Shown here: in pieces, positions 1 through 64,000 of the stretch
Position numbering within the stretch: the stretch's first letter is position 1
Layout of the letters: each line of letters starts with the position of its first letter
Origin: Mobula hypostoma
Lineage: Eukaryota
Assembly: GCF_963921235.1 (NCBI RefSeq)
Contig: NC_086100.1
Coordinates: forward strand, 123,504,001 to 123,568,000
Length of the DNA stretch: 64,000 bases
Direction of reading: 5' to 3'
Translations under genes and position numbers: made by a program
Notes under the pieces: generated by a model
Told to the model about the DNA's origin: nothing
What the model saw: the letters and a program-made list of their open reading frames with translations, nothing else
The model's database searches: none

Positions 1-555
1 GCTTCCTTGGGAGTCTGTGGAGACTCAGCATGCTATCAGAAAGTGTGCTGACTGGCTGCATTATGGCCTGGTATGAGAACACCAATGCCTTTGAATGGGA
101 AATCCTGCAAAAGGTAGTGGATTCGCCCCAGTACATCATGGGTAAAACCCTCCCAACCATTGAGCACATCCACGTGAAATGTTCTCAGAGAAAAGCAGTA
201 TCCATCATCAAAGACCCTCACCATCCAGGCCATACTCTTTTCTCGCTACTGCCATCAGGTAGAAGGTACAGGTGCCTCAGGACTCACACCACCAGGTTCA
301 AGAACAGTTACTACCCCTCAACCATCAGGCTCTTGAACAAAAGAAGATAACTACCCTCATTCTATTTCTGGTGTTCCCACAACCAATGATCTCACTTTAT
401 CTTGTCATATCATGCTTGCGTATTTTATTGCGACTTATTTGCACAGTTCGTTGTTCATTGATCCTGTTTACAGTTACTGTTCTGTAAATTTGCTGAGTAT
501 GCCCACAGGAAAAAGAATCTCAGGGAATCTCTGATAATAAATGTTATTTTGTGCT
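1..555 (+). mobile_element. Rex1/Babar-type LINE, 3' end fragment
   Basis: ORF 30-350 has the C-terminal motif IIKDPHHPGHTLFSLLPSGRRYR..RFKNSYYPSTIRLLN, followed by a 3'UTR with AATAAA and a TTTGAA-type tail. Confidence 0.8.
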
Positions 556-1179
556 TCACTTTGAAATTTGAACTTGGTTTGTTGCCTACATTCATAATCG
601 AAGGAAATGCTAAATTTTAGCTAGAGGTTAATAAAAATAAAGATGTAAATGTTTTCCCTTCCAAGTTCACCGACCCTTGGAATCTCTTCATGGACCCCTT
701 GGGGTAAGAACCCCTGCTCTGTGGGGAAATAGGTCTCACTGTACAGATACTTCTAGTTGAACTAGCTTTAAACAAGAGCATGTTAAGTATCCAAGTTTAA
801 ATAGAGTATCCTTCTCTGACATATTGAGTGACGGACGAGATATCTGAAATCTGCCAGACCTTTGGTCATAAAATTCCTGCTAGGTGCTGTCTAATTTCAA
901 ATAGAATTGGATGAGTTAAGAGAAGAATGCTGAATCTCAGAATCTACTCAACAGGCAGTCACTCAAGCAAAACCAGTTTTGGAGAGGCCAAGGGAAGTGT
1001 CCCTAATGGGACAGAAGACAAAGCTTCAAAGGTGAATGATTGAAGAGGAGCAGTATATGAACAGCAGGATCCTGTATATACTAGAATACAGAGGTGAATT
1101 CCACTATCTTGAAAGGAGAAAAACATCATTAAGTATGTAGGTTTCATCAAAGGTTCAAAAGGAATATATCTGTCTGCCA

Positions 1180-1332
1180 GTGTAAGTGTATAAAATGTAA
1201 GATGTACAAGTTAGAAGAAAGTTAGAACAAAGTGTGGGAGGAAAGCATGAGACTGATCCAAGCAGATTAAAAGGCCGCCCCAATATTGTGAGCCAAAGGC
1301 CAGTACTGTGCTTTACTGTTCTATGTTCCATG
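1180..1332 (+). mobile_element. CR1 LINE 3' tail remnant
   Basis: GCCAGTACTGTGCTTTACTGTTCTATGTTCCATG resembles the CR1 3' termini near 34940, 40760 and 53430. Confidence 0.6.
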
Positions 1333-2199
1333 TGTTACGTACCCCGTAACTGGGTTGCCAAACCAGCAGAAATGGATCACTCAGTTGGAGTCTGGATTAC
1401 TAGAACTAAGAAAGTTTTATTAAAGAAACAAGCAACACAGTACTCTAATCAAAAGGATAATAAATGCAACAGTTCAGCAATGATAAACACACATGTGCAC
1501 AGAATTAAGATAACAGGATCGATCAAGCTCTATCGTTGTCTGGGGTAAATGACCAGTTTCAAAGTGACGCAAAGTTCAGTTCAATTTAGTTCAGTTCAGT
1601 TAGCAGTAATCACTGCCGTGGCGATGGACAGTGTGGGGGGAGAGAGAGAGCAAAAGTGAATGAATATTCAATGCTTCCACACAGACCTTCGCAGTCAGCT
1701 TTCGGGCGAATCCTTTGTGATGTCATCTGAGGTCACCGACCATGACCTCTCCGTTTCCAGATGCAATCGTTTCCCTGCAGTGAACCCGGCACCCAGGCAA
1801 GGGTGGACACACACCAGGTTCCCGCCGATCGTGCCTTTCCACCCTGAGCATCTATGGCTTGTCCCGTGACTAGCCGTCCAAAACTTCCCACCGACTTGTG
1901 AGAGGCGCACCGCTTCCAGGGTCTCGTTACCTCGGGATGACGTGTGTGTCCTGCCTTAGTGAACCTGTCCCTTTTTATCCCCCTGCTGGGGTATCGCCTG
2001 TCCATCACTTCAAACAGTTCAGGGTTCAAAGGGGGAGCCGATCTTGACAGCCCTCCTTCCTTCATTAACATCTCCAAATGCTGCTCCATTGTTTTCCTTA
2101 TCTCTCTCTCTCCTGAAGACAGGTGGCAGACCACCTGCTGATCCCACTGGTGCCAGCACAGGACAGCTAACATCTTAATCTATGTGTATTCTTGTCAAA
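1333..2199 (-). repeat. 3' LTR of Gmr1-like element
   Basis: Copy of 4653-5518. Preceded on the minus strand by the polypurine tract AAAGGGGGGAAG (2200-2211). Confidence 0.95.
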
Positions 2200-2339
2200 C
2201 TTCCCCCCTTTAAGGATTTTTACCGGGGGTAAAAATTACAAACATGAATACATTATTTGATACACACAAATACACATCTTTATCTGCTATTTGGCTAATA
2301 CAGTGAATTTGAAGTTGTCAACACCTGACAGACAGTCAG

Positions 2340-3320
2340 CCATCACACTTTCTGTTCCTTTTATATGTGTTATTAATAATCCCTTAGACCAGGCTCCAAC
2401 TTAGCAAACTTCATAGTGGCCAAAAACACTGATGAATTACGATCAATGTAACCTCTCATTGGGTTTCGTCCTGGACCACAATAACAAGGGTCGTCCCATT
2501 CCGACTTAGTTTTCTCTCGCAAGGGCTTAGTAGGAGGGGGAGGGGTAGTAACCACAGAGTTATTGCAAAACTTCCTACAGTACCCCACCATTTCCAAGAG
2601 CCTTCTGAGGGCCCTCTTGTCTGTCGGGGTTGGGATGTCAGAGATAGCCTGCACTGTAGCTTGCATCGCTGCCAGCTGCCCCAGTGTCACCACAATTCCC
2701 AGGTAAGTGACCTTCGTGTGGCCGAACTCATTTTTTTCAAGGTTCACTATCAAGCTGGCTTCAGACAGCCGTATTACATCGCCAATACACACCTCTGTGT
2801 TCGTCAGCCCTTTAGTCACTGAATTACTCATTCTATAGGACTGTTGCTCACTAGGCTGACCTAGTGTAACAGACACCACCCAACGTCCCAGTTCTTTGCA
2901 TCGCCTCAGGACAGTCAAACACACGGGTGCGAGTCGTTTAATTACTTCTCCTGGAGTCGCTTTGTTCGGGGATTAAGGGAGAGACCTTATCAGCAGACCT
3001 GGCCAAAACAATAGCCTTCTCCCATCTGGTCGATACCATACTCATCTTTTCAAAATGGTTTTTTTCTCTTATCAGGGCTTCATTGATTTCCGTGCTAATA
3101 TCGACTAGGTTTGTTAGCATATCAAAAGCCTGTGACCGTCTCAGTTCGTGTCGGCCATAATCAATAACATCCTTCCTCCGGTGCAGCCGGTAAACCTCTT
3201 TCATGATTCCACCAACTGTTTCCTCCAGCACCGCAAAATGTCCACCGGGGGGTACCTTGTGGGCCAGGTTAAAAATCTCATCCCCATAACTCTTTTGCAC
3301 CACCCCCCATTCCTCATCTG
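2340..3320 (-). pseudogene. pol: pol remnants: integrase Zn-binding piece, then RT and RNase H pieces
   Basis: IFNLAHKVPPGGHF (integrase HHCC start) precedes LIVNLEKNEFGHTKVTYLG..PTPTDKRALRRLLEMVGYCRKF (RT C-terminal part). No protease motif, YxDD or integrase DDE core seen. Confidence 0.7.
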
Positions 3321-3339
3321 CGGGTACTGTACTTGGTTT

Positions 3340-4553
3340 CCTTTTCCCGTCTCCTTCTTTGGGGCAAAGCACCTGGACGCAAAGTGTCCGACTTTCCCGC
3401 AATTATAACAGACGACTCCAGGAGACTTCCTACCAGACTGCTCCCAGTCTACCTTATCCTTCTCACTAGTCCCCGGCTTACTTTCTAACTTTTCTGGCAG
3501 ACTCTCCCCGCCATCCTGACTACCCTTCTGGTAGCCTTTACTCAGGGCAAACTTCATTTTATGCGTCAACGCATACTCATCCGCTAACTTAGCAGTTGCG
3601 GCTAATGTGGCTGCCCCTTTCTCATCTAGGTAGGGTCTCATACCCTCAGGGACACAACCTTTAAACTGCTCAATCAGGATCAGCTGTAGCAGTCTGTCAT
3701 AATCCCCCTCTACCCCCTTTGAGGCGCACCAACGCTCACAACATGTCTGCATCTCACGGGCAAACTCTAAATACGTGCGGTCCACTGCTTCCTCACATTC
3801 CGGAACCTCTGCCGGTATGCCTCCGGGACCAACTCATAAATCCTGAGGATGGCCTCTTTCACCACCTCATACCTCTGGGCATCTTCCGCGGACAGAGCTG
3901 AGTAAGCTTCTTGGGCTTTCCCTTTCAGTACACTCTGAAGCAAAACAGCCCACTTATCCCTCGGCCAGTCCTGACATGTAGCAACTTTTTCGAAATGGAG
4001 AAAGTACCGATCCACGTCGGTATCGTCAAATGGGGGAACCAGCCTAACCTCCTGGGTCGCCCGGAACCCTCCACCTTGGTTCAGCACGGGCCCCTGCTCG
4101 GCCCTTATCTTTAACTTCTCCAGCTCAAATTCCCTTTCCCTCTGCCTCTCTCTCTCTTCTCGCTCCCATTGCCTCTCTTTCTCTTCTCTCTCCAACTGTC
4201 TCTCCCTCTCTCTCTTGCCTTTCTAACCCTCTCTCTTGCCTTTCTAACTCTCTCTCCTTCTCTTCTCGCTCCAACTGCCGTACCTGGAACTCGTGCTCGA
4301 GTCTCAGTTTTTCAAGCTGCACCTGTACCGCGTCTCCAGCAGGTTTTTCAATAGACACCACCCCCAGCTCGCCTTGGGGAAACACACCTTTAGATACATA
4401 GTGCTCTACGATAGTTCTGTGTATCTCCTCTCTCCTCATTGTCGACTTCCCCTTAGCAAGATTCAACCGTTTGGCCACAGCTACCAATTCCGATTTCCTG
4501 GCATCCTCTAATGCCTCCAAGGTTGGCGCCTTTATAATTTCCTCAGCCTCCAT
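3340..4553 (-). pseudogene. gag: gag (coiled coil, SCAN-like capsid domain, CCHC zinc knuckle), frameshifted
   Basis: Overlapping ORFs 4125-4553, 3767-4195 and 3201-3785 give VPPFDDTDVDRYFLHFEKVA..W..LLQSVLKGKAQEAY, PEAYRQRFR, LILIEQFKGCVPE and CYNCGKVGHFASRC. Confidence 0.88.
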
Positions 4554-4620
4554 TTCTGCTGTTTGTCTTTTCTTCCTTTCGGGAATTTTGACCCAATCAA
4601 TTTACTCCATCCCAAATTTA

Positions 4621-4648
4621 GCGTTCAAAATCGCGGATGAGAACCCCA
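4621..4648 (-). promoter_or_regulatory. Primer-binding site, tRNA-Pro-like (degenerate)
   Basis: Minus strand TGGGGTTCTCATCCGCGATTTTGAAC, 4 nt after the 5' LTR, resembles the complement of the tRNA-Pro 3' end (TGGGGGCTCGTCCGGGATTTGAAC). Confidence 0.7.
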
Positions 4649-4652
4649 CTTA

Positions 4653-5518
4653 TGTTACGTACCCCGTAACTGGGTTGCCAAACCTGCAGAAATGGATCAC
4701 TCAGTTGGAGTCTGGATTACTAGAACTAAGAAAGTTTTATTAAAGAAACAAGCAACACAGTACTCTAATCAAAAGGATAATAAATGCAACAGTTCAGCAA
4801 TGATAAACACACATGTGCACAGAATTAAGATAACAGGATCAATCAAGCTCTATCGTTGTCTAGGGGTAAATGACCAGTTTCAAAGTGACGCAAAGTTCAG
4901 TTCAATTTAGTTCAGTTCAGTTCGCAGTAATCGCTGCCGTGGTGATGGACAGTGGGGGAAGGACAGAGAGAGCAAAAGCGAATGAATATTCAAGGCTTCC
5001 ACACAGACCTTCGCAGTCAGCTTTTGGGCGAGTCCTTTGTGATGTCATGAAGTCACCGACCGTGACCCCTCCATTTCCAGATGCGATTGTTTCCCTGCGG
5101 TGAACCCGGCACCCAGGCAAGGGTGGACACACACCAGGTTCCCGCCAATCGTGCCTTTCCACCCTGTGCGTCTATGGCTTGTCCCGCGACTAGCCGTCCA
5201 AAACTTCCCACCGACTTGTGAGAGGCGCACCGCTTCAAGGGTCTCGTTACCTCGGGGTGTCGTGTGTGTCCTGCCTTAGCGAACCTGTCCCTTTTTATCC
5301 CCCTGCTGGGGTATCGCCTGTCCATCACTTCAAACAGTTCAGGGTTCAAAGGGGGAGCCGATCTTGACAGCCTTCCGTCCTTCATTAACATCTCCAAATG
5401 CTGCTCCATTGTTTTCCTTATCTCTCTCTCTCCTGAAGACAGGTGGCAGACCAACTGCTGATTCCACTGGTGCCAGCCCAGGCCAGCTACATCTTAATCT
5501 ATGTGTATTCTTGTCACA
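4653..5518 (-). repeat. 5' LTR of Gmr1-like element
   Basis: ~866-bp direct repeat of 1333-2199, about 95% identical by eye, with many CpG transitions. Confidence 0.95.
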
Positions 5519-5819
5519 CATGTAGGTCCAGAGGGCAGGTGGCCTGAGTGAAGCTAAGGCATAAATTCAAGAGATGTGGTGAGAGCTCGGAGAAGTTGAC
5601 CATCAGTGTCACAAGCTTTTCGAGCAGATATGTGGGAGCTGCTCTGCACTGCTGAGGATTTAGAAATGGTGAGGCAAGTGTAACAGTAAAACTGATAGTC
5701 CTGCACAGTGGAACTATGATGGTGCCAGAATGGTAAGTATTCCAGAACACTGGATGCTTTTCCTATCGAAATCCCAACACAATTTCAATTCAGCCTTTTT
5801 AGATAATACTGAGTAGTAT

Positions 5820-6136
5820 TGTGATGAGAGTCCTTAACGAGAATGGCTTGAACCCAAATGCTGGAGTATCTGAGGCCAGGATCGAGGCATGGCTTCAAAC
5901 TGGATCAAGAATATGAGCACAAAATAAACACTAGACGAACTCACAAGTAAGCTTACGATTGTGCACCAAACCCAGTTCAGGTGCTCCGTAAGTGCTCAAT
6001 CCTTCGCACCCAAAACATGACTACCAATTAGTAGGACTGTCCTAAACCTTTAAAGGGGTTGCACCAGCCATCTATACTCCAGGGAGTTAGAGCATTTAAA
6101 CCTGAGGAGCTGGTGCGATGGGTGTGTGTCATAACA
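5820..6136. mobile_element. Short solo LTR (317 bp)
   Basis: TGTGATGA...TCATAACA termini flanked by an exact 5-bp TSD AGTAT (5815-5819, 6137-6141). Confidence 0.7.
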
Positions 6137-6289
6137 AGTATGATAAACAGTTAAGTGAATGCGGTAGGTTTAAAGAGTATTTGATTAGGAAGCGTAAGGT
6201 AAAGGAACCCTTAGGAGAGAATTAACATAACATAGTAAAATTCACCCTGTGATTTGAGAGGGAGAAGCTAAAGTCTAATTATCAGTATT

Positions 6290-8800
6290 AAAGTGGAGTA
6301 AAGGGAACAACAGCGGCATGAGAGGGGAGATGGCCAAAGTTGATTGGAAGGGGACGCGAGCAGAAATAATGGCAGAGCAGCAATGTCTGGAGTTACTGGG
6401 AGCAATTCAGAAGATGCAGTATCGATTCATTCCAAAGAAGAAGAAGTATTCTAAAGGCAGGATGCACAACCATGGCTGACAAGGGAAGTCAAAGCCAACA
6501 TAAAAGCAAAAGAGCGGGCATATAATAGAGCAAAAATTAGTGGGAAGTGAGTGAATTAGGAAGCTTTTTAAAACCACAGAAGGCAACTAAAAAATTCATA
6601 AGGAAGGAACAGATGAAATATGAAGGTCAGTTAACAAATAATATCAAAGCGGATACCAAACGTTTTTCAGATATATAAAGAGTAAAGGAGAGGTGAGATT
6701 AGATATAGGTCCTATGGAGAGGTAATAATGTGACAAGGAATTGGCAGGCAAACTGAACAAGTACTTAGCATCAGTCTTCACTGTGGAAGATACTAGCAGT
6801 ATGCCAGAGGTTCAAGACTGTCAGGGGGTAGAAATGAGTGCAGTTGCTATTACTAGGGAGAAGGTGCTTGAGAAGCTGAAACATCTGTAGATAGATAAAT
6901 CATCTGGACCGGATGGACTATATTCTAGGGTTCTGAGAAGGATAGCTGAAACAATTGTGGAGGTATTAGTAATGAGTTTCAAGAATCACTAGATTCTGGC
7001 ATGGTTCCAGTGCACTTGTCCTCTACTCTTCAAGATGGGAGGGAGAAGGAAGAATGAAAATTATAGGCCAGTTAGCCTGATCTCAGTGGTTGGGAAGATG
7101 TTGGAGTCAATTGTTAAGTATGAGGTTTCAGGGTACTTGGAAACACATGGTAAAATAGACCAAAGTCAGCATGATTTTCTTAAGGGAAATCTTGCCTGAC
7201 AAATCTCTTGGAATTCTTTGAGGAAATAACAAGCAAGATAGACAAAGGAAAGTCAGCGGACATGTACTTGGATTTTCAGAAGGCCTTCGACAAGGTGCCA
7301 CACATGAAGCTGCTCAGCAAGATAAGAGCCCATGGAATTATGGGAAAGATACAAGCATGGATCGGGCATTGGCTGATTGGCAGAAGGCAAAGAGCGGGAA
7401 TAAAGGGAGCTATTTCTGGTTGGCTGCCAGTGACTAGTAGTGTTCCATGGGGGTCTGTGTTGGGGCGACTTCTTTTTGCGTTGTATGTCAATGATTTGGA
7501 TGATGAAATTGATGGTTTTATGGCCAAGTTTGTGGACAATACAAAGATAGGTAAGGCCTCCATCAGTCAGGGTTAACCACAGATATTGTGTCCTCTCTAG
7601 ATATGCAAGCCTGGGCAGTACGAAATGGAGAGCAAGCTCTTGCCCAATTAGCAAACTCCCCTTCTCCATGCATCTGATGAACCTAGACTAGTCTGGTTCC
7701 CACAGCATCGAAGGAGTTGCCAGTCAACGTTGAACTCACTGTAGGACTGCCTTAGGGAATCCAGCTCTGGCTTTTTCCCACGGGGTTTACTCCTGAAGCC
7801 TTTCCCATGAGTGGATATAGACACAAGGCAGCAGAGGTTTGAGATCAAAGTTTTCCTTATCCTATGAGCTGTCAGCCATGGCTGACAAGCCCCATCTGCC
7901 CGAAACAAAGATGGGTGAAGGGCCAGGTAGTATTGAGAAAGCTGGAAAGCTGCAGAAGGACGTAGACAGATTAGGAGAATGGGCAAAGAAGTGGCAGATG
8001 GAATATAGTGTCGGGAAGTGTATAATCATGCACTCTGGTAGAAGATTTAAAAGCATAGACTATTTTCTAAACGGGGAGAAAATTTAAAAATCAGAGCTGC
8101 AAAGTGACTTGGGAGTCCTCGTGCAGATTGCATCGGTGGTGAGGAAGGCAATTGCAATATTAACATTCATTTCAAGGGGACTAGATCATAAAAACAAGGA
8201 TGTAATGCTGAGGCTTTATAAGGACCTGGTGAGGGCTCACTTGGAACATTGTGAGCAGTTTTTGGCCCCTTATCAAAGAGGGGATGTGCTGGCATTTGAG
8301 AAGGACCAGAGGAGGTTTACGAGAATGATGCTGGGAATAAAGAAAATGTATGAGGAGCATTTGATGGCTCTGGGCCGGTACTCACTGGAATTTAGAAGAA
8401 TAAGGGGCAGGGGGCAATCTCATTGAAATCTATCAATTGTTGAAAGGCCTAGAAAGAGTAGGTGTGAAGAGGATGTTTCCTATCATGAAGGAGTCTAGGA
8501 CCAGAGGGCACAGACTCAGAATAGAGGGATGTCCCCTCAGAATGAAAATGAAGAGGAATATCTTTGGCCAGGAATTGCTGAATCTGTGGAATTCATTGCC
8601 ACAGGTGGCTGTAAAGGCCAAGTCATTGGGTATATTTAAGGCAGAGTTTGATAGATTCTTGATAAATCAGGGCATGAAAGGTTACGGGCAGAAGGCAGGA
8701 GAATGGGATTGAGAGGGAAATGGATTAGCCATGATCAAGTGGTAAAGTAGACTCATGGGCCAAATGGTCTAATTATGCTCCTATGTCTTATGGCCTTATG
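6290..8800 (+). mobile_element. CR1 LINE, 5'-truncated and degraded ORF2 plus 3'UTR
   Basis: YLDFQKAFDKVPH, VPWGSVLGRLLF, AKFVDNTK, LYKDLVRAHLEHC; tail CCTATGTCTTATGG. Confidence 0.9.
7553..7904 (-). mobile_element. Non-autonomous RTE-related short retroposon inserted in CR1
   Basis: TSD ACAAAGAT(A/G)GGT at 7541-7552 and 7905-7916. Its 5' end resembles the RTE 5'UTR repeat at 41116-41175 and its 3' part resembles the SINE tail at 40016-40130. Confidence 0.7.
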
Positions 8801-8801
8801 G

Positions 8802-9485
8802 AGGGAGGGAGGAGAAGATGGCGGCACGACGCAGCGCGCGTGGCCGCTCCGGAATGATATCTGTATTCGTTAAGTAGGAGCCGTGCACAATTCTGACTTG
8901 ATGGAGACAGATGTGAGAAGCATGGAGGAACACCTGGAGAAACTTCTGAAATGCCCGCTTCGCTGGCGCTGCTACTGTGCGATCGAGAATCCCTGGAGGG
9001 GCAAGCCCCAAATCCTCGGCTTTGCCTGTTGCTGGCGGCCGGGTCCGGGGTCGAAGCGCTCGGCAGAGACGGTGCTCGGTGCTCGGTGTCGGAGGGCTGG
9101 TCAGAGACTCAAAATTTTCGGATGGAGTCAAGAGTCGGCTGTAGTCGGGTGCTTCCAGGGTGCTGCATCGGCAAGTTTGCGGCGCTGGAGGTTCATGGCA
9201 GGGAGAGTTCCTCCCTTCTACTGTCTGCGTGAGATGATGGGGCTTTCGAGAGACTTTGAGACTTTTTTTTACCGTGCCTATGGTCTGTTCTTTATCAAAT
9301 TACTGTATTGCTTTGCACTGTTGTAACTATATGTTATAATTATGTGGTTTTTGTCAGTTTTTTTAGTCTTGGTCTGTCTTGTGTTTCTGTGATATCATTC
9401 TGGAGGAACATTGTATCATTTCTTAATGCATGCATTACTAAATGACAATAAAAGAGGACTGTGTGTCCTCATAATCTAAACTAAT
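8802..9485 (+). mobile_element. Non-autonomous non-LTR retroelement (AAGATGGCGG head, AATCT tail)
   Basis: GC-rich 5' end GGAGAAGATGGCGG, AATAAA then (TAATC)-like tail, flanked by CTTATGG. Homologous copy at 14832-15433 on the minus strand. Confidence 0.75.
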
Positions 9486-9625
9486 CTTATGGCATGCTGG
9501 AGATAGGTTCCTGGTGAATTTACAGGGAGGACCGTGAATGGGATTCCAATTAGTTTAAGGGAAATACAGGAACTGTCAATTGCTGACCCAGGCGCTGAAC
9601 CATCAGGATATCAAAATAATTAGAC

Positions 9626-10281
9626 AGCAGATTTTAAGAGTTTACTACAGTTAAAACTGTAGGTGACACAAAACTTGATAAAGTTGTGAATTGTAAAGAA
9701 GGTTGTCAAGGTGTAGGGCAGCATATAGATGAGTTGGAAATATGGCTAGAGAAATAGCTGATACAATTTCAGCCAGACAAATGTCAGGTGTTGCACTTTG
9801 TGAGGTCAAACGTAAGAGAAAAGCACACAGCATCAATGTACAAAGTGATATTGCATGCAAGTCCATAGTTTCCTGGAAGGAGCAACACAAGTAGATAAAG
9901 TGGTAAAGAAAGTGAACACCATACTTGCTTTTATTAGTCAAGGTGTAGAAAAGAAGGAAGTCATGATGTAGCTGGGTACAATTTTAGGTAGACCACGTTT
10001 AGAGTGTCACGTGCAGTTCTGGTTATCGCATTACAGGAAGGATATGGAAGCTTTGGAGGGGATCCAAACGAAGCTCAGCAAGAGATTGTGTGGATTAGAG
10101 AGTGTTTTTACAAAGAGAGATTGGACAAATTTACACTGTTTTCCCCGAAACGTCAGAGGTTGACGGGCAACCTGATTGAAGAAAATGATAACATCAGAGA
10201 CAGAGATAATGCAGTTACTCAGAGCGGAAATATCAAATACTTGAGAGCTTAGATTTAAGGAGAGTGAAGGAAAGCTCAAAG
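9626..10281 (+). repeat. Left copy of ~656-bp direct duplication (old CR1 fragment)
   Basis: Near-identical to 17332-17986; contains the CR1 motif VQFWLSHYRKDMEALE. Confidence 0.95.
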
Positions 10282-10715
10282 ATATCGCGCTGTTACAGGA
10301 AACACATCTTAAACCTAATGACATTCCCAGGGTTCAAAACCGCTTTTATAAACCCGCTGTGGAATCAGCTGAAGGTACTCGTACGAAAGGAGTTATGATA
10401 TTAATGAGACGTAGTATTAATGTATCAATTGAAAGGATTGGCGCCGACAATGAAGGATGTCTAGCTTTTTGCTGTACATCCATTCAGGGTTAAAAAGTTG
10501 TATTCATTAGCCTATATGCCCCAACTATATTCGAGGTTGAATTTTTTTCCCTCAATTACCTCACAATTACTGAAGTTAAGTGACTACCAACTATATGTTG
10601 GTTCGGACATGAATGCTTTGGTAAATAATAACCTCGATGAATCCTCCTCAACTATATCAAGCTCTCAAGAATCTGCTTCCAAAGCACTTAACCTTTTTCT
10701 AACGGATTTAAATTT

Positions 10716-13048
10716 TTTTAACTTAATCTTTTTATTGATTTAAAAGGAACATAAATACAAACAAGAGAATTATCTCAAATATACATATCAATAACAGTAC
10801 AAACGGAGATTGAAATAAACATTATCAAAATCATACATAGTGTTAAGCTAGTATGTAATATATAACAAAAAAGAAAACAGCAATTCTCTTCTTATCAGTT
10901 CGTGAAAAAGAAAAAACTTTGAATTTTAAATGAAGAAAAAAACCACTACACTATACAAAAAAAGGGACTGTGCAGTCCATTCTGAGGATACGACCAAAAA
11001 AAAAAGAAAGACTCTCTGATCAGATCTAAAACTTCGAAAAAAAATTGGAAGAGTAATAAACCAAATCAAATGAAAATATTGAATGAAAGGTCGCCAGATT
11101 TGCTCAAATTTAAAGGATGTATCAAATGTCCGACTTCTTATTTTCTCTAAACTTATACAGAACATAATGGAGGAAAGCCAATAAAAGACAGTAGGTGGAT
11201 TAGAATCCTTCCACTTCAGTAAAATGGCTACCCTAGCCAATAAAGTTGAAAAGGTTATCATACGTTGAGCAGAAACAACAATATTTCCTGGTCTCGATTG
11301 GGTAATCCCAAATATTGCCATTAAGTAAATTACTTTGTAGGTCCAGATCCAAGACTTTTGATAATGCTTTAAAAACATCTCTCCAAAAATTGTCTAGCTT
11401 TATACAAGACTAAAATATATGAGTTATATGACTATTACATCTGTCACAAAAAGGATTGATTTTGGAAAAAATATGTGCTAGTTTATCCTTTGACATATGG
11501 GCCCAATGCACTACCTTGAACTGGAATGATGGGTACAAATAGATGAATTATTAACCAAATGAAGAATTTTACTCCACTGATTATCTGAAAATGACTCTTG
11601 AACTTCCAATTCTCAAGCACGTTTAATTTTATCATTAGATATCATTCGTAAATTCAATATCCGTTTATAAATTATAGCTATCAACCCTTTTTGAAGTGGT
11701 TTAAGCTGAAAAAGTGCATCTGTCATATTAGGTGGATAAGCAGAAGGGTAATTTGGCAGCAAATCACATAAAAAATTCCTAATTTGTAAATATCTAAAGA
11801 AATGTACACTAGGTAAACCATACTTATCCACTAACTGAGAAAAAGACATTAAACAGTCCCGTAAAAACAAATCTGAAAAAGTTGTTATTCCCTTGGTTTT
11901 CCAAACTAAAAGGGTCTTATCCAAAATTGATGGTTTAAAAAAATAATTAAAATGGATATTACTAGAAAGAACAAAATTATTTAACTCAAAAAAATCTACG
12001 AACTGAAATCAAATTCTTAAAGTATGTTTAATAATAGGATTAAAGTTTTGTCTACTAGTCCTAGAAAACAACAAGGGAAGAGGAGCTCCCAGTAAAGAGG
12101 CCAAAAAGAACCCCTTCACCGAGTTTTCCTCCAAATCCAACCATGAAGGACATTCATGTAAGCCTGAGTAATGAATCCAAAAAGTAATACATCGAATATT
12201 AATTGCTCAATAATATACTCTAAAATTTGGTAAAGCCATAGCATCATCCTTTTTTAATTTCTGTAATAAAGGTTTACTCGATCTAGGATTTTTATTATTC
12301 CAAATATAAGATAAGATTATAGAATCTATTCTATCAAAAAACTTTTCAGGAACAAAGGTAGGAACTGCCTGAAATGTATATAAGGATTTCGGTAGAACTA
12401 TCATTTTAATAGCATTAATTCGACCTATTAATGATAACATTATAGGTGACCATTTAGAAAGCATTTGTTGGGTGTAATGAATTAATGGGAGAAAATTATA
12501 TTTATATAGGTCCTTAAAATTTTTAGTAATTTTAATACCAGGATAAGTAAAGTAATGTTTAACAATACTAAAAGGTACTTGATTATATTGATCTGACTAA
12601 TTATTAATGGGAAATAACTCACTTCTATATAAATTTAATTTATATCCAGAAAAACTACTGAATTCAGAAAATATAGATTACATAGAAGAAATAGATTTCC
12701 TAGGATCTGAAATATAAACTAATAGGTCATCTGCATACAATGAAACCTTGTGTACTTTGTCCCCTCTCTTAATACCCTGAGCAGTATTGGAATCTCTCAG
12801 AGCAATAGCAAGGGGTTCTAAAGCCAAGTTAAATAATAAAGGGCTAAGAGGACATCCCTGCTGAGTACCTCTATATAATCGAAAGTAAGGAGATTTTTGA
12901 TTATTAGTTATAACTGCAGCCATAGGAACTTGATAGATCAATTTGATCCAGGAAATAAATCCCGGACCAAAATTAAATCTTCCCGAAACCTCAAATAAGT
13001 AAAACCACTCTACCCTATCAAAAGCTTTCTCCTCATCAAGAGAAACAA
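10716..13048 (-). mobile_element. Second L1-family LINE, 5'-truncated, antisense inside the first
   Basis: 12-bp TSD GGATTTAAATTT (10704-10715, 13049-13060). RGTQQGCPLSPLLFNLALEPLA, SLYADDLL, GRINAIKMIVLPK; polyA signal and tail near 10716-10740. Confidence 0.92.
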
Positions 13049-14831
13049 GGATTTAAATTTAACTGATGTGTGGAGGGTGCATAATCCATCTGCTAAGGAT
13101 TCCTTCTTCTCCACAAGTCTTAAAACTTTCTTTTGGATAGATTACATTCTTATATCCTCCTTTGGTACACTCAATAGGAATTTCTGCCCAGACATTTATC
13201 TGTCATATCTACTTTTAATTATGACAAAATTAAAAATAAGGCTACCAGGTGGAGGTTTAACTCCACCCTTCTGAAAAACGACGAATTTCTATCACAACTG
13301 AGAACAAAACTGACAGAATTTATAAATTTAAATAAAAATAGTGTCTCGGATGTGACAGTGATTTGGGCCTCCTTCAAGGGTTTCTTACGAAATAATGCCA
13401 TATGGTTCAGTTCTCACCTACATAAAAGCCGGCTTCAAAAGATTTCCACCTTAGAAGAACAATGTAAGGTTTTGGAAAATGATCTCAAAAGGAGATACAC
13501 CATTACAAAAGAAAATGAGCTCAAAACAAAACAAGCAGAATTAAATGATTTATTAAGAAGCAGGGCAGAATATATGAACCATATAACCAAACATAAGTAT
13601 TATGCAGAAGGCAGCAGACCGAGCCATCTTTTAGCTCTAACTCTCAAACAACAGGAAACTAGAAGGTCCATACCAGTGATTAGATGTGCTAAATGTGGAG
13701 TAGTATCTTCAACAGAGGAAGTAAACGAGACATTCAAGAATTACTTTGAAGAATTGTATACAAGTGGCTCAGTTCCTTCTGAGAATGACTTCACAGATTT
13801 TTTTTAGTGGATTAGACCTCCCTACATTGTCATTAGAGGACACCAAAACTCTAGACTCTCCCATTACACTTAAAGCAGTCAAAGCTACCAATAAGGGCTG
13901 TACGCCAGGTATAGATGGCATACCTGCAGAACTTTACCTAGCACTTTGGGATGTTCTTGGACCAGTATGGTTAGAAACATTAAATTATGCTGTCGGAAAT
14001 GGCGCTTTCCATAGAGATCTAAACACAGCCCTGATCACAGTTATACCTAAGCCCGGTAAGGACCCCTTGGAGTGTACCAATCACCGTCCAATCTCCTTGA
14101 TAAATGCCGACCTCAAGATATTTTCCAAAGTCTTAGCCAGTAGACTTGAGACAGTAGTTGGGAAAATAATTAGCCCGGATCAAACGGGCTTTATTAAGGG
14201 GCGTCTCACATCTGATAATATTCGCCGGCTCTTACACATACTGAGTGCAACACATAAAATCCCACCTGCCTGTGGCCTGCTATTTCTAGATGCTGAAAAA
14301 GCATTTGATCACCTTGAATGGCCATATTTTTGGAGAGTTCTAAAAGAAATTTAAGTTCAGCGATAAATTTATCAATATGATTCAAACACTGTATGCTAAT
14401 CCTTCAGCCCGGGTACGTGTGGGAGGAGGTTTCTCAGAGTTATTTGGCATAGACGGGGCACACGACAAGGGGACCCTTTGTCTCCTATAATTTTTACTAT
14501 ATCTGTTGAACCGCTTGCACATTTAATTAGAAACTCTCCTCAGATCTCCCCTATTACAATAGATACGACATCACATTCAATATCACTTTACGGGGACGAC
14601 ACGCTAGTTTATATAGCAAATGTTCAACAAACTCTCCCTATGTTTTAAAAACACTGGAGCAATTTGGATTTCTTTCAGGATACTAAGTTAATTTGTCAAA
14701 ATCAGCACTGATGCCAATTAATACAGATAAAAATAAGGTGTCTCTCCCTCCCCAGATTAAGGTTACAAATGAGGTCCTCTATTTGGGTATTAAAGTTAAT
14801 ACCTCCCTATCATCTGTGGCTAAAACAAATT

Positions 14832-15433
14832 AGATTATGAAGACATGTAGTCCTCTTTTATTGTCATTTAGTAATGCATGCATTAAGAAATGATACATTA
14901 TTTCCTCCGGTGTGCTATCACAAAACGCAGGACAGACCAAGACTGAAAAAACTGACAAAACCACATAATTATAACATATAGTTACAAACAGTGCAACAAT
15001 ACCATAACTTGATGAAGAAGTCCATGAGCACAGTAAAGTTCAAAGTTTCTCAAATGTCCCACATCGCACACAGACGGGAGAAGGAAGAAAAACTCTCCCT
15101 GCCATGCTGGCCGCAATTCGACTCTGAGTCATCTGAAAACTTCGAGCTCTGATCAGCTGTCCAACACCGAGTACTGAGCGCCATCTCTGTCTGAACGATT
15201 CGACCTCCTTCTCGGTCGCCAAAAGCAGGCAAGGCCAGGGATTTTGAGGCCTACCCTCCAAAACGACAGTAGCGAACGAGCGTTTCAGGAATTTCTCTAG
15301 ATGTTCCTCTTTGCTTTCACGTCCATTCTCCATCAAATCAGAATTGTCAACGGCCCCTATTTAACAGATACGATATCATTTTTCACCGGAGGGCTGTGCA
15401 CACGCAGGCGCACCGCCATCTTCTCCTCCCGCC
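14832..15433 (-). mobile_element. Non-autonomous retroelement, same family as 8802-9485
   Basis: Reverse-complement homology at both ends; interrupts the L1 reading frame between AKTN and SLILKKIEEDIKRW. Confidence 0.8.
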
Positions 15434-15676
15434 TCTTTAATTTTGAAAAAAATAGAAGAAGATATTAAGAGATGGAGACACCTGCCAGCATCAGTCCCGG
15501 CCCGTATTATCGGTCATTAAAATGAAAATCTTAACCCGCATTAATTTTATCAGCTCAATGATCCTACTTGCGCCTCCAGCAGGATATTGCCAAAAACTAG
15601 ACTCCTTACTACGATCAACACACACAAAAAATGCTGGTGAACGCAGCAGGCCAGGCGGCATCTATAGGAAGAGGTA

Positions 15677-15712
15677 CAGTCGACGTTCCAGGCCAAGACC
15701 CTTCATCAGGAC
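15677..15712 (-). ncRNA. Minimal type I hammerhead ribozyme motif (GAAA mutated to GGAA)
   Basis: Minus strand GTC-CTGATGA-AGGGTCTTGGCCT-GGAAC-GTC-GACTG; stem I GUC/GAC is present. Confidence 0.6.
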
Positions 15713-15747
15713 ATCTGACGAAGGTTCTCGGCCCGAAACGTCGACTG
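15713..15747 (+). ncRNA. Minimal type I hammerhead ribozyme motif
   Basis: CTGACGA-AGGTTCTCGGCCC-GAAAC-GTC-GACTG; the 5' strand of stem I is truncated at the inversion junction. Confidence 0.65.
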
Positions 15748-17331
15748 TACCTCTTCCTATAGATGCTGCCTGGCTGCTGCGTTCACCAGCATTTTTTGTG
15801 TGTGTTGCCTGAAATTCCAGCATCTGCAGATTTCCTCGTGTTTGCGTCCTTACTACGATGCTATGTTTGGAACGGTAAACAACCCAATATAAAGTGGTCA
15901 GCTCTACAATTCATATAGTCGGATGGGTGATTGGCATGTCCAAATTTTAAATTGTATCACTGGGCATTTGTATTAAAAAGTCTTAGTTATTGGATGGAGG
16001 AGGATAAAGTTTCGTCATGGAAAAATATAGAACAAGAGCTAATAGCACCAATAAGGTTGAAGGACTTTCTCCTTATAGGTATGTCTACCAAAAAATATGA
16101 TTTGTATTATGGTCCAATTTTAACCCATATGCTACAAGTCTTTAGAGCAGCAGAAAAATTCCTAAAATTTAAAAGCGTATGGTGCAAATCATCTCCATTA
16201 TGGAACAATAATCATCTTCTAGCTGGGGGGAAACCATTCACTAACAGAATTTGGGAGGATAAAGGTATTACTACTCCCCAAGATATTAATGGGGCAAGTA
16301 CTATCTTTAGCTTTCAAGAACTGGTATCTCGATATAATATTGATAAACACTCTCTTTTCTTCTACTTTAGAGAAAGATCAGATTGTAAAGCCTACGAGTT
16401 CCCTAGGGGTCAGATTTAAAAGACCATCCCATTTTAAGCTGGATACAGAGTGCTCCAGGATAGATAGTGTCATATATCTATGATAAATTAAACTTCCAGA
16501 AATATATGCCCACACCAGGAATGAAAGCCTGGGATAGGGACGTATCTGAATTGGGACAAGACTTAGACTGGGATACAATTTGGGATAATGTTGCCAGTGC
16601 TTCGAAAAACCCAAATCATCAGTATATACACTTGAAATTTTGTCATAGAGCATATTTAACACCGAGAATTAGACATCAAATGGGATTGGTTCCTGACCCA
16701 CATTGCTCATTTTTCCCCTACAGAACCGTTGGCTCTTTTATGCATGTTGTATGGGAATGTCCAGGGGTTTTTGGTTTGTGGGGGAAGGTTATCAGTACTC
16801 TTACAGAACTAACGAGGGTACAATTACCAATGAACACCACTGTACATCTTCTAAATGATGACTCCCACCTTTCCCTTAAGGAAAAAACACGCAAAGTCTG
16901 GCTGGCAGGCCTGACTGCAGCTAAGAAGATTGCAGTCCAGCGTTGGAAATCTCCCCATGATATTTCAAATACTCACTGGCTTCAGAGCTTTTTGGACATT
17001 TCTTATCTGGAACTTTCATCAGCAAGAATAAATGATGCACGAACAAACACAGTCTTAATGTGGACAAATTTGATATCTAACTTAAAAGATCTTCTGTTAA
17101 AATAGGAGTGCTCTGTCTGTGTATGAACTACTATTCTGTTGGGTGGTGGAGGGGAGAGAGATAGTGGGGGGTGGAGGGGCGGAGAGGGAGATGGGGATGA
17201 AGAGGAGGTGGAGGGGGTTGGTGATGAAGGTTGGGGGGTGGCTAGGTTAAACAGTCAAAATGTAATCAGCAACTGGTTGTATTGAATGTAATTTGTTGGT
17301 GTTGCAATAAAAAATTAGTGATAAAAAAATT

Positions 17332-18215
17332 AGCAGATTTTAAGAGTTTACTACAGTTAAAACTGCAGGTGACACAAAACTTGATAGTTGTGAATTGTAA
17401 GGAAGGTTGTCAAGGTGTAGGGCAGCATATAGATGAGTTGGAAATATGGCTAGAGAAATAGCTGATACAATTTCAGCCAGACAAATGTCCGGTGTCGCAC
17501 TTTGTGAGGTCAAACGTAAGAGAAAAGCACACAGCATCAATGTACAAAGTGATATTGCATGCAAGTCCATAGCTTCCTGGAAGGAGCAACACAAGTAGAT
17601 AAAGTGGTAAAGAAAGTGAACACCATACTTGCTTTTATTAGTCAAGGCGTAGAAAAGAAGGAAGTCATGTTGTAGCTGTGTACAATTTTAGGTAGACCAC
17701 GTTTAGAGTGTCACGTGCAGTTCTGGTTATCGCATTACAGGAAGGATATGGAAGCTTTGGAGGGGATCCAAAAGAAGCTCAGCAAGAGATTGTCTGGATT
17801 AGAGAGTGTTATTTACAAAGAGAGATTGGACAAATTTACACTGTTTTCCCCGAAACGTCAGAGGTTGACGGGCAACCTGACTGAAGAAAATGATAACATC
17901 AGAGACAGAGATAATGCAGTTACTCAGAGCAGAAATATCAAATACTTGAGAGCTTAGATTTAGGGAGAGTGAAGGAAAACTCAAAGGGGATTTGAGAAGG
18001 AAGTTTTTTTACACTGAGAACGGTAGGTGCTTGGAATGGATTGTCAGGGGAGATGGTGGAAATAGATACAAATATAACATTTTAGAGACCTTTAGGCAAC
18101 CACATGAACAGCCTGTGGACAGAAGGATATTGGCCATGGATCAGTTCAAATTGGCACCATGGTCAGGACAGACATCACTGAGCAAAGTTTCTGTTCCCAT
18201 GCTGTACTATTCTAA
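17332..18215 (+). mobile_element. Old CR1 3' fragment; 17332-17986 is the right copy of the long duplication
   Basis: Continues into RRKFFYTENGRCLE and the CR1 tail CTGTACTATTCTA. Confidence 0.85.
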
Positions 18216-18819
18216 GTCCTCTGAGGCCACAGGCACAAGGATCTGAGTAAAGTGAAGATAAAGAGGCAGACAACTGGAAGTTCAGCATCACTCTTGTGGA
18301 TTGAACCTGAGTGCCCCACAAAGCCATCACCCAAACCGGGTTTGGTTTCTCCATTGTAAAGACCAGTCGTGAACACTAACTGCAGTAGACTAGAGACGCA
18401 GAAGAGCATGTGAACCACTGCTTCACCTGGAATGATTGTGTTCCTGCACGTAACGAAGGCAAGTAGTGATGTGAGAACAACCCAATACAGTAGAATACTC
18501 AAAACCTACCAAATAAGGTTGGCTTTAGCATTTATAATGGGTGTGTTCTACATTTAGAAACCGTCTTCAGGCAATTGAATGTAAAAGAAGCGCAAAAGAA
18601 ATGCAAACTTGAAACTGTTTTCTACTTCCTTCTAACATAAAGTAACATTACTGAGCAGAAGTCATGGTGATGGAAACAATTTCTACAAAATGAGGCAATA
18701 TATTAAATGAGACACTAGTGTTAGACAGAAAATGTGATTTATGCTCCAATTGCTCTCTAAGCTGAACCTTTTGGCATATCTTTCATCCAGCTGATAGAAC
18801 TACGTGAGTCACAATTACT

Positions 18820-20720
18820 CAAAGCACAAGTAGGCCATTTGGCACTGTAAGTTTTTGATTTTGTTCCACAATTCAATATTATCAAGGCTGATTACCTATT
18901 GATATATCATATTTCTGCTATCTCCCATGCTTCTTGAAATCTTTTCCATCTAGAGACCATCTTTTGCCTTTTTAAATGTATTCAGCAACCTGGTATTACA
19001 GCCCTCAGAAGTAGCGAATTCCAAAGGTTCAGTAAAGCCCCCTGTTCTGAGACAGCAGTACCTCGTTCTGAACACCCCCGCCAGTGTAAACATCACCTTC
19101 TCACCCAGTCTGTTTAGCCCTGACAAAATTTTATATCTTGGTTCGGTCCTTCCTCACTTCTTTTAAACTCATGTGAATACAAAGCTAGTTGACTTAATCT
19201 CCCCTCATCAGCCCTGCCATCTCAGTCATGTAAGTCTTCAGTGCACTCCCTCTCATAGCAAGTGTATAATTCTCAAATTAGACCAAAACAGTTCTCCAGG
19301 CATGGGTTCATTAAGCCTCTTGTCACATTTAGAATCAGAATCAGGTTTCATATCATCGGCATATGTCGTGAAATTTGTTAACTTTGCATCAGCTGTACAT
19401 GATAAATAAATATAGGGAAAAAAACTGAATTACAAGAAGTATGTATATGTATATTAAATAGTTCAATTAAAATAAACAGTGCAAAAACAGAAATTTAAAA
19501 AGTAGTGAGATAGTGTTCAAGGGTTCAATGTCCATTTAGAAATCAGATGGCAGAGGGGAAGAAGCTGTTCCTCGATCACTGAATGTGTACCTTTAGGCTC
19601 CTGTACCTCCTTCCTGATGGTAACAATGAGAAGAGCGTATGTCCTGGGTGGTGGAGGTCCTTAATGATGGACGCCACTTTTCTGAGGCACCACTCCTTGA
19701 AGATATTTTAGGATACTATGGAAGCTAGTACCCATGATGGAGCTGACTTATTTTACAACTTTCTGTAGCTTACTTCGATCCTGTGCCGTGGCCATCCGCA
19801 CCCCCAGCCCATACCAGATGGAGATGCAGCCAGTCAGGATGCCCTCCACAGTATATCTGTAGAAGTTTTTGAATGCTGTGCTGTGTTTTTGTTCACTTAC
19901 TCAATGCAACTATGTAACCTTGAAATCTTTTTGCATTCTCCTCATGATTTACAATCGCACCCAGCTTAATGTCAACAAACATCAAAATATTACCCTTTGT
20001 TCACACACGTACATACAGTATACTGTATGTTACTGTGAGTCCCAAGCACCAGTCCCGACACTTCCCCATCAGCCCCACCTGCCACCACACTAACAACCCA
20101 TTTATTCCTACTTTGTTTCAGGGCAGTCAACCATATGTTTTACACATGAAACTTTTATAAGGAAATTCCTGGAAATCTCAAGTACACCACGTGCACTCAT
20201 TTTCACTGATCAATTTTGACAGCTACATCTGCAAACATGTCCAGTGGGTTTGTAAATCATAATTTTCTTTCAGAAAACATTGTCTAGTCCCATTAAGATT
20301 TCACACGTGTCCTGTTAACGCATCCCTTAACCTTTACCTTTTCTCTGCTCAGGCTAATTTGTTTTCTGCATTCTCCCACTCTTTTTTTCAAAGTAGTCAA
20401 TTATATTTGTCACACTCCAATCTGTGGAAACTTCTGGAAAATGGAAACCAGTGTAGTCTTTATTTGCACAGCTAACTTCTCTTGTACTCTGGGGTACAAA
20501 ACATCAGACCATGGGGTTTGTTGATTTTCAGTGCCATTAATGTCTCCAGCACTATATTGTCTTACTGACACAATTTTCTTTAGTTCATCACTTTCATTAT
20601 TAGATGCTTACTCATATCACCTTCTGTGGAGCAGACTCAAAGTGTTTGTCTAATTGGTCTGCCATTTCCCTCTTTACAATATGAATTTTCCCTTTCCTTT
20701 GGCCTTGTGGAGTTGAATAT
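18820..20720 (-). mobile_element. Highly degraded CR1 fragments (interrupted by Rex1)
   Basis: Reverse-complement similarity to CR1 3'UTR and RT nucleotide motifs; no ORF. Confidence 0.45.
19330..19870 (-). mobile_element. Rex1/Babar LINE 3' end
   Basis: AGAATCAGAATCAGG tail; GAAGCTGTTCC..GTACCTCCTTCCTGATGG is the reverse of the LLPSGRRY..NSFFP region. Confidence 0.8.
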
Positions 20721-20729
20721 GGGAAGAAA

Positions 20730-21578
20730 GATCCAAAGGTTCATTTTATTGTCAAAGTATGCATGTACAATACAACTCTGATATCTGTCTTCTCCAGATA
20801 GCCATGAAATACCATGGGTGTTGGTGAAAGAAAAAACATCAACTACCCCCACCCCCCAGCATGAAAAAGAAAAAGAAAGAAACCCCCAAATTCTCTGCCC
20901 CTCCCCCTCAGAAAAAAACACTTACAGTAGCATCAAGTCCCTGACCCCCTCACTAGCAGAAAAGAACAGCGACAATAACAATCTCCGACTCCTCGCTCGC
21001 AGAAAAGAATAGCAACCGTAGCATCAAAACCCCCAACCCTTCTCTACAAAAAATTAACAGATCATCCACCTGCCAATTGGCCACAAGAAAAAAAACACTG
21101 AAAAACTGAAGGAGGCCAGTATAAAATACAGCCCAATCACATAAATCTCGGAATATTAAAAATTCTTTCCATTAGCATACGAGGGCAGTAGCCGCACCAA
21201 CTCAGTCCTTCTGTGAAGAGTGACCACCGGACTGGGTCCGAGCACTGCCAATCTGGCTGCTGACCCCCTCCGCATTCACCTCGATGCTTCAGTCTTCCTC
21301 GCCACTCATGACCCCATGCCCTGTCTCTGGTCTTTTCCACAGGTCAGCTCGTGTTCTCAGTCCTTTTTGGGACTCCGTCTCTGATCTTCTCCACGAGGCA
21401 ATCTTCCAGGCTCAGTAGAGCTCTAGGTCATTCACTTGAGCTCCAACAGTTTACGTAACACAAGCAAGACAAAATGAACAGGCAGAAGACATAGAAAAAG
21501 TGAAATAATTTAAGAAATTTGCTATCTGAAAGATGTCGCCTAAGGGACTGTTGTTCGCTGGCGCTACCTTGACTGGAA
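20730..21578 (-). mobile_element. Non-autonomous non-LTR retroelement (putative)
   Basis: Minus strand begins CTTCCAGTCAAGGTAGCGCC and ends GACAATAAAATGAACCTTTG; T-rich body, no ORF. Confidence 0.5.
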
Positions 21579-21674
21579 GAAGGCAACAGATAAAGTAGAA
21601 ACTAGTCGTATAACAGCCAAACCTTCAGTTCACACCTCCAGAAACTATGGCTTATTCCTGACCTCTGGTGAATC

Positions 21675-22220
21675 GAATCATACGGACAGAAATAGGTCTC
21701 GCTCACATTGTCCATGCCCATATATGGTAATCACATTTGCCTTTTAGGCCAGCATTCCTCAAATCCTTTCCTATCTAGGCACCCGTACGAATTCATTTTA
21801 AATGTTCTAATTGTACCTGCTTCTACCAACTCCCTGGTAGGTCTTTCCAGAAAATCACCGGAATCTGAAAAGCATACCTTTCTGATCTTTCCTCTCACAT
21901 TAAACCTGTGCCCTCTGGTTCTAGGCACCCTGCCCTGGGAAAAAGACTGCTATTCCAAACTCTACCTTCCCCCCTACCCCACATAATTTTATAAACCTCT
22001 ATAGGATCATCCCTCAGCCTTCTACTGTATATTCCAGGGAGAAAAAACAAACTTACCCCAGTCAATCATTCGTTGCAACTATAACCTGGCATTCCAGACA
22101 GTATTCTAGTAAATGTCTTCTGCACTCCCTCTTCTCTCCTACCACATCATGTCATGTGACAACTAGAGCTGTACACAATATGCCAAATACAGTATAACTT
22201 ACGTTTTGTACAGTTGCAAC
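21675..22220 (-). mobile_element. CR1 3' fragment
   Basis: MPRTRGHRFNVRG..VEAGTIRTFK. Confidence 0.75.
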
Positions 22221-22460
22221 ATAACGTCCAGCAAATAAGAACTCTGTTTCCCTCTGCACATGATCCACATGCTTGCACATTCTTCCCATTACTGAGTGGC
22301 TTTCTGCTGAATGCCGTGGTTTCCTACTACTGTAAATCCCAGAGATTAATTGATCACCATTGGTTACTCCTTAGAGGAGGTAAATGGGAACAAGAACCAA
22401 AGGGGAGTTGCTGGACGTGAGAGAAATATGTGTCACTGGAAAATAAAGAGAGGGTATTAG

Positions 22461-22895
22461 CAGGGGTGCAGTGCTAGCTGGAGCACACCAGAGCATGTCC
22501 AGCACCTCTTTAAGAAAAAAGCCAAAATAAACAAGCTAGTTACTCAGGTGCCACCCAGGGTGAGTTGAGTATCTCAGAAACTGCTGATCTCCTGGGATTT
22601 TTACGTACAACAGACTCTGGAGTTTACAAAGAATGGTGCCAAAAACAAAAAAATAACCAGCAAGTGGCTGTTCTGTGAGTGAAAACATCTTGTTAAATCC
22701 ACTCACTTTATGTGTTTTTGTTTTTGGCACCATTCTTTGTAAACTCCAGAGTCTGTTGTGCGTAAAAATCCCAGGAGATCAACAGTTTCTGAGATACTCA
22801 AATCACCCTGGGCGGCACCTAATTAATTAGCTTGTTTATTTCGGCTTTTTTCTTAAAGAGGTGCCAGACGCGCTCCGGCTAGTACTGCAGCCCTG
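22461..22895. mobile_element. hAT-type palindromic MITE carrying a Tc1 transposase fragment in both arms
   Basis: 8-bp TSD GGTATTAG (22453-22460, 22896-22903), CAGGG termini, arms of ~190 bp; LSISETADLLGF..VYKEWC encoded in the arms. Confidence 0.88.
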
Positions 22896-22903
22896 GGTAT
22901 TAG

Positions 22904-23132
22904 ACCATAAAACTCCACCATGGACACTCCTAGGCCATTGGTCTAGCAACCCCACCCCATAAAAGCCCAGAGCTATAGAAACACCAGCAGCAACTCCAAA
23001 GACCTCATACCTGGGAGAGAAAGGATCTTTGAAGATGGGCTACTCCTGGGAACAACTTGAAAGAGTGGCCTAGGGCAGATGACTAGCAAGCTGCTGTTGG
23101 CAGCCTATGCCCCAGTAGGGGTAACAGGAGAA
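22904..23132 (+). mobile_element. Non-autonomous RTE-like retroposon, 3' part (host of the MITE)
   Basis: GYSWEQLERVA..AAVGSLCPSRG resembles RTE-clade ORF ends. Confidence 0.45.
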
Positions 23133-23965
23133 GGTCAGACCATAAGACGATGGAGCAGAATTAGACCATTCAACCCTGTGAGTCTGCTTCATGACTGGTC
23201 GGATTGTTCTTGTGGAAGCAGACAAAGGCCTGACTGGCTCAATGACAACTTTGCATGCTGTAATAAATAAGGATCTCGAAATAACTAATAGAAATTGTAA
23301 TGAAAACATGGAAATTTCTAAGGAAACTTTAGGGACTATACCAGTAAACAAAATCAGCCTTCACGTGACAGGCTAAATTTCTGTTGTTTCACTTATACTA
23401 GTTTTCAGCTGTTTACAATATGACAATGTGAATGTTTGAACTTCTGTTTTCTCTTTGCATGCATCTAATGAAGAACAGATAACTGATATAAGAACATGTT
23501 ATGGAACCTTTTGCCTTTATATTTGGGACCCAAGGATCACTGACAGCCACATGAGAGAAAGACAAAAACAACAATTTCATAATGTATCACATATTTTCCA
23601 AAATTTACACCAAACTGTATACCACTTTAATTCCTGTTTTGTTTTCTTGAAACTGATTCACCCAAAACACTGCATAAGGTTTTGCCGGGAACAGTCAGAA
23701 TACCTTTTGAATGGGATGCAGCCAGTACTCGAGTGATCCACAAGTGCCCTGAGACAAGGTTAAAGCAATAAGATGTAAAATTGTAAATTATATCCTTTGC
23801 AAAATCTGACGAAGATATAATGTAAACAGCATTGATGTTTATCCTGTGCCGTAGTTTCTATTTGCTGCAATCACGATAAGCTCAAACATTTATAACACAT
23901 ACATTACAGAAGAATATTCAGAAACGGTTACTTTGGGAGCCAATGAATCAATCTGTTGAAATGAT

Positions 23966-24188
23966 CAACACAAAAACAGAAAATGCTGGAAACACTCAGC
24001 AGTCAGACAGCATTTGTGAAGTGAGGAACAGATTTAAAGTTTTGGGTCAGTGATTTTTCAGCAGAATAACATCAATACAGTTCTGATGAAATACCATCAA
24101 TCTGAAATATGAATCCTGTCTCTCTCTCCCTCCACAATTACTGCCTGAACTACTAAGTATCATCAACATTCTATGTTTTCATTTCAGT
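23966..24188. repeat. Old degenerate palindromic repeat related to the hammerhead-bearing family
   Basis: AAAATGCTGGAAACACTCAGC arm and its reverse; central CTGATGAA...TGAAA at 24083-24107. Confidence 0.55.
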
Positions 24189-25734
24189 ATTATTAAATGT
24201 GCCCGCTTAATATTTTTATTGGTTGAGGAATATTGCTCAAAAGATGCTGATAAGGATGAACTTAATAAAATAAGCCACAGGTTCCAGCCAAAGTCTCACA
24301 CACAGGAGAAAGTCTGTGTTATTTGTAGTGGTAAAGGCTACTAAAGATTACTTCTAGAATCCTTCTACATTTGAGCTGGAGGTATTTGTCACAGCTTCTA
24401 ACTCGCAACCCACTGTTGTTCACTGAACATCACCAACCCTCTCTAATTAGTGAGAACTGACTACATTGGCGGACAACAGCAGACAAATCAAGGACCCAGC
24501 TTTGCAAAGCCTACAGGCATTTCTAAGGGGAAGTGTTGTTGATAAAACACAGGTAAGTTAATCTCATCTGGAAGAGGATCCTTTCTGTGAACGTCCAAGA
24601 AACAAATGTCTGTACATTACAGAGATCATTGCCTGGTTTTATAGAGAGTGAGTCTGGGGAATTAAAAACAGAGAATAATAAAATAGCAGAAGAATTAAAT
24701 TAATATTTTTGCCTTTGTTACAGAGCTCAGAAGTAACAATCTGGCAATAGTTGTAAATTGAGATTTGGACGGGAGTGAGGAAATCAGGAAAATTGCAGTC
24801 GGTGGGATGTGATACAGAGCCAATTATTAATGTAGTGGATGGACAGACCCAGGTTCTGATGAACTTCACTCAAAATTTTCAAAAAAGTTTCCAGTGAGAA
24901 GGTTGATAAATTGATTTCAATTTTCTAAAATTCCCTGGGTTCAGAGAATTAGGTGCGAAAACAGCAAATATAACTGGGGACACAAGACACCTCAGATGTT
25001 GTATTCTGGAACAAATATAAAACAAACTGCTGGGAGAGCTCAGTGGCTCAGTCTGCATGCATGAAGGCAGAGGAGGAATGGTCGACATTCTGGGTAGAGG
25101 CCATATGTCAGCACTCCAGTTTCTTGCTCCAGAAAAAGCAATTCCTTCACTTGAAAAGGGAGGGAGACAGAGAGCAGCAAACTATAGGCTAGTTAGTTTA
25201 ATATCTGTCACAGAGAAAATATTAGAAATTAAAGATATTGTAGCAGGAAACTTAGTAAAATTTAAGGTAGCATAGTTTTGTGGAAGCAAAATCATGTTAG
25301 ACCAATTTATTACGGGAGAAATATACATGTATAAATGTGGATAAAGATGAACCATATGATGCACAATACTTAGATTTCCAGAATACATTTGAAAAGGTAA
25401 CAAATGAAACTTTAATATGAAAAATAGAGCCTGACTTTTTGGAAGGTAACATTTTTGCATGGATAGAAAACTGAGTGGCAAAGAATAAACCATGAAGCAA
25501 AAATGGATCTTTTTCTGGTTGGCAAGTTGTAATGAATAACATTCTACTGCAGACAACCCCAATAAGCAGACACCGGGCCAGGTCCGGACAGCGAGAACCA
25601 AATGTCTGGACCGCGCTGACCCAATGGCACTTACGTAAACGCACTTGTCATAACATGTAAATAAAGCGCGCGCTACTCCCATTTATTTTAACCTCATCCC
25701 ACACCGTACACTTGACCATAGAGCGCATGATGCC

Positions 25735-27245
25735 AAGTTGATTAAAACGTGTGCAATTGATATGGTTGGCGAAGTTTTAAGTCATGATGAGAAAACCAAG
25801 AAAACGGTTGTGGAGCTATTAAAGACGGTGCCATTGCCAGCTAACACGGCAACAAGAAGAATAGAAGTTTTAGCGGAGGAGTGTTTTTCCAATGTACTCA
25901 CTGATTTGGAGAAAGCAGAAGCCATATCACTAGCCATAGACTCGTCCTGTGACCGAACCGATATGGAAGAGCTATCTGTGTTCGCAAGATTTTTTGATGG
26001 GAAGACCTTTCGGGAAGAGCTACTTTGTTTGCTTCCTCTGCCTGGGTGCACAACTGGGGAAATAATTTTTAATGAATTGACACAATTCTTTGAGAAGATT
26101 GGCTTGGATGTGAGCAAAATTGTGTCCGTTGTCACCGATGGGGCTCCGTCGATGGTGGGACAACACAAGGGCTTGGTAAGCAGGTTTGTCGCTGTTAACC
26201 CAGCACTCTTGGCATTTCATTGCATTATTCACAAATCAGTGTTGTGCGCCAAACTGTGTGGGAAAATATAAGAGGTGCTGGATAATGTGACAAGACTGGC
26301 AAATTTCGTTCGTGAGAGTTCTAGTCTGCAACATCGCCTTTTCAGAGCATTGCTGGAGGAAATGTCAGCGGAACACAAAGATCTTTTGCTGCATAATGAT
26401 GTTCGCTGGCTGAGCAAAGACCGTGTGTTGGAGAGGGTGTGTGACCTGCGCGATGAGCTTGTGCCATTTTTATCCAGCCTGCAGAGCCAAAAAGCCCAAG
26501 GATTTAAGAGGGTTTTAAGTGACAACAAGGTGATGGCACATATTCTTTTTTTGTGTGACGTCATGTCTCATATAAATCAACTTAATCTGCAATTACAAGG
26601 CAACAACCACACTGTTGCGGACATGTACGAGGCGATTGAAGCTTTCCGGTCAAAGCTGAACCTTTTGGAGCGAGTCATTCACGGGAGAAAGTTGCACTTT
26701 CCATGTCTGCGGGAGCATTGCGAGAAGAACGAAATGCAGGGGGATCCAGTGATGAAGGATTTCGTGACGAGCCTGGCAGAAAACTTCAGGGAACGATTTG
26801 AAAGCTCCCCTAAACTGTCAAGTGACATCTTCCTCTTCCTGAGACAGCCATTCTCCATTTCAGCTGACGGCCAGTGGACTGCAGAGGCCAAAAGACTGGT
26901 GCCTTCCATAGATGAGGCAACTCTTCAGATGGAGGTCTTGGAAATGGGAACATCTGATTTGCTCAAAGCACAACACAAGGACATCGGGGGAGTGACTTTT
27001 GGATCAATGTGGTTCCCCAAGCTCAATTCAAAAACACAAGAGCAATTGCAATGCTCCTACTCACACTGTTCCCCTCCACGTACATATGTGAGTCATCGTT
27101 TTCTTCAATGAACTCTATCAAGAACCAGGACAGAAACAGACTCTCCAATGCACATCCTGGCCAGTGCCTCAGGATTGCGACAACAGAATACAGGCCCCAC
27201 ATCAGAAGGATTGCCTCACCCCGTCACTGTCACTTCTCTCACTGA
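25735..27245 (+). pseudogene. hAT transposase (one stop near 26270, one frameshift near 26990, no BED finger)
   Basis: ORFs 25738-26271, 26275-27111 and 27009-27245. Confidence 0.88.
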
Positions 27246-27480
27246 TCGGTGGGTGAATCAATTTATTTTTGTCCATTTGTCAATCTTGTTGTGGTATAAT
27301 AATATTACAACAACAATAATACTGATAATTTCATTTATAGCCACACTTCATACTTCAAATGCTACATAGCTTAATTAAAAAGAACAAATAGATTAGATGA
27401 GAGAACAGAAACAGTGGAAACGGCAGTACTACTAAAATTCTTTGTGTGGAAGAGAAGTGGTGAGAACTACCATGTTTACA

Positions 27481-27481
<1 letters not shown>

Positions 27482-27541
<60 letters not shown>

Positions 27542-27545
27542 TGTA
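27482..27545. repeat. (TG)n microsatellite
   Basis: Seen directly. Confidence 0.98.
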
Positions 27546-27683
27546 TTTTAAGTCCCAGATGAGTTCTCAATATGACAGCTGACAGTTGTGATAGCTAGAG
27601 TCATAATTAAATGGTTGGTTTTGGACTTATTTTGTTTCAAGAGTGCATTTTTTTCTTTGAGAATCACAGGCCTAAATTAGTAA

Positions 27684-27728
<45 letters not shown>

Positions 27729-27765
27729 CACTACTACTACTATTACTATTACTACTACTACTACT
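27684..27765. repeat. (CTA)n microsatellite
   Basis: Seen directly. Confidence 0.98.
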
Positions 27766-28434
27766 AATGGTAATAGCAGCAACAACAACACCGGTCCATA
27801 AAACAACTTACCATAAAAAAAACCCTGGATGTTTTGGCCCTTGGCTTGGCACGCTTGATATAATTTGGTGCTTGTGGAAATCTAATGCGGGAACCCTGTT
27901 CTACTGGGATTAGTGGTGGGGCCTCAAATTATAATAATTTATATAAATTATTTGGATGAAGGTACCAAAGGTAGGGTTAATTTACTGTACTTTGCTATTG
28001 ATGTAAAAACTGGAAGGGAAGGAAATAGCAGTAGCAATATAAGCAGGGGTAAAAAAGGAAATAGATAACTCAAATGAGGGAGCGAAGATTGGGTAAAATA
28101 TTAAAAAGCATATTTACCCATTTTGTAAGGCAAAATAAAAATACAAGCCTATTATTTCAATGGAGAGGGACTGCAGAGCCCTATGATGCAGAGGGATCCT
28201 TGTGGCTATGTGTACAATAGGCCAGCATGGAGTTAGAACAAGTAATTAGGAAAGCCAATAGAATGCTATTGTTTATTGCAAGGAGAAAAAGAGACTGTAA
28301 TCTTGCAATGATATAGGGCATTGGGGAAACTGCACCTGAAGAACTATTGAAAGTATTGGTCTCCTTATTTAGAGAAGGATGTTATGCATTGGAAAGTTGA
28401 TATAAACATCTGAAATAGTGGCTTGTCTAAGAAA

Positions 28435-31400
28435 CTGGCAAATTGGTTTGTAATTGTCATATGTACCAAGATACAGTGAAAAGTTTGTCTTGCATATGGT
28501 GCATACAGATCAGTTCATTGCAATGCTATCCTTAGGCCAGGTGGAATGTGCTTTCAGAGTTTTGTATCTTCTGCCTGATGGGGGGGGGGGAAGGACAAAT
28601 AACTAGGGTGAGTGGGGTCATTGACCATGTTCTATTATTGACTGATGTTCACTCCTAGGAACTTGAAGCTCTCAACTCTCTCAACCTCAGCACCACTGAT
28701 GTAAACAGTAGAATGTGCACCACCCCACTTCCTGAAATCAATGGCCACTTCTTTCATTTTGATGATGTTAAGGGAATAGCGGTTGTCATGACACCATGTC
28801 ACTAGACTCTCTACCTCCTTCCTGTACTTTACCTCATCATTATTTGAGATAGGGCCCACTGCAGTGGTACCATCTGCAAACCTGTAGATGGAGTAAGAAC
28901 AGAATCTAGCCAGGCTGTCGTGAGTGTGCAGGTACTGAGTAGGGAGCTGAGTTTGCAACTTTATGTTGACGATAACTGTGGTGGAGGCATTGTTGCCTAT
29001 CCTGACTGATTGAGGTCTGTTGGCAGCGTCCAGTATTAAGGAGCTCCAGCACCCAGGGCATGCCCATTTCTCACCATAGGAGGTACAGAAGCCTGAAGGC
29101 ACACACTCAGTGATTCAGGAACAGCTTCTTCCCCTCTGTCATCTGATTACTAAATGAACATTGAACCAATGATCACAACCTCACTTTTTTAATATATATG
29201 ATTTCTGTTTTTTGCACTATTTTTAATCTATTCAATATATGTGTACTGTAATTGATTTACTTGTTTATTTATTATTATTTTTTCCTTCTTCTTCTTCTAT
29301 ATTATGTATTGCATTGAACTGCTGCTACTAAGTTAACAAATTTCACAACACACGCCGGTGATAATAAACCTGATTCTGATTCTGGTCATGAAGCCAAAGA
29401 TCCAATTGAAAAGTGAAGTGTTGTGCTCCAGGTCCGAGAGTTTGGAGATGAGCTTGGTTGAAATTGCAGTATTGAAGGCAGAATTGTAGTCCATAAAGAA
29501 TAGTCTGGCATAGATGTCTTTACCGTTCAGATGTCCTGGAGATGAGTGTAGGGCCAGAGAAATGGTGTCCACCATAGACCTGTTTCAGCAGTAGATCGAT
29601 TTCTGTGAGTCAAGATTATCTGGGAGGCTGGAGTTAGTGAGTGCCATGACCAGCCTCTCAAAGCACTTCAGGGCCACTGGACAGTAGTCATTAAAGATCA
29701 GAATCAGGTCCTGCTGGCAGCGGAGAAGAAGCTGTTCCTTAAGTGCTGAGTGTGTGTCTTCAGGCTCCTGTACTTCCTGTACTTGGTAGCAATGAGAAGA
29801 GGGGGTCCTTAATAATGGGTGCTGCCTTTTTGAGGCATTGCCTTTTAAAGGTGTCCTCAGTGCTGGAGAGGCTAGTCCCCATGATGGAGCTGGCTGAGTT
29901 TGCAATTTTCTACAGCATTTTCCGATTCTGTACAGTGGCCCCTCCACACTGAACAGTGATGCAACCAGTTAGAATGTTCTCCACCGTACATCTGAAGAAA
30001 ATTACGAGAGTTTTGGTGACATACCAAGTCTCCTCAAAATGCTACTGAAATTTAGCTTCTGACGTGCCTTCTCTGTAATTGCATCAACGTGTTGGGCCCA
30101 GGATTGATCTTCAGAAATGTTGACACCCAAGGTCTTGAAACTGCTCACCCTTTCCACTGCTGATCCCTCCATGAGGACTGGTGAGTTTTCCCTCGACTTC
30201 CCCTTCCTGAAGTCCACAATCAGTTTGTTGGTCTTACTGGCACTGAGTGCAAGGTCGTTATTGCAATATCACTCAACCACTCTATCTCACTCCTGTACAC
30301 CTCCTCATCACCATCTGAAATTCTGCCAACGATAGCTGTGTCATTAGCAAATTTATAGATGGCGTTTGAGCTATGCCTAGTCACACAGTCAGGAGTGTAG
30401 AGAGAATAAAACAGTGGGCTAAGCACGCATCCTGAGATGTACCAGTGTTGATTGTCAGTGAGGAGGAGATGTTATTTCTGACTCACACTGACTGTGGTCT
30501 CCCTGTGAGGAAGTCAGGGATCCAGTTGCAGAGGAAGGTACAGAGGCCCAGACTTTGAAGCTTGTGATCAATACTGGGTTATGATCGCTTTGAAAACTGA
30601 GGTGTCATCAATGAAAAGCAACCTGATGCTGTTGTCAAGGTGATCTTAGGCCGACTGGAGAGCCAGGAGATTGCATCTGCTGTAGACCTATGGTGGCAAT
30701 AGGCAAGTTGCAGCAGGTCCAGGTCCTTGCTTCGGCATGAGTTCTTTCTGGCTATAACCAACCTCTCAAAGCACTTCATCACAGCAGATGTGAGTGCAAC
30801 TGGGTAATAGTCATTGAGGTAGCTCACTCTGCTCTTCTCGAGCACCAGCATGAATATCATCCTTTTGAAGTAGTTGAGGAACCTCTAACTGCAGCAGTGC
30901 GCGATTGAAGATGTCATTGAACACTCCTGCCAATCGCATTTCAGTTGGCATGTTACCTTGTTTTTCTGAGATACTTGGATGATATAGGTCTTCTTAAGGA
31001 AGATGGGAACCTCAGGTTGAAGCAGGATGAACTTTAAAGTATCTGCAAATATTCCCAACAACTGTGCAGAGTTTAAGGACACAGCCAGAGACTCCATCCA
31101 GGCCAGATGCTTTCCACGGCTTACTCTCCAGAAGGTTGACCTTAAGTACACAAAGCTGACTATGTGGACACAGGTGCACCAGAAGCCATCGAGGTGGGTA
31201 GTGATAATACAATTCCTTTCTGTTCAAAATGCATTAACCTCATTGGGATGGGATATGCTATTGTTGGTGATTCTGCCTAACTTCAACTTGTAGCTTGTTA
31301 TAGCATGTAAGCCCTGCCACAACTGATGGCTGGTCCAGGACTCATTTTAGGTTGATATTGTCTCTTGACATTCCTGATAGCTTTGCAGGTGACTTACTTA

Positions 31401-31830
31401 GATGTCATGGTTTCAGCACAATGCCAAGACTTCTGTAAGGAGTAGATTTCCTGGTTCATCATGGCTTCAGCTTGGGAGCACCCAGATTGTCCTCTTTGGT
31501 ATACAATCCTCAACACATTTGCTGATAAAGTCCACATCTAGGCTGGCTACTGAACCTTTGAATATATACCAGTCTACTGACTGAAAGCAGTCCCATAGAA
31601 TGTTTATGTATTTCATCACACCAGCACTGAAGAATGGCGTTCTGTACTAGATCCTCATGTTCCAGTTTCTGTTTGTATGTAAGGAGAATGAGAAGAGCTT
31701 GAAGGTCTGATTTGCCAAAGTGTGGGTGGGGAGTGTGGGATGATTTTGTAGGTGGTTGTGTAGCAATTACCAGGGGTGTTCGGGCCCCTGCTAGGACAGG
31801 AAATATGCTGACAGCATTGTGGTATCACAC
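28435..31830 (-). mobile_element. Degraded Rex1/Babar LINE with two nested Rex1 copies (29075-29382 +, about 29697-30945 -)
   Basis: FADGTTAVG..W CHDN..K MKEVAIDFRK..FKFLGVNI, MDYNSAFNT, NDYYPVALTSAVMKCFERLV; GATTCT/AGAATC tails mark the nested copies. Confidence 0.8.
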
Positions 31831-31844
31831 AGGAAACGTTGAAT

Positions 31845-32240
31845 AGCCAAGGCTTGAATTCACTGGAATTCAGTCAAGTTAGAAGGAACCTGATCAAAAC
31901 GGAATAATATTGTGAAAGGTATGAAGAGGATGTTTCCATTTGTGTGGGATTCTAGAACTAGGGACTAATGTTCAAAGAAAATGGTCTCCCATTTAAGGCA
32001 CTGGTGAGGTAATTTTCTTTCTCTTAGAGAGTCAGGAAACTTTCGGACGCTTCTTCAAAGGACAGTAAAAGCAGAGTCTTTAAATAGTGTTAAGGCCGAT
32101 GTAGGTAAACATTGGTTGCCACTGGCAGATGGGAACACAAAACTGAGGTTATAGTCAGGTAAGCCACAATCTTACTAAATGCAAAGCAGGCATAAGAGGC
32201 TGACTGACCTATTCTTGTTCCTGACTTGTATATTTGTATG
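31845..32240 (+). mobile_element. Old CR1 3' fragment
   Basis: GAGGATGTTTCC..TCTAGAACTAGGG, similar to 8470-8510. Confidence 0.6.
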
Positions 32241-33164
32241 CACCAATATGTATGAATATCTGGTCATTTTTTTCAGTGAAGGGAGAAAAAATAAAAAAGA
32301 AAGAATAAATGTAGTTCTATATATGATTTCCATGCACATGGGCTGATCATCATGAAATGCAGAGAGGGTTCTTTTAGCTAATTGGTGTGAAAAGTATCGA
32401 GGAAGTTGAGTAAAGAAGCCCTAGTGCTTTATGTTTGCCAAATACTGTATAAAATGTAAGACCCTTTAAACTTCAATATGAGTGCTTACCTTACAAAGAA
32501 CCATGCAAAATACACCATGGAGCCAATTTTCATTCACTAAATTTATTTAATAGCAGCAGTAAATAAGAAGAGATTACATTTACATAGAGCTTTGTCAAAA
32601 CTAATAAAAACTTATTTTAGTTTGAGAATTCAGTATTAACTCTGCTGAAAGTCAGTTCCAATCTCAATAAGCATCATGTCCAAGGAAACCTAGACACTCC
32701 ACACACCCCCATCCATAACCCCAAAAAGCAATGCTCAGCCAATCTTGCAGTTATTGCCTTCTCAACAAAGAGTGAGCAAGATAATTTCCAACTTGTTTAA
32801 GTATTTAATTGCTTTCCTGGCGCTTGGGTAGCACGCAAACATCAAGGCTGAATTTCCTGCAATAGCCGCCTGCAATGGTCTGCAGCCCCCTGGAATCCCA
32901 CAAATATGTATACATATGAAATGCAACAAAAGCCATGCAGGGGACGCCTTGATGAAGGAAAGTGGCCAGGAGATGTGCAGAAGTGATGACAGCAGGATGG
33001 GAAGCTGAGAGGCTGGACAATTCTTCCTTTCACTGATTTCAAGTCTTCTTCGCAACCTGACGCAGCCAATCACAATTCCTTGCCTTGAGACGGAGGTGGG
33101 GATAGTCAGGAAATACCTTGAGCCAGAACCAAGTTGCTGGGTGTGATGCTCAGATGAGTAAGGA

Positions 33165-33967
33165 CCAGCTGGGAAAATGGGCTAAATTATGGTAGATGGA
33201 ACTTAAAGCTGACAAGTGTGAGCTGCTGCACTTTGGGAGAACAAACCAGGGTAAGACTCACACAGTTAGTGGTAGAGCTCTGTTGTGTGTGGTAGAACAA
33301 GGGTACTGGGAATACAGGTCCATAATTCCTTGAAAGTGGCATCACAAGAAGGTAGGCTGAAAACAGAGCTTTTGGCACATTGGCTTTCATAATCAGGACA
33401 TTGAATAAAGGAATTAGGATGTAATGTTGAAGTTGTTCAAGACATTTTTGAGTAAAAATTTTGAGTATCGAGTGCAGTTCTGGTTATCTACCTACAGGAA
33501 GAAATCAGTAAGATTGAAAGAGCGCAGAGAAAATTTACAAGGATGTTGCCAGGATTTGGGGACGTGAGTTATAGGAAAAGGCTGATAAGGTTATGACTTT
33601 ATTCCCTGGAGCGTAGATGAATGAGGGGAGAATTGATAGAGGTATACAGAATTATGAAGTGTATCAAAAGGGTGAACGCATTTAGGCTTTTCCTCCTCGG
33701 GTTGGGTGAGACTACAACTAGAGTTCACAGATCTAAGGTGAAAGGTGAAATATTTAAAAGGAATCTGAGAGGGTACTGCTTCACTCAGAGGGTGGTGCTA
33801 GTGTCAATTATAACATTTATGAGAAGTTTAGATAGGTACATAGATGAGATTAGTATGGAGGGCTATAGTCTGGATACAGGTTGATGGGATTTGACAGAAA
33901 ACTAGGCCAGCACAGATTACATAGGCCAAAAGACCTTTTTCTGTGCTATAGTGCTCTATGATTCTAA
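33165..33967 (+). mobile_element. CR1 3' fragment
   Basis: MRGELIEVYRIMK..FTQRVV; tail TGTGCTATAGTGCTCTATGATTCTA. Confidence 0.85.
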
Positions 33968-34789
33968 TATTCCAAGAAGCAGAGATGACACCTGTCTCCC
34001 AGACAACCTCTGGAATTCCAACTTCATTCTTGATATGTACAGGTGATCAGTCAACCTACACTCTACCTGATTACACCAAGAACCGCACCATGCTGTACTG
34101 GGAACTGTAACCTCACACTCGGAGTGACCAAATAAAGGGTGAAAAAAATCAGGATGAATAGCACATTGATTAGGAAAAGAGGCAAAGTCCCCAACATTTG
34201 GGTGATCCTGGAATCTGACCACACTACAGACAGGAAGCAATAGGATGAGATACAAGAGGAAGAGGATAAGAAAGGATAGCTGACCTAGGCAAGATGACAA
34301 TAAACAAAAACCCAATTCTCCATTTGCAGCACCCTCCAGTTTATCTTCCCCTTTGTCGCTGACTAATGCAGCTTCAATTCACTCAGAACGGAAAAATGAT
34401 CCTTCGCCAAAACAAACATCCCAATCAAAATCAAACTAGGCCAAATTTCAAAGAAACAAAAATTGATCAGCCCCTTGATGTTGCTGTTCACATTACTTTG
34501 CCTGTTCCTTCCGATCCTTTGCAGTGCTGCCCCAGCTACCAAATAGCTGCTGACAGACTACAAGCATTCAGAAAGAGTTCATCTTGAAGGAAAACACCAA
34601 TCACCCCTGGTCCTATAAAAGCTGGCTTTGGACTGCACTCTCTCACCATGAGGGGTGGCAGCCAAGCCTGACTATGTGCAGAATAGGCCCTGGTAGTACA
34701 GCAGGAGAGTGCTGGCTGGGGGGGAAAGAAATGATGTCAGAGTTGAATTTTTACCCAGAGAGCATTAAGTATATAGAACACACGGCCAG

Positions 34790-34966
34790 GGGTGGTGGTA
34801 GATGTAAACACATTAGGAACAGTTGAAGGACTTTCAGATAGGATGAAGGAAAATTGAGGGCTGTGTGGGAGGCAATTTTTAGATTAATCATGGAATATGT
34901 TAAGGGGTTGGCACAACATCATGGGCCAAATAGGATGTACTGTGCTGTACTGTTCTACGTTCTATG
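34790..34966 (+). mobile_element. CR1 3'UTR fragment
   Basis: GGCACAACATCATGGGCCAAA..TGTGCTGTACTGTTCTACGTTCTATG. Confidence 0.65.
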
Positions 34967-35734
34967 ATCCCAGCACACTTGACCTCCACTGCAACGATCA
35001 CATGTTAGGCAGTTTCCATTCACATTGCACTGGACACTGAGACATTGGGTGTTGTTTTTTGTTATAGGTCATTAGTGAGGAAATGTACATGGACTATCAC
35101 TCGGGAAGGAATGGACTTCAGACAGTACTTAAAGTCAGCTGCAAGTTTAGAACTAGACTTCACCAGGACATTGACGAGCTTTGATGCTGAGGATTACTTG
35201 AGTGTCTGTGGGTTCTGAGATGGTTGAGATGAGGCCCTGGAGGAAACCTCCTCCACTCCTCCCTCCCCAACCCCAGAATCTGACAGAGGCAGAGCAAGAG
35301 TGCCTGACAGGATGGGTGAATGTGTGGTTTGGGAAGTGGGGCACTCCTCCTGCTAGTTATGCTGGGCTCCTGCCTACTTCTGATCAAATGACCAAACGCC
35401 TTCAGTCCCATCTTGAATTCTTCTTCTCCACTTGAAGAGATCAAAGAGATCACAATCATGACTTGATCAGGATGTTTAACTTTCTCAAGAAGGCTTTGAG
35501 CACATCCTTGAATCATTTCCTCTGACTTTCCAGTAATCCCTGACAGTGATGAAACTCTATTTTAGGATCCTAGTGTCTGGCATGTGAACAATGTCGTCTG
35601 CCCATCAGAGCCGACTGAAAGTGATTAAGGCCAGGAATTCTGACCTAGGAGAGGCTGTTGACACTGGCCTGTTTATTTTGCCTGACAGGAGGAAGAGGAT
35701 TGTGAAGCCGTAAGTGAGTATATTCAAGATAGAT

Positions 35735-36655
35735 TTACTTTACTTTACTTTATTGTCATCAAACAATTGGTTCTAGAGCATACAATCATCACAGCGATAT
35801 TTGATTCTGCACTTCATGCTCCCTGGAATACAAATCGATAGTAAATATTAAACATTTAAATTATAAATCATAAATAGAAAATAGAAAAATGGAAAGTAAG
35901 GTAGTGCAAAAACACCGAGATGCAGGTCCGGATATTTGGAGGGTACTGCCCAGATCTGGGTCAGGATCTGTTCAGCAGTCTTATCACGGTTGGAAAGAAG
36001 CTGTTCCCAAATTTGGCCGTACGAGTCTTCAAGCTCCTGAGCCTTATCCCGGAGGGAAGAGGGAAGAAAAGTGTGCTGGCTGGGTGGGTCATGTCCCTGA
36101 TTATCCTGGCAGCACTGCTCCGACAGCGTGCGGTGTAAAGTGAGTCCAAGGATGGAAGATTGGTTTGTGTGATGTGCTGGGCTGTGTTCACGATCTTCTG
36201 CAGCTTCTTCCGATCTTGGACAGGACAACTTCCATACCAGGTTGTGATGCACCCTAGAAGAATGCTTTCTACCATGCATCTATAAAAATTAGTGAGGGTT
36301 TTAGGGAACAGGCCAAATTTCTTTAGCTTTCTCAGGAAGTAAAGGCGCTGGTGGGCCTTCTTGGCAGTAAACTCTGCTTGGTTGGTCCAAGTCAGGTCAT
36401 TTGTGATATTGACCCTGAGGAACTTAAAGCTTTTGACCTGTTCCACTTGCGCACCACCGATGTAAATGGGGTCGTGCGGTCCGCTACTCCTTCTGAAGTC
36501 AACAACCAATTCCTTCATCTTGCTGACGTTCAGGGATGGGTTATTGTCTTCGCACCATGCCACCAGGTTCTTAATTTCCTCTCTGTACTCTAACTCATCA
36601 TTACCCGAGATACGGCCTACAATTGTGGTGTCATCAGCAAACTTACATATTGAGA
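35735..36655 (-). mobile_element. Rex1/Babar LINE 3' portion, relatively young
   Basis: Open 200-aa ORF 35961-36563 (WCEDNNPSLNVSKMKELVVDFR..KKAHQRLYFLRKL..NSFFPTVIRLLN); (AGTAA)n tail. Confidence 0.9.
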
Positions 36656-38347
36656 TTGATAGGTTTTAAAGTAATCAAGGTGTCACAAAAAACTGTGAGT
36701 CAATTGTTTAAGAAAAATAAGATGGCTTGAGCAAAACTAGATTGAGGTGCTTTTATTTACTTCAAAACAAGACAAAATCTGGGAAAAAAAACTATACATA
36801 TAGCCACCCTCAGACTGAACACAAAAGAAAACTAACTCCAAAGCCTTGGTAACCTGAGGCTTATAACTGCTAAGCCCCTCCCCCTAGACCAACCAAAAGC
36901 TAATTAACTCAATTATCCAATTAAAGATGGTCTCCTCCACCATCAGCACATCTGTTCAGGTTGCTGCTGCCTCCATGCAGCAGCTCTGGTTCAGACCCAG
37001 TGATTATTACAGCTGGGGATGAGTGTTTTACTGAGTGCACCATGTGCCATCCGTAGTCGGTGACGGGCCTTCGTCACACAAGGAATATGGAGCCAGTTTA
37101 GATAAAATATGATGAGGTAAAAGATAAGCCACAATATTATTAAATGGCAAAGCACCTGAATAATCTACTCCTACTTTTTTTCTTGTGTTCTTATGTGAAC
37201 CTTGGAGTAGAAGTAAGAATATGAGTAATGGGAAGACGACACACAATTTAGGTTAGAGTACTGATTGATTCTAGAGTTGGGTCAGTGAGTGTTAGGAATG
37301 TACAGTATAGGGCAGGGGTGCAACTGGAGACGGCATTTCGTGCTTTCATTGACCTTTGATTTCATGAGATGCTCCCCAATCTTGCACATCACCACCTTTA
37401 TGCCAAAAGAAGCTCCTATCTCCCTGCAGGAAGGGGCCCTTTCTCCTCTTCATCCAGCAAGCTTCCTTGAGAATAAAAAGAATGTCTTTTGTCACACATT
37501 TCATGTCAAAACTTGCAACAAGGCTGCTAAGACATTTGGAGTAACTCCCACCACCCTTTAGGAAGTGCAAGTATGGCTTTCATCCGCACTGACCACTTGA
37601 ACAGGTGCCAGTGGTAAAGCACCAAACAGTATGGTTAGCGCTGAGCATCCAATGATATCAAGTTGAGACATTGCACAGCCCAATATATTGTTTGCATTAA
37701 CAAACAGCACAATATAAGGATGTGCTGGGGGCAGTCCACAAGTGTCTCCACACATTCTGGGGCCAATATAACATGCCCACAATGTTCAGGAGAACACACT
37801 ATGCAACAAGCAACAAAACAAACCCCTGTCCTCCCTCCCACCTGCTGTGTATTTAATATTTTGGTAATATTTGAATAATATCACAAATATGTTGCTTGAT
37901 TAAGCATTCTTTGCTTGTTTAAATAATTTGTTACGGGTTATATGTAATAGTACATGAATGGGATATGTCATCACACTGCCACGTCACACCTTAAAGCAAA
38001 AACAAAACTAAGACCTGTTCTCCCATACTCCCGACTTTTTCTTGCAATTAGTTTTATCGGTGGAGTTATAAAACATAACAGTGGTGATGAGCAACTTTTA
38101 AACAAACCTGAGATGACTAACAACCTGTTGAAGCGCAGCGAGACATTTGAGCTAAAGAAAAGAGCGCAGAACATGCTTCTTTTGAAGGGACAGACATGGA
38201 TGAGTTTTAAAAAGGGGAGAAAACAGACAAATTCACAGGTTCAGACACAGTGATAATAATCATATTGTTATTAAAAAAAACAGAAATGGCTGACTATAAC
38301 AAAAAGATTGACATGTTTCATTGTCCAACAGATAACCAGATCATGTA

Positions 38348-39827
38348 CAGCTTATCACTGTTATATGCGGGGGATATGTTCCTCGCAGTCGACGCATAAT
38401 GTGAAATTGCATAATGTGAATAATTATTTAAATGGAGAAAATAGGGATGTGTTCTAGAGGGCTTCCTAAATATGTTTTATCTGTAATTTATTCACATTTT
38501 CATACCAATACGACACAAAAACAGTACCACAAGACAACATTTGTATTATATTTCATCAACTTAAGGTAATATTTAATGTAATAAATCATAGAAAGTTAAC
38601 ATCCTAGGGTGTACAGCACTCACCAACAGTGGCAGGTATGTTCGCTCCGGGAGATGAGTGGTTGTTGTGGTGTCGGGCAGCTTTACATGGATAATATGGA
38701 TGGTTGTGGTCATCAGGATCATATCAAGCACAGCAAGGGGTGAAGGAAGACTCACTGAATTCTTAGAACTGCCGGCAGCAGGAGATGACACCGATTTGAA
38801 GAAAGTGGTGAGGGTTGTTTGCTTGGCAGCATTTTGTTTTTCAGCATAAATTTGCTTGTAGCGAAGAAGGGTTGACGGCAGGGAACGACTGAAATGCTGA
38901 CTCCGTTCTAAACTTGGGTCCATGTTCATCACCATTTGTGCCAAGTGTTCCGACTTCCACTATTCCCTCACCGTTGGTAAACTCCCGGGATTTTCAAAAT
39001 CGTCTGTTGCTTGCAGCATCTGAGGGATAGTTCATCGTAAAAAAAATACGTATGCCTTGAATGCGGATCACACCATGGTCGAGCGGTTGAATCAGCGATG
39101 TTGTGTTAGGCGGCAGAAAATGCACTGTTATGTTAGGATGAATGCTGTCCAAATGTTTAGGATGGGCTGGCGCATTGTCAAGCAAAAAAAGAACTTTAAA
39201 GGCAAGATCCTGTTTCCGGCAGTAGCATCCCAGAGCTGTGTTACCTTCAGTTGATACCGCGCTGTTTATAATTTCCAACTTTTTTTCAAGTGTTAAAGCG
39301 GTTCTCTGCCGCTCAGCTGATGGCCCAGGACATGACATCGGACGCTTAGGAGGCATAGCTAAATATTTCAAGCACAAAATCACTTCACCTTAGGTGAAAT
39401 CAACAAAAGTTTAAGAGCGCAAGATCACACATCCACACCTTGCCAAAACCAATCCGAGACTGGCCGGAGTGAGATTGTGAGGCACACGTACCTGACTTGT
39501 ATTGGCGGAAAAGCGGTGCTTCTGGTCCCAACAGTGAGACTGTGAGGTGTGCGCACGTGACTTGTATTGGCGGGAAAGTGGTGCTTCTCAGCCCAACAGT
39601 GAGACTGTGAGGTGTGCGCACGTGACTTGTACTGGCGGGAAAGTGGTGCTTCTCAGCCCAACAGTGAGACTGTGAGGTGTGCGCACGTGACTTGTACTGG
39701 CGGGAAAGCAGTGCTCCTCGCATAACTGTGAGTTTTGGATGCATATAAGGGGACGTTGGTAGAAATAGGTTCCTCGCATAACTGTGAATCCGCATTGTCT
39801 GAAGACACATATAACGAGGATAGGGTG
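38348..39827 (-). mobile_element. Tigger/pogo DNA transposon, internally deleted
   Basis: TA flanks and imperfect terminal inverted repeats. MPPKRP..RTALTLEKKLEII (HTH start) is fused to VLFLLDNAPAHP..FLPPNTTSLIQPLDHGVI (DDE region). Confidence 0.88.
39467..39717. repeat. 65-bp tandem repeat, about 4 copies, with E2F-like and E-box motifs
   Basis: CCCAACAG recurs at 39527, 39592 and 39657; units contain CACGTG and TGGCGGGAAA. Confidence 0.92.
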
Positions 39828-39834
39828 TATACTA

Positions 39835-40797
39835 TCTTCAAAGTTGCTGCGCAGGTTGACTCCGTGGTTAAGAAAGCATATGGTACACTGGCCTTCATCA
39901 ATCATGGGACTGATTTTAGGCACTGAGAGGTAATGTTACAGCTATATAGGACCCTGGTCAGACCCCACTTGGAGTACTGTGCTCAGTTCTGATCATCTCA
40001 CTGCAGGAAGGATGTTAAGACATCTGTTAGTCTGAAAGTCTTCACTCTCCAGGGCGTAGGCCTGGGCAAGGTTGTATGGAAGACCAGCAGTTGCCCATGC
40101 TGCAAGTCTCCCCTCTCCACGACACCAATGTTGTCAAGGAAAGGGCATTAGGACCCATACAGCTTGGCACCAGTGTCATCGCAGAGCAATGTGTGATTAA
40201 GTGCCTCGCTCAAGGACACAACACATGTTGCCTCGGCTGGGGCTCGAACTCACAACCTTCAGGTCACTAGTCCAATGCCTTAACCACTTGGCCACGTGCC
40301 CACAGGAAGGATGTGGAAACCATAGAAAGGGTGGAGAGGAGATTTACAAGGATGTTGTCTGGATTGGGGAGCATGCCTAATGCGAATAGGTTGAGTGAAC
40401 TCGGCCTTTTCTCCTTGGAGCAACAGAGGATGAGAGGTGACCTGATAGAGGTGTACAAGATGATTGTGTGAATCGTCAGAGGCTTTTTTCCAGGGCTGAA
40501 ATGGCTAACATGAGAGGGCACAATTTTCAGGTGCTTGGAAGTAAGTACAGAGGAGATGTCAGGGGTAAGTTTTTCACTCAAAGAGTGGTGAGTGCGTGGA
40601 ACGGGCTGGCAGCGACGATGGTGGAGGCAGATACGATAGGGTCTTTTAAGAGACTTCTGGATGGGTACATGGAGCTCAGAAAAATAGAAGGCTATGGGTA
40701 ACCCTAGGTAATTTCTAAGGTAAGGACATGTTTGGCACAGCTTTGTGGGCAAAGGGCCTGTATTGTGCTGTAGGTTTTCTGTGTTCTATGTTCTACA
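39835..40797 (+). mobile_element. CR1 3' fragment
   Basis: KVAAQVDSVVKKAYGTLAFI, RGKFFTQRVVSAWNGL; TTCTATG tail. Confidence 0.9.
40016..40302 (-). mobile_element. tRNA-head SINE with CORE-like body and RTE-related tail
   Basis: 12-bp TSD CAGGAAGGATGT (40004-40015, 40303-40314); A box TGGCCAAGTGG, B box AGTTCGAGCC. Confidence 0.88.
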
Positions 40798-40799
40798 TG

Positions 40800-41010
40800 G
40801 GGGGGCGGGTGAGGTCTGGGCCTGACGTCCCGCTCACCCAGGGAAAGTGAACGCGCAATACTTGCCTCTCCTTTCCCGGTGTAGTGATCGCCACGTGGTC
40901 ACTGTCTGGCCTGCTAGGCAGGAGGCCACTGCAAATGGCCTCTCCTACATTACTGCATCCGTAGCAACACCTTCTCGCCGGTGCCCCCCGTTTCCACCGA
41001 GCTTGCTACG
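40800..41010 (+). ncRNA. Predicted HDV-like self-cleaving ribozyme at the RTE 5' end
   Basis: P1 GGGGGGC 40800-40806 with GCCCCCC 40983-40989; P2 CGTAGCAA 40960-40967 with TTGCTACG 41003-41010; P3 ACC/GGT; L3 TTCTCGCC; J4/2 CCGA. Confidence 0.72.
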
Positions 41011-41046
41011 TCATGGTGTGACCGAGTGTCTGGCGGTATAACTGGA

Positions 41047-41185
41047 TGGGTAGGCTGGGCTCGTTAGCCTTGGTTGGCAGCCAGCCTAAGAGAAGGACAA
41101 CTCTGAATCCAAACCCGGGCAGGTGGGGCTCGTTAGCCTTGTCAGGCCATCCATCTAGGAGAAGGGCACTCCGACGTAAATCCTA
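41047..41185 (+). repeat. 69-bp tandem duplication in RTE 5'UTR
   Basis: GGGCTCGTTAGCCTT at 41057 and 41126. Confidence 0.8.
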
Positions 41186-41457
41186 CCACCCAAGGGCCTC
41201 GCTGTCACCGTCCCAGCTTGCTAGGCTATGACAGATGAACCCCTGGTGTAAAGGGTGGGGCCAATACCGCACACACTACACTCCACCTAAAATACCATTG
41301 CGCAGGCCACATCTATGACCATGTTCCCTGACCATTCATCAAGCCCTGCAGTGATGGGAAATGGGTGAAAAAGGCAGGTGGAAGATGACACTGGAAGCCG
41401 CAGTTCCGACCCTGCATGCAGATGGTTCAGGTGTATGGGTCGTCTGATGTCGACCCC

Positions 41458-42389
41458 TGTTATGCAACTCTGGGGTTCCTTTTTGCTGTGGACTGTCACT
41501 TTAAGGCACAAGAAAGAACTGAGACTAACTTCTGGACGTCTGCTGAGAGAGAGAGGGGCAGAGTCTGTCTTTCAGCTCGTGCTTACACTTTCACAAGGAC
41601 ACTGACTACTGCTGTCAGCTTTTGGATTGCCATGGAAAGAGAGAGAGGTGGAGTTATTTGATGGACAATCGATGTTATGGTTTCTCTGCAGCATGTTTAC
41701 ACTTTGCAAGGACACTGGCAGCTTCCAAGTTCTTACAGAGAGAGAAGGGAGAAGCTGATTGATGGACAGCTGGTATTCAGCACAGTGAGATAAATAGAAG
41801 GTCAACTGATAGACTGACAGACACATGGTTTTGGACACTGAATGAGCTTTGTTGTGCCCACAGTAAAGGTGGGTTTTGGAGGATTGATCAGGCGGATCGA
41901 TCAGTGGCTCTCGCAGTGTGAAAAGGGTGTGACCGGTGGGGAGTTATTCGTGTGTCCAACCCTTGTCTGGGTTGATAATTCCACCACAGAAGAACGATTC
42001 CCCCTTGTTGTGGTCACAGTCGGTGACTTCTAAAGGATTTCAGAGGACAACCGGAAGATCGACGGTGTCAACTCACCTGAAGACTCAAATCCCTCCCTCT
42101 CTCTCTCTCTCCCCACCACTACTCAACTCAATACCACAAACTGAACCGAACTTTACTCATCATCGTAAGACTATCTATTTACCCCTAGTCTTGAAGAAGC
42201 TTGGTTTTCATATATTTCCACACACACACACATATATATATAAAATCATTGCTAACCTGTTTGATATATCTGCACTTATATTACTGTATTGCTTAGTTAC
42301 TAATAAATACCATTAGTTAATAGCAATACTGGACACCAAAGTGTTTTCCATTTCTGCTGGATCTTTAACCCGTCACAGGGTACGTGACA
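41458..42389 (+). mobile_element. Solo LTR related to the 1333-5518 LTRs, inserted in RTE 5'UTR
   Basis: TGTTA...TGACA ends, 5-bp TSD ACCCC (41453-41457, 42390-42394). 3' end CCATTTCTGCTGG..GGGTACGTGACA is homologous to the reverse complement of 1333-1375. Confidence 0.88.
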
Positions 42390-45300
42390 ACCCCGGAGAT
42401 GACAATATCATTCGGCAGTGCCCTAAATGACCAAGCAGCCTTCTCTGGGACAGCACTGCTTGCTCCACCCGGAGAGGGGCCTAGAAAAGGTGGCCTAACC
42501 AAAGCTCGTTTCCATTTCCCCCAGTTGGCTAGCTGTGGGTCAACGGGCATCCTCAAATGTGGTCAAACAACAACAAAAACGAAAAGTACACACCTGCCTC
42601 ACAAGGAGTGCAAGGACTAAAGCTCGCATGCTGGAACATCAGAACCATACTCGAGTGGTCACCCAGAATGACGATCCACTCTAGCTGCGCATGAACTTTT
42701 AAGACTGAATGTCGACATCACTGCTGTCAGTGAAGTCCGCTTCCCAGAGGAAGGCAACCTTCAAGAACATGGCGTCGGCTACACCCTCTACTGGTCAGGC
42801 GAGCCAGAGACTGAGAGACACCTTTCTGGCATTGGTTTTATGGTCAGGAACTCCATTGCCTCCAAACTTGAAAAATTGCCAACGGGTCACTCCAACCGTA
42901 TCATCTCCATGCACCTCCCACTTCGAACCAAGCAGCATGCCACACTCTTCAGCGTGTACACCCCCACTCTTCAAGCAGATCCTGCAGAAAAGAACAAGTT
43001 TGACACTGATCTGCGCACCTTGTATGGAACCCCCCTGAAGACGATAAGGTCTTCATCCTTGGTGACTTCAATGCCAGAGTAGGCCTAGATTCAGACGCCT
43101 GGAAAAGAGTACTTGGTAAATGTGGTGTTGGAAACTGCATCGACAACGGGCGCCTTCTGTTAAGAGTTTTGCGCGGAGCAGCATATCACCATCACTAACA
43201 CCATTTTCCAGCAGAAAGACAGTCTGAAGACAACCTGGATGCATCCTCGGTCCAAGCATTGTCACCTCTTAGACTACATCTTGGTGCACCAGAGAGACCT
43301 TCGGGACATCTTACTCACCCGAGTGATGCCCAGTGCAGAGTGTCGTACGGACCCTCGTCTTGTCCGCTGCAAACTCAGTCTCCATTTCAAACCCAAGCCA
43401 AAGAGAGGAGGCGCTCCAAGGAAGAAGTTTCAGGTTGGCAACCCCCAGTCAGTTGAAGCGAAAGCTGACTTTCAGACGAATCTTCAGTCAAGGCTTCAGG
43501 ATCCCAGTTTCCCTACAGACTCCTCTCCAGAAGTGCTTTGGGAACACCTAGAAACCACCATCCTGCAAACCTCTGAAGAAGTCCAAGGGTTTTCCACAAA
43601 GAAGAACAAGGACTGGTTCGATAGGAACAATCAGGAGGTCCAAGAAAACAACCAGGAGATCCAAGAATTGCTGGTGAAGAAGAGATCCACCCACCAGGCA
43701 CACCTTGCTCAGCCGTCTTGTCCTGATAAGAAAGTAGCTTTCCGCCTTGTACGCAGCAACCTCCAGCTCAAGTTTCAAGAGATTCAGAAAGTGTGGTGGA
43801 CCAACCTCGCAAAGAGAACTCAGCTTTGTGCAGACACCGGTGACTACAGAGGGTTTTATGAAGCCATGAGAGCGGTGTATGGCCCTTCACACCAGGTCCA
43901 GAGTCCCTTGCGCAGTGCAGACGGTCAGGCACCCTTCACAGACAAGGCGTCCATCCTGAACCGGTGGTCGGAACATTTCCAGACTCTCTTCGGCACCAAT
44001 CACATGGTACAAGACTCAGCAATTCATCGCATCCCACAACAGCCAGAGAAAACAGAACTGGACAAGATTCCAACCCCGGAAGAGAGTCAAGGCCATAGAG
44101 CAGCTGAAAAGTGGCAAGGCAGCAGGAGTTGATGGAATCCCACCTGAGATTTGGAAGCATGGGGACCCAGCGTTACACACCAAACTCCACGAGTTCTTTG
44201 TCTGCTACTGGGAACAAGGTAAACTACCACAGGGCCTCCGTGATGCAGTCATCATTGCCCTGTATAAGAACAAGGGGGAAAGGTCCGACTGCTCCATTTA
44301 CCAGGGGATAACTCTTCTCTCTATCACAGGAAAAATCCTCGCAAGAGTACTCCTCAACAGATTGGTGCCCATCATTGCAGAAGAACGCCTCCCAGAGAGC
44401 CAGTGTGGCTTCAGAGCCAACAGAGCACCACCAACATCGTATTTGTTCTCAGGCAGCTCCAAGAGAAATGTAGGGAACAGAACAAGGGATTGTACGTGAC
44501 ATTTGTCGACCTTACCACAGCGCTCGACACTGTGAGCAGGGAAGGTCTGTGGCAAATCATGGAACGACTGGGATGTCCCCCAGAGCTCCTCAGCATGGTC
44601 ATCCAGCTACATGAAGATCAGAGTGGCCAAGTCAGACACAACAATGACCTCTCAGAACCCTTCCCAATAGACAACGGAGTAAAGCAATGCTACGTCCTCG
44701 CACCGACTCTCTTCACCATCTTCTCCAGCATGATGCTCAAAAGGGCCACAGAAGACCTTGATGACAAGGACGGTGTCTACATCTGATACCGCACCGATGG
44801 CAGCCTGTTCAACCTGAGGCGACTACAGTCCCACACCTAGACACTGGAGCAACTCATCTGAGAGCTACTCTTCGCCGATGATGCTGCCCTTGTTGCCCAC
44901 ACAGAGACAGCCCTGCAGCGTATAACATCCTGCTTCACAGAGGCTGCCAAGCTCTTTGGACAGGAAGTCACCTTGAAGAAGACAGAAGTTCTCCATCAGC
45001 CCGCACCTCAGGAAGATTACCACCCTCCCCGCATCACCATCGGTGAGGTAGAGCTGATGACAGTCCACCAGTTCAGCTACTTTGGGTGCACCATCTTGTC
45101 AGATGCCAGGATCGACAAAGAGATTGACAACAGACTGGCAAAGGCAAACAGCGCATTCAGCAGGCTGTACAAAAGAGTCTGGATCAACAAGCATTTGAAG
45201 AAAATCACAAAGATCAGTGTGTACAGAGCTGTTGTGCTGACCACCCTCTTGTACGGCTCCGAGTCGTGGGTCACCTACCATCACCAACTGCGACTCCTTG

Positions 45301-46568
45301 AGCGTTTCCACCAGCACTGCCTCCGCACCGTCCTCAACATCCACTGGAGTGACTTCATCACCAACATCGAAGTCCTCGAACAGGCGGAGGTCACCAGCAT
45401 CGAGGCCATGCTGTTGAAGACGCAGCTGCGCTGGGCAGGGCACATCTCCAGGATGGAGGATCATCGCCTGCCCAAGATTGTGCTGAATGGCGAACTCTCC
45501 ACTGGCCACAGTGACAGAGGGACACCAAAGAAGAGGTACAAGGACTCTCTGAAGAAATCCCTTGGTGCCTGTCACATTGACCATTGCCAGTCGTCTAATC
45601 TAGCCTCCAATCGCGAGGCCTGGTGACACAACATTCACCAGTCTGTCTCCTCCTTCGAGAACGCACGCAGGGCTGGCATTGAGGACAAAAGGAGAAGGAG
45701 GAAGAACTGTGTCACAGCAGCACCAAACCCAGAACAGAATTTCCCTTGCAGTCACTGTGGCCGGGCCTGCCTGTCCCATATTGGCCTCGTCAGCCACCAG
45801 TGAGCCTGCAGCAGACGTGGGCAGCCCCCTTCCTAAATCTTCGTTCGTGAAGTCAAGCCATGATAATGATGATGATGTTCTATATTCTATGAATAAATTG
45901 AACAGTATTTTAAAGTAAATGAAATAACAGATGAGAAACAAGTGCCAGTTTTGCTGAGTGCATTTGGTTTAAAGGCATACAATTTGCTTAGATATTTGAT
46001 AATCCAACCAAACCTGTGAAAGTAATGCACGGACATTTAGAACCAAAAGCATTTTTGATTGCCAGACACTTTAGGTTTCAGAAGCAGAATCAAAAGTAAG
46101 GGGAATACTTTTCAGCGTATGTCACTGTATTGGAGAAGTTGTCTGAGCATTGTCAGTTCAGCAATGTGATTTATGATGCACTGAGAGATTGTTTAGTTTG
46201 TGGAAATTTACAAGAAAGCACTCAAAAATTGCTCCTAACTGAAGCACAACTTATATTTAAAAGAACAGTTGAAGTTACTACATTGATGGAAACAGCAGAC
46301 AGAGATGCATTGAGTTGCAGTCAAGTGAGTGTGAACAAAATTGTAACGTCTAAGCAGAAACCTGCCTGATCGAACAATTATGTTACCCTTGTGGCAAGGG
46401 CTCTCATACACCAAATCAATGCAGATTTAAAGGTGAAATTCACACAAAATGCAACAAAGTAGGACACATGCAAAGAGCATGATGGATAGACAAAAATAAA
46501 TGGACTGCACAGGGAAGAGAAAAAGCTAAAAAGTCAAATTGCATTTTCAAATAAAGCACAAATCTTCA

Positions 46569-46667
46569 CCCTGATGAAGAATCTCAGCCTGAAACATCGA
46601 CTGTTTACTCTTTTCTATAGATGTTGCTTGACCTGCTGAGTTCTTCCAGCAGTTTATGTGTGTTGCA
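46569..46667 (+). repeat. Single-arm copy of hammerhead-bearing repeat
   Basis: CTGATGAAGAATCTCAGCCTGAAACATCGACTG..GTGTGTTGC. Confidence 0.75.
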
Positions 46668-48858
46668 ATAGATAAGACATATGGCTTACACCAGAATTAA
46701 ATGGCAAATTAATTAAAATGAAATTGGACACTGCCTCAGCTGTTTCAGTCTTTCCACAAAATGAGTTTGAGTGGCATTTCAAAGATACTGTACTAAAGCC
46801 TACAGATACCCAAGTAAGAACTTACACAGAAGAAAAGATAACTCCTGTGGGAATGACATTCATAATAGTGAAATACAACGATCAACAAGTCACATTGGGC
46901 TTATGTGTGGTAAAAACAGAAGGGTCAGCACTGTGGGGATGTAATTGGCTGAAACAACTACAACTTAATTGGAGATCCATCCACCATTTGCACCTGTAAT
47001 AGTGAACGGAAAACAAATTAAGAAAGTCACTGGGTGATGCCACAGCAGTTCTCAGGAAAGACACTAGAAAACTCAAACATATCTAGGGTAAAATAGTGTT
47101 AAAATAAAATGCCACATCCAAGTTTTACAAAGCCCGTCCAGTTGCTTATACCATCTGTGATAAACTAGCCTGTGAGATGGATCACATGGAGGCTGAAGTA
47201 ATTCTTTCCAAGGTTGAGTGGAGCCCATGGGCAATGCCAGTGATCTCAGTTGCCATGAACAATGGGTCTGTCAGGATCTGTGAAGATTTTAAGGTCACCG
47301 TTATTCCAGTACTGAAAGTAGATCAATAGCCCCTGCCCAGAATAGCGTATATCTTTGCAAACCTTTCTGCAGGGAGAAGCACTTCAGCAAAGTGGACTTA
47401 GCTGAGGCCTAACTGCAGATGGATATGGAAGATGAGTTCCACCATAAACACTCACAAAGGGCTTTATTGCTATAATAGATTTATTTTCGGGGTGGCATCT
47501 GCACTGGCACTCTGGCAGAAGCTCTGGACTAGATGATGCAAGGCTGCTCAGGCACTCAGTGTTACCTGGATGACATCACTAGTAAGCATGACAAGGAATA
47601 TCTCCAAAATCTCAAGACAGTGTGAAAAAGATTATAAGATTATGGGCTCAGAGGATTCACAACAAATGTGATTTTTTTTAAATTAAGTATCACCTACTGT
47701 GGTCACGCCATTGATACACAAGAGTTACAGCAGTGTGCTGGGAAAACTCAAGCAGTGGTGAATACCCTAAGGCTAAAGGACATCATAGTTGCCTTCCTTT
47801 TCAGGATTTGTCACTTGCTATAGCAGCTTCTTCACACACTAGTGATGTGTTGAGAAGCCCTTTCGAAAGGACTGGTGTTCCAAAACACTTAGTCAGTGAC
47901 GATAGACACAGCTTGTTGCAGAGCAGCTTCAGTCATTCCTGAAGATGAATGGAATAAGACATATTACATCAGCACCGTACCACCCAGCTACAAATGGTTT
48001 GGTGGAAAGGTTTGTCCAGAGTCTAAGAACACACCATGACATTGTCAACAGCACACACTGCACTAACACTTAACCAGAAGCTCGCCAATTTCCTTCTTGC
48101 ACATCGTAATGCAACAAACTTCACAACCAGCAACTCCCCAGCTCTGCTATTTCTGGATTGTCCCTTACATTCATGCTTGGATCTCCTCAAACCCAATCTC
48201 AGAAGGAGTATGCAGGATGAACAGCTGAGACAAATTGAGAGCTCCTCAATCAAAGAGGTTTGATGTTTCACTCCTGGACAAGCAGCCCTGGCGAGGGAAT
48301 ACAGAAGTGATCAAAATTGGGTACTCGGATTAAAAAGAGATGTGGACCATTCTCCTACACTGTGGAGACTGCATCTGATGTCATCTAGCGATGACACATC
48401 AAATCAGTTGAGGACAGCAGAGTCAATTGTTGGAGAAGAAAGGTGGCCAGAGCTGTCTGGACCAGCTCTGGAACTCTTTAGTCCCAGATTCAACTCCTAC
48501 AACCACCACAGAGGAGGCTTCAGAAACTGAGATTGTTTCACAGCCACAAGTCTCACCAGCCAAACAGAGTGACCTTCCTTGTCAGGAAAGATGTTATCCC
48601 ACAAATGTAAGAAGTTCTCCACAGCGATTAAAATGGGACAATTTCAAATTTACTATGCTGTAGATATCTACATAGTCATATTATATTGTACACTGTGTAT
48701 GTAGTTGAGGTGCATTCTATATTGAATTGAAATTTATAACAGGGAGAAGTGTTGTGTTTTTAATATTTCAGTAATAGTTGAGTAACACTATAAATATTTT
48801 GTCTAATTAAGCATTCTTTATTTGTTTAAATATTTAATTACCAGTTATATGTAATAGT

Positions 48859-49148
48859 GTGGGGCACGTGGCCAAGTGGTTAGGGTGTTGGACTAGCGAT
48901 CTGAAGGTCGTGGGTTCGAGCCTTGGCTGAGGCAGCGTGTGGGTCCTTGAGCAAGGCATTTAACCACACAATGCTCCAGTCCACCCAGCTGAGAATGGGT
49001 ACCGGCAAAAGTGCTGCGGGTTAACCTCGCGATAGACTGGCGTCCTATCCAGAGGGGAGTCTCATACTCTCAGTCGCTTCACGCCAGGGAGACTGGCATA
49101 AGCACCGGCCTGATGGGCCACAAGACTCGTGACAGACTTTTTAAAAAA
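48859..49148 (+). mobile_element. tRNA-head SINE with CORE-like body, inside the Gypsy 3' LTR
   Basis: 10-bp TSD ATGTAATAGT (48849-48858, 49149-49158); A box TGGCCAAGTGG, B box GGTTCGAGCC, A tail. Confidence 0.92.
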
Positions 49149-50010
49149 ATGTAATAGTACATGAATGGCACAGATCATCATACCACCACGTCATATGTGC
49201 AAGCCTCGCTTAAAGTAAAAATGAAACTAACACCCATTCTCCTGGGCCCCCAACTTTTTCTTGCAATTAGTTTTTACAAAATGGTGAGCTGCCAACTCTA
49301 TCTTGCCCAGACATTGTGATTAACCAACCCTAGGAAAATAAACTCATTATTACAGGCTGAGTGTTTAAAATGGGATCAGTACAGTGAGACATGTTACGAG
49401 AAGCACGGACACAATGGGTGAAGGGCCTGTTTCCATTCTCTGTGACTTTCTGACTCCATGATACTATGCAATAATAGGAATTTTTTACTTGTATTTTTCT
49501 GAGTGAGATTATGTTTCAGATTGTGAATGCATATTCACTGGTTACTGATAATTAAAGTAAAGTTGGCAAAATGAAATTTTGAACATTGGAAGCTCTGGAT
49601 AATTGCAAACACAATAATTCTCAGTGACTTTCTGCCTCTCAACAATAGAAAGATTTTTCATTGGTAAGATATGGTGGTTGCACTTAGTGGGGTGGATGGG
49701 GTGTATCTGTCACCAACGCAGAGAAGGATTCACACTGTCCTGTTATGCCCCTCTAATGTGTCTCAAAATGCCAAGTTATCGCACTTAAAGATTTATAGAT
49801 TATAGCTGCGTGTCACTCATTATGCCTTAGCCACAAATAATGCAACAGTTATTTTGAGTCAGAAATGGTTACAGTATTTTATATATTTCACCTGCAAATT
49901 CTTCACTTAGTTATGACAAGCATTGAGGGAGTTGTTACCTTACTCCAGAGGGCTCCACTTAGGTCTTGAATAAGAGTGACTGATTTTTCAGACTTTGAGA
50001 CTGTAAGCTC

Positions 50011-51516
50011 TTAGAACCATAGAACCATAGAACACTACAGCACAGAAAACAGGCCATTTGGCCCTCCTAGTCTGTGCCAAAACTTTATCCCACTAGTCCC
50101 ATTGACCTGCACCCAATCCATAACCCTCCAGACCTCCCCCATCCATGTATCTATCCAATTTATTCTTGAACTTAAGAGTGAGCCCGCATTTACCACATCA
50201 GATGGCAGCTTGTTCCACACCCCCACCACTCTCTGAGTGAAGAAGTTCCCCCTAATGTTCCTCCTAAACCTTTCCCCTTTCACCCTAAAGCCATATCCTC
50301 TTGTATTTATCTCTCCTAATCTAAGTGGAAAGAGCCTACTCGCATTTACTCTGTCTATACCCCTCATAATTTTGTAAACCTCTATCAAATCCCCCCTCAT
50401 TCTTCTACACTCCAAGGAATAAAGTCCTAACCTGTTCAATCTTTCCCTGTAACTCAACTCATGAAGACCCGGCAACATCCTAGTAAATCTTTTCTGCACT
50501 CTTTCAATCTTACTGATCTCCTTCCTATAGTTAGGTGACCAGAACTGCACACAATGTCACCAATGTCTTATACAACCTCCCCATAACATCCCAACTCCTA
50601 TACTCAATACTTTGATTTATGAATGCCAGGATGCCAAAAGCCTTCTTTACAACCCTGTCTACCTGTGACGCCACTTTCAGGGAACTATGTATCTGAACTC
50701 CCAGATCCCTTTGTTCCTCCACACTCCTCAGTGCCCTACCACTTACTGCGTAAGTCCTACCTTGATTTATCCTTCCAAAATGCAACACCTCACACTTGTC
50801 TGCATTAAATTCCATCTGCCATTTTCTGGCCCATTTTTCCAGTTGGTCCAGATCCCTCTGCAAGCTTTGAAAGCCTTCCTCATTGTCCACAACACTTCCA
50901 GTCTTAGCGTCATCAGCAAACTTGCTGATCCAATTTACCACATTATTATCTAGATCATTGATATAGACAACAAACAACAATGGTCCCAGCACAGATCCCT
51001 GAGGCACACCACTAGTCACAGGCCTCCAGTCTGATAAGCAATCATCCACTACCACTCTCTGTCTTCTCCCATACAGCCAATTTCGAATCCAGTTTACAAC
51101 CTCTCCATGGATACCTAGTGCCTGAACCTTCTGAAATAACCTCCCATGTGGGACCTTGTCAAAAGCCTTACTAAAGTCCATGTAGACAACATCCACAGCC
51201 TTTCCTTCATCTGCTTTCTTGGTAACCTCCTGGAAAAACTCTACAAGATTCGTTAAACACGATCTACTACGCACAAAGCCATACTGACTATCCTTAATCA
51301 GCCCTTGGCTGTCCAAATACTTGTATATCCAAGCTCTCAGAACACCTTCCAATAATTTACCTACTACTGATGTCAGGCTCACCAGCCTGAAATTACCTGG
51401 CTTACTTTTGGAGCCTTTTTTAAACAACGGGAACAACATGAGCTACCTCCCAATCCTCTGGCACCGCACCCATGGCTCAGTACATTTTAAATATTTCTGC
51501 CAGGGCACCTGCAATT
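50011..51516 (-). mobile_element. CR1 LINE RT plus 3'UTR
   Basis: ORFs 50531-51439 and 50035-50550 (MDFSKAFDKVPH, GVPQGSVLGPLLF, KFADDAK); (TTCTATGG)n tail. Confidence 0.95.
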
Positions 51517-51522
51517 GCTTAC

Positions 51523-51570
51523 CTTTTGCAGTTTGGACTTTAGAATTCAGAAAGTCAAAAGTGCAAATAT
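51523..51570 (-). CDS. Candidate 48-bp symmetric exon (xICTFDFLNSKVQTAK), gene unknown
   Basis: Acceptor TTCTTTATATTTCAG, donor AAG/GTAAGC, one open frame of three. Confidence 0.25.
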
Positions 51571-52059
51571 CTGAAATATAAAGAACAATTCTTCTTCAAA
51601 TGAATTATATGCAATTAAAATTGTTGAATTTTGAGTATTTATTCATAACTTTTATTCAAATGAATGATGTTTTGTGTGGCTTGCATTGAGCTTTCAATAA
51701 CCCTACTTAAGAAAAAGCTCAATTGTCAGCTTTTGAATAAAGACTAGTGAAATAATAAGACCTGGTGAAATTGGTATCACTTTTATATTACATGAAGTGA
51801 GGAAGAACAATTCTTTACTCTAAAAGCAGGCTCTCCCTTTTATCAATGCATGTTTTTAATATCTTAACACACTGCTGTGAATTTCCACAGTTCTCCCATG
51901 CAACGAGTATTTTTTTCTGAGAATGACATGATTCTTTTGACTATAACATGAAGATGAAAACACTTTGAAAATTTAAGTATTTTCAAACATTTAGTAAATT
52001 TTATGCGAAACGTTGTATAGTAATGTACATTGCACTGAAACACACTGTTAAATCACACA

Positions 52060-53465
52060 TTTTGTTCAAAAAAGGTAGTAGGAATAGTCTGGGTAATTAT
52101 CGACCAGAGAGCCTTACGTCTGTGGTGGGAAAGCTGTTGGAAAAGATTCTTAGAGATAGGATCTATGGGCATTTAGAGAATCATGGTCTGATCAGGGACA
52201 GTCAGCATGGCTTTGTGAAGGGCAAATCGTGTCTAACAAGCCTGATAGAGTTCTTTGAGGAGGTGACCAGGCATGTAGATGAGGGTAGTGCAGTAGATGT
52301 GATCTATATGGATTTTAGTAAGGCATTTGACAAGGTTCCACACAGTAGGCTTATTCAGAAAGTCCAAAGGCATGGGATCCAGGGAAGTTTGGCCAGGTGG
52401 ATTCAGAATTGGCTTGCCTGCAGAAGCCAGAGGGTTGTGGTGGAGGGAGTACATTCAGATTGGAGGATTGTGACTAGTGGTGTCCCACAAGGATTGGTTC
52501 TGGGACCTCTACTTTTCGTGATTTTTATTAACAACCTGTATGTGGGGGTAGAAGGGGGGGTTGGCAAGTTTGCAGACGACACAAAGGTTGGTGGTGTTGT
52601 AGATAGTGTAGAGGATTGTCGAAGATTGCAGAGAGACATTGATAGGATGCAGAAGTGGGCTGAGAAGTGGCAGATGGAGTTCAACCTGGAGAAGTGTGAG
52701 GTGGTACACTTTGGAAGGACAAACTCCGAGGCAGAGTACAAAGTAAATGGCAGGATACTTGGTAGTGTGGAGGAGCAGAGGGATCTGGGGGTACATGTCC
52801 ACAGATCCCTGAAAGTTGCCTCACAGGTAGATAGGGTAGTTAAGAAAGCTTATGGGGTGTCAGCTTTCATAAGTCGAGGGATAGAGTTTAAGAGTCACGG
52901 AGTAATGATGCAGCTCTATAAAACTCTGGTTAGGCCACACTTGGAATACTGTGTCCCGTTCTGGTCACCTCACTATAGGAAGGATGCGGAAGCATTGGAA
53001 AGGGTACAGAGGAGATTTACCAGGATGCTGCCTGGTTTAGAGAGTATGCATTATGATCAGAGATTAAGGGAGCTAGGGCTTTACTCTTTGGAGAGAAGGA
53101 GGATGAGAAGAGACATGATAGAGGTATACAAGATATTAAGAGGAATAGATAGAGTGGATAGCCAGCGCCTCTTCCCCAGGGCACCACTGTTCAATACAAG
53201 AGGACATGGCTTTAAGGTAAGGGGTGGGAAGTTCAAGGGGGATAGTAGAGGAAGGTTTTTTACTTGGAGAGTGGTTGGTGCGTGGAATGTACTGCCTGAA
53301 TCAGTGGTGGAGGCAGATACACTGGTGAAATTTAAGAGAGTGCTATACAGGTATATGGAGAAATTTAAGGTGGGGGGGGGTTATATAGGAGGCAGGGTTT
53401 AAGAGTCGGCACAACATTGTGGGCTGAAGGGCCTGTACTGTGCTGTACTATTCTGTGTTCTATGG
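52060..53465 (+). mobile_element. CR1 LINE RT plus 3'UTR, young (RT frame open)
   Basis: 459-aa ORF 52023-53402 with all RT motifs (KFADDTK); 5'-truncated. Confidence 0.95.
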
Positions 53466-53589
53466 TGTAACAAAAATGGCAGTGCTGAATCCCCTTCTGT
53501 AAAAATAAGGACAATATTGCTCCTTTATTATTGAAAAAGGTGAATCCTGATTGGAATCAATTGTAAGAACATATACTGATTCTTCAACT

Positions 53590-53893
53590 TTATTAATTAT
53601 TTATTTATTTAGCAATACATGGTGCAGCTGGCTTTTCCAACTTTGCGAGCCATGCTGCCCCAGCAACCCCCAATAACCCCAGTTAACCCTAGCGTAATTA
53701 CGTGGCAATTTACAATGACCAATGAACCTGCCCGGTACATCTTTGTGCTGTGGGAGGAATCTGGTTCAACCACAGAAAGCCCTCACATTCCACAGGGAGG
53801 AAGTACAGAGAGAGTGCCGGAATCAAACTCCAAATTTCAACACCCCCCAAGCTGTAATAGTGTCACGCTAACCACTACATGAATGTGGCACCC
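53590..53893 (-). mobile_element. V-SINE-like SINE
   Basis: CAATTTACAATGACCAATGAACC..CATCTTTG..TGTGGGAGGAA (reverse V-domain-like), tRNA-like head near 53850-53893, (TAAA)n tail. Confidence 0.7.
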
Positions 53894-56729
53894 ACAAATT
53901 TGTAACAAATTTAACAATAAAATTTTATTAACGAGTGCTTAATATTTCAGAGCATATGGATATTGTGATTTTTTTTTGTTGGCTTAAATCAGATATGGAT
54001 AGTAAGAGGGTCTGAAAGATTTACAAATCTTTGATAATGTTGGAACAGGCATATATTACTAGGAAACTCAAACCATTGATAGTTAAAAGATTGATAGTTT
54101 TGGGAACTTCCGTCTCTCTGATACCCCCATTTGCACTCTGCCTGAGGTTAGTGACCTTTGCTTGCATATATAATTCAGAATTATCAGAAGGCATTTCTTG
54201 TCTACTTCTATAACTAATTGTCTTCTAAAATTATATACATTGTCCCACACTCCAGTAAATAATTATAGGCAAGTGAAAATCTTGGCTTGGCTAGTTTCCA
54301 TGCATATTCCAGATGTTTGTTTGTTTTTCTTTTCTTTGAAATGACTGCTGCCTCGTATTTCCATGCCCACGTGTGCAGAAGCCGGGAGCAGAAGCTCATG
54401 GCGGGCTTGCTCACATTTATGAAGTTCAGACAGTCCTCAGGTCAGATTAGCTAAGTGCAATCTTTTGGTCCAACAGGGTCAAATTCAGAACCCATGCCTT
54501 GTGTATGTTCAGAAAAAAAAAACACAATACCGGAACCATATCAGCTTAGTTAAAATTATTCACTATTCATGTGTGTTTCCAATTAAAAGACGAATTACAT
54601 TAAAGTGTTTACTTTGCTAGCCATTAATGTGGTACTGATGTTGATGTGAAGAATAATTTTTTTGTGAGAATTAACAAACAGAACCAAAACAAATTAATTT
54701 TTTTGCCAATGTCCCTGTGGTCACTCTGATCTAAAGAAATTGTAAATGTAAATACAGTGCACTGCGAGCACAAGCACATGGTTATGTATATTAAATCCTT
54801 ACATGTTGAATTTCAACCTAAAGTGTTGAGGAACCAAGTTCTTCCCATTTTCCTCATTCAGTCCCTACATCCCTGCATGCTTATTTCCCTCAAGCTTATT
54901 TAATTTCCTCTTACCTTTTATAAACACACCAAATTCCGAACACCTCAATCAATTCTTCCTTCCATTTTGATCCAAGAAGGAAAATCCCAGATTTTCATCC
55001 TGAACTTCTACCTAAAATCTCATATTGCATGAAGAATTTCATCTGTCTTCCACATCCTATCTAAGATGTGGTGATCTGAGTTGCAACCAGTTCACCAAAT
55101 GTGGTCCAAACAGATCTTTGTAGAACTTCAACACAACTGTTTGGCTTTGTGCTCAATACTTTTATTTATGAAATCCGAGCTCCCAAATGTCTTGCTAACT
55201 ATTCTCCTAATAGATCTTCCCCTTCAGTTGAGAACATAAGAACATCAAAAAAACAGAAAGCTCGATCTTCTATATTAGTGTAATTTTCAGCATTACTTCC
55301 ATATCCCTTTAGCCCAGAAATCTGCTGATAAACTGCTTGGAATGAAGACCACAGCCCTCCAAGGTGGATAAGCTAAAAGTTTCACCACCTTCCCCTCAAT
55401 CCTAAATGGCCTGTCTTTTATTCTCAAACTGGTTGATTGCTTAGCCAAGGGAAACAATCTCCTCTCAGGCCCTTTAAGAAGGGCTATGCATACAAGCCCC
55501 TATGTCCCTCTGTTCCTGCGCACTGTACTATTAGGTTTATATTGCCTCTTTGCCTACATTCCAGCAAAATTTATTATTGAATTTATAATTAATTTAATTT
55601 ACTAATAAATTAAATTTATTATCTGAATTAAGCTTGATCTGGTCCTGTTCTGCCTATTCTACAGGTGAGTTTACTGTGCATCATCCTCAATGTCTGACAA
55701 ACCTCCAAGTTTGGAACCAGTGAACAATTCTTAAAATTTAGTTTGCTGGACATTGATTAGTAATTATTTTCTGGTAATCGTCCAATGAGAAACCATGGCA
55801 TCTTTCTGTAACATTGGTGGAAGATTAACATGGTAAATTAATGGCCATTGTAGAGTTAGAAAGCTTTTGTATTTTAAATTCACTAATGTAATAGTGAGAA
55901 TCTGAGTTAAATTCTAAATCAAAAAAACTGGAGTTAATTTGAGTTAAAATTAACATTACATTATATAACGCAATTGCTGCACTGCCACTGTTCACTGCAT
56001 TGCAGGCTTAACTTTCAAATATTGGTAATGCTGACGTCTCCCCATTAATATGATCACTGCATGCAGTTAGCATGATGTGCTGACTACAATTGCCTGAATC
56101 AATGAGCTCCATCATCATAAACTGGCAGCACTACATAATGACAACTCGCATGTCTAAAAAGTAAAGCTGCATTGTGAATGCAAGTGGCGGTAGAACTTGC
56201 TTTACAAAATAAGCTTGTGCCGTTGAAGATTGTAGAATATGGAAGAGGTTGCTCAAGTGTTTTTTGATAATGTACCAGAAGTTTTGGATCAAAGCATAGG
56301 GAAGAGGAAAGACATTTTGTGTATTAACAGGAGGTAGAAGGGCAACATGAGGGAAGCAGTGATGAAGTGATATGAATAATGCATCCATTAGCTGCACTCA
56401 TAGCCTCAGGCCTGCTGAATCCACTACAGCCCCACCACCCACCTACTAACAATCCTATCATTCATGCACTATAGCAAATAGGCACCAATGAACCAAACCT
56501 AATATCTGACATTATCCCAAAGTGGGAAGTTTGTGCTTCCTTAGCAGCAGTTCACATTTCTCAGTTTTTTGAACTTAAAAATACAACAGCTTGGTGAGAT
56601 TGACTGTAATTCAGCAAAAGCTCCATCACACAGACAGCCTTCTTTCCTCACTTATTCTATAATATTCACATCCTTCGTGTCAACATTTTTTTTAGCTTCC
56701 TGAGGAAGTAAAAGCATTAGTGTCTACAT

Positions 56730-57855
56730 GGTTGGATCAGGACAGGCTGTTGGGGTGATGTTCACCCCTTGAAATAGAAGCTCTCAACTCTCTTGCCTAG
56801 AGTGCCATTGATATGAACATGTGCACTGTCCTCTTCCTGAAGTCACTGACCAGCTCTTTTGTTCTGGTGACATTGATGGAAAGGTTGTTGTCAGGAAACA
56901 ATGCCACTAGGTTATCTTTATTTCCTTTTTATATTCCAACTGATTGTTATCTGAAATACAGGGTACTACGGTGCTATCGTCTATGAACGTAGATGGAATT
57001 AAAGCAGGATCTGGCCACAGTCATGAGTGTACAGAGATGATAGTGGTCTTTTTAAAACAAGTGATGATCTCGGAATGAAGTAAAGAGAGATTAAAAAGAC
57101 CTATAAACAACCCAGCCAGCTGATCTGTGCAGGAACTAAGGACGCAGCTGTGGATTCTCTTTGGGCCAAATGCTTTCTGAAGGTTCACTCTCTCTCCAGA
57201 ATACTAATCTTGCATCCGCAACAGCAGCTGCATTGGAGGCTGTTGGGGTAGGTGGTGACATTCTAAGCCCAATTCCTTTCAAAGCATGCATAGAGTGCAT
57301 TAAGCTGATCAGGAAGAGATGCTCTGCTGTTGGAGATGCTGCCTGACCATGTTCTGTAGCCTGTTACAGCATGTCAGCGTTGCCATAATGATGGTTGCTC
57401 GGGCTTGACTTTAAAGTCATATTGTCTCTTGGCATCTCTGATAGTTTTATAAAGGCCATATTTCAATGTCAAGTATAGTTTAGGGTTGCTTGATTTGAAT
57501 GCCATAGAACTGGACTTCACCAGCAAATAGATCTCCTGGTTCATCCATGGTTTCTTGTTTGGGCACACCCAGATTAACATCTTTGGTGCACAGTCCTCCA
57601 CACACTAACTGATATAAGATCTGTGATGTTGGTGACATATTCATCTAGGCTGGCTGCTAGGTCTTTGAATATGGACCAGTCTACTGACTCAAAGTAGAAC
57701 CTTATCTATTTCTACAGACTAGCACTGTATGACTTTCCATACTGAATCATCATGTTTTAATTTCTGGTTGCCTTCAGGAAGATGGAGTACAGCCTGATGG
57801 TCTGATTTACCAAAGTGTGGGTGGGATTGGTTCAGCAGGCATCATTAAAGGTTGA
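56730..57855 (-). mobile_element. Old Rex1/Babar LINE fragment
   Basis: VCPNKKPWMNQEI..YGLYKTIRDAKRQY plus RT remnants. Confidence 0.7.
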
Positions 57856-58089
57856 TCAAGAGTGATTGATCCCCTGGTGGGGCAGCAGATGAGCTGGTTG
57901 ATATTCAACAGAATAATTATCTCCAAGTTCCCCATCGCCAAAATCCCACTTAACTACCAAATAAACACCGTGGTTACAAGAGAAGATCAGATCCTTAACA
58001 AGTGACTCCTCAAAGTCTTTGACAAGGCACATCAGAAGTACCCTGCTCTCCACTTACCTGGGCAAGTACAGTTCTGAGCAGCTCAATGT

Positions 58090-58820
58090 CACGGTGGTGC
58101 AGCTAGCAGAGTCTGTCTCAGTCCCTACCATTAATTCCCCATTTTCCCCTAATTCCCTTTGATTGTGCCATGGTTCTGACCGTTAATCCCCCATTTTCTC
58201 CTAATTCTCTTTGATGACAGCACACCTGGTTTTCATCAAGACCTGCAGCATAAGAACCCTGGCTTTGCACCCACTAGTTGCCAGATCGTTGGTTTTGCCA
58301 GAATGGTGATTAATGCTTCCCGGTCGCTTAGGATTATGTGTCCTAAGTTTTGTTTCAGTACCGAGATTTATCTGTGAAACTCAGTCTCTCCATGTCAAGA
58401 TATATTCTGCCTGTCTCCTGCCTTCCTGCTCGCCTTCCTGTTTGCCATTCAACGCTCACGCCCGCGTCTGCATCCTAACTAAATCTCCGTGCCTGTGTAC
58501 TGCGCTTGGATTTGCCTCATTCGCTGCAACGGAGTCACTCTGTACACTGCCAGAGTTCAATTCTGGCCTGGGGTGCTGCGTCTATGGAGTTTGATGTGTA
58601 TGGGCTTCCTTCAACATTATAAATACACATGTGTTTGTAGGTTAATTTGCCTCTGTAAATTACTTGTTTGTGAAGGTGAAGTGATAGAATTTGGGAGGAG
58701 GTGTGGATGACATTGTGGGGAGAATAGGAAAATGGGATGACTGGAGTATTAGTGTTAAGGGATGGTTGACTGTAGACTCAGTGGGCTGATGAGTCTTTGC
58801 TGTGCTGTGTCTCTGTGACC
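58090..58820 (+). mobile_element. V-SINE-like SINE interrupted by a solo LTR
   Basis: Head CACGGTGGTGCAGCTAGCAGAGTC resumes at 58532 with a B-box-like GAGTTCAATTC and GTAGGTTAATTTGCC..TGTAAATT. Confidence 0.65.
58114..58531 (+). mobile_element. Solo LTR (putative)
   Basis: Starts TGT and ends AACG (CA mutated), flanked by 5-bp GAGTC (58109-58113, 58532-58536). Confidence 0.65.
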
Positions 58821-58863
58821 AGCCAGGACAAAGTTGTTCATATGCTTGATACTTCTTAGATAT

Positions 58864-59816
58864 CACTGAGCAACAATTTTTTTCCAGAAATATTGCTTCC
58901 TCAGAATATTTTTAGCTTATGATAGACTGTCTGCATCTGAACACAATTATTAAATTCAGACTACTTATGTCACTTAGGAATTTGGAGAAACAAGAAACTT
59001 ACTGTTATTGAAATGACATTTTAATTGCATAACGGTGCTGACGCTTTGCAATAATTCAACTAAGCTCAAATGTTTTGTTAATGATTTTTGTCTGTACTCA
59101 GTGTCTAAGGCTTCTTGCTTAAATGTCCAACAATAATCAACCTGCATTGATGGATTCCAGTTGCCCTGATACCGTTTCTCCATGACCACAATGTCCTGGT
59201 GAAACCTTTCACCATGCTCATCACTGACAGCGCCAAGAGAAGAAGTCTAAATGGCAATGCAGAAAATGAATCGATAGTGACATGTTGCACTTCATGGTTT
59301 TGTATGCATGAAGCGTGTTGTCAACCAGCTGCACATCATTTGGTGCTCTGTAGTTGCCAAGAAAATTTTCAACAACATCCCAGAGTGCCTTCCATGTGAT
59401 TTTCTCCAGTCCCACTAGAAGTTCTTCAAATTGCTTGTCATTGATGACCTGTTTGATTTGTGGACCAACAAAAATGCCTTTCTTAACCTTGGCATCAGTT
59501 ATTCTGGAAAACATCTGTCTTAAATATTGAAATCCTTCACGGAAATTTATAGCCTTTCTAAAATCTATCCTTTCATGTAGCATCAGCCCTGCCTAAGCAT
59601 GCCCAGGCATGCCTGGACAAGGTAGAAAACTTTTCAGCTTGCATTGTGGGCAGCATTGTAACTGACTTGAATTATGAATTGAAATAAGAATTATAGGCAA
59701 CTTCAAAAAGATGGTGCGTGGTAGGGAAATCTTATAGTGAGTTTCATGATGAGCAGCCCAAAATCCTTAGGGTACACCCGATAGTATTCAGGAAGCAAAA
59801 TCATTGTTGTGCAGTG
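58864..59816 (-). mobile_element. Chapaev3-type DNA transposon, internally deleted
   Basis: CACTG..CAGTG inverted termini, 3-bp TSD TAT. GIFVGPQIKQ..FLGNY..CNMSLSIHFLHCHLDFF..VSDEHGERFHQDI..EKRYQG.W..DYCW. Confidence 0.8.
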
Positions 59817-59924
59817 TATTTTATCCCTTCACATTGGTGCATTCACTTCTGTGGAGTAAACCATCAAGATGCACCATTAAGAACTCTCAAAGCCTTCAAC
59901 AATATCTCTCAAATCCACTATTAT

Positions 59925-60420
59925 GTGATTAGTAAGTTTTTGGAAAATACCAAAATGAATGGCGTGGTGGACAGAGGAAAAGGTTGTCCAAGGTTACAAC
60001 AGGATCTTGATCAACCGGAAAAGTGGGTTAAGGAATGGGAGATGGAATTTAACTCGGAGAAATGTGACATGAGGCATTTTGAAATGTTATACCAAGGTCG
60101 GTCGGGAGTGTTGTAGAACAGTCAGACCTAGGAGTACAATTATATAGTTCCCAAAAGCAGTGATACAGGAAGACAAGGTGGTGACAAAGGCGTAAAACAC
60201 AGTTGCCTCCACTGAGCGGTGTCCTGAGTACACGTATGACAGCTGAGCGAAACATCGGCGAGACGACAACTGAAATATCGAGTGCACTTCTGGCCATTAT
60301 ACTATAGGAATAATATGATTAAGCTAGATATAGTGCAAGAAAGTTTCACAAAGATGTTAATGGGCAAACAGAAGGAGCTGCGAGTGACCTTATAGAGGTT
60401 TATAAGATCATGAGGGGCAT
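59925..60420 (+). mobile_element. Old CR1 fragment
   Basis: KFLENTKMNGVVD..LQQDLDQPEKWVKEWEMEFNSEKC. Confidence 0.75.
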
Positions 60421-60534
60421 TGCTAACGGTCCTATTCATACTGAGAAAAAATTGGCTTCAATATAAATTGGCTGAGCGCAGTTACTGAACACAGGACTGG
60501 ATGGGGAGAGCATATAGGCTGATATAGGAGTCCA

Positions 60535-60811
60535 ATTATTGGGATACTACACCAAATAGGCCCTTCAAGCCACACCACCCAGCAATCCCCAATTAACCCT
60601 AACTAATCAGAGGATAATTCACAATGACCAATTAACCTACTAACTGGTACATCTTTGGACTGTGGGAGGAAACAGAGCACCCAGGGGAAAACAACCACCT
60701 TCTGGGGGAGGACATCCAGACTCCTTACAGATGACGGCAGAACTGAACTCCAAAATCCGACTCTCCAAGCTGTACTAGCCTCGCACTAACGGCTACACTA
60801 CCATGGCGCCC
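60535..60811 (-). mobile_element. V-SINE-like SINE
   Basis: Homologous to 53590-53893. Confidence 0.7.
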
Positions 60812-61641
60812 ATTAGGGCACTGTGCAGGAGAGCTCAGTTCATTCACAAACAGAGTGATCAGAACACTGTCTCATGCATTGTACATTAAATGATACGTCA
60901 CACAACAGAAAAATCAGATCACTGCAAGAGTGGAGAAAAATAATAAGGATCTGTTTCCAAATGTTTAGGCATTATCATACCTGGAAATTCTGCCTATTTA
61001 TGTTTGGTTTTAATTATTATAGTTAAAACACATCTTTCTGAGGTACCACAACAAGAACTTAAATAACGAAATTAGTCAGTTGATAAAAAAAGAGAATGCG
61101 GATTGTGAAAAAAACTCGCAGTTCAAAAGTTGCAAAGGTCAGTTAGTACCCAAAGGGTTAGACAGTGCTTCTTTAAAACACAGGAAAACACACAGGCTAA
61201 GCAGTAAACATCTGCTTCAGAAGTTAATTCAATTTAGAGAACTTATGTCCCAGTCTTAACCAAATATTTCATTAACAAACATCTAAACAAATGCTTTCAA
61301 GTTTCTATCAGCCCATGGAGTCAGAGTGACTTAATCCTGAATAATAGTCTGGTTCTTCCTCATCGTAGTAATCATTCCCAGACATCATGATTCCATTACC
61401 CTATGACCCCAGCACTGATCACTCACCCAAAAGACCGGCAGGAATTGAGGATGAACAGAAGAGAGGGAGCAAGCATTCCCTCACACTTGCTGACTTGTCA
61501 GGGAGAAACCCTTGGAGAAAGGTCATGTGACATTGCAGGAAAGTCACCCATAGGACATTAATCAAAGATGACAACTAAAAGAAGACTTAACAAATCATCA
61601 AGGCAATTGCAGCGCTTACATTAAATTTTTTTCATACTCAC

Positions 61642-61690
61642 AACGGCTGTCTGAAAATAACCACCTACGCAGTTCTTTGCAAAGTCAAAC
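61642..61690 (-). CDS. Candidate 49-bp host exon (xFDFAKNCVGGYFQTAV), gene unknown
   Basis: Acceptor TTCCTTCTCGTTTGTCTAG, donor GTGAGTAT, one open frame of three, in non-repetitive DNA. Confidence 0.4.
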
Positions 61691-62589
61691 CTAGACAAAC
61701 GAGAAGGAATTGTTTGCCCAAAGCTTATGATACAGTAGCCTTATGTTTGACTTTGTTGAGACCAGTTAACTTCCAGCACATTGTTCTGTACAGTATGTCT
61801 CATATAAATGTTATAATAACATTACTTTGGTAATTCGTTTATATATTCAGCATTTTATTGTGGTCATTTGCTGATCAGCATCTTTTTTAAAGAAATAGTT
61901 ACTTCTCACACTCCAAACATGAACAGAAAAAGCTGACTTTCAGAAGAGGGTTAACAGTTAACAGTTTATGTTAACAGTTCAATACACACATGAATGCATA
62001 AGAAAAGCAGAGCTGTGTCCACCTTGGCCCTTCAGCAAAGATTCAGTACGACGTCTAATATTAAAAAAAGGGACATTTGTCATTTTCATTGAAATTATGC
62101 ACTGATACTTTGGATATTTGTATATTTTAAGAACGAACATATTACAGGAAAGTATAGGAGGATAAAGGCTTATTTCAGAGCACAGTATCCAAATAGACTT
62201 CCATACGCCTCCCTATCCTCTCTTCAAAGTTCAAAATAAATTTACTATCAAGGTATTTATACTGTACGACACCCTATACCACTTCGAGATTAATTTTCTT
62301 GCAAGCATTCACAGTAGAACAAGGAAATACAATAGCCTCAGTGCAAAAGTGCACGTAAACGAAGACTGACAAACAACTAAGAGGTGGCAATCTGTGGATT
62401 ATTCTGACACCAGGTCACCATCACCTGAAGGAGGGACTGGCACCAAGATATCACAACCAGAGGTGCAGTAGCAGGGCAGTGGGTGGTGTTCGACGATAAC
62501 AAGCAGGAGCTCTCCATCAGCCTCTAACCCTTGAGGAGCTGACTGGTTCCATCTGCTCCCTTGGCATGAATAAAGCCCTCAGAGCTTAC

Positions 62590-63377
62590 AGCTTACTGGT
62601 AGAGTTGTGGGTCTACTCTAAGGGGGTTGTTGAGTAGTGCCCTGAGCAAATTTTCCTAACCATCTGGCAGAACACCTCATCACCAGAAGTCACCAACAAG
62701 GACCCAGGCCTCAAGTGGCAGGCCGTCAGAGGGATCCTCACAATCCAACCTCTCCTGCACATGTGACATATCATCCTCAATGCATGCTACCCTCAGGACA
62801 GCTGAGGTGGGGAAGAGAGGGCCACTGAACTCTTTGCAGACTGTAGATTTGCTACAAAGATGTGGAGATAGATGCAAGTGTCCATGTCTCAGTTCATCCC
62901 CAGCAGCTGCATAACAGAGGGCTTCCTAATCTATGGGCTGCTCCCAGAGGCACACATTGAGACAGACATCAAGTCCTGCAGGAAAGTCTTCCACTTGGTG
63001 AAGGATACCCATTAGTCTGCCTAGAACTTGTTGGTCTTTCAGCACAGCAAGATGCTGTCCACTGGCACAGTCCAGGCTGTAGGACTGTTTGCAGAGGGAT
63101 GCACTGCAGCTTGGTGCAGCTAATGCTTAATCTCTGCGGGGTGTGACCGCAGTCTGGGCTCCTTCTGCTATCACACATAAAAGGGCTGAATTAGTTGGGG
63201 AATCCCCTTTAAAATTAACCCCAGAGGACCACACAAGTGGTAATGGTGATAGGTATTTCTTATGTCTTTTAAAACATTTACATTACTGAATGAAATAATA
63301 ATGAATGTAAAAAAAATTGCACAATTTCTTCTTTTGTGTATATATTCTATCGTGTATAAAGTTTAGTTTTGAAATTA
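62590..63377 (+). mobile_element. Tx1-like LINE 3' end, degraded
   Basis: SPEVTNK..WQAVRGIL..GGEERATELFADCRFATKMW resembles a decayed C-terminal zinc-finger region of Tx1 ORF2. Confidence 0.55.
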
Positions 63378-63394
63378 AGGGAAAGCCTCTTGGA

Positions 63395-63585
63395 TGAGAC
63401 ACTAATAACAGTTTTTCTTCTGGCAGCTCACGTCACACACCCACCACACTCTGTGTGAAGAAGTTTCCTCTTGGCTCCCCTTTAAATTTTTCCCTTCTCG
63501 CCTTAAGCCCATGCTGTCTAGTTTTAGACTCCCCTACCCTGTGAAAAGGTCTATTACTATCCACCTTATCCATGCCTCTCATGTT
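63395..63585 (-). mobile_element. CR1 fragment
   Basis: CCACCACACTCTGTGTGAAGAAG..CCCCTTTAAA matches 50220-50290. Confidence 0.7.
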
Positions 63586-64000
63586 CTAGAAGGATTGAAT
63601 CTGCTGCACCAAACTGTTATATCATTATGTTATTTGTTATCTGTTATTTTTATCTTCACTCTGGTTCAGTCACACCTCCTTTGGGATCCACGTATATCCT
63701 CCACATCTGACTTGCTTTTGAGACCTCACATTGTTTGACCTGCAAATCAAAACTGAAAAAAATATGCCTTTAGAATCTACTGCCTGGAGATCTCCTACCC
63801 CAGAAGCATTAGGGGTTCCTGAGTAACAAGAAGATGGAGTGGATCATAATAATTTAAATGACCAGGTTTCATAAAATGCAGTGGTTGATGGTGGAAGCGT
63901 AGCTGGTGCAAGTGTTGAAGAAGCACTCAGACAATCAGTCACTTTTAGGTCCACTTGTAGAATTGGACCTAAATACTTCAATATCAGGTCAATTGAAACC

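What the first reader, a model, noticed from the sequence alone, without database searches (positions are those of the whole stretch)
22461..22895. hAT MITE that captured a Tc1 transposase fragment and folded it into a hairpin
Seen: hAT signatures (CAGGG ends, exact 8-bp TSD GGTATTAG). The inner part of each ~190-bp arm encodes LSISET(A/V)DLLGFLRTTDSGVYKEWCQKQK (from 22565 on plus, about 22716-22802 on minus), which I recognise as the N-terminal HTH region of a vertebrate Tc1 transposase (recalled as SISETADLLGFSRTTVSRVYREWC). Both arms share the same apparent derived changes (LRTTDSG), implying the inversion came after capture. Inference: a cross-superfamily chimera mobilised by a hAT transposase. 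Read-through would give ~100 bp of dsRNA against Tc1 mRNA, conceptually a mobile silencer like maize Mu killer.
Basis: partly seen in the sequence, partly recalled or inferred. Interest (0 to 1): 0.75.

Follow-up and report, generated by a model that had tools for sequence, protein, structure and literature searches.

The report
hAT-type foldback MITE carrying Tc1 fragment
A 435-base dead "jumping gene" of the hAT type in a ray genome carries, folded back on itself, a piece of the enzyme gene of an unrelated (Tc1) jumping gene; it is a real, multi-copy curiosity, but nothing yet shows it does anything.

Summary
Window 22461-22895 is a 435-bp near-perfect palindrome with CAGGG/CCCTG ends. It is flanked by an exact 8-bp duplication (GGTATTAG). 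As RNA it would fold at -312 kcal/mol (z = -33).

The inner part of both arms is a piece of a Tc1 transposase gene, about codons 35-84 of the N-terminal helix-turn-helix. The best hit has E 7.6e-8 among 1.8 billion proteins. Real Tc1 copies in the same genome leave the alignment at 22547 and 22808, reading on into the upstream Tc1 ORF.

The outer ~85 bp of each arm are not Tc1. They belong to a very abundant short palindromic MITE family. The Tc1-bearing form is a minor subfamily of it.

Other copies, 85-90% identical, carry the same Tc1/terminus junction. They occur in the same species and in one about 6-10% diverged. Two of them stop exactly at base 22895. This insertion is shared with a species about 3% diverged.

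So the hAT-type chimera reading is supported. The hAT call rests only on TSD length and end motif. The order of events is inferred, and the "mobile silencer" idea is untested: this locus has no cover in the one possible RNA run.

Earlier scan notes list only this same stretch. It is a new member of a known kind, of modest interest.

The parts
22453..22460 (.). Left copy of the 8-bp target-site duplication GGTATTAG
   Evidence: family D7; the ninth shared G is the element's own last base.
22461..22895 (.). Whole 435-bp foldback element (non-autonomous, no intact ORF)
   Evidence: RNA fold -312.5 kcal/mol, z -32.8.
22461..22546 (+). Left outer arm: CAGGG terminus plus subterminal sequence. It is not Tc1 and is shared with an abundant short MITE family. 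It contains a 10-bp insertion (22487-22496) relative to the right arm.
   Evidence: Real Tc1 contigs leave the alignment before 22547 (loose ends). Joints from 22520-22551 to 22808-22830 show short forms. No significant similarity to a Tc1 5' region.
22547..22564 (+). Junction zone. GGTGCC is shared by the Tc1 ORF (Gly-Ala codons) and apparently by the short MITE forms, so it may be the microhomology used. The next 12 nt are diverged from Tc1 in both arms.
   Evidence: Two sets of loose ends at 22547 and 22565, and the letters between joints. Inference.
22565..22667 (+). Left inner arm: Tc1 transposase gene fragment in sense (LSISETADLLGFLRTTDSGVYKEWCQKQK, then a +1 frameshift in an A-run, then S-K-W)
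22668..22697 (+). Loop. It continues the same Tc1 reading (..LFCE*KHLVK, matching ..QFCG.K.LV of Tc1 proteins), so left arm plus loop are one colinear Tc1 piece.
   Evidence: tblastn second HSPs 22638-22694, E 0.005-0.07 in a tiny database. This is weak on its own but colinear. Fold.
22698..22819 (-). Right inner arm: inverted copy of the Tc1 fragment, from the S-E-W codons back to the Gly-Ala codons
   Evidence: Tc1 loose ends behind 22808.
22820..22895 (-). Right outer arm, ending in the CCCTG terminus
   Evidence: Alignments of two independent contigs stop exactly at 22895 while the contigs run on (records 4 and 12).
22896..22903 (.). Right copy of the 8-bp target-site duplication GGTATTAG

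Best explanation
This is an old, dead insertion of a non-autonomous cut-and-paste element of hAT type. It belongs to a minor subfamily of a very abundant palindromic MITE family in this ray genome.

Its core is about 150 bp of a Tc1 transposase gene (codons about 35-84, with no Tc1 end and no start codon), followed by an inverted copy of most of that piece.

Most likely origin (inferred): during repair or replication of a MITE copy, the polymerase switched template into one of the thousands of Tc1 copies, possibly at the shared GGTGCC. It copied about 150 nt and then snapped back on its own new strand. This gave a palindrome whose two ends are both good hAT-type termini. A hAT transposase supplied in trans then moved the chimera as one unit, making 8-bp duplications.

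The Tc1 piece is most likely a passenger without function.

Shown: the structure, the Tc1 identity and its limits, further copies with the same junction, and sharing of this insertion with a related species.

Inferred: the hAT enzyme, the template-switch and snap-back route, and neutrality.
For: - Exact 8-bp TSD and CAGGG ends; these are the hAT hallmarks per PMC3014272.
- Tc1 identity of the inner arms.
- Limits of the Tc1 part: 175 and 146 contigs of the same genome diverge at 22547 and 22808 into sequence reading LSDFDRGMIV, the upstream Tc1 ORF.
- Left arm plus loop are colinear with Tc1, and the right arm stops at the S-E-W codons. This is the polarity expected of a snap-back.
- Both arms share five derived residues.
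- Other copies bridge the Tc1/terminus junction at 85-90% identity: X1 record 4, X20 records 12 and 13, X9 record 27. Records 4 and 12 end at 22895 while the contig runs on 130 and 350 nt.
- The organism B contig 21894-22488 spans the flank and the first 28 nt of the element, so the insertion predates that split of about 3%.
- Capture by template switching at microhomology, and rare multicopy hAT 'Pack' elements in vertebrates, are documented (PMC8277862).
Against: - No autonomous hAT with matching ends was found. The only hAT transposase relic in the window (25738-27245) has unlike candidate ends.
- The TSD GGTATTAG does not fit the NTCTAGAN-type target preference of Charlie-like hATs listed in PMC3014272.
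- TSDs of other copies could not be read, so transposition as a unit rests on alignment end points.
- The direction long form -> short forms or the reverse is unresolved.
- The microhomology claim rests on a few single contigs.
- The inner arms are more alike (95%) than the outer arms (87%). This could mean two separate events, though CpG decay explains most of the difference (Fisher p = 0.054).
Confidence: 0.7

Rival explanations
1. Two-step origin. A pre-existing, already imperfect palindromic MITE broke at its centre, and a Tc1 snap-back fragment was pasted in as filler by end joining. Alternatively, a Tc1-derived foldback landed in the MITE. The structure and mobilisation are the same; only the history differs.
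For: The inner arms are 95-97% alike against 87% plus a 10-bp indel for the outer arms. Short forms with many different centres exist (joints and letters between). Palindrome centres are known break sites (general knowledge).
Against: The identity difference is borderline (p = 0.054), and about half of the outer mismatches are CpG-type. There are no TA duplications or Tc1 ends inside the element, so transposition of a Tc1 element into it is excluded.
Confidence: 0.15
2. Functional mobile silencer. Copies lying in transcribed DNA give a hairpin RNA with about 100 bp of stem identical in part to the 5' coding region of Tc1 mRNA. This feeds siRNA or piRNA pathways that repress Tc1, as Mu killer does for MuDR in maize.
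For: A very stable hairpin is possible. The stem covers the transposase 5' ORF, as in Mu killer (PMC3440606) and Ac killer (PMC13635294). Contigs of a run guessed to be RNA contain other copies with the Tc1/terminus junction (X20 records 12, 13). The Tc1 family is very abundant.
Against: There are no small-RNA data. This locus has zero cover on both flanks in X20, and the RNA label of X20 is itself a guess. The arms are old and decayed, about 10% from the Tc1 majority letters. The subfamily is small. There is no sign of selection on the stem beyond what CpG content explains. Long perfect hairpins in vertebrate somatic cells are more often edited or ignored than diced (general knowledge).
Confidence: 0.06
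3. It is not hAT. The element was moved by another enzyme that makes 8-9-bp duplications (Mutator-like with a 9-bp GGGTATTAG, P, or Merlin).
For: A 9-bp direct repeat is formally present if the last G is counted as flank (D7). Long TIRs are typical of MULEs. The TSD does not fit the common hAT target consensus.
Against: With a 9-bp TSD the two ends fall out of register, whereas with 8 bp they are symmetric. CAGGG fits YARNG and matches the starts of known vertebrate hAT TIRs such as CAGGGGTCC... MULEs, P and Merlin have other end motifs and are rare in vertebrates (PMC8277862 for MULEs; otherwise general knowledge).
Confidence: 0.06
4. The whole arm, ends included, derives from the left end of a ray Tc1 lineage with an internal deletion (a Tc1 foldback MITE), and the 8-bp flanking repeat is chance.
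For: By eye there are short colinear matches to a Tc1 5' region (CTGGCAC, TAAACAA..GCTAAT). Depth at 22506 is of the same order as over the Tc1 ORF part. Earlier scan notes mention palindromic Tc1 mini-MITEs in this genome (unchecked).
Against: Alignment of the outer arms to the Tc1 5' region of L003 is no better than random window segments (z <= 1.4). N-terminal extensions of the nearest Tc1 ORFs do not match the outer arms. There is no TA duplication in register. An exact 8/8 flank match by chance is about 1.5e-5.
Confidence: 0.03

Closest known systems
Non-autonomous hAT elements / hAT MITEs of vertebrates (e.g. the hAT-N families of Anolis and Xenopus)
   Same: Small, non-coding, 8-bp TSD, YARNG ends starting CAGGGG, high copy number, and dependence on a transposase supplied in trans (PMC3014272).
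   Different: Here the whole element is one long palindrome, and its core comes from the transposase gene of another superfamily. No autonomous partner has been identified.
Pack-TIR elements of animals (Pack-hAT; Tan et al. 2021, PMC8277862) and plant Pack-MULEs
   Same: Foreign DNA of a few hundred bp sits between transposon ends. It is acquired by template switching at microhomology. Multicopy cases with separate TSDs exist but are rare (4 of 281 unique cases, including a hAT-N8_XT case in frog).
   Different: Pack-TIRs are defined by non-TE cargo. Here the cargo is a fragment of another transposon's gene, and it is present as an inverted duplication.
Mu killer (maize) and Ac killer 1
   Same: An inverted duplication of the 5' part of a transposase gene that can form a hairpin RNA if read through (PMC3440606, PMC13635294).
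   Different: Those are single, immobile loci derived from the very element they silence, with siRNAs and silencing demonstrated. This element is multi-copy, sits inside the ends of a different superfamily, targets (if anything) Tc1 rather than its own mobiliser, and has no RNA evidence.
Tc1/mariner-derived MITEs (Stowaway-like; microhomology-mediated miniaturisation, PMC3814204)
   Same: It contains Tc1 sequence, and microhomology-mediated rearrangement is the likely route.
   Different: There are no Tc1 ends and no TA duplication. The Tc1 part is internal ORF sequence only, so Tc1 transposase could not move it.

Membership tests
hAT superfamily (non-autonomous member) | 8-bp target-site duplication | tested here: met
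   GGTATTAG at 22453-60 and 22896-903, exact. Seen for this one copy only.
hAT superfamily (non-autonomous member) | Terminal motif YARNG in inverted orientation | tested here: met
   CAGGG at both ends. Criterion as stated in PMC3014272.
hAT superfamily (non-autonomous member) | An autonomous element with the same termini encoding a hAT transposase | tested here: inconclusive
   The window holds one decayed hAT transposase (25738-27245; weak DUF659, DUF4371 and Dimer_Tnp_hAT hits). Its candidate ends (25530/28391) are unlike the MITE's. The rest of the genome is not searchable here.
hAT superfamily (non-autonomous member) | Other copies flanked by different 8-bp duplications | not testable with these tools
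   Read laying returns coordinates, not the contigs' flanking letters. Two independent contigs do end their match exactly at 22895.
MITE | Short (<800 bp), no coding capacity, TIRs, TSD, many copies | tested here: met
   435 bp with stops in all frames. For copies, 84-128+ distinct contigs per position and summed depth 1e4-8e5 against about 15 on the flanks (depth is not a true copy number).
Tc1/mariner element or Tc1-derived MITE | TA target-site duplication and Tc1-type terminal inverted repeats | tested here: not met
   No TA duplication lies in register with the palindrome. The outer arms are not similar to a Tc1 5' end. Only ORF codons about 35-84 are Tc1.
Pack-TIR (sensu PMC8277862) | Internal non-TE sequence with an identifiable parental copy, flanked by TIR-TE sequence | tested here: not met
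   The cargo is itself TE-derived (Tc1), so it falls outside the definition, although the architecture and likely mechanism are alike.
Mu killer-type silencer locus | Inverted duplication of the 5' part of a transposase gene | tested here: met
   Arms 22547-22667 and 22698-22819.
Mu killer-type silencer locus | Read-through hairpin transcript, small RNAs from it, and silencing of the target element | not tested
   No RNA run on record holds the locus. X20 (RNA by guess) has zero cover on both flanks. There are no small-RNA data.

The most novel reading that the evidence does not exclude
The Tc1-bearing subfamily is a mobile hairpin 'vaccine'. It is spread by a hAT transposase, and copies landing in germline-transcribed DNA make double-stranded RNA against the 5' end of Tc1 transposase mRNA. 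One transposon superfamily would then disseminate a trans-silencer of another. Its burst would coincide with the shutdown of the Tc1 family in devil rays.
Probability: 0.05. Interest if true: 0.75.

Novelty: new member of a known kind. Interest (0 to 1): 0.3.

Why it matters
It is a clean, well-delimited example of how MITE families diversify. One can see a template switch into an unrelated, abundant transposon, followed by a snap-back and then mobilisation of the chimera as a unit in a cartilaginous fish, a group whose DNA transposons are little described. It also warns annotators that Tc1 'transposase' hits in such genomes can sit inside hAT-type elements. If small RNAs from the stem were shown to act on Tc1, it would be the first mobile, cross-superfamily analogue of Mu killer in an animal. 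Nothing here supports that yet.

Tried and rejected
- Pfam on the 54-aa and 39-aa arm peptides gave nothing (only a chance Nepo_coat_N hit at E 0.12). The peptides are too short and decayed.
- The search for homologous proteins with the 54-aa ORF found no candidate.
- Two metagenome scans were run. The junction-specific 24-mer had 0 hits. The subterminal 22-mer had two hits (L001, L002) that share only those 22 bases, so they are chance matches.
- I tried to get DNA of the nearest Tc1 ORFs (P0001, P0005, P0016, P0029, P0055). The ray Tc1 5' end therefore could not be aligned.
- P0065 looked as if it shared the non-Tc1 'KQAS..GA' junction. Its contig L003 is an ordinary, distant Tc1 (75% to one arm, not palindromic). 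The outer arms do not align with its 5' region better than random segments. My idea that the outer arms are Tc1-end derived is rejected for lack of support.
- Rfam gave only sub-threshold matches to long plant miRNA hairpins (MIR8562 94 bits against 211 needed, and others). These are generic hairpin look-alikes.
- Inner arms are more alike than outer arms (95% against 87%), but p = 0.054 and the gap is largely CpG decay, so it dates nothing.
- The arm mismatches run in both transition directions. There is no one-strand A>G excess of the kind earlier notes report for Tc1 repeats in this genome.
- There is no second copy or short form in the 64-kb window.
- Literature searches found no description of this element or of a hAT MITE with a Tc1 hairpin core.

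Full report
**What is there**

Window 22461-22895 is a 435-bp element that begins CAGGGGTGCAG and ends CTGCAGCCCTG. The 8-mer GGTATTAG lies directly before it (22453-22460) and directly after it (22896-22903). An exact 8/8 match at positions fixed by the palindrome's ends has a chance of about 1.5e-5.

The two halves are inverted copies, 180-220 nt long and 89% complementary, with 10 extra bases at 22487-22496 in the left half. As a single RNA strand the element would form one long hairpin of -312.5 kcal/mol. Shuffled sequences average -114 kcal/mol, giving z = -32.8. All six frames are broken by stops. The 64-kb window holds no second copy.

**The inner arms are Tc1**

The plus strand from 22562 and the minus strand from 22804 read (E/D)LSISET(A/V)DLLGFLRTTDSGVYKEWCQKQK.

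- A 54-residue ORF through the left arm was scored against 1.84 billion representative proteins. It gave 81 hits at E <= 1e-3, the best at 7.6e-8.
- The longer hits carry HTH_23 and HTH_Tnp_Tc3_2, the paired DNA-binding domain of Tc1 transposases.
- The alignment shows the familiar N-terminus MGKK.DLSDF.RGMIVGAR..GLSISETADLLGFSRTTVSRVYREWCEKQK.SSE.QFCG.
- tblastn places residues 36-74 of the nearest protein (P0001) on 22547-22663 at 69% identity, and residues 35-70 on 22822-22715 at 72%.
- After a +1 shift in an A-run, the left arm and the loop go on reading ..SKWLFCE*KHLV, colinear with ..SSEQQFCG..LV of Tc1 proteins. These second HSPs are weak but in order.

Left arm plus loop (22547 to about 22697) are therefore one continuous piece of a Tc1 gene, about codons 35-84. 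The right arm is an inverted copy of it that starts at the S-E-W codons (22698-22705).

Both arms share S>L, V>D, R>G, R>K and E>Q relative to the homologues. They also differ from the majority letters of the genome's own Tc1 copies at the mirrored positions 22602/22764 and 22614/22752.

**Where Tc1 stops, and what the outer arms are**

I laid Logan contigs on 21700-23700. The runs were four runs of the source species (coded organism A), one run of a species about 3% diverged (B), one run of a species about 6-10% diverged (C), and one run of A that is RNA by guess.

Unique flanks have word depth about 15 in A. Bins inside the element sum to 1e4-8e5, and 84 to more than 128 distinct contigs cover single positions. 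The tool warns that this is not a copy number, but both components are clearly very abundant repeats.

- In A, 175 contigs leave the alignment just before 22547 and 146 just behind 22808. Their loose ends read CTAAGTGACTTTGACCGTGGAATGATTGTT, which translates to LSDFDRGMIV, the Tc1 ORF upstream of the captured piece.
- Real Tc1 copies therefore match the element only between about 22547 and 22808. The outer 85 bp of each arm are something else.
- Other contigs join 22520-22551 directly to 22808-22830 with a few odd letters between. These are short palindromic forms of the same ends without the Tc1 core.
- Depth falls from about 1.8e5 at 22506 to about 3.5e4 at 22539 and about 1.4e3 at 22543. 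The Tc1-bearing form is thus a minor subfamily (order 1e2 in depth units) of a family two orders of magnitude larger.
- The hexamer GGTGCC at 22547 occurs both in the Tc1 ORF and, judging from a few single contigs, in the short forms. It may be the microhomology at which the two were joined. I rate this as tentative.

**Is the chimera multi-copy and mobile?**

Among the few contigs the tool lists, four carry both the Tc1 part and the outer arm at 85-90% identity to this copy:

- X1 record 4 covers 22657-22895.
- X20 record 12 covers 22715-22895.
- X20 record 13 covers 22736-22864.
- X9 record 27 covers 22713-22851.

Records 4 and 12 end their match exactly at the element's last base, while the contigs run on for 130 and 350 further letters unlike this locus. 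This is what independent insertions of the same unit look like. It also shows the chimera in a species 6-10% diverged.

At this locus, a 594-nt contig of organism B spans the left flank, the duplication and the first 28 nt of the element, with 18 differences and one gap. The insertion is therefore older than that split.

The flanks of the other copies are not returned, so their TSDs could not be read.

**Superfamily**

An 8-bp duplication with YARNG ends is the hAT signature. Known vertebrate hAT repeats begin CAGGGGTCC.. (PMC3014272).

A 9-bp reading (GGGTATTAG) puts the two ends out of register. There is no TA duplication in register, and the outer arms do not resemble a Tc1 end, so Tc1 transposase could not have moved the element.

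Against a firm hAT call:

- I found no autonomous partner.
- The target GGTATTAG does not fit the NTCTAGAN-like preference of Charlie-type elements.
- The evidence comes from a single copy.

The window does contain a decayed hAT transposase at 25738-27245, with motifs such as TDGAPSM, HCIIH and CESSFS and weak DUF659, DUF4371 and Dimer_Tnp_hAT hits. Its candidate ends differ from the MITE's.

**How it most likely arose and works**

The architecture is: outer arm, then a Tc1 piece with no Tc1 end and no start codon, then a loop that continues the Tc1 reading, then the inverted Tc1 piece, then the inverted outer arm. This fits a template switch from a MITE copy into one of the many Tc1 copies during gap repair or replication, followed by a snap-back on the nascent strand. 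The resulting palindrome has two good termini.

Template switching at microhomology and rare multicopy hAT 'Pack' elements are documented in vertebrates (PMC8277862). Those are defined by non-TE cargo, so this element resembles them in mechanism but not by definition.

A two-step history remains possible, in which filler was pasted into the centre of an older imperfect palindrome. The inner arms are 95% alike and the outer arms 87% alike, but the difference is borderline (p = 0.054) and largely CpG decay.

**The silencer idea**

Structurally the core is a small analogue of Mu killer or Ac killer 1 (PMC3440606, PMC13635294). Beyond that nothing supports the idea.

- No run on record as RNA holds the locus.
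- In the run guessed to be RNA, both flanks have zero cover, and the aligned contigs come from other copies or from Tc1 itself.
- Contigs cannot reveal small RNAs.
- The arm mismatches show ordinary two-way transitions, not a one-strand editing footprint.
- Rfam gives only sub-threshold generic hairpin matches.

I keep the idea at about 5%.

**Context and earlier notes**

Earlier notes of this scan, which I did not check, call the genome a devil ray (Mobula). They mention abundant Tc1 elements, palindromic Tc1 mini-MITEs and several hAT relics elsewhere. They list this stretch only once, and a look-up by sequence was blank.

**Verdict**

The structural interpretation is supported, with the correction that this is a minor subfamily of a large MITE family. 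The hAT assignment is probable but not proven. The functional idea is untested. This is a new member of a known kind and of modest interest.

Noticed in passing
window 25738-27245 (+), candidate ends 25530 and 28391: Decayed hAT transposase in three adjoining ORFs (motifs TDGAPSM, HCIIH, VRWLS, CESSFS; weak DUF659, DUF4371 and Dimer_Tnp_hAT hits). A candidate 2.86-kb element has TAATG.. ends (11/14 complementary) and a 7/8 TSD. Its ends are unlike the MITE's.
   Followed up: partly
window ~22940-23240 and ~21767-22034: Two other high-copy repeats flank the MITE (summed contig depth up to about 4e4 and about 9e3 against about 15 for unique DNA). The right one begins about 45 bp after the MITE and shows many internal deletion joints around 22986-23100. 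Neither was identified.
   Followed up: no
window 3201-3782 (-): ORF with a SCAN domain plus a CCHC zinc knuckle, i.e. a retroviral or Gypsy-type gag relic.
   Followed up: no
window 50531-51436 (-), 52023-53399 (+), 13746-14351 (+): Three reverse-transcriptase ORFs (RVT_1, E 1e-16 to 1e-35). Two of them face away from each other within 3 kb.
   Followed up: no
window 27355-27913: A (CA)n microsatellite followed by a long CTG/leucine-type repeat, just downstream of the hAT relic.
   Followed up: no
L003:1120-1400 (Logan SRR31175875): A distant Tc1 copy whose ORF has about seven extra codons (AKQASLT). They look like a tandem duplication of the GAR.AGLS segment of the first helix-turn-helix.
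   Followed up: partly
ENA sample ERZ26222911 (proteins P0001, P0005, P0016, P0027, P0029, P0055): All the closest Tc1 ORF fragments in 1.8 billion proteins come from one ENA 'metagenome' assembly with contigs of 5-34 kb. It probably consists largely of host (elasmobranch-like) DNA.
   Followed up: partly

Follow-up and report, generated by a model that had tools for sequence, protein, structure and literature searches.

A predicted HDV-like ribozyme without P4 at the 5′ end of an AviRTE-related RTE retrotransposon family

HDV-like ribozymes have been described at the 5′ junctions of the RTE, Baggins, R4 and L1Tc retrotransposons (Ruminski et al. 2011, as cited in the relevant parts of PMC6765202 and PMC3774820). 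As far as those accounts of them go, the locus described here resembles these elements: a nested double pseudoknot heads a LINE that apparently has no promoter of its own, the known or predicted cut falls at the 5′ junction, and release from a co-transcript is the proposed function. The elements in question are reportedly mostly from insects and other invertebrates and possess P4. In contrast to the elements of Ruminski et al. 2011, the family found in our window (the whole 64-kb stretch of DNA analyzed) has no P4, has a J1/2 of 153 nt and comes from a different host lineage. A missing P4 does not exclude membership among the HDV-like ribozymes, because the R2 ribozymes of silkmoths (Bombycoidea) also have no P4 stem, with a J1/2 of 216-498 nt, and P4 is dispensable for activity (PMC3774820). 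Only the catalytic C and an A are conserved in the J4/2 region of silkmoth R2 (PMC3774820). The window module and silkmoth R2 share the combination of a very long J1/2 with no P4; however, R2 inserts site-specifically into 28S rDNA and the 5′ strand of its P1 can be rRNA, whereas the window RTE occupies dispersed sites and its P1 is made of element sequence. In the HDV-like ribozyme of abalone (Haliotis discus), 5 nt replace P4 (Webb and Luptak 2011, cited by PMC3774820); judged by that description, it is similar in having a few nucleotides at this place and a marine host, marine invertebrates being among the hosts of the relatives recovered here as well. Large HDV-like ribozymes are accelerated nearly 1000-fold by a stable J1/2 helix joining P1 and P2, and in drz-Agam-2-1 the P1.2 peripheral domain is a single helix, whereas J1/2 of the window is a multi-hairpin domain (PMC4908430). 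Any novelty implied by the initial annotation for a P4-less ribozyme at the 5′ end of an RTE element was overstated, as RTE 5′ ribozymes and the pairing of an absent P4 with a very long J1/2 had both been described already (PMC6765202, PMC3774820).

The element itself resembles AviRTE, with which it shares the RTE lineage, a conserved 5′ UTR, a single ORF and a 3′ end in ...AAGCCATG (PMC4844689). AviRTE is filed under LINE/RTE-BovB, but PMC4844689 calls its relationship to BovB no more than distant; thus, the original designation of the window family as BovB-like holds at the RepeatMasker class level but not as a statement of close kinship. Non-autonomous derivatives of AviRTE reuse pieces of its 5′ UTR, and the paper makes no mention of a ribozyme (PMC4844689). 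In the literature that we searched, which lay outside the primary RTE-ribozyme papers, HDV-like ribozymes were not linked to BovB, AviRTE or cartilaginous fishes. The window module would extend the known RTE 5′ ribozymes to the AviRTE-related "aquatic" lineage, where a ribozyme seems unreported; what is already established about HDV-like ribozymes in LINEs would not change.

At 40800-41010, sequence reading and a descriptor search revealed the strands of a nested double pseudoknot in the order P1-J1/2-P2-P3-L3-P3′-P1′-(P1.1)-(P4)-J4/2-P2′ (Table 1). The positions that the initial annotation gave for P1, P2, P3, L3, P1.1 and J4/2 were reproduced base for base. P1 has 7 pairs, where 6-7 are expected, and its first nucleotide is the predicted +1. 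The usual first P1 pair in HDV-like ribozymes is G.U; the window copy has G-C, which counts against a ribozyme. P2 can be extended by C40968-G41001 across the bulged C41002, and P1.1, in HDV-like ribozymes a two-pair helix between L3 and the bases that follow P1′, would here be limited to the single pair C40974-G40990, since U40973 and U40991 cannot pair. HDV-type L3 loops are 7-8 nt long and carry U, C and G at positions 1, 3 and 6, respectively. The window combines a 3-bp P3, ACC/GGT, with a loop of this type, UUCUCGCC, in which U40972 and G40977 occupy the positions of the HDV U20/G25 pair. The claimed 8-nt length of L3 was correct, but the C at 40978 is not the family majority letter, which is T. 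The CCGA of J4/2 stands immediately before G41001 of P2′, as CNRA requires. No P4 helix is present in the window copy. Its place is taken by the 6 nt at 40991-40996, in agreement with the roughly 6 nt first reported, and P4 is likewise absent from all relatives, such that none of the five lineages defined below has it. Although the element copy is dead, its ribozyme has the family majority letter at every paired position.

Table 1. Positions of the predicted ribozyme strands and of the parts of the RTE element in the window.
Feature	Positions	Strand	Remarks
Left target-site duplication, ATGTTCTA	40788..40795	+	8 nt, repeated at 45875-45882; lies in a CR1-like LINE, within its (TGTTCTA)n tail
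P1, 5′ strand, GGGGGGC	40800..40806	+	7/7 Watson-Crick with GCCCCCC; predicted cut 5′ of G40800, the first base of the element family
J1/2, 153 nt, closed multi-hairpin peripheral domain	40807..40959	+	folding compared with shuffles
P2, 5′ strand, CGTAGCAA (40960-40967), plus C40968	40960..40968	+	8/8 Watson-Crick
P3, 5′ strand, ACC	40969..40971	+	identical across five lineages
L3, TTCTCGCC, 8 nt; family majority TTCTCGTC; C40974 is the P1.1 partner	40972..40979	+	
P3, 3′ strand, GGT	40980..40982	+	3/3 pairs with ACC
P1, 3′ strand, GCCCCCC	40983..40989	+	pair table made by script
G40990, then 6-nt linker TTTCCA (40991-40996) at the place of P4	40990..40996	+	
J4/2, CCGA, fits CNRA; C40997 is the putative catalytic cytosine	40997..41000	+	assigned by position
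P2, 3′ strand: G41001, bulged C41002, TTGCTACG (41003-41010)	41001..41010	+	duplex alone -10.5 kcal/mol
Rest of 5′ UTR	41011..41352	+	DNA ~70% identical to relatives; homologous to the conserved AviRTE 5′ UTR PCR target
Decayed single RTE ORF, endonuclease + reverse transcriptase	41353..45625	+	starts MGNG*KRQVED; broken by nested insertion
3′ short-repeat tail, ATGATAATGATGATG	45860..45874	+	boundary with right duplication ATGTTCTA (45875-45882) ambiguous

The J1/2 domain is unusually stable. Folded alone, it reached -67.1 kcal/mol (z = -3.65), and none of 200 shuffles was as stable. Closed domains of this type are known to activate large HDV-like ribozymes from the periphery (PMC4908430). 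All four hairpins proposed for it at the outset (GGGTGAG/CTCACCC, GGGAAAG/CTTTCCC, AGTGATC/GGTCACT and GAGGCCA/TGGCCTC) were present in the minimum-energy fold. When P1 and P3 were enforced and the P2 strands were left free, the nested part had an energy of -87.7 kcal/mol, to which the P2 duplex adds about -10.5 kcal/mol, compared with -90.0 kcal/mol for the best purely nested fold. Therefore, the HDV-type fold is energetically competitive.

Downstream of 40800, the window contains a decayed RTE-type LINE. The element was first described as full-length, which is accurate for its extent; however, it is a dead copy, with an ORF frame broken many times and a nested insertion of ~930 nt. It has a single ORF with endonuclease and reverse transcriptase, a short-repeat tail instead of poly(A) and a length of ~4 kb without the nested insertion, which are the features of the RTE clade. 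The start of the ORF matches MGKGRKRQVED of relatives, an RVT_1 domain was detected at 44403-44786 (E = 1e-10), and homologues carry Exo_endo_phos and RVT_1. The 3′ end reads ...AAGTCAAGCCATG and is followed by an (ATG/ATGA)n tail. An ORF1 placed directly after the ribozyme was rejected, the true ORF starting at 41353. In the intervening 5′ UTR all three frames are equally "conserved"; therefore, conservation is at the nucleotide level. The counterpart of the conserved AviRTE 5′ UTR PCR target lies at about 41190-41215 of the window. No second copy of the RTE 5′ end occurs within the 64-kb window. The nested insertion lies at about 41458-42387, just past the RTE start codon, between the flanks CGACCCC and CAACCCC; (CT)n and (CA)n(TA)n runs occur within it, and three related loci (L001, L002 and L003) do not have it. 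Part of the 5′ UTR, at 41044-41145, is built from a ~69-nt unit (GGGCTCGTTAGCC...AGGAGAAGG) with 2 copies in the window and 3-4 in the relative L021. This unit is shared with a far more abundant repeat, as its depth exceeds that of the flanks 30-100x in organisms C and D of the public sequence runs described below. The RTE lies within a CR1-like LINE, having integrated in its (TGTTCTA)n tail. CR1-like 3′ ends with this tail occur at 40267-40799, 34899-34966 and 53397-53464, and the CR1-like family ranks with the most abundant repeats of each of the four DNA runs compared (depth 1e5-2e6).

A protein search with a 297-aa piece of the ORF recovered the same RTE lineage in many animals, with 55-70% amino-acid identity among decayed copies. 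The named proteins came from Penaeus, Narcine bancroftii (electric ray), Lytechinus, Diadema, Labeo rohita and Octopus, and further from Stylophora, Elysia, Nucella, Pelodiscus and suboscine birds, the electric ray being among the sources of the nearest ones. We identified the lineage with the AviRTE-related "aquatic" RTEs (PMC4844689) because bird copies, from Lepidothrix (L003) and Pitangus (L004), are among them. Relatives of this "aquatic" lineage were thus named or located in shrimp, sea urchins, molluscs, coral, fishes and an electric ray. Many of the copies are annotated as "craniofacial development protein 2-like". At the DNA level, copies in bird, sea-slug, fish and shrimp genomes, in other assemblies and in metagenome contigs are ~70% identical, a spread that would fit repeated horizontal transfer of the "aquatic" RTE.

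The ribozyme region was reached by only two of the eight protein-guided loci, L001 and L021. The other loci were set aside: L002, L019 and L020 are 5′-truncated or diverged, L003 is rearranged, L015 has no recognizable core, and L004 consists of ORF fragments only. A very permissive descriptor applied to the loci returned only noise in GC-rich contigs. Scanning for the core pattern yielded 10 matches in metagenomes, 3 in bacterial genomes and 0 in viral contigs. The true relatives among the metagenome matches were L005/L006, which are one locus, and L007, with RTE homology downstream. The remaining seven were unrelated by their sequence context and absence of RTE similarity (L008 was examined closely), and the three bacterial matches were taken as unrelated; these ten therefore serve to calibrate the chance rate.

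Five lineages were thus available for comparison, namely the window, L001, L005/L006, L007 and L021, each relative being a single decayed copy. P3 is kept as ACC/GGU in all five, as is an HDV-type L3, which reads UCCACGU, UCCACGCU, UACUCGU or UUCUCGCC. The core pattern of the relatives can be written as ACC / U(C/A)C(A/U)CG(C)U / GGU / RCCCCCU, and RCCCCCY is kept as P1′ in every lineage but L021. The relatives have a J1/2 of ~100 nt that also contains a long hairpin. L005 and L007 are more canonical in several respects: P1 is complete (7/7) and starts at the first base after an unrelated AT-rich flank, P1′ is followed by GG, which gives a two-pair P1.1 with CC of L3, and the linker is a short ATTCCAA. 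Their modules lie at 2461-2610 of L005 and 1982-2132 of L007. The first P1 pair is G-C in the window, G.U in L005 and A-U in L007, and the last pair is C-G or U.G. P1 of L001 is degenerate (4-5/7). The window-type relative L021 is 5′-truncated and keeps P3 and CAGA; its P2 is 8/8 as CAUAGCAA/UUGCUAUG, via a G-C to A-U change. Both positions of this double change are CpG sites, so that decay could account for it. The distant relatives pair poorly in P2 (3/8, 5/9 and 7/9), and their P2-type duplexes are no better than shuffles. Covariation is therefore thin, comprising three forms of the first P1 pair, two forms of the last and one P2 change at CpG sites, with P3 invariant. RNAalifold, which cannot represent a pseudoknot, preferred for the relatives a competing nested fold in which the partner of the G-run is CUCC. 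A possible long-range helix of the relatives, CAUCCNC/GNGGGUG, competes with the J1/2 helix that uses the same CAUCC.

Comparison with Rfam gave a match in one relative. L001 matched RF01787 (drz-agam-1) at the homologous place with 22.7 bits (E = 0.019), below the gathering score of 37, and ACC-UCCNCGU-GGU, the P3 and L3 of the relatives, aligned to the drz-Agam-1 consensus. P1 enters the Rfam models as unpaired columns instead of pairs, and 32 nt of the drz-agam-1 alignment correspond to just 9 nt in L001. No HDV-like match was found in the window, in 401 nt or in 81 nt around the core, either at the gathering threshold or at E up to 10.

Public sequence runs from about 18 organisms hold parts of the 5′ region. 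These data are assembled contigs, and the ends given here are the points at which the similarity of a contig ends. Over 40500-41500, contigs of the upstream CR1-like family (depth 1e5-1e6) stop at ~40800, where a different multi-copy family starts (depth about 1e3-8e3, tens of contigs). Among loose ends at 40780-41030, organism C contributed 10 contigs at 40800, 6 at 40801 and 3 at 40802, and organism D contributed 8 contigs at 40800. Similarity therefore stops at 40800-40802 in at least 27 contigs from two other organisms, which is the accumulation of 5′ ends at G40800 that the initial annotation had proposed to look for. Beyond this point, the flanks agree with their consensus at 0.43-0.6 and are unrelated AT-rich sequences. 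Depth rises from less than 3 at 40789-40797 to 380-660 at 40798-40806, and the family does not extend upstream of 40799; such an extension had been named in advance as fatal to the idea. One 484-nt contig aligns from exactly 40800 and carries 233 nt of unlike sequence upstream. Copies of the family thus begin at the predicted cleavage site behind unrelated flanks, as is the case for retrotransposons with 5′ processing. In the window copy, four extra bases, CATG (40796-40799), separate G40800 from the left target-site duplication, in line with the offset of about 4 nt noted previously. One contig from an RNA-labelled run crosses the 5′ junction of another, degenerate copy, which speaks against a ribozyme.

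The variants in these runs contain little that bears on pairing. At paired positions, variants above about 8% in organisms A-D are only C>T or G>A at CpG, at sites 40960/61, 40979/80, 40989/90 and 40998/99; they are decay and not information. The family majority differs from the window copy at 40893, 40957 and 40978, with T at 40978, the seventh base of L3.

Overall, we favor a genuine HDV-like 5′-processing ribozyme that cuts 5′ of G40800 and has set the 5′ ends of the family, and we give this reading a probability of about 0.7 from sequence comparison. The stretch 40800-41010 would be a 5′ module of the RTE, comprising a minimal HDV-like ribozyme with no P4 and one P1.1 pair, in which the large structured J1/2 domain would hold P1 and P2 together. 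The element, as a putatively promoter-less LINE, would be transcribed within longer host or neighboring transcripts, and its RNA would adopt the nested double pseudoknot. With C40997 of J4/2 and bound Mg2+ as the putative catalysts, the phosphate 5′ of G40800 would then be attacked by the 2′-OH of the preceding nucleotide, freeing an element RNA with a 5′-OH at G40800. Full-length new copies would start at G40800 because this freed RNA would be the template for target-primed reverse transcription.

A sharp family 5′ end could also come from a precise transcription start. The module might be a relic that descends from an active ribozyme, of more canonical form in the invertebrate relatives, but that no longer cleaves; the fold would survive as a structured 5′ UTR, and the 5′ end would be set by an internal start. 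The core indeed looks derived and weakened: P1.1 has a single pair, L3 is 8 nt long, P1 opens with G-C, and Rfam gives no match. AviRTE points in the same direction. The AviRTE consensus sequences (PMC4844689 Supplementary Data 5) begin with CTTCTCCACGGACACCCCCTTG, a stretch homologous to L3-P1′ in the relatives; they contain no 5′ strand of P1, no J1/2 and no 5′ strand of P2, and they continue with a different local hairpin, CUUCUCC...GGAGAAG. Therefore, either the module is dispensable or lost in that branch, in which case birds and nematodes may carry a truncated module, or the consensus is 5′-incomplete. Despite this missing 5′ half, AviRTE has thousands of copies (PMC4844689). Nevertheless, we regard a relic, the strongest of the alternatives, as unlikely. 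A putative promoter would have to place its start exactly on the first base of P1, with which the family 5′ end coincides to the base in the contigs of both organisms; with the family majority letters, every pair of P1, P2 and P3 is intact; and the ribozymes of silkmoth R2 have no P4 either (PMC3774820).

Another possibility is that the HDV-like fold mainly serves protein binding or translation initiation on an uncapped RNA, with cleavage secondary or absent. An IRES-like action and binding by the protein of the element have been suggested for the ribozymes of R2 and L1Tc (PMC6765202), and the 5′ UTR at 41011-41352 is as conserved as the ORF. However, such a role is compatible with cleavage, the ORF start at 41353 is 343 nt past the ribozyme, and the role alone leaves the start of copies at the first base of P1 unexplained. 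We consider it improbable as the main function.

A chance resemblance was addressed by running an HDV descriptor on the 64-kb window and on dinucleotide shuffles. In its loose version (G-U allowed, P2 of at least 6), the descriptor gave ~5 matches per shuffled 64-kb window, so loose HDV-like matches are worthless; a second loose match in the window, at 61193, was rejected as AT-rich chance noise. At the strict quality of the module (7 Watson-Crick pairs in P1, 8 Watson-Crick pairs in P2, P3, G and CNRA), the window gave 1 match and the shuffles gave 0/30. Hence, although very many windows were scanned, G-rich and C-rich runs with an inverted repeat falling into HDV order by accident are a very remote explanation for a module that sits exactly at the 5′ terminus of a LINE family and whose core is kept in relatives, one of which (L001) matches drz-agam-1 below gathering.

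In a broader and more tentative proposal, to which we assign somewhat less than an even chance, the horizontally spreading AviRTE-related "aquatic" RTE lineage would carry a conserved P4-less HDV-like ribozyme that defines its 5′ end. In the window family, the ribozyme would have gained the 153-nt J1/2 and a stronger P2, would still be active and would also head abundant non-autonomous derivatives. The AviRTE-related lineage is known to have moved horizontally between distant animals, and a self-contained module that forms the 5′ end without a host promoter would help explain its establishment in new hosts. Were all this so, the vertebrate genomes that carry the family would contain thousands or more potential self-cleaving ribozymes that cut host transcripts containing them in the sense orientation; were the abundant non-autonomous derivatives to cleave as well, they would be a large unannotated source of transcript cleavage. 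Additionally, the lineage offers a natural series for the minimum of the HDV core, from relatives with a canonical core and a J1/2 of ~100 nt to the window module with its single P1.1 pair, no P4 and 153 nt.

Several observations concern possible derivatives. In contig coverage, 40806-41315 is deeper than the ORF. In organism R (run X38), a relative of the ribozyme region only, 40825-41022, reaches a summed depth of up to 3.8 million; this relative is probably a non-autonomous element headed by the ribozyme. Close to fixation in it are 40979 C>T (L3 UUCUCGCU), 40983 G>C (in 96%) and 40989 C>T (in 65%). The last of these would give a G.U first pair, and the coverage starts past 40806, the P1 partner of 40983. 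In L003 (Lepidothrix coronata), a fragment of the AviRTE 5′ UTR, 3′-end-like sequence and an (ATT)n tail lie at 5205-5345 and 5770-5815, directly upstream of a second AviRTE copy; together they resemble a non-autonomous element, assembled from 5′ UTR and 3′ end, beside the LINE copy.
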